Of a stretch of 31,273 nucleotides of DNA, positions 1-31,273 are shown piece after piece; within the stretch, counting starts at the first letter, position 1, and each line of letters starts with the position of its first letter. The translations under genes and the position numbers were made by a program. Origin of the DNA: Candidatus Micrarchaeota archaeon (GTDB lineage: Archaea; Micrarchaeota; Micrarchaeia; Anstonellales; Bilamarchaeaceae); assembly GCA_040754495.1 (NCBI GenBank), contig JBFMCO010000017.1, positions 1 through 31,273 on the forward strand, given 5' to 3'. The notes beneath the pieces are model-generated. The model did not search any database, was not told the DNA's origin, and saw only the letters and a program-made list of their open reading frames with translations.

Positions 1-382
1 TCACCCCGCCCTGGAGGACTATGACGTTTTCAGGCCCGGAGAGAATCATGTCGAACTGCCGCCCAATCCAGCCATCCACAAGCTGGCCGCCTTTCGTGAC
101 GTCTTTGACTTGGACTTCGCCGGCTGCTTCGCCGAGCCTTCCCGCCACGAGCCCGCTGTAGCCTGTCATTATCGAGTCCCCGATGACGACGATACGCGGG
201 GATTTCAGCGCCCTGGAGACATAATCTTCAAGCACGAGCGGCCTGGAATCGAGAGGCGTCGCATCCTGCACAATCCGCGGGATGGGGGTTTCAGGAATCC
301 TGTCAGGCTCCGGCTTCGCGCAATTAATGGAAGAGATTGCTGCCGCTGCCGCGAAAACGCGCTTGCAATAAGTCCGGGGCAT
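1..382 (-). CDS. SGNH/GDSL-family hydrolase with lipoprotein-like signal peptide (runs off the window start)
   Basis: Not in the ORF track. Manual translation from ATG 382: MPRTYCKRVFAAAAAISSINCAKPEP...RIVVIGDSIMTGYS (block I GDS) ...KGGQ (block II) ...VIVLQGGV[N] (block III GxN). Frame is open to position 1. AT-rich TATA-like tract at about 405-416. Confidence 0.8.
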   Translation of the reverse strand, partial: MPRTYCKRVFAAAAAISSINCAKPEPDRIPETPIPRIVQDATPLDSRPLVLEDYVSRALKSPRIVVIGDSIMTGYSGLVAGRLGEAAGEVQVKDVTKGGQLVDGWIGRQFDMILSGPENVIVLQGGV

Positions 383-420
383 GAAGGAGACTATCGCCAC
401 AACATTATTTAATTATACAC

Positions 421-1488
421 TTAATGGGCCTGCCTGCGCCTCTCGGGCTCGGGCTGCGGCGCGCGCCGTGGAACCGTCTGGGGCGGGCGGTACATCTGGG
501 AGATGTCCATGGGAGCAGGCGACAGGAGGCGGTAGAGCCCCTGGTAGGCCGCCGCATCCGGGCCGGCCCTCTGCCTGAAGGCGGCCTGCGAATTGAGGAG
601 CGTGGCCATGTCCATCTCCTCGGTCCGCCTGCTGCCGTCCGCCTGCGTTATCGTGACGCGCACGTTCGCATCGAGGAAGCGTATCCCGTGGCTGTAATCG
701 TGGTAAGTAACCTCGTGGATGTCGCTCAGCCCCTGGATGCCGCGGTGATATATGACGACGCGGGGCCCTTTTGCGGGGTCGGGAATCGCGCGGATGTCGT
801 AAACGACGTCTTTCTTGTGCCCTGAGCGGATGCCGGCCGGATCTCCGGCCGCAGTCCTCGCCTCCCTTATGAGGCGGTTCTGCTCGAGTGTGAATTCAGG
901 CGAAAGCATCCACCTGCCCTCGTAAAATCCGTATTTCTGGTTGTTCCATCTTGCCCCGGCCTCCCCTTCGATGGCCGGCCTCTCGGTCCTCGGGTTGATG
1001 ACCCCCCTGGCGAGCGTCGGGGCGCCGAAAAAGCCCAGGTATCCGCCGGTCCTTTTCGCCTCGTCGTCGAGCATGTCCACGACGCTCTGCGTGGGGAGCG
1101 CGAGCCCGAACTGGTCCGCGATGCGCTGTGCGGTGCGCGGATTTATCGGCACAAGCACGTAATCGTCGTTCCTCCCGATGGCAAGATAATCCGGGCACAC
1201 GCGTATAGTAGCCTCGACCGTCCTTCCCCCGATCGTCCTCTGGACGGTAATCTGCCGGTAGTTTTCAGGCCGCATGAAATCAGGCATGTTGCCGCGCCGC
1301 ACTTCCTGGAATATCATCTCCTCTGCCTGGGCTCTCCTGCGCTCGAGCTCCTGCCCGGAGAGGCCGTGCACCTCTCCCATAAGCGTCCGGAGTTGCTCCA
1401 TGAACGCCGAGCCTGTCGGTGCGTTCGTAGCGCGCGGTGGAATGATTAGACGGGTAACGCCTGTTCGTACCGGAGTGGGTTCTGCCAT
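421..1488 (-). CDS. Conserved hypothetical protein of a family I recall mainly from bacteria (PDYLAIG / LPT / GHKKDV / DYSHG motifs)
   Basis: 355-aa ORF with TATA-like ATTTAAG (1516-1510) about 22 nt upstream. Motifs: PDYLAIGRNDDYVLVPINPRTAQRIAD, GHKKDVV, YHDYSHGIRF. Confidence 0.8.
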   Translation of the reverse strand: MAEPTPVRTGVTRLIIPPRATNAPTGSAFMEQLRTLMGEVHGLSGQELERRRAQAEEMIFQEVRRGNMPDFMRPENYRQITVQRTIGGRTVEATIRVCPDYLAIGRNDDYVLVPINPRTAQRIADQFGLALPTQSVVDMLDDEAKRTGGYLGFFGAPTLARGVINPRTERPAIEGEAGARWNNQKYGFYEGRWMLSPEFTLEQNRLIREARTAAGDPAGIRSGHKKDVVYDIRAIPDPAKGPRVVIYHRGIQGLSDIHEVTYHDYSHGIRFLDANVRVTITQADGSRRTEEMDMATLLNSQAAFRQRAGPDAAAYQGLYRLLSPAPMDISQMYRPPQTVPRRAPQPEPERRRQAH

Positions 1489-1518
1489 GATAGAAATGAT
1501 GCGGGAAAACTTAAATTG

Positions 1519-2022
1519 CTATGGAAGCGGGGCGAAAGAGCCGGCTTCAAGGACGAACTCGACCTTGGAGGACTTGAGGGCGCTCCCCCTTCCCGGCATG
1601 AAGTCGATCATTACCGCGAGGTCTTCTCTTGTCAGAGGCGCAGGGATGACGCATTCTGGAACGTTCCTGCAGCCGGGGATTGCCGTCCACTCGCCGGAAG
1701 CCCCCGTTACGGCGGGGTGGAGGTAGTAGAATGTGACCTTCGGGTCAAGGATAATCCTCTCTAGGCTGTTGTCCGGCCCGATGACGCTGAGCCTCGCCTC
1801 GACGAGCGGCCCGTACTGCGAATACGAGAGAACGGTGGCCTTCAGGGGGGCGGCCTTCCGGGCAACAGGGATTTCGACCAGCGGGGAAGCGTCGGCTCCA
1901 TGGGGGATTGTTATGACGAGCGGCGATGCCGGCTTTTCAAGCGCCGTGACGCACGAAGACAAATTCGCTGCAAATACCGCGGCCGCGGCCGCCTTTTCCG
2001 CCCGGAAAGCGAGTGCTCTCAT
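1519..2022 (-). CDS. Hypothetical exported protein with lipobox-like signal
   Basis: Basic N-region, Ala-rich h-region, then LSSC. The beta-rich remainder has one further Cys. Confidence 0.7.
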   Translation of the reverse strand: MRALAFRAEKAAAAAVFAANLSSCVTALEKPASPLVITIPHGADASPLVEIPVARKAAPLKATVLSYSQYGPLVEARLSVIGPDNSLERIILDPKVTFYYLHPAVTGASGEWTAIPGCRNVPECVIPAPLTREDLAVMIDFMPGRGSALKSSKVEFVLEAGSFAPLP

Positions 2023-2039
2023 GTTTTCACCAAATGTGA

Positions 2040-2522
2040 TTAATGCCTTCTGTTCATCCCGCCCATTGGGACCGACACGATGCGCGCGTACGGGACTGAA
2101 AGGGTCTCCTCACGGTCCTGGCCCCACTCATTCGGCATGACAACTATCTGGCCCGAGCCTGTGAGCTGGTTTCCGCTCCTGGCCATGCCTTTGTAGAGCG
2201 TTTCCCACTCGGCCTCGAGCTTCGTCTTTACGACGTCAAGGAATTTCCTCGCGAATGAGGGCATTGAGCCGGCGTCGAGGCTCCTTTCGGTCCTTGCGCG
2301 GGCGTGCTCGCGGCCCTGCATGTTGACGTCGAAGCAGAGCGTCTCCTTATCGGCCGCCACTTCGAGGGATATCGACCTCTCGCTCGCGCCGATGCTGAGG
2401 ATTATCTTCCCGTCCCGTAGCCCTTCGACTGCAGGCTCGAGCTCCGCCCTCCACCTGACGACCATCGGCGTATTGAAAGTGCTTTTCCTTATAGTAGCAT
2501 GAGTCCTGTCTCTGTGTGCCAT
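2040..2522 (-). CDS. Hypothetical protein
   Basis: 160-aa ORF with typical codon usage and ATTTAAAT (2546-2553) 23 nt upstream. Confidence 0.7.
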   Translation of the reverse strand: MAHRDRTHATIRKSTFNTPMVVRWRAELEPAVEGLRDGKIILSIGASERSISLEVAADKETLCFDVNMQGREHARARTERSLDAGSMPSFARKFLDVVKTKLEAEWETLYKGMARSGNQLTGSGQIVVMPNEWGQDREETLSVPYARIVSVPMGGMNRRH

Positions 2523-2575
2523 GGTATGGATTAGTGGTATAAAATATTTAAATGTTCTCTTTTATCCTTTTTTTA

Positions 2576-2938
2576 TCACTTCTTTAGATGCTGTATCTCG
2601 ACAAGGCGCTCGCCCTCGGCTCCCTCCATGATTGCGCATATCCTCTCGCCGTGCGTCCCCACGTCCTGGAGCCGCGTGCCGTCAAGGTTCCTTGAGATGA
2701 AAAGATAGAGGTCCATCCTGCCCACCCCGGCCCGCAGGGAAACCGAGAACCTGACTGTCTCGGTAGGGCGCTCTCCGCCCATGGAGTCGCGGCAGAGCTG
2801 CCGCTCATAGGAGAATCCTTTCTCAAGCAGGGCGCTCAGCACCTGCGAATCCGCATGGGCGATGTAGTCCGGCTCGGGCTTCGTCACAAGGACTTTCAGG
2901 CTAGCGCTTCCACTGGCTGACGATGTCCGGGCCCGCAT
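2576..2938 (-). CDS. Hypothetical protein
   Basis: 120-aa ORF. Its TATA-like AATTTATAA overlaps the stop of the upstream gene, 22 nt before the ATG. Confidence 0.65.
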   Translation of the reverse strand: MRARTSSASGSASLKVLVTKPEPDYIAHADSQVLSALLEKGFSYERQLCRDSMGGERPTETVRFSVSLRAGVGRMDLYLFISRNLDGTRLQDVGTHGERICAIMEGAEGERLVEIQHLKK

Positions 2939-2960
2939 GAAGTGATATCGCAGGACGAGA

Positions 2961-3329
2961 TTATAAATTTTTGTAACCGGCCTCGGGGACGAACCTGCCG
3001 GCTTTCACGAAATGGACTTTCACGAGGCCGGCCTCTTCCGCGGCCTTCGCCATGGCGAGGAGCACGGGCCCGTCATTTATCGGGTCGTAGCCCGGGATGG
3101 GGCTTCCCTTCAGGTGCCTGCAGAAGAAATCCGCAAGTTTTGCCTCGGTTACCCCGTCTGCGAGCTCAAGATAGTGCCGGTCACGGCTCACATCGGAATA
3201 GCCGGAGGCCACGCCGAATCCCCCTGCGAGAAGGACGCGGACACGCGCAAGGTCGCGCGCTTCGGCGGCGCCGTTCCCATTGAAGCGCTTCCGCGTTTCA
3301 TCCTGCGGGGCACGTTTCTGCTTGAGCAT
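2961..3329 (-). CDS. Hypothetical protein (start revised to MLKQKR)
   Basis: The track gives 3404. ATG 3329 follows an A-rich TATA-like tract at the usual spacing. Confidence 0.6.
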   Translation of the reverse strand: MLKQKRAPQDETRKRFNGNGAAEARDLARVRVLLAGGFGVASGYSDVSRDRHYLELADGVTEAKLADFFCRHLKGSPIPGYDPINDGPVLLAMAKAAEEAGLVKVHFVKAGRFVPEAGYKNL

Positions 3330-3423
3330 GAATGGGATTGTCCATGGACGTGTTTTTATTTGTTGCAGAACGAGGGAGAAATACGATTGGCCGGTCCGCA
3401 ACATGTGGATGATTTTTCGCTGG

Positions 3424-3714
3424 TCACCTTCTCTTAGGGGACTTCTTTCCGGCTTTGGCCCTGGCTTTGGGTGCCGCTTTCTTCTTCGGGCGCCTCGTCT
3501 CGACAGGTGCCGACGCTGCGGCCTCTATCCTGCTTTTCTGCGTCGCCATGTGGAACCTGCTGTCCAGCTCCACCGCCACCTTCTCGTACTCCTCTGCGGA
3601 AACATGCTGCGTGGCTGCGTTCCCGCATCTGGAGCAGACGAAATGGCCTTCAGCTCGCTCGAGGGCCCTTGGCATCTTGCCACAACCGGCGCATATCTCG
3701 ATTGTGTCCTCCAT
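3424..3714 (-). CDS. Zn-ribbon protein with Lys/Ala-rich basic tail
   Basis: CAGC...CSRC (two CxxC), C-terminal KKKAAPKARAKAGKKSPKRR. TATAAAT 22 nt upstream. Confidence 0.8.
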   Translation of the reverse strand: MEDTIEICAGCGKMPRALERAEGHFVCSRCGNAATQHVSAEEYEKVAVELDSRFHMATQKSRIEAAASAPVETRRPKKKAAPKARAKAGKKSPKRR

Positions 3715-3744
3715 GAGTCCCCTTCGTGGCGATGGTATTTATAG

Positions 3745-5982
3745 TTATCTGACTCCGAGGAAGTCCGTGCCGAGCACGCGCGTGTTGATTATGCCGATCG
3801 ACTCGTGGAGCAGCCTTCCCTCAGAGGTCTCGTACGTGCCCATGTAGCCGTTCGGGCCGAAGAGCTGGGACTGGAATGTCGGCGCCTGTTTGTTCTGCCC
3901 GTAGAATCTTATGGCCTGGTCGAACGTCCCGGGCGGAGTCCGGTACTCGTTTCCGTAATCGAGCAGGGAAGTCCCCTCCGGGGGCTGGGCGATGGCCACG
4001 ACATGCGGGCCGTTCCGCGTGTTCACCGACGCGACTATCGTCGGTATCCCGTTCGAGCGCAGGAACTCGGCCATCAGGTGGTGGATGCCGGCGCAAACAG
4101 CTATGCCGTTTCGCAGCTCGTCCGGCAGCGGGTCGTTCGGACCGTGGCTGTTGTACCATCCGACGTAGCGCTGGATGTACGAGTACATCGTGTCAGTGTT
4201 GGCGCCGGATATCCTCTGCACCTCGGGGTCGAAGAACCGGGTGTTGTTGAGAGCCTCCCAGGCGTTGTTCGCGTACGCCACCTGCTGCAGGAACGCCCCG
4301 AGGAACCTTGCGGCCATGATTTTCTCGTTTGTGGACGCGCTGCCGTAGGTGCTGGAGAATTCCGCGAAGCTCGTGGACTCCATTATCCTGGACTTGGCCG
4401 CATTCACCTGCGCGTCGATTTCAGCATTGCCGGAGCGCCCGAAGCCGTATGGCCCGGGGTCGGCCTGCGTCGGGAAGGACGTTTCCGCGAACCTGACGCC
4501 GCCCGACTGCATATGCTCGTACCTGAACGTGTTCGTGGAGTTGATGTACCTTCCGCCGAAGACGAGATTCAGGCCCATGAACGCCATCGGGTCCCACCTG
4601 CCGCCGAGCGCGTCGTCCCAGCGGATGGCGCCGCCGCCAACCCAGATGTCCCCGGAGACGTTGTCGCTGAAGTTTATCGTCCTCGTGAGGCGGGCGCCGA
4701 CCCGCTGGTTGAGCACGCCCCAGTCGCCGAAGATGCGGGCCGTGTACTGGTCCTCGTAGAACCGGTACTGGGCGCCGAACTCGACGTCCTGGAACTGCGG
4801 CCTGTAGTTGCCGACGAACGCGGTCTTTATCGGGTCGTTGGCCGCGAAATAGAAATTCGGCATGACGTACAGCAGGAAGTTGTGGAACTCCGCCGACGCC
4901 CCGAAGGCCATGTTGAAGTATATGTCGTCCCAGGCAGGGTACGAGAGCGCGCCGCCGATTATCCCGCCGAGCCTGAGCCTGAAGTTGTCGCCAATCGGCT
5001 GGGAGTATCCGAGGCCGACCGAATGCGACGTGTAGAGGACCGAGGGCATGTTGCCGACGGCCGCGACGCTGCCGTAGTAGTTGAGGCGCAGCCTCCAGAC
5101 GCTCACGCCGGGCCGCAGGAGAAGCCGCGCGAACGGCGCCGGCTGCTCCCCGAACCACATGTTTCCCGCGTTGAAGACCGCGTCGAAAGGCCGGGCGTGG
5201 CTTCCGCGGTAGGTGTATCTTATCGCGCCCCATACGGACGAGCCGGCTTCGTTGGCGTAAACGTTGCCGCCTATGTCCCATGCGTTGTCCAGGCTTATCG
5301 GCCTCCTGCGGCCTGCCAGGTCGACGTTGTCCGGATAGGGGCACAGGGCGGGGTCCTGGTATCTCGCGGCATTCACGATGCCTGAATCGGCATCTAGGCT
5401 GCCGGAATTCGGGCCGGTGGTGGCGACCTCGCCTTCGGCCTGTATGCGGGGCTCCTCGCGCGGGCGGGAGCTTGCCGGGCGGTCAGTGTAGGCGAAGCTG
5501 AGGCGGGCAGTCCCTCCCTCGCCCTGCTGGACGGCAAAATCCCTGAAGCCGAGGCTGTCGATAACGCCGACGGCCCCGCTGCGCGTCCCATCATAATTTA
5601 CCCTGAAGGTCGCGCTCTCCTGCCTTCCCTGGGACGGGACCAGCGTAACGCTGAATTCCACTCCTCGGTCGTCCACCGCGGAAACGTTCACACCAGCGAT
5701 TGTGGCAGGGGACACCTGCTCGCCCATGACACGCTCGCTATTGAGAAGGGAGAGCACCTCCGTGCCCAGGGACACCTGCCCGCTGAAGGGGCGCATGCGC
5801 GGGCTGCGTTCCGCCGCCCCCGGGCCGGCCTCCTGGGCGTACGCGGTATTGTAAAGCAGCGACGCGCCCATGAAAAGCGCTGCGGCTGCGGCCGCAGACG
5901 CCGCCCTTGCCATTACTTTCCTTGAGAATGAGCCCTTTCCTTCTTCCTTCTTCGAGACGATATCCGAATGAGACAACCTCAA
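3745..5982 (-). CDS. Secreted protein: signal peptide, N-domain, putative beta-barrel, transglutaminase-like Cys protease domain
   Basis: Ala-rich signal ending AYA|Q. Residues ~233-476 have alternating hydrophobic/aromatic strands. C630 (IAVCAG), H660 (GPHVV) and D675 (LLDYG) fit the transglutaminase-like triad. TTG start with AGGTGG upstream; ATG 5913 is an alternative. Confidence 0.8.
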   Translation of the reverse strand: MRLSHSDIVSKKEEGKGSFSRKVMARAASAAAAAALFMGASLLYNTAYAQEAGPGAAERSPRMRPFSGQVSLGTEVLSLLNSERVMGEQVSPATIAGVNVSAVDDRGVEFSVTLVPSQGRQESATFRVNYDGTRSGAVGVIDSLGFRDFAVQQGEGGTARLSFAYTDRPASSRPREEPRIQAEGEVATTGPNSGSLDADSGIVNAARYQDPALCPYPDNVDLAGRRRPISLDNAWDIGGNVYANEAGSSVWGAIRYTYRGSHARPFDAVFNAGNMWFGEQPAPFARLLLRPGVSVWRLRLNYYGSVAAVGNMPSVLYTSHSVGLGYSQPIGDNFRLRLGGIIGGALSYPAWDDIYFNMAFGASAEFHNFLLYVMPNFYFAANDPIKTAFVGNYRPQFQDVEFGAQYRFYEDQYTARIFGDWGVLNQRVGARLTRTINFSDNVSGDIWVGGGAIRWDDALGGRWDPMAFMGLNLVFGGRYINSTNTFRYEHMQSGGVRFAETSFPTQADPGPYGFGRSGNAEIDAQVNAAKSRIMESTSFAEFSSTYGSASTNEKIMAARFLGAFLQQVAYANNAWEALNNTRFFDPEVQRISGANTDTMYSYIQRYVGWYNSHGPNDPLPDELRNGIAVCAGIHHLMAEFLRSNGIPTIVASVNTRNGPHVVAIAQPPEGTSLLDYGNEYRTPPGTFDQAIRFYGQNKQAPTFQSQLFGPNGYMGTYETSEGRLLHESIGIINTRVLGTDFLGVR

Positions 5983-6046
5983 GTTCCCACCTGGGGAGTA
6001 TTATAATAGAAGGATATTTAAGGTTGTATTTTATAGAAACGGGTGG

Positions 6047-6763
6047 CTAGGCCTTGCGGCGGGAGGGGCGGGTCTTGCGTTTCCCGGGTGAAACGCCGGG
6101 CGTTTCACTGGGGCGCAAGGAACGTTGCGACGTTCCTTCGCGTGCGGCTTTGAGCTTTGAGTTCAGGGAATAGCCGAAGGCGAGGTAGTCGCTGAGGAAG
6201 GCCGCCATGTTGGAAAGCTTCTCCTCCCTGGGCGGGCGCGGCCCTTTCTCGAACTCGAGGCGCACGCACAAATCCAGGATGCCGTCCCTGTTGCGGATGA
6301 AAAGGACGGGGTATTTCCTGTCGAATTCGGCGACATCGGCCTGGATGGGGGCGAACGCCTTGGCATCCCCGCCGACGCCGAGCACGCCGTTATCGTCCAG
6401 CCCTGCCTCGAACGACGCCTTCGCGCCGTTCTCGAAAGAAAGGAGGTAGTCCACGGGCACCGAATCCGGGGCCGAGCCGATTGTCGAGCTGAACCTCGCG
6501 CGCTCCCCCCTGTAAATCAGGACGAGAGTCCCGTAGGAGAGAAGCTCGGATTCCCACGATTCGAGCCCCCGGATGTTCCTGCACGCCGCCCGGAAGTCCG
6601 CGGCCCGGTCTTCCGAGGCCTTGAACAGCAGGGCGAATATGAAGAGGGAGAGGACCGTCAGGGCATAGCTGTTTATCCCGGGAAGGAATACGGAAAGCAG
6701 GATTGATGACAGGGCGAAAAGCCCGAGCAGCAGGTCGCTAAAGAAATACGGGAACATTCTCAT
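6047..6763 (-). CDS. Membrane-anchored hypothetical protein (2 N-terminal TM helices)
   Basis: Start revised to ATG 6763, which follows AGGAGTGA. Two hydrophobic segments are followed by a soluble domain. Confidence 0.7.
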   Translation of the reverse strand: MRMFPYFFSDLLLGLFALSSILLSVFLPGINSYALTVLSLFIFALLFKASEDRAADFRAACRNIRGLESWESELLSYGTLVLIYRGERARFSSTIGSAPDSVPVDYLLSFENGAKASFEAGLDDNGVLGVGGDAKAFAPIQADVAEFDRKYPVLFIRNRDGILDLCVRLEFEKGPRPPREEKLSNMAAFLSDYLAFGYSLNSKLKAAREGTSQRSLRPSETPGVSPGKRKTRPSRRKA

Positions 6764-6767
6764 GCCA

Positions 6768-6923
6768 TCACTCCTTCGCAAGGCCCTGCTTCACCATCTG
6801 CCTGAACATGGCAACCGGCACCACTACGGAAACGTTCGAGCCGCACTCCGGGCAGAGGAACTCCTCCTTCTGCTCCCTGGAGATCTTGCCGCAGTTTGCG
6901 CAAATCTCTACCGTGCCCTTCAG
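6768..6923 (-). CDS. Small Zn-ribbon protein (51 aa), paralog of 3424-3714, probable CTG start
   Basis: LKGTVEICANCGK...FLCPECGS aligns with MEDTIEICAGCGK...FVCSRCGN. GGTGGA lies just upstream of the CTG, and there is no in-frame ATG nearby. Confidence 0.7.
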   Translation of the reverse strand: MKGTVEICANCGKISREQKEEFLCPECGSNVSVVVPVAMFRQMVKQGLAKE

Positions 6924-6996
6924 GTTTCCACCCGGAATGAGTAGGGCGTCATGGTTTATATATCGATTGAGTCCAGCAAGAAAATGGTGATGATAT

Positions 6997-7302
6997 ATGG
7001 GAATAATATCCGAGTTCAGGCAGTTCCTTGAGGAGTATAAGGTCGTGGGACTTGCCGTGGCATTCATCATGGGCGCGGCCGTTACGGCCCTCGTCAATTC
7101 CCTCGTTAACAATATCGTGATGCCCTTCGTGGGGCTGGCGCTGCCGGGCGGCGACTGGCAGACCGCGGCCGTCGAAGTCGGCACGGCGAAAATAGGCGTC
7201 GGGGCTTTCCTTTCCGCGGCGCTTAACTTCACGATAATCGCGTTCGTGGTGTTCCTGATCGCGAAGCTAGTGCTGAAGGAGGAGAAAGTCCAGAAGAAAT
7301 AA
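6997..7302 (+). CDS. mscL: Large-conductance mechanosensitive channel
   Basis: EFRQFL...VVGLAVAFIMGAAVTALVNSLVNNIVMP and GAFLSAALNFTIIAFVVF match the MscL TM1/TM2 pattern. GGTGA SD. Confidence 0.93.
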   Translation: MGIISEFRQFLEEYKVVGLAVAFIMGAAVTALVNSLVNNIVMPFVGLALPGGDWQTAAVEVGTAKIGVGAFLSAALNFTIIAFVVFLIAKLVLKEEKVQKK

Positions 7303-7304
7303 GC

Positions 7305-8588
7305 CTACGCGTGGTGCTTGCCGCAGTGGACGAACTCGCATATCGCCCCTGCGTGCGAGAAGCCCCTTGACGATATCCGTTTCAGGGCGGCCTCGATTGT
7401 CTCCAGGCCGAGGTCCGCGTCTTCCTTTTCAACCACATACGGGGGAGCGAGCCTTATGCTCCTCGTGCCGCACCCGAGAATGAGGAGGCCGCGCTTGGCG
7501 CATTCTGCTATGAGGTTGTCTCTGACAGATTGCGTAGGCAGGTCGAAAGCGAGCATGAGGCCGAGGCCCCTCTGCCCGGAAACATCCAGCTCTTTCAGGC
7601 GCCCGAGCAGGTATTTCCCCATGCGCTCGTTCTTCGCGAGCAGATTCTCCTTCTTTATCACCTGGATGGTCCTCATGCCGAGGGCAAGGTCAAGCGTGTG
7701 CCCCCCGCCCCACGTGCTCGATATCGCGCCCGGCTCGTGCGGGAACATCTGGCTTCTTGAGACCACGGCGCCGACCTGGAGCGCCTTGGCCGAAGTGAAT
7801 ATGTCCGGGGTAATCCCGTAGTGCTCGAACGCCCACCATTTTCCCGTCCTCCCCATCCCGGCCTGGATTTCATCAGAGATATAAGGGATGCCGTTGTCCG
7901 CCGCGACCTTCCGGAGGCCCTCGACCATCTTCTTCGGCGCGATGTTGTAGCCCCCTTCGCCCTGGACGTGCTCGATGATTATGAATCCTATCTCTTCCGC
8001 GGAAGCCTCTGACCGGAGTATCCGCTCGAGGCGCTCGTCCGCGCCTTCGCTAAAGGGGAGCCTCAGCATCGGAAGGCGCATGTAGTTCTTCTTGTGCACG
8101 GAATTCGAGTTGGTGAGGGAGAGCGCGCCGAGCGTCCTCCCGTGCCATCCGTTCTGCATGGATATGCCGAATTTCGTTCCGGGCCGCTTGCGCATGCAGA
8201 TTTTAATCGCGTTCTCGACCGCCTCGGCCCCGGAGTTTATCAGGAACGCGCTGTCGAAGCCCCTTGGGGAGATGTCTGCGAGCTCCTCAATCATGCGGAG
8301 GTGCTCGGCGATTATGAAATCCTGCCCCGCATATTTCACAGGGAAGCGCCCGGCGTACTCCTTCACGGTCTCGAGCATCGCGGGATGGTTGTAGCCGAGG
8401 GGGTTGGACGCTATCTGGCTGGCGAAATCCAGGAACACGTTGCCGTCTATGTCCTCGCAGTACGGGCCCTGCCCCTTCCCGGAAAAAACAAGCGGATACG
8501 AGATTGACCAGCCGCCGTTCACCTTCTTTAGCTTCCTGAGGATTCGGAGGGACTTCGGGCCCGGGACGCCGCTGCGCAGGCGAATCAT
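7305..8588 (-). CDS. Class III PLP aminotransferase (GabT/ornithine/lysine-epsilon type; substrate unknown)
   Basis: NSGAEAVENAIK, WHGRT, EHVQGEGGY, SDEIQAGMGRTG, SAKALQVG (PLP lysine). Confidence 0.92.
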   Translation of the reverse strand: MIRLRSGVPGPKSLRILRKLKKVNGGWSISYPLVFSGKGQGPYCEDIDGNVFLDFASQIASNPLGYNHPAMLETVKEYAGRFPVKYAGQDFIIAEHLRMIEELADISPRGFDSAFLINSGAEAVENAIKICMRKRPGTKFGISMQNGWHGRTLGALSLTNSNSVHKKNYMRLPMLRLPFSEGADERLERILRSEASAEEIGFIIIEHVQGEGGYNIAPKKMVEGLRKVAADNGIPYISDEIQAGMGRTGKWWAFEHYGITPDIFTSAKALQVGAVVSRSQMFPHEPGAISSTWGGGHTLDLALGMRTIQVIKKENLLAKNERMGKYLLGRLKELDVSGQRGLGLMLAFDLPTQSVRDNLIAECAKRGLLILGCGTRSIRLAPPYVVEKEDADLGLETIEAALKRISSRGFSHAGAICEFVHCGKHHA

Positions 8589-8610
8589 GCGTGGCAGTAG
8601 CCCATGGAAA

Positions 8611-8618
8611 ATTTAAAT
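8611..8618. promoter_or_regulatory. Palindromic TATA-like element shared by divergent aminotransferase and bcp
   Basis: ATTTAAAT lies 22 nt from ATG 8588 and 33 nt from ATG 8652. Confidence 0.55.
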
Positions 8619-8651
8619 AGCTTGAGATGAGATTGTGCGCCGGGTGAAGGC

Positions 8652-9116
8652 ATGGTTAAGGAAGGAGATGCGGCCCCGGATTTCACGCTGCCGGATGCGG
8701 ATGGCAGGAGTGTGGCCCTTTCGAGCTTCAGGGGAAAGAGGGCAGTGGTCTATTTCTACCCCAAGGACGACACGCCCGGATGCACTATCGAGGCGATGGA
8801 GTTCACCGCCCTCAGGGACGAATTCGCGCGGACCGGAGTGGAGATAGTAGGCATAAGCAAGGACTCGTGCGAGTCCCATGCGAAGTTCGCGAAGAAAAGG
8901 AAGCTTGGGATAACCCTGCTCTCGGACGAGGACGCGTCAGTGCAGAAAAAATACGGCGTCTGGCGCCCCAGGAAGTTCATGGGCAGGGAGTTCCTCGGCA
9001 CGGCGAGGGTTACGTTCCTGATTGACGAAAAAGGGACGATAAAAAAGATCTGGGACCCTGCGGAGCCCAAGGGGCACGCGGCCGCAGTATTGGACGAGAT
9101 AAAGAAAAGGGATTAA
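8652..9116 (+). CDS. bcp: Peroxiredoxin, Bcp/PrxQ subfamily
   Basis: YFYPKDDTPGCTIEA peroxidatic motif, APDFTL, and a probable resolving Cys in DSCESH. Confidence 0.95.
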   Translation: MVKEGDAAPDFTLPDADGRSVALSSFRGKRAVVYFYPKDDTPGCTIEAMEFTALRDEFARTGVEIVGISKDSCESHAKFAKKRKLGITLLSDEDASVQKKYGVWRPRKFMGREFLGTARVTFLIDEKGTIKKIWDPAEPKGHAAAVLDEIKKRD

Positions 9117-9127
9117 GCGGGAGGTTC

Positions 9128-9151
9128 GAAAGGAACCGAACGGTTCCTTTC
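9128..9151. terminator. Perfect hairpin between convergent bcp and DHS-like genes
   Basis: GAAAGGAACCG-AA-CGGTTCCTTTC, an 11-bp perfect stem. Confidence 0.6.
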
Positions 9152-10169
9152 AGCCGAGCATCTTCGAATACCCGTGCTTCTTCCTTCCCTTCCAGCTCCC
9201 TTTGTGGTAGGCGTAGCTGGCAAGGAGCGGCAGCACGGACGTGGCCTCGGCGTACACCATCTGCTCGTATGTCGTATCGACCTTGCCCCAGGAGCTCGCC
9301 TCCTTGAGCGTCGAGCTCGAGCAGGCGCCGTCGCGGACGTCCGCCACGGTTATCTGTATGGCGTACTTGTGCATCGGGACCTCCTTGCCGAGGATTTCCG
9401 CGCACACGACCGTGTCCTGGGCGAAGTTCTTGGGGACTCCGCCGCCTATCATTAGCAGGCCGGACGTCGGCGTGCTCATCTTTATTTTCGTCAGCTCGTA
9501 GAAGTCCTTGACAGAGTCTATGGAGACGTGCTTCTCTGGGTGCCGGTGCTGGTGCAGGACGAGGCCGAAGCCCGCGCTCGAATCCGAGAACGCGGGGCAG
9601 AAGATGGGGACGCTGTTCTCGTATGCAGCCTGGACGAGCGAGTTCTTCTTCTTGGAGTTCATGGTCAGCCATTTGCCCATCTCGCGGATGAACTCGCGGG
9701 AGGAGTATGGCCGCGGCTCGAGCGAGTCCGCGATAATCCCGACAGTCTTGTCGCACTCCTGGAGCTGCTCCTCGTCGATGAACGTGTCGTATATCCGGTC
9801 TATGTAGCGCCTGCGCAGCTCCATGTCGTTGACGAACGGGGTGCCCTTGTAGTGCCTGAAGCCGAGGGCCTCGAAGAAGTCCATGTCCACGATGCTCGCC
9901 CCGGTGGCGACGACGGCATCCACCATGTTATTCTTCACGAGGTCGGTGTAGACGTCCATGCAGCCCCCTGCGCTCGTGCTTCCGGCGAGCGTGAGGATTA
10001 TGGCGCATTCCTTTTCCGCGAGCATCATGTCGTATATCTCGGCCGCGCGGCCGAGGTCCCTTGATGTGAAGGACATTCTCTTCATCGCTTCCACAATCTG
10101 CGTCGCGTCGATTTTCTTTATGTCAATATGCTCTATCGGCGTCTTCAAGTAATCCTTCTTGTCCATCAT
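9150..10169 (-). CDS. Deoxyhypusine synthase-family protein, resembling the bacterial SpeY/homospermidine-pathway type
   Basis: TLAGSTSAGG, VATGASIVDMDFFEALG, GGGVPKNF, EASSWGK (catalytic Lys). GAGGTG SD precedes ATG 10169/10166. Confidence 0.9.
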   Translation of the reverse strand: MMDKKDYLKTPIEHIDIKKIDATQIVEAMKRMSFTSRDLGRAAEIYDMMLAEKECAIILTLAGSTSAGGCMDVYTDLVKNNMVDAVVATGASIVDMDFFEALGFRHYKGTPFVNDMELRRRYIDRIYDTFIDEEQLQECDKTVGIIADSLEPRPYSSREFIREMGKWLTMNSKKKNSLVQAAYENSVPIFCPAFSDSSAGFGLVLHQHRHPEKHVSIDSVKDFYELTKIKMSTPTSGLLMIGGGVPKNFAQDTVVCAEILGKEVPMHKYAIQITVADVRDGACSSSTLKEASSWGKVDTTYEQMVYAEATSVLPLLASYAYHKGSWKGRKKHGYSKMLG

Positions 10170-10212
10170 AAACACCTCTGAGAATCCATCGGATAATTCG
10201 GGGCATCAGGAT

Positions 10213-10602
10213 TTAAAGCTCATCCCTGATTTTCGCGGCCATTGCCTCCAGCTCCGAGGGAGCGGCTTTCTTCGCCCTGCGGAAGTCCAGCTCGCCCCCG
10301 GCGTTCAGGGGCACGAGGTGCAGGTGGGCATGAGGGACGAGAAAGCCCTCGACTATCATCCCGATGCGCTTCGAGCGGCTTGCCTTCTGCAGGGGGGCGG
10401 AAAGCTTCCTTGCAGCAGCGAAAAGGGCCGAGTAGGCCTCATCGTCCATGGCAAAGACGGCATCCTCGTGCTTTTTGGGGATGATAAGCGTGTGGCCCGG
10501 ATTGATGGGGCTTATGTCCAGGAAAGCGAGGAACCGCTCATCCTCCCAGATTTTCGCGCTCGGTATCTTGCCCTCTGAGATTTTGCAGAATATGCAGTCC
10601 AT
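10213..10602 (-). CDS. HIT-family nucleotide hydrolase
   Basis: MDCIFCKI start, PGHTLIIPK, HAHLHLVP histidine triad. TATA 23 nt upstream. Confidence 0.95.
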   Translation of the reverse strand: MDCIFCKISEGKIPSAKIWEDERFLAFLDISPINPGHTLIIPKKHEDAVFAMDDEAYSALFAAARKLSAPLQKASRSKRIGMIVEGFLVPHAHLHLVPLNAGGELDFRRAKKAAPSELEAMAAKIRDEL

Positions 10603-10637
10603 GGAAGCCGAATCCGCGGAGCTTGTATATAAAATTA

Positions 10638-11096
10638 TCAGATGAACCGCAGGTCGAGTCGCTTTGCCTTCGGCAGCATGTTCTTCACGGCACGCCCGCG
10701 GAGGTGGCCGCACCCGAGCATGTGTCCCTTGTATCTGAGGAGGACGTAGCCGTCGCTCGCGGCCAACCCTTCATTGAGCATGAGGTCTGCGCCGCGGGCA
10801 TAGGCGAGCGCCTGCTCCCGCCCAAGCTCTATGGCGTTCTTAGTAACCTGCTTCCCGAAGCACTGCAGGAGGTTGGTCGTGGGCTTTATGGAGTCGGTCA
10901 CCCTCGCGACAAGGAGGCCAATCGTCACTATGCGGGGCTTCGGGATTGCCTGCTTCGGGCCAAGGAAAACGCGCCCCTTGCTGCCGAGATAAAGGCCGTA
11001 TGGCTCGAAAGCGCCGGCACCGAGCCCGAAGCGCTCCCCGAAATATTCGAGGACGGCCTTCTGCAGTTTCTGGGGGGGCAGGTCTTCAAGGCTCAT
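10638..11096 (-). CDS. RsmF C-terminal-like / NIP7-like PUA-type RNA-binding protein
   Basis: KPTTNLLQ, A.AYARG.DL, GYVLL...LGCG...VKNMLPK. ATGA overlap with the methyltransferase stop. Confidence 0.75.
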   Translation of the reverse strand: MSLEDLPPQKLQKAVLEYFGERFGLGAGAFEPYGLYLGSKGRVFLGPKQAIPKPRIVTIGLLVARVTDSIKPTTNLLQCFGKQVTKNAIELGREQALAYARGADLMLNEGLAASDGYVLLRYKGHMLGCGHLRGRAVKNMLPKAKRLDLRFI

Positions 11097-11998
11097 TTCC
11101 TCACCTTGGCCAAAAAGAAGCCGCCCGTGTCGTTGTGGTGCGGCCACACCCTTGCGCATTTGCGGACCTCGGGGCTGAATTCGGCCCCATGCCACGCTGG
11201 AAGGGCAGGGGAGAGCCGGAATCCGTCCATCCCCACCTCCTCCAGGCTGGCATCCGTATCCTGGAGGAGCTTTTCTATCACGAATTCGTTCTCCTCAGGG
11301 GCAAATGTGCATGTGGAATAGACCAGCACGCCGCCGGGCGCAAGGAGGTCGAAAGCGCGGCGCAGGAGCTGCCCCTGCAGCCTTGAGTGCCCCGGATAGC
11401 CCTTGTCCGACCAGAAGCGCAGGAGGTCCGGGCTTTTCCGTATCGTGCCTTCGGCCGAGCAGGGCGCGTCGAGGATTATGACGTCGAATTGGGAGTTGGG
11501 GAACATGCGCAGATCCTGGTTCGTTATAACCACGTTCAGCGCGCCGACCTTTTCCAGATTGAACTTCAGCGCCCTGATGCGGCTATAATCTATGTCGTTG
11601 GCCACTACCGTCCCCCGGTTGCCCATCAGGGCGGAGAGCTGCGTGGTCTTGGAGCCCGGCGCGGCGCAGCCGTCCAGGACCAGCCGGGCTCGGCTTAATT
11701 CTTCCCTGACAAGGAGCGGCGGGAGCATGGAAACCAGCTCCTGCATGTATATCTCCCCAGAGAAGTGCTCCAGCGTCGAGCCGACGTCCGGATTCTCCGA
11801 CACGAACGCATCTCCGTACCACGGCATCTGTTTTATCTCTATCCCGTATCCGGAGAACCCCTCCATGACCTCGGGCGGGGAGGACTTGAGGGTGTTGACG
11901 CGGAAGGAGCGGGGGAGCGGCCTGCCGAGGCTCTCGCCAAACGCCGCGGCATCATCAACTACTGGACAGTACCTGTCCCTGAACCCTTGCGGCAGCAT
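11093..11998 (-). CDS. RsmB/NOP2 (NOL1/Sun) family RNA m5C methyltransferase
   Basis: RVNTLK, LDGCAAPGSKTTQ, ILDAPCSAEG, LVYSTCTFAPEENE. Start revised to ATG 11998. Confidence 0.95.
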   Translation of the reverse strand: MLPQGFRDRYCPVVDDAAAFGESLGRPLPRSFRVNTLKSSPPEVMEGFSGYGIEIKQMPWYGDAFVSENPDVGSTLEHFSGEIYMQELVSMLPPLLVREELSRARLVLDGCAAPGSKTTQLSALMGNRGTVVANDIDYSRIRALKFNLEKVGALNVVITNQDLRMFPNSQFDVIILDAPCSAEGTIRKSPDLLRFWSDKGYPGHSRLQGQLLRRAFDLLAPGGVLVYSTCTFAPEENEFVIEKLLQDTDASLEEVGMDGFRLSPALPAWHGAEFSPEVRKCARVWPHHNDTGGFFLAKVRK

Positions 11999-11999
11999 G

Positions 12000-12569
12000 C
12001 TATGTATCCTCCATCCTGCGCGTCGCATCCATGCCCGGGACACGCCCCCTCATGCGCGTTATTACGAATCCTGCCCGCACTGCGAGCGTCTTCCGCATGT
12101 GCGAGAACACGGCATCCATCCTCTTCCGCTCAGCCTCGGGCGCGCTCCATGAAAGCGAGAATACCGCGTCCCCGGTGCAGAACATCACCCCGCCGCCGAA
12201 ATAGCTCCGCCCTCCAGAAGAGTAGGAATAGTCCCGCTCGTAGGCCGGCATGGAATGGAACGTAGCTTTCTTCATGGGCGTGTATATGCCCGAGGTCGGG
12301 CTCTCCAGCTCGGCCTTGGCGTATTTTGTGAAGGCGAAGCTCTCAGGAAGCTGCGCATCCACGGCTATCGTGAACTGGCACAGGCCGTTCCCGGAGACGA
12401 ACGAGATGGTGTATTTGCCGTCCACGACCGCGATGTCCTCGTCGAACTTCCATCCTTGCGGGTAGAAGAGCTCGAAGTTGCCCATGCCGTCGCGGAACCT
12501 CACGTACCTGACCGGCTTCTCGCGAAAGAAGAAAGAGCGAAGACGCGCAAGGAGGCTATCTTTCTGCAA
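12000..12569 (-). CDS. PsbP/DcrB-like fold hypothetical protein
   Basis: FELFYPQGW motif and a beta-rich pattern. TTG start with GGTG upstream overlaps the end of the methyltransferase gene. Confidence 0.55.
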   Translation of the reverse strand: MQKDSLLARLRSFFFREKPVRYVRFRDGMGNFELFYPQGWKFDEDIAVVDGKYTISFVSGNGLCQFTIAVDAQLPESFAFTKYAKAELESPTSGIYTPMKKATFHSMPAYERDYSYSSGGRSYFGGGVMFCTGDAVFSLSWSAPEAERKRMDAVFSHMRKTLAVRAGFVITRMRGRVPGMDATRRMEDT

Positions 12570-13293
12570 TCCACACCGCCTCCCTGCACCCCTCGTCGAA
12601 GGGGGAATAGTCGAAACCGCAATAGAGCTTGATGTTCCGGAAGCCCGCGCCCGCAAGGAGCTTCCGTATGTCTTTCATCAACGGATACCTTATCTCCATC
12701 GAGAACTCGTGCCGCTCGCCGCCATCGAAGGTGATGGCTATCCTGTAGTGGCCGAGCCTCGACTTGGGGTCGGCCATCAGGTACCAGTCGAGGCGGTATT
12801 TCCGGCCGTCCGGGGCGGCCATGTTCTCGGATTCGAAGAGGTGGTGCGATCCTGTCATGGCAAGGTCGTCTGGCGAGGGGTTGTACGTGTGCAGTATGAG
12901 CCGGCCCCCGGGCCGCAGGTGCGCCATGAAGCGCGAGAGCGCCTTTTTCCTCGACGATTCGTCCTTCAGGTGCAGGAAGCTCCGGTAGGGGACGATGATG
13001 AGCGCGAATTCCTTCCCGAGGCTGAAATCCGTCATGTCCGCAACGCGCACTTCGGGACGGATGCCCAGGGCATCCGCTTTCTTTTTGAGGACGCCAAGCA
13101 TCGCCGGGGAGAGGTCTATGCCGCAGGCCTCGATGCCTGATCCGAGGAGCGTCAGGAGTATCCTGCCGGTCCCGCACGCTACTTCGAGCACCGGCCCCCT
13201 TGCGTTCCTGGCCTCCCGGAGATAGAATCCCAGGTCGACCGCGTCGCAGTATATCAGGTCGTAGTGCTCGGCCATCTCCTCGTAGACGTCCAT
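12556..13293 (-). CDS. Class I SAM-dependent methyltransferase
   Basis: VLEVACGTGR motif I, GIDLSPAML, ADMTDF. Confidence 0.93.
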   Translation of the reverse strand: MDVYEEMAEHYDLIYCDAVDLGFYLREARNARGPVLEVACGTGRILLTLLGSGIEACGIDLSPAMLGVLKKKADALGIRPEVRVADMTDFSLGKEFALIIVPYRSFLHLKDESSRKKALSRFMAHLRPGGRLILHTYNPSPDDLAMTGSHHLFESENMAAPDGRKYRLDWYLMADPKSRLGHYRIAITFDGGERHEFSMEIRYPLMKDIRKLLAGAGFRNIKLYCGFDYSPFDEGCREAVWIAER

Positions 13294-13347
13294 CAGGTTT
13301 GCTTTTCAGGCGCAAGATAATTAATCCTTGCACGCTGAGTCTGTCCC

Positions 13348-14394
13348 GTGTATCTCCATATAGACATGGACTACTTCTTCGCCCAGCTCGAGGAGAAGCG
13401 CAGGCCGATGGCAAGGGGGAAAATCATCGTGGTCTGCGTCTACAGCGGGAGGACGCCGGATTCGGGCGTGGTGAGCACCGTGAACTATCCGGGCAGGGAG
13501 ATAGGCATCCGCTCGGGGATGCCCATCGCTTTCGCGAAGAAGCGCGCGCCGCCCGCCGACAGCATCTTCGTCCCCGTCGACCATGAGTATTACGAGCAGG
13601 TCTCAGCCCGGCTGGATTCGCTTGTGCGGGAGAGCTGCCGCAGGGTCGTGCAGGCGAGCATAGACGAGTGGAACGCCGAGGATGCCGAAGCGGCCGGAAA
13701 GGCAGGCGCCCTCAAGGAGCGCATCCGCTCGGAATTGGGCCTCACCTGCAGCGTGGGCGTGGCCCCGACGCTCCTTGGCGCGAAGATGGCGGCCTCGAAA
13801 TCCAAGCCGGACGGCCTCCTCATCCTCGATGAGGAAGCGGAGAGGAAGCTCATATTGGATTCGGATTTGGAGAGAGTGCCGGGGATAGGGCCGAAGACGG
13901 CCGAGGCCCTCCGGGCCCTCGGGGCCCAGAAAGTGAGGGACATTGCGAAGCTGGACGCGCTCCGCCTCGTGGAGACTTTCGGCAGGAAGACCGGCGCCTG
14001 GCTCAGGGAGCTTGGCGGGGGAATGTTCGACTCCGGCCTCGGCGAGGAGAAGCCCCAGGAAGAAGTCAGCCGGATAGGCACGCTGAAGGAGAAGACCAGG
14101 GACGCCTACCTCATCCTGGCCAGGCTGGAGGAGCTGGAAAAGGACGCGAAGGAGAGGCTGATGCTGATGAAGAGGTCCTACAGGACTCTTTCCATCATAT
14201 TCATCACCGAGGACCTGAAGACGCACACAAAATCAGTGTCGTTCAGGAACCCGAAGGGCTGGAGCGAGGACCTCAAAAGGGAGAAGGAGGAGCTGGTCGG
14301 GGAGTTTCTGGCCGGCAGTGATTTGGACGTCAGGCGCGTCGGGATACGGTTCGGCGGCCTTTTCGACCTCGGCGGCCAGACTACTTTGTTCTAG
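13348..14394 (+). CDS. dinB: Y-family DNA polymerase IV (Dpo4/Dbh-like)
   Basis: HIDMDYFFAQ, VCVYSGR..DSG, SIDE catalytic motif, KMAA..KPDG, VPGIGPKT HhH, VRRVGIR little finger. Confidence 0.95.
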   Translation: MYLHIDMDYFFAQLEEKRRPMARGKIIVVCVYSGRTPDSGVVSTVNYPGREIGIRSGMPIAFAKKRAPPADSIFVPVDHEYYEQVSARLDSLVRESCRRVVQASIDEWNAEDAEAAGKAGALKERIRSELGLTCSVGVAPTLLGAKMAASKSKPDGLLILDEEAERKLILDSDLERVPGIGPKTAEALRALGAQKVRDIAKLDALRLVETFGRKTGAWLRELGGGMFDSGLGEEKPQEEVSRIGTLKEKTRDAYLILARLEELEKDAKERLMLMKRSYRTLSIIFITEDLKTHTKSVSFRNPKGWSEDLKREKEELVGEFLAGSDLDVRRVGIRFGGLFDLGGQTTLF

Positions 14395-14485
14395 TTTATG
14401 GCAAAAAACGGCCAAAAGCATAGCTTTAAATGCACTTGTAACCATAATTAATAACACATATATTACCAACCAGAGGTGGGATTGT

Positions 14486-14635
14486 ATGATAGGAACCATA
14501 AACAGCATCGTGAGCAAGGTAGTCGGCACTGTCAGCGGCCCGATTTATTCGTGGGGCGGAAAGAGCGTGAAGCCGAAGTCCGTGAAGAAGGTCAGGAAGG
14601 CCAAGTGCTCGCACAAAAAGTGCAAGTGCTGCTGA
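14486..14635 (+). CDS. 49-aa basic peptide with Cys-rich C-terminus
   Basis: GAGGTGG SD and an AT-rich promoter region upstream. MIGTINSIVSKVVGTVSGPIYSWGGKSVKPKSVKKVRKAKCSHKKCKCC fills an otherwise empty gap and ends just before the dph5 stop. Confidence 0.7.
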   Translation: MIGTINSIVSKVVGTVSGPIYSWGGKSVKPKSVKKVRKAKCSHKKCKCC

Positions 14636-14638
14636 AGC

Positions 14639-15346
14639 TCACACGAGGGAATCCAGATACTCCTGCTCGACCGGGTGCAGCCTGGCGGGCACGATTATCG
14701 TGAATGGCGGCCTGCCCAGGGGCATTTCTTTCAGCCTGGGCACTGCGCCATAGCTTATTTTCTCATCTTCGTGGCCGACGCGCGATAGCACTATTGCGTG
14801 GCTGAATTCCGCGAGCATGTCAAGGGCGGCCGCGGCCTCCATCGGCGCCGGCTCGGTGTCGAGGAGGACGAGCGTGTGAAGGTCCCGCACGAGGTTTTCC
14901 CGGATTATGTCCAGCGAGGATAGCGGCTTGTAATTGGGCCTCGGATTGACCAGGCTTGCGGTTTTCCCGAAGCGATAAACCTGAAGGCCCGCCCGGGCCG
15001 GTGCCACCGAGTGGATGGAGGAGTTGTGTATCACCAGCACCTTCACGCCCTTCTGCCTTGCCTCCAGGACGAGCGTAATGTGCGTTGTCGCGGTGAGGGG
15101 GTCGCCCGAGGCAAGGATGCATACGCTCTTTGTTTTCGCCTGCTGGACCAGGTACGGCCCTTCCAGGCGGTCCCGCCCGAGATGTTCGAGCTTCTTCCCT
15201 ATGAGGCGCTCCAGCCCCGCTATCTTCCCCTCCTCGATGGGATTGGTGTATGTCTCGATGTAAGCCTCGTCGCAGGATTTCAGGGCGTCGATGCCTGCAA
15301 GGGTGAGGTCGAAGGCGACGCCGGTGCCGATAAGGAAGAGCGCCAT
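14639..15346 (-). CDS. dph5: Diphthine methyl ester synthase
   Basis: LFLIGTG, ETYT, GDPLTATTH, HNSSI, Y.FGKT, LHTLVLLD. Confidence 0.92.
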   Translation of the reverse strand: MALFLIGTGVAFDLTLAGIDALKSCDEAYIETYTNPIEEGKIAGLERLIGKKLEHLGRDRLEGPYLVQQAKTKSVCILASGDPLTATTHITLVLEARQKGVKVLVIHNSSIHSVAPARAGLQVYRFGKTASLVNPRPNYKPLSSLDIIRENLVRDLHTLVLLDTEPAPMEAAAALDMLAEFSHAIVLSRVGHEDEKISYGAVPRLKEMPLGRPPFTIIVPARLHPVEQEYLDSLV

Positions 15347-15504
15347 GGGATAGAGAGGAGGGGAAGTTATTAATTGGGTTCTGGCGCCACACTTACGAAA
15401 AGGTTAGTTGATTGACGTAATATTTAAAAATACGCACCGCTATATCCTACTTTGCAACACACCAACTCAGATGTTGTCAGCTGTCACAGTCCTTTCTTAA
15501 ACGG

Positions 15505-15592
15505 AAGGATAACGCTATGGGGTCTATCATCACCATCCCCCTACCCCTAGCGTTTTCTTATCATTCTTCTCCCCTCAGGCTTCGCCTGGGGG
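15505..15592. other. Two adjacent stem-loops in the dph5-DUF192 intergenic region
   Basis: AAGGATAACGCTATGGGG (15505-15522) pairs with CCCCTAGCGTTTTCTT (15544-15559). A second hairpin is CCCC-T-CAGGC-TTC-GCCTG-GGGG (15571-15592). Confidence 0.5.
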
Positions 15593-15609
15593 TTTCGGGT
15601 TTCCGGTTC

Positions 15610-16092
15610 TCAGTTTCCGGATTTGAGGGTGGAGAGGTCCAGGCTGCTTTTTCCCGGGATTATAGAATTGTCTTTCGAGAAGCCCTTGTTCACTTCAAGC
15701 ACGTATTTGGCCTTCTCGCGGGGGAAGTAGAGCTTGCAGCGGGTGACATTGAGCCCGCATGGCTCCATCTGCAGGACATCCACCACGGTGCCGTTTTCTG
15801 CTATGTGGATGGCGTCGAGGGCGATTGTCGTATTCAGCATCCAGAACGGGTAGATGCCCGGCCTGTCGAACACGAACAGCATGCCCTCGTTCTCCCCGAG
15901 GCTTTGGCGCCCCATGAGGCCTTTCATCTTGGTGGCGCTGTCTGTTGCGATTTCAGCGTCTATGGGAAGGCGCTCGCCCTCGGCATTCACCAGTGCCAGC
16001 CTGCGCTTCTCCCCTTTGGCGCTGACCAGGTAGACCACGAGGACAAGAAGGATTGCCGCGGCGATAAGCGCCGCGAGCTCGTAGTTTTTCAT
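15610..16092 (-). CDS. DUF192 family protein with N-terminal TM anchor
   Basis: GLMGR..L....GMLFVF, FWMLNT.I.LD, YVLEVNKG. Confidence 0.9.
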   Translation of the reverse strand: MKNYELAALIAAAILLVLVVYLVSAKGEKRRLALVNAEGERLPIDAEIATDSATKMKGLMGRQSLGENEGMLFVFDRPGIYPFWMLNTTIALDAIHIAENGTVVDVLQMEPCGLNVTRCKLYFPREKAKYVLEVNKGFSKDNSIIPGKSSLDLSTLKSGN

Positions 16093-16101
16093 CGGCCGCC
16101 C

Positions 16102-17211
16102 TTAGATTTTCTTGAACCTGTCCCTGAATTTCTCCTGGAGCTTCGGGAGGTTGGTGTATTCCATGTCCTCCTCCGGGAGCCTGTGCGGCTCGAAGGGGCC
16201 GTGCCTCCTCATGTACTCCGCGATTTCGTTTGCCTTTGCCCGGGTGTATTCGTAGGAATGGTCCTTGAATATGTCGTGCGGGCCGACGAGCGTGCCGTTC
16301 GCGAGCTGGAAGCCGAGCGCAACGACGCGCGGCGGGCCGTCGAGCCGGGACGGCGTCGCGGTCTCCATGCTGCAGGGCATCATCGGGCCCTGGTGGGAGC
16401 CGCGCATCCATCCTGAGACGAGGTGCGGGAAGCTGAAGGGCTCCAGCGCCTCGCCGACCGAGGGAAGGCCGGCCTGGCAGCGGACGATTGCTACAGGGTC
16501 GTCCTTGCCCACGTACGTCCCTGCGACCTGCGACAGCTTGTCGGTCGAGACGCAGCAGATGGCCTCGGACTCGTTCACCCTGTTGCCCGGGCCCGGGTAG
16601 ACGCGCTTGATTACGTAGCGCGAGCGCGAGCCCACGAACGCAAGCATCGAGTAGGTCTCCTCGGGCGTCTTGAAATCCACTTTCCTGCCCTCGATTGTGT
16701 CATAGACCTCGAAGCGGAATCCGCCCTGCATGTTGGAGTCTATCACGAGGCCGGGCGTGTTGAACGGGTCCGCAAACATCCTGTAGACAGGAAGGTTGAA
16801 CGCGCCGGGGTCGGTCTTGTCCATCATGAACACGATGACCGGCTCGCTTTGCCTTTCCTCGAACTCCAGCTCCGCGACGCCCGGGCCCATGCCGCGCACG
16901 TTGCCCGAGAACGCGTCCTTGAGAAGGTCCTGGCCGGCGCCATAGAGCTTGAGCTTCTTCGCCACCGCGGTCCCTGCCACGAACGCGTCCCACGCGAGGC
17001 CGTGGATTTCCTTGCTGTCCACGCCCTTCGTGTGCGTCATGATGAGGTTGATGTCGTCCCCGCACCAGCCCACGAAACAGTCGATGATGAGCCCTTTCTT
17101 CTTCGCTTCAGCCATCTTCTCCCGGACAGTCCTGACGACGTCAGGATGCACGGTCTCGTGGCCCGGGAACCCGCCTATGTCTGCTTTAATCACACTGAGG
17201 GTGACTTTCAT
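16102..17211 (-). CDS. fbp: Bifunctional fructose-1,6-bisphosphate aldolase/phosphatase
   Basis: SVIKADIGG.PGH, GDDI.LIMTH, YGAGQDLLKDAFSGNVRGMGPG, GKDDPV, GWMRGSH. GAGGTG SD. Confidence 0.97.
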   Translation of the reverse strand: MKVTLSVIKADIGGFPGHETVHPDVVRTVREKMAEAKKKGLIIDCFVGWCGDDINLIMTHTKGVDSKEIHGLAWDAFVAGTAVAKKLKLYGAGQDLLKDAFSGNVRGMGPGVAELEFEERQSEPVIVFMMDKTDPGAFNLPVYRMFADPFNTPGLVIDSNMQGGFRFEVYDTIEGRKVDFKTPEETYSMLAFVGSRSRYVIKRVYPGPGNRVNESEAICCVSTDKLSQVAGTYVGKDDPVAIVRCQAGLPSVGEALEPFSFPHLVSGWMRGSHQGPMMPCSMETATPSRLDGPPRVVALGFQLANGTLVGPHDIFKDHSYEYTRAKANEIAEYMRRHGPFEPHRLPEEDMEYTNLPKLQEKFRDRFKKI

Positions 17212-17379
17212 AATTCGTTGCACCTCAAACCGGATTAGACTTGCAGGGAGTGAATAAAAAGATTGCGATGGCCGCGCCGCCCGGCAGCAGCGATTGATTT
17301 ATATATTTTTTCCATCATTAACCACTTCAATTCCCAATGCTCAGAGTAACAAACAACCCAGATGCAGAAAGGTGAAAGA

Positions 17380-17673
17380 ATGGAACCAGCCGGCACTAAG
17401 AGGAACTCGCACTACCCGTCGATAAGGCTTTACGACGAAATGAACCGCCTGAGGAGGCGGGACGGCCACCCTGAGCTCGACCCGTGCGAATTCGCGCGCC
17501 ACATACACACGCATTTCGAGGTAAGTCACGTCCCGCTCGTGGCCGAGGCGGTGAGGAACATCGAGGAAACGCACGGAGTGGAATTCGAGACGCCCAAAAG
17601 AAGGTCGAGGCTCTCTGCGCTTTTCGCCCGCTTCATGAGCGCCCCGGAGCCTCCGATGGCATCCGATGAATGA
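17380..17673 (+). CDS. Hypothetical protein
   Basis: AGGTGA SD before ATG 17380, TTTATATA upstream, typical codon usage. Confidence 0.6.
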   Translation: MEPAGTKRNSHYPSIRLYDEMNRLRRRDGHPELDPCEFARHIHTHFEVSHVPLVAEAVRNIEETHGVEFETPKRRSRLSALFARFMSAPEPPMASDE

Positions 17674-17677
17674 ATCG

Positions 17678-18217
17678 CTAATCCGCGTGCCCGCCCTTCC
17701 CTTCCCCGTGGGCAGCTCCCCCGCGTATCTTCATGTAGGTGTGGTGGGAATAGAGCAGAAAATCCAGCATCGCGTCCACATACGCGCGGGCGGCCCGGAC
17801 ATCGTCCGCGTCATAGTCCCTTTTCTCCATGGCCTCCGCGAAACGGCCCTCGACTTCCTCCTTGACGGCATTCGAGAGCAGGGAGGTAACCTCGCCGCAG
17901 TTGCCGGTCCCGATGGCGCTCTCGGCCCTCGGAATGACCGGGCCGGTGTCGAGGCCGGCGGGCTTGAGGCCATTGTATGGCGCGCCCTCGCCTGCCCGGT
18001 GGAGGCGCACGACAGTCTCGAAGAACCAGAGGTCCGCGACCTCGGCCGCATCCGCCCCCTGCTTCCTGGCCTTCATGGCCTTGCCGAAAGCGGCCCGGAC
18101 TTCGCCCTCCGCCCCTTCATGCACCCATGGCAGGACCAGATTGACATTCCCCTTCTCAAGGGCCTTCATGGCGGCTTTCACCACAGGCCCGTCCAGCGTA
18201 TCGCAGTGCGGCGGCAT
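17678..18217 (-). CDS. DUF6448-like protein
   Basis: HCDTLDGPVV, FFETVVRLHRAGEGAPYNGLKPAG. GGTGA SD before ATG 18217. Confidence 0.85.
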   Translation of the reverse strand: MPPHCDTLDGPVVKAAMKALEKGNVNLVLPWVHEGAEGEVRAAFGKAMKARKQGADAAEVADLWFFETVVRLHRAGEGAPYNGLKPAGLDTGPVIPRAESAIGTGNCGEVTSLLSNAVKEEVEGRFAEAMEKRDYDADDVRAARAYVDAMLDFLLYSHHTYMKIRGGAAHGEGKGGHAD

Positions 18218-18326
18218 TTCATCACCCATCAGCCAACTGCACCGGCATTTAAATTTTCGACGATTGCAGAACATTCCGCTTGACTTCCGACAACATTTTA
18301 AAACTGGTGCCCGGCAACAAGGCCCT

Positions 18327-20042
18327 ATGGCGGCAGAAACAGGGCAGGAACCGGACTACGACTTTGAATCTGAGAAGGGGTTGAACCTCGTGAGGGTGCA
18401 GCTCGCCCCTTACAGCAGCATAACGGGAAGGGTATACAGGAAGGCGCCGTCATTCCCGATGGACTCGGATGCGAAATGGGGGTACTTCACCCCGATGGAC
18501 GGCTTCGTTCCGATAGACGCCATCGTCAACACCATGTTTTCGCCAGATGTGGATTACGGCGCATCAGGCTTCGAGGGCGTGAGGCTCCAGAGGACGAGGT
18601 ACGGGGACGGATTCATTGAGCTGGCATCCAATATCAGGAGGCTCGCGTACACGAACCTTGCCTTCGACCTCTCGCTTGTCAGCGGCACCATGGCGCTCTC
18701 GGACGGCTCCGACGTCGCAAGAATCGAGCACCTCCAGAGGACGCCGCAGGAATTTTTCGACGACGCACGGAGGAACCTCGAAAAGGACATAGAGATGGGC
18801 GTCGATATCGTCTTCAAGGACGGGAGCAGGAAAACCGCGAAGGTCCCCTTCCCCCTCACCGCGCGCTTTAGCGACGGGGACAGGAGCGTCATGCCGATGG
18901 AGTTCGAGGCCGCTATATGCTCGCTTGCCATCCTGAACCGGCTCGTCCGGGGAGGGGTTTTCCCGGAAAATGAGATAGGACTGATTCCGGGCGGCTACTT
19001 CAGGCCTGGCTTTTCCTATTCTGGCGTGGAGGGGCTCAAGGTGCCGACCGCGTACCTCAAGGACGGAAAACTGCTCTTCAGGCCCAAATACCTCAAGATA
19101 GGGACGCTGCCCTGGGGGCCGTATCTGCCGGAGCAGGGATACAGGACCGGGCTGGACGTCCTGGTAGCCCCGTTCCCCCGCGCGGACGGCGCGATGCCGG
19201 TCTGGCAGAAGGTGGGCGGCGTGTACGTGAATTCAGCAAGGAACATCAACATCGCGATGATGCTCAAGTTCGGCGAGATTCTGGCCTGCAACCACGAGGA
19301 CAGGATAGTCGAGGGCTCCGCGGAGAACATAGTCATCCTGCTCACCCACAGGGAAACGGGAAAGCTGAAGGCTTACTTCCCGCCGCTTTCCGCGAACATA
19401 CTTGCCGGCACGACGCGGGACCGGGTGTTGAGGGTCCTCGGGGAGGGGCTCAGCGCCGACGGGATGAAGGCGGAGCTGGTGATGGAGGCCCCGCGCAGGA
19501 GATACCTCCTGGACTGCCTCGAGGGCAAGACCAAGTGGGATGTTTCCGCGATCGTCCTCATGGGGACCGGCGTAGGCCTCATCCACGCGCGGTCGCTGAC
19601 GCACAACCCCGAGCTGAAAGACTGGATGGGCCTTAACGAGCTGCGCTCCGAAGAGGCGGCGGCGGACCCGATTATCCTCCGGAAAATCAGGGAAACGGAA
19701 AAGAGGTATCCCATAAACGGAGGCGTCCAGCACCCCTTCGTCGCCGCGCTCAAGAGGGCATATGCCGCCTACGCAATCGGGGACAACGGGAGCAGGATAA
19801 CGCCGGCATACGATATGGACTACCATATGGCCGAGAGGATTTTCGGGGTGGGCCTTGACGAGGTTTCGGACAGGGACTTCCGCTCGAAGGCGGATGGCGG
19901 CTACTTCAGGGAAAGGATAGACGGCGTAACCCACCCCGACGAGCTAAAGGCGAGATATAAGGAGGCAATCAGGGTAATAACGAAAATGAACCGGCTGTGC
20001 CAGGAAAGGAAGGGCGAGCCGGTCGCGTTTCCAAGAAGATAA
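18327..20042 (+). CDS. Extended class IV PLP aminotransferase (IlvE-like), 571 aa
   Basis: YGASGFEGVR, KVGGVYVNS (PLP Lys), EGSAENI, ILAGTTR, GTG. Start revised to ATG 18327, after a TTTTAAAA promoter. Confidence 0.85.
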   Translation: MAAETGQEPDYDFESEKGLNLVRVQLAPYSSITGRVYRKAPSFPMDSDAKWGYFTPMDGFVPIDAIVNTMFSPDVDYGASGFEGVRLQRTRYGDGFIELASNIRRLAYTNLAFDLSLVSGTMALSDGSDVARIEHLQRTPQEFFDDARRNLEKDIEMGVDIVFKDGSRKTAKVPFPLTARFSDGDRSVMPMEFEAAICSLAILNRLVRGGVFPENEIGLIPGGYFRPGFSYSGVEGLKVPTAYLKDGKLLFRPKYLKIGTLPWGPYLPEQGYRTGLDVLVAPFPRADGAMPVWQKVGGVYVNSARNINIAMMLKFGEILACNHEDRIVEGSAENIVILLTHRETGKLKAYFPPLSANILAGTTRDRVLRVLGEGLSADGMKAELVMEAPRRRYLLDCLEGKTKWDVSAIVLMGTGVGLIHARSLTHNPELKDWMGLNELRSEEAAADPIILRKIRETEKRYPINGGVQHPFVAALKRAYAAYAIGDNGSRITPAYDMDYHMAERIFGVGLDEVSDRDFRSKADGGYFRERIDGVTHPDELKARYKEAIRVITKMNRLCQERKGEPVAFPRR

Positions 20043-20047
20043 AAAAT

Positions 20048-22168
20048 TCAGGCCGGCTTCGAGGCTACGGCGACCTGGGCCTGGAGGAGCTTGAACTTGT
20101 CCTCCTCCACTCCCTTGGTCTTGACCTTCTTCCCGACATGCAGCACCTGTTCGCTCCTGGAGCTGTCGCGGTAGATGGTTATGCCCTTGCAGCCGTTCTT
20201 CCACGCGAGCATGTAGACGCCCTCCACGTCCTCGACGGTGGCCTCGGCCGGCATGTTTATGGTCTTGCTCACAGCCAGGTCCACGTTCTTCTGGAAGGCG
20301 GCCTGCATCAGCACGTGCGCGTCCGGAGCCATGTCGTGGGACACCCTGAACACGTTCTTGACGTCTTCAGGAATCTCGTCCATCTGGTGGATGGTGCCCT
20401 CTTCCATGACCTTCTGCATCAGCTCCTGGGAATAGAGGCCGCGGACTTTCAGCACCTGCTCGAAGATTTCGTCGCAGTAGTAGTACTGGCCTGCGCGCAC
20501 GGTCTTTAGGAACGAGAGCGCGAAGACCGGCTCTATGCCGCTCGATGAGTCCGCTATCATGGAGATGGTGCCAGTCGGGGCTATGGACGTGCAGGTCGCG
20601 TTGCGCATGGCGTCGTACTGCTCGGAGAGCGGGCTGTCCTTGAATGCCGGGAACGAGCCCCTCGCGCGGCCGAGCTCGTGGCTCATCTTGCGCGCCTCGT
20701 CCTCTATGAACCTCATGACCTCCTCGCCGACCTGGTAGCCGGCTTCCGAGTCGTATCGGATGCCCATCTTGAAGAGCATGCGCGCAAAGCCCATGACTCC
20801 GAGGCCTATCCTCCGGTTCTTCAGCGTCTGCTCGCGTATCTGGGGAATCGGGTACCTGTTCATGTCTATTACGTTGTCCAGGAACTGGAACGCGACGCGG
20901 ACCACGTAGCGGAGCCTGTCCCAGTCGATCTTCTTCTTCCAGTCGCTCTTGCTCCAGTCCAGCTCCACGAACCTGACCAGGTTGATGCTTCCGAGGTTGC
21001 AGGACTCGTAGTCCGGCATCGGCACCTCCCCGCAGGGGTTCGTCGCGTGGATTGGGTCGGTGGGGGTCGGGTTCTTCCTGTTAATCTCGTCTATGAAAAG
21101 GAGGCCGGGCTCTGCCGACTTCCACGCGCTGTACGCTATCAGCTTGAAGAGGCTCCTTGCGTTCACCTTGCGGAGCGGCGAGCCGTTCCTCGGGTTGAGG
21201 AGCTCGTATTCGCCGTTCGCCTCGACCGCCTGCATGAACTTGTCGTCGGCCATCACGCTGACGTTGAAGTTCTCCATCACGCCGGGCGTCTGCTTCATGG
21301 TGATGAATTCCTCTATGTCAGGGTGCCAGACGTGCATCGTGGCCATGTTCGCCCCGCGGCGCTTGCCCCCCTGCTTTATCACGTTCGTGGCGTTGTCGAA
21401 GGCGCTCATGAAGGATATCGGGCCGGATGCTATGCCGGCCGTGCTTTTCACGAAATCCCCCTTCGGGCGCAGGTACGAGAAGCAGAAGCCGGTCCCGCCG
21501 CCGGTCTTGTGGATGATGGCCTGGTGCTTCACCGACTCGAAGATGGCCTCTATGTCGTCCTTGACAGGGAGGATGAAGCACGCGGCAAGCTGGCCGAGCT
21601 CGTTCCCGGCGTTCATGAGCGTCGGCGAGTTCGGAAGGAACTCGAAGTTGGTCATGATCTCGAAGAACGCGTCCTCGTAGTATTTCACGGTCGCGTCATC
21701 CGCGCCGTAGTTGTACTCGTTCGAGGCCAGGTGGCGGGCGACGCGCCTGAAGAGCTGGCTCGGCGTCTCGATGACCTTCCCGTTCTCGTCGCGGAGAAGG
21801 TAGCGCTTCTCAAGCACCTGGATGGAGTTGAGGGGGAGCTTCAGGTCGTCCGACACGCCGAGGGCCTTTTTCATCTCGCGCTCGATGTTCTTCCTGTGCC
21901 GGTAAAGTATGTACGATTTGGCCGTCGTCGCATGGCCGGTCTCGATGAGGGCCTTCTCGACGAGGTCCTGCACCTCTTCGACGGTGGGAACGTAGTCCTC
22001 CTTGAATTTCTCGTTGATGTACTGCACGACGCGGTCGGCCACGCGCCCGGATTCCGCGCGGTCGCTTCCGCCCACGGACTGCGCCGCCTTGAATACAGCG
22101 TTGACGATTTTCTCTTTGTCGAAATCGACGACCGACCCATCCCTTTTCCGTATCTTTTTTACCGCCAT
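20048..22168 (-). CDS. nrdJ: Class II (adenosylcobalamin-dependent) ribonucleotide reductase with N-terminal ATP-cone
   Basis: KIRKRDG...FDKEKI ATP-cone, PNSPTLMNAG, ACF, GGGTG, TNPCGE, RRIGLGVMG, IAPTGTIS, SKTIN, KGITIYRD. Confidence 0.95.
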   Translation of the reverse strand: MAVKKIRKRDGSVVDFDKEKIVNAVFKAAQSVGGSDRAESGRVADRVVQYINEKFKEDYVPTVEEVQDLVEKALIETGHATTAKSYILYRHRKNIEREMKKALGVSDDLKLPLNSIQVLEKRYLLRDENGKVIETPSQLFRRVARHLASNEYNYGADDATVKYYEDAFFEIMTNFEFLPNSPTLMNAGNELGQLAACFILPVKDDIEAIFESVKHQAIIHKTGGGTGFCFSYLRPKGDFVKSTAGIASGPISFMSAFDNATNVIKQGGKRRGANMATMHVWHPDIEEFITMKQTPGVMENFNVSVMADDKFMQAVEANGEYELLNPRNGSPLRKVNARSLFKLIAYSAWKSAEPGLLFIDEINRKNPTPTDPIHATNPCGEVPMPDYESCNLGSINLVRFVELDWSKSDWKKKIDWDRLRYVVRVAFQFLDNVIDMNRYPIPQIREQTLKNRRIGLGVMGFARMLFKMGIRYDSEAGYQVGEEVMRFIEDEARKMSHELGRARGSFPAFKDSPLSEQYDAMRNATCTSIAPTGTISMIADSSSGIEPVFALSFLKTVRAGQYYYCDEIFEQVLKVRGLYSQELMQKVMEEGTIHQMDEIPEDVKNVFRVSHDMAPDAHVLMQAAFQKNVDLAVSKTINMPAEATVEDVEGVYMLAWKNGCKGITIYRDSSRSEQVLHVGKKVKTKGVEEDKFKLLQAQVAVASKPA

Positions 22169-22313
22169 GGTATCACCAATCCTCTCCCCCGCCTGAAGGA
22201 GGCCCGAGAATCCGCCTCAAGAATTTCGGGCTAGGTCATTTCTTGCGGAAGAAATTTAAATGTGGCATTTCACGTCGAAAAGCATCGCACACCAATAATA
22301 CACCGATGCCGAC

Positions 22314-22327
22314 TTAGGCAAGCCTAA
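22314..22327. promoter_or_regulatory. Palindrome TTAGGCAAGCCTAA upstream of nrdJ (DtxR/MntR-type box-like)
   Basis: Perfect 6-bp arms; TTAGG-N4-CCTAA pattern, about 53 bp upstream of ATTTAAAT at 22254-22261. Confidence 0.4.
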
Positions 22328-22338
22328 ATAGAGGAGCG

Positions 22339-22866
22339 TCAGGCGGATTTCCTGAGCGCGAAAAGCGCGCCGAAGCCGCCCACAACGAAATTTATGGTGC
22401 TTCCGATTACAAGCATCCCGAAGCCGCAGAGGGCAGAAAGGGCGACACCGCTGAGGCCGGTCATCCCCCCGAAAAGGGACGAAGCCAGAACCATCTCGGT
22501 GGAGCCGAACCCGGTGCCGCCGAGCGGCCTGCTCACGACCACGACCGCGAGCACTATGTTCAGCAGCCTCTCGATGAAGCCTACGACGAAGTACGAGAAT
22601 GCCGCGACACCGCCGGCGCCGACGAGGTCGAACTGGTAATTCTTCGCGGCGCGCATCCCGGTCCAGAAGAAAAGGGCGAGGAAGATGGGGAACAGGACGA
22701 TGGCGTATGCCGAGCTGGCAAGGTCGATGATTTCGCCGGTCGAATCCGATATCGCCAGCGAGAGGAGCTGGAGGATGATTGAAATGAACGCGAGCACGAG
22801 CCCGCCAGCAATGCTCAGGAAGGAAGCAACTAGCAGCTTCTTGAAATCGAACCCCTGTTTAGCCAT
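22339..22866 (-). CDS. Integral membrane protein (~4 TM)
   Basis: Four long hydrophobic Gly/Ala-rich segments. GGTGA SD. Confidence 0.8.
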   Translation of the reverse strand: MAKQGFDFKKLLVASFLSIAGGLVLAFISIILQLLSLAISDSTGEIIDLASSAYAIVLFPIFLALFFWTGMRAAKNYQFDLVGAGGVAAFSYFVVGFIERLLNIVLAVVVVSRPLGGTGFGSTEMVLASSLFGGMTGLSGVALSALCGFGMLVIGSTINFVVGGFGALFALRKSA

Positions 22867-22930
22867 CCGGTCACCTGGATTGGGCTAAACATGCAAAATT
22901 TATAAATGAAAGCCGCGTTTTCGGGGCAAT

Positions 22931-24616
22931 TCAGCATGAATGGATGAAGGTCAGGGGCTCCAACTTGTCAAGCCTGCAGAACCCGAAGCGCTCGAACTGG
23001 ACGATGCCCCCTGCCGCGAGGGGCGCGCACGAAGGCTCGCAGAATCCCTTCGACTCGTGCAGGCTCTCCGGGTTGATTTCGCCTTTTGAATCGAGAAGGT
23101 CTCCCGGCGTGACGACCGTGCACTCAATTCGCCCGTCGCTCACCCACTGGAGCTTTTTCTCTACCGTCGAATCCGGTGCGAGCTCGCCGAGCAGCCTTTC
23201 GCCTTTTTTGAGGAGCTTCACGTTGCAGAGGTCTTTCAGGCGGAATATTTCCCCTTCAGCCAGGTTCCTGGCATCCGCGCCTGGGATGAATACGTTGCCG
23301 GAAACCGGCAGGCTCCGGATTCCCATGTCTTTCTTCGGGTGGAGCTTCAGCTCAATCGTCTTCTTTTCCAGCCCCTTCACTTCAAGGGCCACCGGCTCAG
23401 GGACGAAGAAGTAATGCGGCGAAACCGGGTCGAGCAGCTTCCGGTTCTCCGCAAGCAGCGCCTCCCAGTCCGGCTCGCTCTCTACTTTCGAGATGCCGAA
23501 GGAGAGGACGAATTCCCTTATCGCCTCGGGAAGGATGCCGCGCCGGGCGAGCCCCTTCAGCGTGGGCATCCGGGGGTCGTCCCAGCCCCAGAGCTTTCCG
23601 CTTTCGACAAGCGGGCGAAGCAGGCGCTTGCTTATCGGCGCGTTCTTTATGCTGAGCCTGGAGATGGATATCATTTTCGGGACAGTAAGCCCGAGCTTTT
23701 GGAGCAGGAAAACGTAGAGCTCGTCGCGCAGCTCGTACTCCTTAGAGCGTATTGGGTGCGTGATGCCGAGCAGGGAATCCATGACCGCGCCCTGGAAGTC
23801 GTATGTGGGCCAGACGCGGTATTTTTTCCCCTGCCGGTAGTGCGGCGCCGTGAGTATCCGGAAGAGCGTGGGGTCCCTCATGACCGTGTTCTGGGATGCC
23901 ATGTCCCCCCTGAGGCGGACGGTAGCGCCGCCTTCCGGGGTCTTCCCTGAAAGCATGTCCGCCCAGCCTGCAAGGTTATCAGCCGGCTTTTTCGAGCCGC
24001 ACGCGCAGCGCCTCATCTCCTCGCGGCCCTTGGAGATTTCCTCCTGCGCGCAGGTGCAGACGCAGCCCTCCCCGTCCTTCAGGAGCTTCTCGCAGAGGGA
24101 ATACATCTGCGGAAGGTAGTCGCTGCAGTATTTCTCGTCGTCCCAGTCCAGGCCGAGCCACGTCATGCCGTCCCTTATCGCGGCGGTGTATTCCTCCTTC
24201 TCTGCCTCGGGATTGGTGTCGTCCCACCTCAGTATGGCGCGGCCATTGTATCTCCTCGCAATCGTCCATGAGAGGCAGAACGCCTTGGCATGGCCGATGT
24301 GCGGGTAGCCGTTCGGCTCGGGCGGGAACCGCGTCACGACCCTGCCTTCCACAGCGCCCTCGATTGCGAGCTCTTTCTTCCCCTCTTTTTTCTCCGCGTA
24401 CTCGAATCCGGACATCTCCTTCTCGATGTCGCCCTTCTGGAGCTTTGATACGCGCGCGATTTCCGCGCTGATTTTCGCCATCGTGGCCTTCATATCCTTC
24501 TTGCAGTCCGGGAATTCGGCTATGACCTTGCCGACTACGGCGCCGGCATTGGCCCTGCCGTAGTCGAAGGCGTTCTTGAGGACGTGCTTGCGTATGATTG
24601 AGTCTAAGTCGGGCAT
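22931..24616 (-). CDS. gltX: Glutamate--tRNA ligase (archaeal type)
   Basis: RFPPEPNGYPHIGH (HIGH), WPTYDF, ISKR, DDPRMPTL.GL.RRG, QFERFGF. Confidence 0.96.
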   Translation of the reverse strand: MPDLDSIIRKHVLKNAFDYGRANAGAVVGKVIAEFPDCKKDMKATMAKISAEIARVSKLQKGDIEKEMSGFEYAEKKEGKKELAIEGAVEGRVVTRFPPEPNGYPHIGHAKAFCLSWTIARRYNGRAILRWDDTNPEAEKEEYTAAIRDGMTWLGLDWDDEKYCSDYLPQMYSLCEKLLKDGEGCVCTCAQEEISKGREEMRRCACGSKKPADNLAGWADMLSGKTPEGGATVRLRGDMASQNTVMRDPTLFRILTAPHYRQGKKYRVWPTYDFQGAVMDSLLGITHPIRSKEYELRDELYVFLLQKLGLTVPKMISISRLSIKNAPISKRLLRPLVESGKLWGWDDPRMPTLKGLARRGILPEAIREFVLSFGISKVESEPDWEALLAENRKLLDPVSPHYFFVPEPVALEVKGLEKKTIELKLHPKKDMGIRSLPVSGNVFIPGADARNLAEGEIFRLKDLCNVKLLKKGERLLGELAPDSTVEKKLQWVSDGRIECTVVTPGDLLDSKGEINPESLHESKGFCEPSCAPLAAGGIVQFERFGFCRLDKLEPLTFIHSC

Positions 24617-24650
24617 GGAGGAATAGTTATGGGATGAGTTTTAAGAGATT

Positions 24651-25457
24651 TCACTTGCCCGCGATGAGGGCGCCCTTGTGGTAAATCCTGCCGTCCCCGA
24701 TACAGTCGGAAACCTCTCCCAGCTCGCCGTCAAGGTGTATCTCCCCGGCCTTCATGTAGCCCCCTATGTTCTTCCCGGGCTTGCCCATCAGGCGGATGGT
24801 ACCGCCTTCCATCATGCTTCCCAGCGCATGGCCGGCATTCCCTTTCACCACCAGTTCGCCGCCCTCCAGATGCCCCGCTCCAAAGCCAGCGTTTCCTTCA
24901 ACGATGATAAGTCCGCCTGCCATCCTGTGCGCGGGATGGTCGCCTGCATCGCCTTCAACCACGATGCTCCCGCCAGCCATCCCATAACCCAAGCACTCCC
25001 CGATGCCGCCTTCGATGATGACGTTCTTCACGTTCTTGTAGCCGAAGTCGTGCATGGGCGCCGAAAGATGCTTTGTCGGAATGATATACGCGATGTCCGG
25101 CCCGCAATTCACAAGGGCGCTCAGGAAAAGCCCGGCCTTTTTCGGGAACTCCGGGCGGTCATCATAGGCGGAAAGGGCGATGCAGAACTTCTTCACGTCC
25201 TGCGGCGTGTATGCGATGCCTTTCAGAAGCTCGCAGGCCTGCGCATACGGCTCTTCGAGCACCTCGAGCGTCTGGTCGGGGTAGGCGCAATCGAATTTCT
25301 CGAACGCTCCCATGAGGCGGGCAAGCGCCTGGTCTTCCTTGACTTCGACGTTCTGGACCGCCTTTTCGGCCTCCTTCCTGAACCTGCCGAAGCGGCTCGC
25401 CGCGCGCGTCATGTGCAGGCCGGTTCCCTCTGCCGCCCTTAATTGGTACTGAGTCAT
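24651..25457 (-). CDS. GXGXG beta-helix repeat protein #3 (FwdC / GltB C-terminal-like repeat)
   Basis: About 5-6 19-aa repeats (IVVEGDAGDHPAHRMAGG...). ATGA overlap with the upstream paralog. Confidence 0.85.
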   Translation of the reverse strand: MTQYQLRAAEGTGLHMTRAASRFGRFRKEAEKAVQNVEVKEDQALARLMGAFEKFDCAYPDQTLEVLEEPYAQACELLKGIAYTPQDVKKFCIALSAYDDRPEFPKKAGLFLSALVNCGPDIAYIIPTKHLSAPMHDFGYKNVKNVIIEGGIGECLGYGMAGGSIVVEGDAGDHPAHRMAGGLIIVEGNAGFGAGHLEGGELVVKGNAGHALGSMMEGGTIRLMGKPGKNIGGYMKAGEIHLDGELGEVSDCIGDGRIYHKGALIAGK

Positions 25458-26098
25458 ATGAGAACACCCCGATGATAAATGCGCCCGCCTTCCGTATTCA
25501 TCCCGAGGCCCTCCATCTTCCCAAGGACGCTTATGCTGCCCCCGCTCATTCCCTCGCCGAGGAAAGGCCCGGAATCGCCGCTTATTACTATTGAGCCGCC
25601 GGACATGTACGCCCCGGCCTCCTTTCCCGCGTTCCCGCGCACGAGCAGGCGGCCTTTTTTCATGAAGGCGCCAAGGCTTTCGCCCGCATCGCCGTAGACT
25701 ATGAGGTTCTTCTCGTTGTAGCAGCCGAGGCATTCGTAACCCGTGGAATAGACACGATACGTGCGCGATGGGCCGGTGTTGGCAAGCGCGCTTAGGAACA
25801 TGCCTGCGATTTCAAGCTGGCGGGTGATGCCGCTGAGAGCGATGCTAAAATCAGCCACCTCGCGGGGCGAGCACTGGAGGCCGCGGACACGGTCCTCGAT
25901 GATGGGATAGTTGTCAAGGAAAAAACCCCAGCCGAACCGCAGGCTGCTCCATAGCGACAGGATGGCTTCGAACCTTTCGCTCCGGCTGACGGAGGGCGCC
26001 CCTGCGCGGCCCTCGGCCTCGGGCTTGTAGCCGCCGAATTTCTTGCCGGCTGCCAGCTCCGATGGACCAGCGCCTTCTCGACCAACAAGTGCCCTCAT
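25454..26098 (-). CDS. GXGXG beta-helix repeat protein #2
   Basis: LIVYGDAGESLGAFMKKGRLLVRGNAGKEAGAYMSGG... repeats. ATGA overlap with the VWA gene stop. Confidence 0.85.
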   Translation of the reverse strand: MRALVGREGAGPSELAAGKKFGGYKPEAEGRAGAPSVSRSERFEAILSLWSSLRFGWGFFLDNYPIIEDRVRGLQCSPREVADFSIALSGITRQLEIAGMFLSALANTGPSRTYRVYSTGYECLGCYNEKNLIVYGDAGESLGAFMKKGRLLVRGNAGKEAGAYMSGGSIVISGDSGPFLGEGMSGGSISVLGKMEGLGMNTEGGRIYHRGVLI

Positions 26099-27816
26099 CC
26101 CCGAATCACCTTCGAAAGCGAGCTGAGGCTCCCGTGAGTGGCCCTTATCACTATGCCCGGGATGTCCTTCTCCTCATCGATGCGGCACACGCTGATGCGC
26201 GGGTCCCTTATCTCCCCAAGGGCCTGCTCGAAGCCGTGCGTGAGGATTATCGTGGCGCGGTTCAGCTCGGCCTTCTCGCTGAACAGGGCGAGCACCTCGT
26301 CAAGGTTGAATATGCCTCCGTCGGTGAACATGAGGAGGTCTATCGACTCGGCCGCAAGGGCGGTCGTGAACTGGGGGACCGAAAGCTCCAGCTCCTTCCT
26401 TATCGCTTCCCTCGGGACGTGGCCGAGCGCGCGCTCCGGATTGCTGGCGTAGAGTTCGGCCATCTCCGGCCCGAGCATTTTCCGCAGCATCTCGACGTCC
26501 ACAATCGTCCCGCCGCCCTGGTACGCGCTGATAGCCCCGAGCGCCGCGTCCAGGTCGCGGGTGTATGGGAGGTAGAAGGAGCTGCCGCTGAAGTTGATGA
26601 CGCCGATGGAGGAGCCGTGCAGGTGATAGGAGCGGGCCCCGCAATACGCGCCTAGAACCGCATAGGATTTGACCTCTTTCGGGATGGGCATGCTCGCGCT
26701 GCTGTCTATAACTACAAGGAGGTGCGGCACCTCGTAATCGCTCGTGCGTATCGGCCGCTCGGTAATCCGCACGCTTTTGGTGACGCCGGGCAGGTAGAGG
26801 CCGCCCGAGGTCTGGGGAAGCGCGAGGTTCGGGTCTTCCCCGGGCCTCCATTTCCGCGTGTCGCTCCAGGAGCGCACCGTCCCTTCGGTCTCGAGCAGCT
26901 TCTTCGTGACGACAAGCGCGTATCTCATCGAAAGCTGCCTGTAGTATTCGAGCACCTCCGGGTCGACCGGAAGCTCGCCTTCGGATGTGCCTATGGAGCG
27001 GGCGGCTGGCAGCTTCGGAGGCTCGGCGCCGTGCTTTTTCAGCCAGTCCTTCACCTTTTCGTACTCCCTCCTGCTGATGCGGTATGAAATCTCCCTGAGC
27101 GCTTCGCGCAGCTCGCCTTCGGAGGATTTGCCGAGGATTTCCATGATGTCGCAGTCGGAATGGTCGGGCCTGAGGGCCTTTTCGCCGCCGTACTTCTTTA
27201 TCATGTCCGCGATTATGTTGCCGAACGTCCAGAGGCCGAGCCTGAGCTTGGTCGTGTCCTCGGCCAGGAAGTCGATTTCCATCATCTTCTCAAGATACGG
27301 CTTCAGCTCGTCTTCGAGCGCGAATTCCCTGCGGGCCTGGCGGTGGAGATATGCGAGCATGACCTGCCGGACGTTCCTGTTGATGGGGTCGTCCATGACG
27401 GCCTGCATGGCCTTGCGCACGTCCAGGATGGCTGAGGTCCTCTGCTCTTCGAGCACGCTCGCGGTGTCGTTGGCCATGTCGGCGTAGGTCTGGAATATGA
27501 AGGAGCGGACCTCCAGGCTGAGCTTGTCGAAGAAATCATCTATCATCTTGCCGGCAAGAACGCACGTGCCGAGGTCCCGCGGGAACACCATGTAGTGGCC
27601 GATTTCGTGGGCGAATACCCCCTCAAGGCATTTTTCCTCGCTCATGCCCCCCCTGCCGCTGACCGTCTGGACGAAGCCCTCGTCCACGAGCGTCTCCTTT
27701 CTGCGGAAATCGAAGCACGCGCCGCCGTCAAGGTCCTTGACCACGCGGGGCTCCTTGAGCGGAGGGAAATGGTACCAGCCGCGGACGCGGTCCCAGAGCG
27801 CCTTGTGGTCAGCCAT
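26095..27816 (-). CDS. HExxH putative metallopeptidase domain plus C-terminal VWA domain
   Basis: AHEIGHY; MIDAS DSSAS, GGT, TDG. GGAGGGTG SD before ATG 27816. Confidence 0.88.
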   Translation of the reverse strand: MADHKALWDRVRGWYHFPPLKEPRVVKDLDGGACFDFRRKETLVDEGFVQTVSGRGGMSEEKCLEGVFAHEIGHYMVFPRDLGTCVLAGKMIDDFFDKLSLEVRSFIFQTYADMANDTASVLEEQRTSAILDVRKAMQAVMDDPINRNVRQVMLAYLHRQARREFALEDELKPYLEKMMEIDFLAEDTTKLRLGLWTFGNIIADMIKKYGGEKALRPDHSDCDIMEILGKSSEGELREALREISYRISRREYEKVKDWLKKHGAEPPKLPAARSIGTSEGELPVDPEVLEYYRQLSMRYALVVTKKLLETEGTVRSWSDTRKWRPGEDPNLALPQTSGGLYLPGVTKSVRITERPIRTSDYEVPHLLVVIDSSASMPIPKEVKSYAVLGAYCGARSYHLHGSSIGVINFSGSSFYLPYTRDLDAALGAISAYQGGGTIVDVEMLRKMLGPEMAELYASNPERALGHVPREAIRKELELSVPQFTTALAAESIDLLMFTDGGIFNLDEVLALFSEKAELNRATIILTHGFEQALGEIRDPRISVCRIDEEKDIPGIVIRATHGSLSSLSKVIRG

Positions 27817-28516
27817 ATAGCACACCCTCCGCCGACCAGAGGCCATCCACGACCTTCCGTTTTCCTATGAATATCCTCCCTCCGCAGGGCACGCAGCAAT
27901 CCTTGGAGATTGATTCGTAACCGCCCAGAAGATGTATTTCGCCCCCGTAAAGCCGGTCACCTACGTATTTACCTGCCTGGCCAAGGACAATGACCTTGCC
28001 GCCGTTCATCAGCGCGGCAAGACCGTCACCGGCATCGCCTTCTATGACAAGGCGGCCGCCTGCCATTTCCCTGGCACAGTCTGCGCCGACGTCCCCGGCA
28101 ACACGGACATTCTTGACATTTCGGAACGCGAAATATGCGACAGGCTCTTCGAGGAACGGCAGCGCAACGTGATAAATTTTGTGCCTGCCTTCGTTTATCA
28201 GGGCGGATAGGAACCACCCTGTCTTGGAATTGAGGTAACGCTCGTAAGGAAGGGCAGCGATGGGCAGGGCGAATCCGGCGACGTCATTTGGCGAGTATGT
28301 GAGTCCCGCGATAGCTTCTTTGGCAAGCCCGTAATTATCCGTGAACTTTGCAACGTCGTGACGGAAGCTGGCGGTAAAACGCCCCAGGAGCTCTTCCTGA
28401 AGGGGGTCCTTTTTCACGGCGATCGGGCGGACTGTGCCTTCCTGTTCTGCCCGGTACCTGCCGAATCGCTTTCCGGCTTCGCATGCCGTTCGCTCCTCGC
28501 TCCGGAAAGCGCTCAT
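27809..28516 (-). CDS. GXGXG beta-helix repeat protein #1
   Basis: VRVAGDVGADCAREMAGGRLVIEGDAGDGLAALMNGG... repeats. Starts 1 nt after the ATPase stop. Confidence 0.85.
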   Translation of the reverse strand: MSAFRSEERTACEAGKRFGRYRAEQEGTVRPIAVKKDPLQEELLGRFTASFRHDVAKFTDNYGLAKEAIAGLTYSPNDVAGFALPIAALPYERYLNSKTGWFLSALINEGRHKIYHVALPFLEEPVAYFAFRNVKNVRVAGDVGADCAREMAGGRLVIEGDAGDGLAALMNGGKVIVLGQAGKYVGDRLYGGEIHLLGGYESISKDCCVPCGGRIFIGKRKVVDGLWSAEGVLYG

Positions 28517-28517
28517 G

Positions 28518-29939
28518 CTAACTCTCCTCGTAGAACGCCTTCCGGTCCATCTCGCGCGCGTTCGCGACCAGGTCCTTCATGAGGGGGTGGTCGTGCCTGT
28601 CCGCCTTCAGCGCCGGCGCGTCTTCGGGCTTCAGCTCCCCTTTTTCGATTGCCTCGAGGTCCCGGACAAGCTCCTTCGAGGAGTCGTCCTCTACCGCAAA
28701 GCCCCTTTCGCCCGCCTCCCACCTTTGCAGGACCGAAATCAGGTTCTTCATGGGCTGGATGGCAGTGGTATAGCGCAAAAATACCTCGCTGACGAGCGTC
28801 TTCGCGAGATGGAGCATCTGGCTGTCCCTGCGCTGCGCGTTGCCGTGCTTGTTCTTGTAGTCGTCGCTGAAATCCGCCTTGTGCGCAAAGACATGCGGAA
28901 GGACGTACCTCACGTGGTCCAGTCCCGGAGAGCCGCCCATGAACCATGCAAGGCCCCTTGCATAATCCATCGCCGCCATCACGCTTCTCGGGCTGAAGCT
29001 GTGCCGGACGCTCACGCCGGCGTACATCTGGTCGTGCGTGTCCTGGCTTGCCGGGTCGGATGCCCTCTTGGTGCCGTACTGGGCCGAGTAGTTTATCTCG
29101 GCCATGAACGCCTGCAGGAACAGCATCGCGTCGTTGTCGAATTCCAGGGAGGCGATTTGTTCCCGGATTGCTTTCCGCTCGTCTTCGGTGAGGTGGCCCT
29201 CGACGGGCCTTTTCTTGAGCGCAGCCTTGAACTTGTCGTAGCCGAGGCCGAGGGACGAGACCGCAGAAGAGGTGAAATCCGGGCGGCACAGCTCCTTCTC
29301 CCTCGCCTCTTTCGCAGCATGGAAGTCGAAAATCACCATCGTCGAGAAGAACGCCTCCTCGGTCACTATGTCGAGCCTGTCTTTCAGGGCCGGCAGCAGG
29401 CCGTTCTCGTGGTTGCCTGTGCGCTCATTCATCGTGAGGAACGCTGGCTTCTTCCCCTCGAAAAGCGACTGGTTCTGGTAATTCCACCTGCCGGTGTCGA
29501 TGCCCTGGAGTATGACGTCCTGAGAATCGTAAGGGAGGCGGTTGGCTTCATCTATGTTAAGGACGTCGAGGCCGAACGAGCCCTGCCACACGACGCTCTC
29601 CTCGCCCCTTGCCAGCCTGCCGTAGTGCGGGCGGCCGACTATTTTCTCCTCGTATTTCTGCGGGTTGCCGCGTATCTCCATGGCATCGTAGAGGTCGTAC
29701 GGAAGGCCGGTCAGCCTTGCGGCCAGGATTTTCGCGCCGGTGGTCTTTCCCCACCCGGGCTCGCCGACGAGCAGGTGGTTCTTGTCCATCAGGCAGGAGA
29801 GCGCCATGAGCACGAGATTCCTGTGCATCAGCCTCCCGGCCGGCCCTTCGTCCAGGGGGGCGAAATGGAAGCGGCCGGCGATATCGCTGAGGGCCGAATA
29901 GACTTTTACCCTTGGTTCTTGAGTGGGAGCCATAATCAT
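28518..29939 (-). CDS. MoxR-family AAA+ ATPase
   Basis: GEPGWGKTT Walker A, LNIDEANR Walker B, TMN sensor I, ALKDRL Arg finger, SPRS sensor II. TTTTTAAA promoter at about 29973-29980. Confidence 0.9.
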   Translation of the reverse strand: MIMAPTQEPRVKVYSALSDIAGRFHFAPLDEGPAGRLMHRNLVLMALSCLMDKNHLLVGEPGWGKTTGAKILAARLTGLPYDLYDAMEIRGNPQKYEEKIVGRPHYGRLARGEESVVWQGSFGLDVLNIDEANRLPYDSQDVILQGIDTGRWNYQNQSLFEGKKPAFLTMNERTGNHENGLLPALKDRLDIVTEEAFFSTMVIFDFHAAKEAREKELCRPDFTSSAVSSLGLGYDKFKAALKKRPVEGHLTEDERKAIREQIASLEFDNDAMLFLQAFMAEINYSAQYGTKRASDPASQDTHDQMYAGVSVRHSFSPRSVMAAMDYARGLAWFMGGSPGLDHVRYVLPHVFAHKADFSDDYKNKHGNAQRRDSQMLHLAKTLVSEVFLRYTTAIQPMKNLISVLQRWEAGERGFAVEDDSSKELVRDLEAIEKGELKPEDAPALKADRHDHPLMKDLVANAREMDRKAFYEES

Positions 29940-29996
29940 CACTGTCTGGTGAGCTGATTATGGCAAATAGTGTTTAAAAAGGTATTTATGTGGATT

Positions 29997-30374
29997 CTAT
30001 GGCGTCAGGTCCGGCGCTTCCCGCCCGATGCCGCCCTTCATGCGCTGCGATACCCTCACTTCCCTTGGAAGCTCCTCGGACTTGCCGAGGCGCCAGGCGA
30101 GCACTTCATAGACATCATGCATGCAGAGCCGGTCATCGTCGCTGATAAGCAGCGGCCGGAGCTCCGGGTGCTCGCGGAGCATCTCGACGTAAGAGCCTTT
30201 GAAAAGCGAGAGGCGCACAAGGCCGTAGAGGGTGCCCGCCTGCTTGTCGTCTAGGGCGGAGAGGCTGCTCGAGAACTGCTGGAAGCCCAGGTTCCATGCC
30301 TTCCTCACGCCGAGCCAGATACGCCGGAGCTCCGGCGTGATGACCAACTTCTCGATTTTCTTCTCTACTGCCAA
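29997..30374 (-). CDS. Hypothetical protein (probable TTG start)
   Basis: The track start at 30404 abuts the TATA box. In-frame TTG 30374 has GGTG upstream. Confidence 0.6.
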   Translation of the reverse strand: MAVEKKIEKLVITPELRRIWLGVRKAWNLGFQQFSSSLSALDDKQAGTLYGLVRLSLFKGSYVEMLREHPELRPLLISDDDRLCMHDVYEVLAWRLGKSEELPREVRVSQRMKGGIGREAPDLTP

Positions 30375-30391
30375 TTGAACACCGTTAAGCC

Positions 30392-30406
30392 GATTGCCGG
30401 GCAATC
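30392..30406. promoter_or_regulatory. Operator-like palindrome GATTGCC-G-GGCAATC
   Basis: Perfect 7-bp arms directly next to TATA-like TTTAAG (30412-30407, minus strand). Confidence 0.45.
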
Positions 30407-30506
30407 CTTAAATTTTTTTCCGTTAATCAGCGGAGATTCTGATACAAACATTTATAAATAAGGTATTGGGCAATAGGTTCAGAACTCTGAAAGGAGGTGT
30501 AGCAGT

Positions 30507-30605
30507 ATGGAAAGAATGGCATATTACGGAAAGAAGATGGCCATGTCTAATTGTAAGCAGCACTTGGGCTACACCTTCGTCATCAGGTGGCGCAAGGAAT
30601 TGTAG
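30507..30605 (+). CDS. 32-aa small ORF
   Basis: AAGGAGGTG SD 7 nt before the ATG, TTTATAAA upstream. Translation: MERMAYYGKKMAMSNCKQHLGYTFVIRWRKEL. Confidence 0.55.
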   Translation: MERMAYYGKKMAMSNCKQHLGYTFVIRWRKEL

Positions 30606-30786
30606 GAGGTAAGGGGCCCCCCAAAGGGGCGTGACGCCCGAAACTCCTGCGCCCGGAAAAACGCCCGATAGCGAAAGCTCTCGTGCGTCAATGGGTTTAA
30701 CGATAACGCCTGGAAGGATTGCCACGGCGCTCCGGACTCCGTGTCCGCCGCACCGGGGCAGCCTTCCCGGCAGGCGCATGCATGTC

Positions 30787-30806
30787 GAGGGGTAATCTTA
30801 CCCCTC
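30787..30806. promoter_or_regulatory. Palindrome GAGGGGTAA-TC-TTACCCCTC
   Basis: Perfect 9-bp arms, 26 nt before the start of the HTH gene. Confidence 0.5.
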
Positions 30807-30832
30807 ATTTATCCAAAAAATTGGTGATATAA

Positions 30833-31105
30833 GTGGTTGGATTAGAGACAGCCGCTCCGGTTCCGGCCCCGGAGGAGCGGTTTCGCGACAGGATTGTCGC
30901 GGACAGGGGTGATGTGGAGTTTGTGGCCGTCCCGGCCAAAAGAGGCAGACCAAGGAAGGTGTTCAATCAGACGCAGCTCACCGAGGTCCTGAGGCTGTAC
31001 TTCGTGGAGAAGATGTCCATGCGGCAGGTCGCCGACATCCTAGGCGTGTCCCACATGAGCGTCTATCGGATGCTCTCGGACCCGAATATCGAGCTGCTCA
31101 TCTGA
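30833..31105 (+). CDS. Stand-alone HTH DNA-binding protein with GRPR minor-groove arm (Hin/resolvase-like HTH)
   Basis: KRGRPRK followed by MSMRQVADILGVSHMSVYRML. GGTGAT SD, then GTG start. Confidence 0.8.
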   Translation: MVGLETAAPVPAPEERFRDRIVADRGDVEFVAVPAKRGRPRKVFNQTQLTEVLRLYFVEKMSMRQVADILGVSHMSVYRMLSDPNIELLI

Positions 31106-31130
31106 TTTTTCTTCTTTTTTCATATTTTTA
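31106..31130 (+). terminator. T-rich archaeal-type terminator
   Basis: TTTTTCTTCTTTTTTCATATTTTT immediately after the HTH stop. Confidence 0.55.
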
Positions 31131-31147
31131 GGCAAAAACCGGGAAAC

Positions 31148-31273
31148 TGTATTATCCCGAAATAATGTAACCTCGATAGAAAAACAAGGCTCAGACGAAA
31201 TGCCTGAGCTTATGAAAAAGCTCAATCAGCGGAAAATCCGCTGGATTGTAAGGGAGTTCGAAAAGGGCGAGCT
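31148..31273 (+). mobile_element. Probable left end and 5' part of an IS481-family element (truncated by the window)
   Basis: TGT-starting segment TGTATTATCCCGAAATAATGT. ORF from 31212 (or 31200) reads MKKLNQRKIRWIVREFEKGE..., resembling the N-terminus of archaeal IS481 transposases from recall. Confidence 0.5.

Follow-up and report, generated by a model that had tools for sequence, protein, structure and literature searches.

A predicted outer-membrane-type beta-barrel joined to a transglutaminase-like domain in a Micrarchaeota protein family

The locus and its archaeal setting

The window, that is, the whole stretch of DNA that we analysed, comprises 31,273 nucleotides of contig JBFMCO010000017.1 from a Candidatus Micrarchaeota archaeon. 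The open reading frame at positions 3745-5982 of its minus strand is a real gene: it starts with TTG and is preceded by a TATA-like box and a GGTGG ribosome site. We refer to its product as P0001. The gene, the sequence elements in front of it, and its adjoining genes are as follows:

3745..5982, minus strand: P0001 gene, 745 amino acids, TTG start at 5982-5980, stop at 3747-3745 (ORF listing)
5987..5991, minus strand: Shine-Dalgarno-like GGTGG, 4 nt 5' of the TTG start (sequence reading)
6027..6038, minus strand: TATA-like box TTCTATAAAATA, read from the sequence, its function inferred
6047..6781, minus strand: gene for a 244-amino-acid protein with hydrophobic N-terminal segments, directly upstream of P0001
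3424..3714, minus strand: gene for a 96-amino-acid zinc-ribbon protein with a basic tail (weak Zn_ribbon match)

The TATA-like box sits within a 64-nt AT-rich gap 3' of the stop of the upstream gene (6049-6047), and another AT-rich box lies upstream of P0001 at 5999-6008. A homologue search returned 52 homologues with E values down to 0, and a comparison of N-termini revealed that P0001 shares its MRLxH start with homologues. The zinc-ribbon gene, which starts 30 nt downstream of P0001, is its most constant neighbour: orthologues with 53-63% identity lie directly downstream at two relative loci, a closer one (L009) and a second one (L010). The zinc-ribbon protein has no signal peptide and is therefore probably cytoplasmic. 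The upstream 244-residue protein, for which we found no Pfam match, is kept in the closer relative only, where a 224-residue protein encoded upstream shares 40% identity with it, and has no counterpart at L010. Polysaccharide synthase genes were absent among the neighbours of P0001, both in the window and at the relative loci.

An earlier note, made from the letters of this DNA alone, had read P0001 as an archaeal protein in which an outer-membrane-like barrel is fused to a Cys-His-Asp domain of the transglutaminase type, and had named a bacterial chimera among the outcomes that would refute it. The archaeal host held up, as the contig encodes deoxyhypusine synthase and an archaeal class V FBP aldolase/phosphatase, the genome carries GGGP synthase, and the GC content is even along the contig. 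A gene for a bacterial outer-membrane protein that was mis-binned, or that entered an archaeal contig as a chimera or by recent transfer, would fit the structural matches and Atlas neighbour clusters described below, which are all bacterial, but it would hardly be flanked by archaeal genes of the same even GC, in a gene order that recurs on two other contigs, a Micrarchaeia contig of 482 kb and one of 186 kb. The source genome, which is ~80% complete, furthermore has a contamination of only 1.46%. In a profile search of 1.84 billion proteins, which yielded 45 clusters, there was no bacterial sequence relative, and every named cluster was from Micrarchaeota, which settles the check on homologue taxonomy that the note had proposed. 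The family occurs, as a single copy, in 31 of the 65 genomes of one GTDB family (10 of 22 within the same genus) and in 0 of 236 genomes from 29 other families of the phylum. Synteny, distribution, and the lack of bacterial homologues effectively refute bacterial contamination, and we give that explanation next to no credence.

The P0001 family is thus vertically inherited and lineage-specific to one Micrarchaeota family, and it is under purifying selection. Since it is present in only about half of that family's genomes, it is not an essential envelope component. We found no description of it in the literature on Micrarchaeota and DPANN, with most subscription journals outside our coverage.

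Domain order, predicted barrel, and putative enzyme

P0001 is predicted to consist, in this order, of a signal peptide, a variable beta-sandwich, a disordered linker, a beta-barrel (about residues 208-490), and a transglutaminase-like domain. Our structural claims on P0001 are predictions throughout. All parts are encoded on the minus strand:

5836..5982, minus strand: Sec-type signal peptide, residues 1-49 (hydropathy and homologue N-termini; cleavage inferred)
5485..5802, minus strand: variable N-terminal beta-sandwich, residues 61-166 (AlphaFold2 strands)
5362..5484, minus strand: disordered Pro/Ser/Glu-rich linker, residues 167-207 (AlphaFold2 pLDDT)
4513..5361, minus strand: predicted outer-membrane-type beta-barrel, residues 208-490 (AlphaFold2, fold searches, residue alternation)
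3748..4485, minus strand: residues 500-745, a helical subdomain (510-625) and a transglutaminase-like core (626-745) (Pfam, Atlas, AlphaFold2)
4093..4095, minus strand: codon of Cys630, the predicted nucleophile, in G-I-A-V-C-A-G-I-H (invariant in the family alignment)
4003..4005, minus strand: codon of His660, in G-P-H-V-V (invariant in the family alignment)
3958..3960, minus strand: codon of Asp675, in L-L-D-Y-G (at least 90% conserved in the family alignment)

The signal peptide shows a charged n-region, an Ala-rich hydrophobic stretch, and an A-x-A that precedes Q50; the AlphaFold2 model places its helix at residues 21-42. Upon scanning the whole protein, we obtained a single hydrophobic 19-mer peak, at residues 22-47, and the family consensus carries a conserved PLxExxAxAQ(D/E) motif. 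The strands of the N-terminal beta-sandwich (64-165) were predicted with a pLDDT of mostly 76-97, with some low-confidence stretches. This domain is missing or swapped in many homologues, those with only 72% query coverage being without it, and the length of the N-terminal region varies from 87 to 249 residues. Within the linker, residues 172-204 fell below a pLDDT of 50.

The barrel region comprises a conserved lead-in (208-234), 14 amphipathic strands (235-475), and a 15th strand (481-490, NSTNTxRYEH) that is conserved and polar on both faces. AlphaFold2 gave a pLDDT of 84.2 and a pTM of 0.71 for full-length P0001, and of 89.4 and 0.81 for residues 208-498 alone, with the barrel at a pLDDT of 89-95 across both models. 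Residues 235-490 appear in them as 15 consecutive antiparallel strands of 9-16 residues each, with connections of 2-13 residues. By prediction only, this satisfies the definition of a closed antiparallel meander barrel of at least 8 strands; that the barrel closes, how many strands it has (14, 15, or 16), and its outward face are inferred from fold matches and residue alternation.

Fold searches with the barrel pointed in one direction. When it was compared with 48,161 solved chains by VIA-align, the best 50 matches were membrane barrels without exception (50/50), led by PelB (9h80_M; Z 17.7, rmsd 3.4, 239 residues aligned) and including PgaA (4y25, Z 16.1), BcsC (6tzk, Z 15.5), and OmpG (2f1c, Z 14.2). 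About 90% of the barrel domain superposes on solved 14- or 16-stranded barrels, at an rmsd of 3.1-3.8 and a Z of 14-17.7. Foldseek, which the note had suggested, likewise returned membrane barrels throughout its top matches. An independent ESM model of P0001 matched OmpG, YaiO, Slam, and autotransporter clusters at a TM of 0.65-0.72, an Atlas shape search reached a TM of 0.70, and the language-model features of P0001 lay at 0.91 to a "Gram-negative porin" cluster.

No such relation could be found at the level of sequence. The barrel profile had no sequence match among solved structures, where whole P0001, the barrel profile, and the enzyme profile together yielded only a chance match (E 0.34), and Pfam searches on 41 barrel segments (E up to 1) gave scattered chance matches with no recurring family. 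Homology to a described outer-membrane protein family was thus not found in these Pfam and PDB-sequence searches, nor in the profile search of 1.84 billion proteins, whose matches all belonged to the P0001 family.

As a side observation, a rough genome-wide count of amphipathic strands points to several further, unrelated barrel-like exported proteins in the source genome; this is unverified, and the count fails to separate barrels from other beta-rich surface proteins. Barrel-like candidates of this genome lie at C40:26524-28095, C22:79982-81475, and C28:13747-18006. Two such candidates of the same genome showed no relation to the barrel profile in hhalign.

The residue pattern of the strands supports the prediction. 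The note had counted about 14 amphipathic strands over residues 233-476 (nt 5286-4555), and all eight strand strings that it quoted (8/8) were in place. The period-2 hydrophobic moment of residues 235-475 was z = 3.0 above that of shuffled sequences, a value reached by 3 of 2000 shuffles, and hence the strand alternation is beyond chance; in the domains that flank the barrel, the same moment was at z = -0.4 and -1.3. When 41 homologues were compared, one face of every strand was 57-88% hydrophobic and 0-19% charged, the charged share being 0-7% in 13 of the 14 strands. Pooled, this face consists of 14% L, 13% V, 12% A, 10.5% F, and 10% I, with R, K, D, and E amounting to 3.8%, and the opposite face is rich in G (15.5%), S (12%), R (11%), and D (6.6%). 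Aromatic residues sit at the strand ends (W235, Y256, W276, Y302, Y326, F334, Y348, F356, F369, F408, Y413, and W463), and the strand residues that are invariant, 12 in number, are all found on the face rich in G, S, R, and D. As far as residue patterns can tell, P0001 meets the description of a charge-poor hydrophobic belt with aromatic girdles around a polar, Gly-rich lumen, the outward orientation of the belt being inferred. Of the other two outcomes by which the note would have been refuted, a beta-sandwich is not what the model shows, and a polar barrel exterior is at odds with the near lack of charge on the hydrophobic face; the 482-kb synteny disposes of the third.

These data also bear on the possibility that the barrel is soluble or buried in an assembly and acts as a scaffold. 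Its exterior would in that case be shielded by homo-oligomerisation, S-layer or other envelope proteins, or bound lipid, as in a barrel that traps or shuttles lipid, and P0001 would be a secreted or S-layer-associated thiol enzyme that does not cross a membrane. Strands 298-309 and 369-380 are hydrophobic on both faces, which points to packing against something besides lipid or water, and the polar 15th strand would not suit a lipid-exposed wall. PopA, a bacterial oligomeric porin-like barrel that traps lipid (PMC12228718), provides a precedent, and its structure (9gf0) matches the barrel at Z 11.9 in VIA-align. Yet the ~90 positions inferred to face outward are hydrophobic, with charged residues at only 3.8%, and they vary freely as long as hydrophobicity is kept, whereas the invariant strand residues all face the opposite way; this is the pattern of a lipid-exposed surface rather than of a specific protein interface. 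That the best 50 structural matches are all transmembrane likewise speaks against a scaffold, which we consider unlikely.

The last amphipathic strand, which the note had likened to an outer-membrane beta-signal, resembles one only in part. Its invariant G470-x-x-[LIV]-x-[FLIV] gives a partial match, but it is internal, with 270 residues C-terminal of the strand, and ends in F, L, I, or V instead of the conserved final aromatic of a canonical C-terminal signal.

The C-terminal region (residues 500-745) was modelled with a pLDDT of mostly 93-97 in the full-length prediction. The Cys630, His660, and Asp675 triad proposed in the note was borne out by conservation, being fully or almost fully conserved among close relatives and kept in distant members: among the 22 that retain the enzyme domain, C is present in 22, H in 22, and D in 20, and the GIAVCAGIH, GPHVV, and LLDYG motifs persist even where the barrel has diverged. 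The three residues occur in the canonical transglutaminase-like order and motif context, judged from the alignment. Support from profiles is weaker. P0001 matches PF01841 at E 0.006 and 17.3 bits, and 22 of 40 members give weak matches (E up to 1, best 2.5e-4) over residues 600-656, with scores of about 17-20.6 bits that do not reach the Pfam gathering cut-off of 23. Among the ESM Atlas structure matches listed, all 10 were transglutaminase-like clusters or had PF01841 or PF04473 matches, with a TM of 0.41-0.45 by query and up to 0.61 by row. When aligned by hhalign with two proteins of the same genome that have a bona fide transglutaminase core, the enzyme profile gave no significant score, with the Cys and NGIP lining up. 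We therefore word the assignment as transglutaminase-like, below the Pfam cut-off, with enzyme activity and substrate inferred.

Proposed placement of the barrel in the envelope

Transmembrane beta-barrels are regarded as typical of diderm bacteria, mitochondria, and plastids, where Omp85-family insertases are considered necessary for assembling them. Archaea are, to our knowledge, not known to make outer-membrane barrels or the machinery that inserts them, and we know of no archaeal membrane beta-barrel that has been shown experimentally. The check for a BamA-type insertase that the note had called for came back negative: a search for Omp85/BamA (PF01103) that was positive in 7 of 14 control genomes gave no match in any of the 71 genomes of the GTDB family, the 80%-complete source genome included. 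TonB_C (PF03544) was also not found in the 80%-complete genome.

The literature on the micrarchaeal envelope is in disagreement. In the cultivated Ca. Micrarchaeum harzensis, freeze-etch and proteomics show the second envelope layer to be an S-layer (bioRxiv 10.1101/2021.04.28.441871), and thin-section TEM of ARM-1 was reported to reveal inner and outer membranes (PMC8784108). The S-layer, together with the missing insertase, lends weight to the scaffold possibility discussed above, although a protein with S_layer_N (PF05123) was not found in the 80%-complete genome.

With slightly more confidence than doubt, we read P0001 as an envelope protein with a BAM-independent barrel in a second lipid layer and a thiol enzyme on the insertion side. 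In the mechanism that we propose, Sec would export P0001 via its AxA-type signal peptide, and the middle part would form a closed antiparallel barrel of 14-16 strands seated in the lipid layer, with a geometry and surface chemistry that would be those of bacterial outer-membrane proteins. By strand parity, the chain would enter strand 1 and leave strand 14 on the same, shorter-turn side, as in bacterial outer-membrane proteins, and so the N-terminal beta-sandwich and the enzyme would both lie on the insertion side of the barrel. The variable beta-sandwich, tethered by a flexible linker of roughly 40 residues, may serve as a recognition module, and the Cys-His-Asp domain may have peptidase, isopeptidase, or transamidase activity towards proteins of the envelope or of a partner's surface near the membrane. 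Insertion would be independent of BAM, since no Omp85/BamA was found in the lineage. The second lipid layer could belong to the archaeon, as an outer layer of its own, or could be a partner cell's membrane; we favour it over the cell's own cytoplasmic membrane because an open pore of 14-16 strands would be harmful in an energised cytoplasmic membrane. Membrane residence, topology, the outward face, signal-peptide cleavage, enzyme activity, and substrate all remain inferences.

The same consideration of pore leakage weighs on the possibility that the barrel is an anchor in the cytoplasmic membrane after all, inserted from outside and with its lumen plugged by residues 208-234 and/or 481-490, its sole role being to tether the enzyme and the adhesin-like N-terminal domain to the cell surface. 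After signal-peptide cleavage, P0001 would have no other membrane anchor left; the lead-in (D210, G224, and R227) and the polar strand (N481, S482, T483, and H490) are conserved; and the alignment with FadL-type barrels, which carry N-terminal plugs, begins at model residue 4-5. The plug is conjectural, however, with the coordinates uninspected, and a leaky pore of 14-16 strands would collapse the proton gradient. Archaea usually employ helical or lipid anchors, and we know of no beta-barrel in any prokaryotic cytoplasmic membrane. We regard such an anchor as improbable.

More far-reaching, and correspondingly doubtful, is the notion that this Micrarchaeota lineage has a true archaeal outer membrane that holds BAM-independent barrels of the outer-membrane type, with P0001 as its anchored thiol peptidase or transpeptidase. 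If true, membrane beta-barrels would also exist outside Bacteria and organelles, whether by convergence or via a transfer too old to detect, and P0001 would provide a molecular marker for the disputed "two membranes" of Micrarchaeota. More generally, the family presents a confidently predicted barrel in an archaeal lineage in whose 71 genomes no Omp85 was found. If the barrel is membrane-embedded, there is an outer lipid layer in these archaea, or the protein is planted into the membrane of another cell, or the cytoplasmic membrane tolerates it, and each of these three options would be new biology and would entail BAM-independent barrel insertion. The conserved Cys-His-Asp enzyme, its activity being inferred, suggests by its position beside the barrel that surface proteins are covalently processed at that layer. 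P0001 is of a size that permits expression, refolding, and testing, and it could serve as an antigen or marker when the envelopes of uncultivated Micrarchaeota are imaged.

Comparison with known systems

The best structural matches of the barrel, the Gram-negative exopolysaccharide export porins PelB (9h80), PgaA (4y25), and BcsC (6tzk), align over 235-239 of about 267 residues at an rmsd of 3.1-3.8. Like P0001, these proteins combine a compact short-loop barrel with a soluble domain on the insertion side in one chain, but they share no sequence similarity with it. They carry an N-terminal TPR array and a C-terminal barrel, whereas the order is reversed in P0001, where the partner is a thiol enzyme and where neither Pfam nor the AlphaFold2 model gave a TPR domain. 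They are furthermore encoded in polysaccharide synthase operons and need BAM, in contrast to P0001 with its zinc-ribbon and orphan neighbours and no Omp85 found. OmpG (2f1c), the monomeric 14-stranded barrel of E. coli, aligns with an rmsd of 3.6 (222 residues) over model residues 25-273, which correspond to the 14 amphipathic strands, and the ESM model of P0001 matched an OmpG-family cluster at a TM of 0.71. OmpG, however, forms a bacterial outer-membrane porin by itself and has long gating loops, whereas the connections of the P0001 barrel are short on either side and the barrel makes up one domain out of three in its archaeal protein; no sequence relation links the two.

The note had likened the domain order of P0001 to that of inverse autotransporters (type Ve; intimin and invasin), which thread their passenger through the barrel lumen. 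The resemblance holds for the domain order, with a signal peptide followed by a barrel and a C-terminal functional domain, and an IAT_beta cluster appears among the language-model neighbours at 0.89, which we take as a lead only. It does not extend further. P0001 has no match to IAT_beta (PF11924), its barrel is predicted to have 14-16 strands against 12, and the linker through the lumen, the LysM periplasmic domain, the Ig-like or lectin passengers, and the BAM that type Ve secretion needs were not found for it. The enzyme, moreover, is modelled as a compact 245-residue fold and not as a string of Ig-like repeats, and strand parity suggests, without coordinates or experiment, that the C-terminal part exits on the insertion side. 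That P0001 would pass its enzyme across an outer membrane by way of the lumen of its own barrel thus seems to us very improbable.

With the transglutaminase-like superfamily (PF01841 and PF04473, DUF553), P0001 shares the G-x-C, NGIP, H-V-V, and D-Y-G contexts, and it differs in that its core is preceded by a 115-residue helical subdomain. Makarova, Aravind, and Koonin reportedly predicted archaeal and bacterial homologues of animal transglutaminases in 1999, and the pseudomurein endoisopeptidases PeiW and PeiP are thiol peptidases of this superfamily. We found no description of a transglutaminase-like domain fused to a barrel of the membrane type. By analogy only, PorV and PorU of type IX secretion offer a counterpart: they are two separate bacterial proteins of unrelated sequence families, and PorV (6h3i_F) matches the barrel at Z 12.4 and a Foldseek TM of 0.46. 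Together, they pair a 14-stranded outer-membrane barrel with a surface cysteine peptidase/transpeptidase.

Gene, neighbors, and archaeal origin

The barrel gene (window 3745-5982, minus strand) is an unbroken frame of 745 codons. Judged from sequence, its genuine start is the TTG at 5982, because homologues carry the same MRLxH N-terminus. A GGTGG lies 4 nt upstream of this TTG, and the 64-nt AT-rich gap between the gene and its upstream neighbor contains a TATAAAATA box (6027-6035). The source genome amounts to 1.63 Mb in 72 contigs (80% completeness, 1.46% contamination), the window being all of contig C17.

The earlier note had left room for a binning error. We find that the gene is archaeal and not part of a bacterial chimera, as evidenced by the archaeal genes on its contig (deoxyhypusine synthase, archaeal FBP aldolase/phosphatase [PF01950], class I GluRS, RNR, and others), an even GC content along it (0.56-0.65), a GGGP synthase encoded in the source genome, and conserved synteny on a 482-kb Micrarchaeia MAG contig. 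There, an orthologue with 60% identity has the same surrounding genes, in the order DinB-like polymerase, RsmB, HIT, deoxyhypusine synthase, peroxiredoxin, class III aminotransferase, MscL, small zinc-ribbon gene, 224-aa protein, barrel gene, and zinc-ribbon gene. A 186-kb contig, with an orthologue of 41% identity, retains the core of this order.

Zinc-ribbon proteins lie on both sides of the barrel gene, and its neighbors give no functional clue. In closer relatives, these are joined by several small orphan genes in a row, a 300-355-aa protein that is duplicated, and a GDSL lipase with a lipobox. In the window, the flanking features are:

3424-3714, minus strand: small zinc-ribbon protein
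~6768-6965, minus strand: paralogous small zinc-ribbon protein
2-3404, minus strand: downstream same-strand orphan genes of 147, 120, 160, 167, and 355 aa, ending with a lipobox-bearing GDSL-lipase-like gene truncated by the contig end (2-400)

The zinc-ribbon pair is conserved in the 41-60% identical relatives, its downstream member with a long basic tail. A 154-aa ORF at 6768-7232 proved mostly an artefact: It is conserved only over its last ~54 residues, and the remainder overlaps an MscL-like gene on the opposite strand (6997-7302, plus). The 482-kb relative has counterparts of the 120-, 167-, and 355-aa proteins and of the lipase in unchanged order, with the 355-aa gene duplicated; the more distant relative has none of them.

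Predicted architecture and folds

A full-length AlphaFold2 (AF2) model built with 41 sequences (pLDDT 84.2, pTM 0.71), read together with the sequence, gave the following layout:

Residues 1-49: signal peptide, with charged n-region, Ala-rich helix 21-42, and AYA before Q50
Residues 61-166: beta-sandwich, absent or substituted in many homologues
Residues 167-207: disordered linker
Residues 208-490: barrel (AF2)
Residues 500-745: helical subdomain and enzyme core (AF2)

The signal peptide, with the family motif PLxExxAxAQ(D/E), is the sole hydrophobic helix of the protein. N-terminal parts of homologues range from 87 to 249 residues; in distant members, the barrel follows the signal peptide immediately, and further C-terminal domains of other kinds occur. 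Barrel and enzyme together therefore make up the constant core. A weak paralogue of the beta-sandwich (residues 63-177; 30% identity, E 9e-4) sits within another open frame of the source genome (C5:17993-18337, excerpt L002), which suggests that this domain may be a shuffled surface module.

The outer-membrane-like barrel inferred in the earlier note was borne out at the level of predicted structure. Modeled alone, residues 208-498 formed 15 antiparallel strands (pLDDT 89.4, pTM 0.81), and in an exhaustive comparison with 48,161 solved chains, the best 50 matches were all transmembrane barrels. PelB led (Z 17.7, rmsd 3.4, 239 aligned), followed by PgaA (16.1), BcsC (15.5), and OmpG (14.2), with FhaC/CdiB, Occ porins, BamA/TamA, PorV, FadL, TonB-dependent receptors, VDAC/Tom40, and Sam50 lower among the 50. 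Foldseek, which the earlier note had named as a check, likewise returned membrane barrels at the top. The ESM Atlas's own model of the protein matched OmpG, YaiO, Slam, DUF3570, and autotransporter clusters (TM 0.65-0.72), the AF2 barrel matched DUF3570/porin clusters of the Atlas at TM 0.70, and by language-model features the segment adjoined "Gram-negative porin" clusters (0.91). Profile searches of solved structures, Pfam, and 1.84 billion proteins detected no sequence relation to the matched barrel families.

The transglutaminase-type Cys-His-Asp domain was likewise supported. PF01841 matched residues 600-656 only weakly (17.3 bits vs a cut-off of 23), as it did in 22 of 40 members, and the site ranked fourth in a genome-wide scan, below two clear transglutaminase-core genes. 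The motifs G-I-A-V-C-A-G-I-H, N-G-I-P, G-P-H-V-V, and L-L-D-Y-G correspond to the Cys, His, and Asp contexts of the transglutaminase family. No part of the protein is better conserved than these motifs, even among members with a barrel diverged as far as E 1e-5. Atlas neighbors of residues 492-745 were transglutaminase-like by features and, by structure, in all of the 10 best listed. We conclude that the domain is predicted to be an intact, transglutaminase/papain-like thiol enzyme; cleavage, deamidation, and cross-linking cannot be distinguished from sequence.

Distribution, novelty, and other proteins of the genome

Homologue taxonomy pointed to Micrarchaeota alone. All named members among 52 relatives from a word-indexed search belong there (one further MAG is labelled just "bacterium"), and a barrel-only profile run against 1.84 billion representative proteins gave 45 clusters, with no bacterial OMP family among them and with named distant members from Micrarchaeota/Bilamarchaeaceae. 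In 300 genomes sampled over the phylum, the gene occurred in 31 of 65 from the window's GTDB family, always in single copy, and in 10 of 22 from its genus, and in none of 236 from 29 other families. From this distribution, the family is young or fast-evolving, lineage-restricted, and dispensable.

Both folds are already known. Our literature search, which left most subscription journals outside, found no paper on the family, on the fusion of the predicted barrel to an enzyme, or on such a protein in a BAM-less archaeal lineage.

As leads only, a crude genome-wide scan for amphipathic strands picked further candidate barrel-like proteins:

C40:26524-28095 (excerpt L015:2525-4096), plus strand: 523 aa
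C22:79982-81475, minus strand: 497 aa
C28:13747-15666 and 15859-18006 (excerpt L016), minus strand: tandem pair (C28:13747-18006), 639 and 715 aa

All four are exported orphans whose amphipathic-strand regions are rich in Gly and aromatic residues and whose signal peptides are similarly Ala-rich and end in AxA; on this pattern, they may be additional OMP-like barrels. The two scanned against Pfam had no match and were unrelated to the studied family. The genome also holds giant open frames of 6841, 6652, 6147, and 3934 codons (C22:20178-40703, C42:26751-46709, C42:3466-21909, and C57:78-11882, respectively), a type of frame that has been described for surface proteins of DPANN. Elsewhere in the window lie a 737-aa ORF (17829-20042, plus), whose sole Pfam match is a sub-threshold Aminotran_4 stretch (residues 476-538) and which has no other assignment, and a 360-aa protein (24651-25733, minus) that matches PF01493, a GXGXG-motif domain, at E 1.3e-8.

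Surface pattern, membrane, and topology

Faces were assigned by strand register, not from model coordinates. Across 41 homologues, strands 1-14 each have one face that is 57-88% hydrophobic (pooled: L 14.3, V 13.0, A 11.6, F 10.5, I 9.7, G 9.5, Y 5.8, W 3.5%; R+K+D+E 3.8%), with aromatic residues at its ends; the opposite face is rich in G 15.5, S 11.8, R 11.1, A 8.3, Y 7.3, D 6.6, and T 6.2%. All 12 invariant strand residues (G238, G273, G323, G325, R337, S347, G361, S363, Y372, G403, D445, and G470) fall on the polar face. This pattern fits an exterior exposed to lipid, whose residues may change as long as they stay hydrophobic, around a lumen that is constrained, charged, and lined with Gly. 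From barrel geometry, we infer that 14-16 strands enclose too wide a space for the hydrophobic face to form a filled core. Two features are unusual: Both faces are hydrophobic in strands 298-309 and 369-380, and both are polar in the conserved 15th strand, NSTNTxRYEH. A seam, a plug, or an interface with the enzyme may be formed by these strands and the conserved lead-in 208-234.

A membrane-type barrel is the best reading of the predicted fold and of how residues are distributed over the strand faces; we regard the modeled fold as probable, and residence in lipid as only somewhat favored. The earlier note had also raised BamA, and here the outcome was negative: No Omp85/BamA was found in the source genome (80% complete) or 70 relatives, with 7 of 14 control genomes positive, and neither TonB_C nor S_layer_N was found in the source genome. 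Published accounts disagree on whether Micrarchaeota have one membrane and an S-layer (bioRxiv 10.1101/2021.04.28.441871) or two membranes (PMC8784108), neither study dealing with the window's family; a case has been made that members of the wider group are comparatively self-sufficient (PMC8561730). Since an open pore in the cytoplasmic membrane of the cell itself would do damage, we favor over it either a second lipid layer or the membrane of a partner, the holding layer remaining open.

In the AF2 model, connections measure 7, 2, 3, 2, 4, 4, and 5 residues on one side of the barrel and 3, 2, 6, 6, 13, 2, and 7 on the other, and the entry into strand 1 and the exit from strand 14 both lie where the turns are shorter. 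For a wall of 14 or 16 strands, we infer that the two soluble domains would be on the insertion side, a placement like that in bacterial OMPs. The hydrophobic run, usually 4-6 outward residues per strand, is similar to theirs as well.

Follow-up and report, generated by a model that had tools for sequence, protein, structure and literature searches.

The five genes between positions 24651 and 29939 of the analysed DNA (the window, a stretch of 31,273 nucleotides from a Candidatus Micrarchaeota archaeon) constitute one tight operon. It encodes a MoxR-like AAA+ ATPase, a protein that joins an HExxH domain to a VWA domain (HExxH-VWA) and three GXGXG beta-helix proteins (GX1, GX2 and GX3). A survey of genomic neighbourhoods showed that these three kinds of component are co-inherited across many phyla. 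Moreover, the beta-helix proteins carry a conserved N-terminal tag that also heads members of an unrelated protein family, and it is this cross-family tag that is the new point here. We found no description of a MoxR-like/VWA/GXGXG cassette in the literature, which agrees with the claim of the first-pass annotation that the combination is undescribed, and none of the cassette in Pfam or NCBIfam.

As read from the open reading frames, the five genes are co-directional on the minus strand, in the order ATPase, GX1, HExxH-VWA, GX2, GX3 (Table 1). A gap of 1 nt separates the ATPase gene from GX1, GX1 and HExxH-VWA overlap by 8 nt (ATGGCTGA), and ATGA overlaps connect HExxH-VWA to GX2 and GX2 to GX3. 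Direct reading thus confirmed the gene order and the junctions that had been given at first. The start of HExxH-VWA is backed by its homologues, the N-termini of which read M-A-D-x-K..W. A promoter upstream of the operon and a separate TATA box for gltX had also been claimed; TATA-like motifs were indeed read at both places, that of gltX (TCTTAAAAC) lying 22-30 nt before the ATG, and they are motif readings only. The GC content is unremarkable. The 135-aa ORF upstream of the ATPase gene recurs directly upstream of the ATPase in two same-genus relatives (loci L029 and L030; 52-56% identity by tblastn). It has no matches in Pfam, PADLOC or PHROG and was not found beside the more distant systems, and whether it is part of the system is uncertain.

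Table 1. Positions in the window of the genes and motifs discussed in the text
Feature	Position	Strand	Basis or remark
Divergent MoxR-like AAA+ ATPase, 473 aa	28518..29939	-	AAA_5
Walker A of ATPase, GEPGWGKTT	29739-29765	-	motif
Walker B of ATPase, D130-E131	29547-29552	-	motif
GX1, tagged FwdC-like beta-helix protein, 235 aa	27809..28516	-	GXGXG E 1.1e-7
Tag of GX1, residues 11-34	28415-28486	-	tag HMM E 2.7e-8; 5.2e-4 with non-circular model
HExxH-VWA protein, 573 aa	26095..27816	-	alignment, AF2 model
HEIGH motif, residues 70-74	27595-27609	-	alignment
DSSAS of MIDAS	26692-26706	-	alignment A2
GX2, tagged beta-helix protein, 214 aa	25454..26098	-	GXGXG E 9.5e-9, 35.5 bits
Tag of GX2, residues 15-37	25988-26056	-	tag HMM E 1.1e-6; 8.4e-4 with non-circular model
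GX3, tagged beta-helix protein, 268 aa	24651..25457	-	GXGXG, AF2 model
Tag of GX3, residues 16-39	25341-25412	-	inside disordered residues 1-40
TATA-like box TTTTTAAA	29973..29980	-	34-41 nt upstream of ATPase ATG; motif reading only
Second A/T-rich element CATAAATA	29983-29990	-	upstream of ATPase; motif reading only
135-aa ORF, no known domain	29997..30404	-	upstream of ATPase

The trio of ATPase, beta-helix protein and HExxH-VWA was encountered as a conserved cassette in 73 of the 80 genome loci examined, and in 9 of the 10 loci from the phylum. The linkage that had been proposed for a survey was found in DPANN and well beyond it, in Thermodesulfobacteriota, Latescibacterota, Nitrospirota, Archaeoglobi and Methanocellales. 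The number of beta-helix genes per cassette, likewise proposed for the survey, varies: bacteria have one, Micrarchaeota three to at least 12. The bacterial order is strictly ATPase-GX-VWA, with overlapping genes and a single-copy GX, in dozens of lineages. Within the phylum the VWA gene is patchy (15 of 401 genomes; 5 of 28 in the genus). The GX expansions are lineage-specific and have long branches, the array differs in length between genomes of the same genus while keeping to one syntenic site, and one truncated and one frameshifted copy exist. The commonest flanking genes (dxs, YicC, gmk, FtsJ/TlyA, methyltransferase, HD, FKBP and PilZ) were each found at no more than 20 of the 80 loci; as unrelated housekeeping genes that reflect lineage synteny, they were rejected as clues to function. 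A mobile-element origin was discarded as well, since no relatives of the VWA protein were found on IMG/VR viral contigs or PLSDB plasmids and PHROG yielded only a generic P-loop match. For all six proteins queried, PADLOC-DB gave no families at E ≤ 0.01.

On sequence, the ATPase is best called MoxR-like and divergent, the similarity being weak. AAA_5 of Pfam is matched at E 1.5e-7 (31.9 bits against a cutoff of 22 bits), bpMoxR (PF20030) is not matched. The single sequence retrieved no PDB chains at E ≤ 0.1; the family profile had the MoxR-type structure 2R44 as its best PDB match (E 4.3e-9), followed by ComM and ChlI/BchI at about 1e-4. The catalytic motifs are intact, and G62, G64, K65, D130, E131, N171, R188 and R318 are invariant in an alignment of 31 family sequences. 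D187-R188, likewise invariant, lies inside a conserved LxDRxD motif, which we take to be the Arg-finger region of MoxR/chelatase ATPases, and the invariant S316-x-R318 is presumably sensor 2. The C-terminal extension closes with a conserved D-H-P motif. The ATPases of bacteria and Archaeoglobi contain a C..C..GCHY..C cluster that is missing from the ATPase here.

The HExxH-VWA protein consists of an N-terminal helical domain (residues ~1-265), a beta-rich linker and a C-terminal VWA domain (~361-570). In the AF2 model (pLDDT 80.1) the VWA fold is recognised with Z 15.2 (rmsd 3.3 over 171 residues; VIA-align), dozens of VWA chains score above Z 12, and the Foldseek list is headed by the MIDAS domain of Rea1 and also contains the VWA domain of NorD. 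The VWA_2 model of Pfam scores below its cutoff (20.3 against 27 bits, E 9e-4), and 29 of 31 family members match it. The MIDAS is complete, with D371, S373, S375, T437 and D499 invariant across the family (alignment A2); residues 454-487 form a conserved insertion of low model confidence. In the N-terminal domain conservation reaches at least 90% at H70 and H74, and D113 does not vary. This domain matches no peptidase family of Pfam below E 0.09, and the Atlas provided leads only, to Zn_peptidase (TM 0.47), to one cluster containing Peptidase_M48 and to clusters annotated as CobT (score 0.89, TM by query 0.55). The matches listed in both fold searches with the whole protein fell to the VWA domain. 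The cleavage by a metallopeptidase that had been suggested is uncertain: the HEIGH motif is present here, but the catalytic Glu (E71) is substituted in several bacterial members (HAISH, LAISQ), and because of this loss proteolysis cannot be the function of the family as a whole. At E ≤ 1e-30 the family comprises 276 clusters (50% identity) among 1.84 billion representatives. Three longer homologues (P0030, P0058 and P0018) were considered as fusions and rejected, their extra length consisting of linker insertions. A search with the GX alignment found no GX fused into a longer protein among proteins of 600-2000 aa, which is weak evidence.

The GXGXG model of Pfam gives 32.0, 35.5 and 36.3 bits for the three operon copies against a cutoff of 32.5 bits, two of the three being above it. 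In the AF2 model of GX3 (pLDDT 90.6) residues 1-40, at pLDDT 45-66, are followed by a helical N-domain (43-118) with an invariant F-L-S-A-L and by a right-handed beta-helix (123-267). The beta-helix fits FwdC structures (top Foldseek match, probability 1.00), and the profile of the GX family matches Fmd/FwdC chains at E 1.5e-46, across the beta-helix only. Indeed, FwdC/FmdC and the C-terminal domain of glutamate synthase (Pfam GXGXG, PF01493) are homologous to the beta-helix halves of GX1-3, and the fold agrees. Compared to these, however, GX1-3 have a family-specific disordered tag and the helical N-domain with F-L-S-A-L, the number of helix turns is variable, no Fwd or GltS partner is present, and the scores stay under the FwdC equivalog cutoffs (TIGR03122, 42-63 against 130.65 bits; NF042910, 31-53 against 340). 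The genes were predicted to lie outside fwd and glt clusters, and so they do: no FwdA was found in this genome, which is 80% complete (TIGR03121, at best 25.6 bits against a cutoff of 392.75), and the only gene with a Glu_synthase FMN domain is located on another contig.

The three paralogs of the first-pass annotation are those of the operon; the genome holds nine copies of the family. The idea that the GXGXG genes might be scattered insertions applies in part, as the other six copies occur singly among housekeeping genes, with the tag kept, while the linkage of the trio is conserved. The paralogs are 30-37% identical outside the tag. A single ATPase gene and a single VWA gene serve as the only copies in this genome. 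Since the scattered paralogs retain the tag, they probably use the single machine in trans.

The tag itself is a disordered segment of ~22 residues with the core R-F-G-R-Y-K-P-E...V-R (in full, A-x-[KG]-[RK]-F-G-[RK]-Y-[KR]-P-E-x-E..V-R). All nine beta-helix copies of the genome have it, and F23 is invariant in 9 of 9. No other part of the paralogs is conserved as well: the tag has a mean pairwise identity of 0.46, whereas its flanks reach 0.17-0.23 and the folded domains 0.29-0.36. The bacterial single-copy partners are headed by a homologous aromatic-x-x-aromatic motif (N-P-F-E-E-F-K).

The same tag heads four proteins of the unrelated family famB, so that the genome encodes 13 tagged proteins. 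A non-circular tag model, made of beta-helix tags of other genomes only, was run against the 16,985 six-frame ORFs of this genome and ranked all nine GX proteins and three of the four famB proteins as its top 12 (two famB at E 1.9e-4 and 4.1e-4). With a model of all tags, 13 ORFs were found at E ≤ 2.3e-5, followed by a gap up to E 0.65. In two relatives (G304, locus L012, and G284, locus L039) a tagged famB gene is situated inside the operon, with the VWA gene on one side and the GX array on the other. FamB has no Pfam matches, its Atlas leads are weak and unnamed, and its matches that reach the tag are confined to four genomes, all of which bear the machine. The shared N-terminal tag and this second tagged family were not among the observations of the first-pass annotation.

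The tag variants are genome-specific and common to GX and famB; within one family, recent duplication or gene conversion could account for such variants instead of co-evolution with a receptor. All sampled genomes with at least four tagged copies have the VWA gene. The strict rule that the tag occurs only where the machine is was nevertheless rejected: 13 VWA-negative genomes (75-94% complete) still encode one or two relatives of the beta-helix proteins, the N-termini of which in some cases resemble a degenerate tag, and because of these the correlation between tag and machine is not clean.

We propose that the operon may encode a dedicated protein-handling machine, composed of a motor, an adaptor and tagged partners or clients. 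The MoxR-like AAA+ ATPase would be the motor, presumably as a hexamer, the zincin-like HExxH domain joined to a VWA domain with complete MIDAS would be the adaptor, and the beta-helix and famB proteins would be the partners or clients, marked by an N-terminal linear tag. Our judgement is evenly balanced on the central element of the proposal, in which the adaptor would recognise the tag through its VWA MIDAS or its zincin-like domain, and the proteins so marked would be remodelled or processed by the ATPase. The role of the adaptor as the reader is our inference. Most plausibly, by analogy with Rea1/Midasin, an acidic residue of the tag would complete the metal coordination of the MIDAS, with the two aromatics docking alongside. 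As in NorQ-NorD, the ATPase would be coupled to the VWA domain, and it would pull on or remodel the tagged protein; in the lineages with a retained HExxH, of which this is one, the zincin-like domain may clip off the tag. The purpose could be to assemble, activate or turn over the beta-helix and famB proteins. A wider reading, which we hold tentatively while leaning slightly against it, is that of a private protein-addressing pathway, in which a tag portable between unrelated folds would be read by the AAA+/MIDAS/zincin machine and the tagged proteins would be extracted, unfolded or clipped.

Several known systems resemble the proposed machine in part. Rea1/Midasin is an AAA+ motor with a MIDAS domain that recognises a common N-terminal handle of different substrates, on which the motor pulls; Ytm1 and Rsa4 carry shared UBL handles for this purpose. 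The resemblance of the adaptor to Rea1 is one of the VWA fold. Rea1, however, is a single giant eukaryotic polypeptide without a zincin-like domain, and its handle is a folded UBL instead of a linear tag. NorQ-NorD, CbbQ-CbbO, CoxD-CoxE and RavA-ViaA likewise have an AAA_5/MoxR-like ATPase beside a VWA protein with complete MIDAS, and for NorQD a transfer of force through the VWA domain has been described (PMC13036017). None of these families is matched by NCBIfam. The cassette differs from such pairs in its always-linked tagged beta-helix protein, in the N-terminal HExxH domain of its adaptor and in the size of its ATPase (~470 aa, with a long C-terminal extension), and no client enzyme is encoded nearby.

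One observation speaks against clients: a single GX, strictly conserved between ATPase and VWA in bacteria, looks more like a stoichiometric subunit. GX would then be a permanent third subunit in a maturation chaperone of the chelatase or NorQD type, the client of which would be an external metalloenzyme or complex. In Micrarchaeota, the paralogs and famB would serve as interchangeable specificity subunits, docked to the motor via the tag. We consider this explanation unlikely, though the most probable of the alternatives. Besides the bacterial gene order, it accords with the relation of the ATPase to MoxR and ChlI/BchI and with the Cys/His cluster of the bacterial and Archaeoglobi ATPases, which suggests metal binding, and known MoxR/VWA pairs work in metal insertion (PMC13036017). 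Class I chelatases (BchI/BchD/BchH; CobS/CobT/CobN) also combine an AAA+, a VWA and a third subunit, and the Atlas leads for the N-domain of the adaptor include clusters annotated as CobT (scores ≤0.9, a lead only). Their third subunit, however, is a large porphyrin-binding protein instead of a small beta-helix, and the adaptor here is without the N-terminal AAA-like domain of BchD. Moreover, no candidate target enzyme is conserved beside the cassette, 13 specificity subunits for metal insertion are unlikely in a reduced DPANN genome, and the very lineage with the arrays has lost the Cys cluster. In the FwdC and GltS structures, GXGXG beta-helices are not known to have a ligand-binding role.

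It is quite improbable that the operon is a conflict or host-interaction system, with the tagged proteins as diversifying effectors, sensors or decoys that the AAA+/VWA/zincin module arms or activates. Such a role would fit the patchy distribution in the phylum, the long-branched lineage-specific expansions, the shifting array size and the truncated and frameshifted copies, and MoxR-vWA ternary conflict systems are known, in which MoxR and vWA are likewise joined by a variable third partner and additional proteins are tied to the core through common adaptor modules (PMC7159879). Those systems use VMAP, iSTAND, FtsH or a beta-propeller as third component, together with effector domains (Kaur, Burroughs, Iyer, Aravind 2020; PMC7159879), whereas here these components are absent and a GXGXG beta-helix or famB takes their place. 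The term 'beta-helix' appears nowhere in PMC7159879, and no paper was found that joins MoxR, vWA and GXGXG. No effector domain was detected with Pfam, no nuclease, protease or TIR-type domain is recognisable, and there is no defence-island context. The conflict role considered in the first-pass annotation thus received no direct support: PADLOC, PHROG (the generic P-loop match apart), IMG/VR and PLSDB remained without matches, the operon and the scattered copies have housekeeping neighbours, and bacteria carry the cassette stably on the chromosome, in single copy.

Finally, it is hardly credible that the GX proteins are common FwdC or glutamate-synthase domain-3 subunits whose genes lie beside those of the ATPase and the VWA protein by coincidence and without any relation to them; the neighbourhood survey already contradicts this. 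Despite the automatic annotation of many GX homologues as 'formylmethanofuran dehydrogenase subunit C' and the six copies away from the machine, the linkage is kept across phyla, the TIGR03122 scores are far under the cutoff, no FwdA was found, the Glu_synthase gene is on another contig, and FwdC is without both the family-specific tag and the helical N-domain.

Few AAA+ machines are understood as poorly as MoxR/VWA pairs, most of which have no known client, so that work on their mechanism is blocked. In this operon the genes of the likely clients or partners lie beside that of the motor, and the short conserved tag on their products makes direct and cheap experiments possible. The cassette is present in at least 276 sequence clusters (50% identity), from many uncultured anaerobic lineages. 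For a host-dependent archaeon, 13 tagged genes and a machine in a genome of ~1.6 Mb form a large investment, and the system therefore probably matters biologically. If the addressing pathway proves true, it would represent a new kind of targeted protein processing, with a one-client ancestor in many anaerobic bacteria and archaea and a multi-client expansion in Micrarchaeota.

The five genes of the operon, which encode a MoxR-like AAA+ ATPase, an HExxH-VWA protein (the adaptor) and three FwdC-like GXGXG beta-helix proteins (GX1-3), run head to tail from 29939 to 24651 on the minus strand, on contig C17 of a genome of 1.63 Mb (72 contigs, ~80% complete), which the names of homologues assign to Micrarchaeota, a DPANN lineage. 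Reading the sequence bore out every junction described in the first-pass annotation: GX1 begins after a gap of 1 nt, the adaptor gene overlaps GX1 by 8 nt, and GX2 and GX3 each begin in an ATGA overlap. A TATA-like A/T-rich element can be discerned by motif 34-41 nt ahead of the ATG of the ATPase gene. The domain calls were backed by Pfam and NCBIfam (AAA_5, GXGXG in three proteins and a weak VWA_2), and the scores of the GX proteins for the NCBIfam FwdC equivalog were far under its cutoff. The GC content of the operon equals that of the remaining window, gltX lies downstream at a spacing of 34 nt, and the surroundings consist of core genes, such as those for ribonucleotide reductase, FBPase, deoxyhypusine synthase and RsmB. 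An ORF of 135 aa with no known domain (29997-30404, minus strand) is kept directly upstream of the ATPase gene in two same-genus genomes at 52-56% identity; it could represent either a sixth component of the locus, specific to the genus, or a mere syntenic neighbour. Elsewhere in the window, two large ORFs have no convincing Pfam domain, one of 745 aa (3745-5982, minus strand) and one of 737 aa (17829-20042, plus strand), the latter with a sub-threshold Aminotran_4 match as its sole Pfam signal.

With the VWA protein as a probe, homologues were found in 15 of the 401 sampled genomes of the phylum and in 5 of the 28 within the genus. The same ATPase and GX-family genes flank the VWA gene in nine of ten fetched phylum loci, where the number of GX genes is 1, 3, at least 10 or at least 11. 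When species-representative genomes were searched with the family alignment, 80 loci were obtained, from bacteria (Thermodesulfobacteriota/Syntrophia, Desulfobacteria, Latescibacterota, Gemmatimonadota and Nitrospirota) as well as archaea (Archaeoglobi, Methanocellales, Woesearchaeota, Marsarchaeota and Micrarchaeota). The ORFs of all 80 loci were clustered, and just three of the resulting families are common throughout, namely VWA (80 loci), ATPase (73) and GX (73); the commonest flanking genes are unrelated housekeeping genes, each in at most 20 of the 80 loci. Among 1.84 billion representative proteins, 276 clusters matched the profile at E<=1e-30. The trio thus constitutes a widespread, self-contained and rare cassette. 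Its genes are arranged ATP-GX-VWA in bacteria and Methanocellales and ATP-VWA-GX in Archaeoglobi. Bacteria and non-DPANN archaea almost always have one beta-helix gene, and in Micrarchaeota this gene is expanded.

The catalytic motifs of the ATPase are all invariant among 31 family members, and the best solved relative of the family profile is the MoxR-type 2R44 (E 4.3e-9), with ComM and ChlI/BchI behind it. In the lid region, a C..C..GCHY..C cluster is found in the bacterial and Archaeoglobi members of the ATPase alignment; in those of Micrarchaeota, including the one in the window, every cysteine of the cluster is replaced. In the AF2 model of the adaptor (pLDDT 80), a beta-rich linker joins a helical N-domain to a VWA domain whose predicted fold is secure (Z 15.2). 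By Foldseek, this VWA domain is matched best by the MIDAS domain of Rea1/Midasin, with NorD also in the list, and the residues of the MIDAS, the metal site of the VWA domain, are invariant in the family. In the N-domain, H70 and H74 are conserved in at least 90% of the sequences and D113 is invariant, but some of the bacterial members have another residue in place of the HExxH Glu. Because the His and Asp residues are kept while the Glu varies, the N-domain is conserved as a probable metal site and not as a universal peptidase. In the lineage of the window, the HExxH domain may cleave proteins; cleavage cannot be the function of the family as a whole.

The AF2 model of GX3 (pLDDT 90.6) has a disordered N-terminus (residues 1-40), a helical domain with an invariant F-L-S-A-L (43-118) and a beta-helix (123-267), and the likeness of GX to FwdC/GltS is confined to the latter, by sequence profile (E 1.5e-46) and also by fold. 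The disordered N-terminus contains a linear motif, A-x-[KG]-[RK]-F-G-[RK]-Y-[KR]-P-E-x-E..V-R, which we refer to as the tag. The ATPase and the VWA protein are each encoded once in the genome, and GX nine times. Three GX genes are in the operon and six are scattered singly, next to the genes for Rrp4, LonB, PmbA/TldD, EF-2, CysRS, GAPDH and RadA. The tag is retained on all nine; one scattered copy is truncated and directly follows a full-length copy. Mean identity among the eight full-length copies is 46% in the tag, 17-23% in its flanks and 29-36% in the folded domains. The single-copy bacterial GX partners begin with a related motif, N-P-F-E-E-F-K, and one Micrarchaeota genome has intermediates, for example N-P-F-S-K-L-K-P-E. 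Judged from these sequences, the third component carried the tag ancestrally, and recent duplication does not account for it. A 421-aa protein with canonical GXGXG (C44:14-1279, locus L123), which has neither tag nor F-L-S-A-L domain, is a different member of the GXGXG superfamily; downstream of its gene lie an unannotated 262-aa ORF and genes for a C-N hydrolase and an amino-acid permease.

The tag is not limited to GX. A regex scan and a tag-only HMM applied to six-frame ORFs uncovered four more tagged genes in the same genome, on contigs C32 and C5. The encoded proteins (famB, ~265-271 aa, one of the four frameshifted) start with the same tag; the remaining sequence is unrelated to GX and had no Pfam match. 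To avoid circularity, a tag model was built from the GX tags of other genomes only, and its top 12 of 16,985 ORFs were the nine GX and three of the four famB copies, two of the latter at E 1.9e-4 and 4.1e-4. Moreover, two relatives of the same genus have a tagged famB gene within the operon, directly after VWA and ahead of the GX array, and the GX arrays of other machine-bearing genomes are interspersed with famB genes. Variants of the tag are genome-specific and common to GX and famB ('AKGF..Y' in G284, 'AMANRF.RY' in G304 and 'A.KRFGRY' in the genome of the window). The famB C-domain is present in 50 of 401 genomes; matches that reach the tag at >40% identity are from four machine-bearing genomes only, and a machine-less genome has a homologue without the tag (L140). 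A frameshift near residue 130 interrupts the first gene of the C5 pair, which is either a pseudogene or the product of an assembly error. The C32 pair brackets a block of ~4 kb that includes a Hanks-type Ser/Thr kinase gene, and an Nramp transporter gene lies just upstream.

Genes of the operon, further tagged or related genes, and locus layouts (G000, genome of the window; other G numbers, sampled genomes; C, contigs; L, fetched loci)
Feature	Position	Strand	Size or description
ATPase	first gene of operon, 28518-29939	minus	473 aa
GX1	second gene of operon	minus	235 aa
HExxH-VWA	third gene of operon	minus	573 aa
GX2	fourth gene of operon	minus	214 aa
GX3	fifth gene of operon	minus	268 aa
Short GX copy	G000 C65:13662-14114 (locus L119:6663-7118)		151 aa; tag and helical N-domain kept, beta-helix lost
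famB pair	G000 C32:23582-24376 and 28529-29341 (locus L134:4583-5380 and 9530-10345)		56% identical
Tandem famB pair	G000 C5:31047-31714 and 31839-32582 (locus L121)		both tagged
famB in operon, G304	VWA 72-1826, famB 1850-2650, GX 2654-3325
famB in operon, G284			order VWA, famB, GX, as in G304
Fused doubles, VWA-negative genomes	L128:3942-5504 (G277); L129:4249-5775 (G358)		two tandem [helical N-domain + beta-helix] units
Layout, window's genome			ATP-GX-VWA-GX-GX
Layout, G236			ATP-VWA-GX-GX-GX
Layout, G118			ATP-4 GX-VWA-at least 6 GX

Across same-genus genomes the locus occupies the same chromosomal site, bounded upstream by the 135-aa ORF and on the other side by gltX and a 175-aa ORF, and the layout between these borders varies. 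The GX paralogs are 30-37% identical and mostly grouped by genome in the tree. Every sampled genome that has four or more tagged copies also has the VWA gene; 13 VWA-negative genomes have just 1-2 related proteins, often fused doubles of ~510-520 aa, with tags degenerate or missing. The correlation between tag and machine (ATPase plus VWA protein) is suggestive; it is not strict, the kin are non-independent and several genomes are incomplete.

On the most economical reading, the tag would serve as an address label, and a single ATPase/VWA-zincin machine would read it on GX and famB proteins alike. In Rea1/Midasin, the MIDAS domain grasps a common N-terminal handle of two different proteins, after which the AAA+ ring exerts force. 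This is the nearest mechanistic precedent. Coupling of a MoxR ring to a VWA domain has been shown for NorQ-NorD (PMC13036017). The tagged proteins may be clients, which the machine would release, activate or degrade, or plug-in adaptors; their number, 13 of two folds in a reduced genome, favours these two options. Alternatively, they may be exchangeable subunits that aim the machine at other targets; the strict single copy in bacteria favours a subunit. A defence role of the cassette is possible, given that its distribution is patchy and that the arrays undergo birth and death, but found no support in any database or context test (PADLOC, PHROGs, PLSDB plasmids, IMG/VR viral contigs).

None of the papers searched combines MoxR, vWA and GXGXG or FwdC, and the term 'beta-helix' is absent from the catalogue of MoxR-vWA ternary systems by Kaur et al. 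(PMC7159879). The finding belongs with the known MoxR/VWA systems, as a variant. What is new is the portability of the tag between unrelated folds, the position of famB inside the operon of relatives and the retention of the tag by the scattered GX copies, and there is a substantial chance that the cassette represents a distinct, tag-directed processing pathway.
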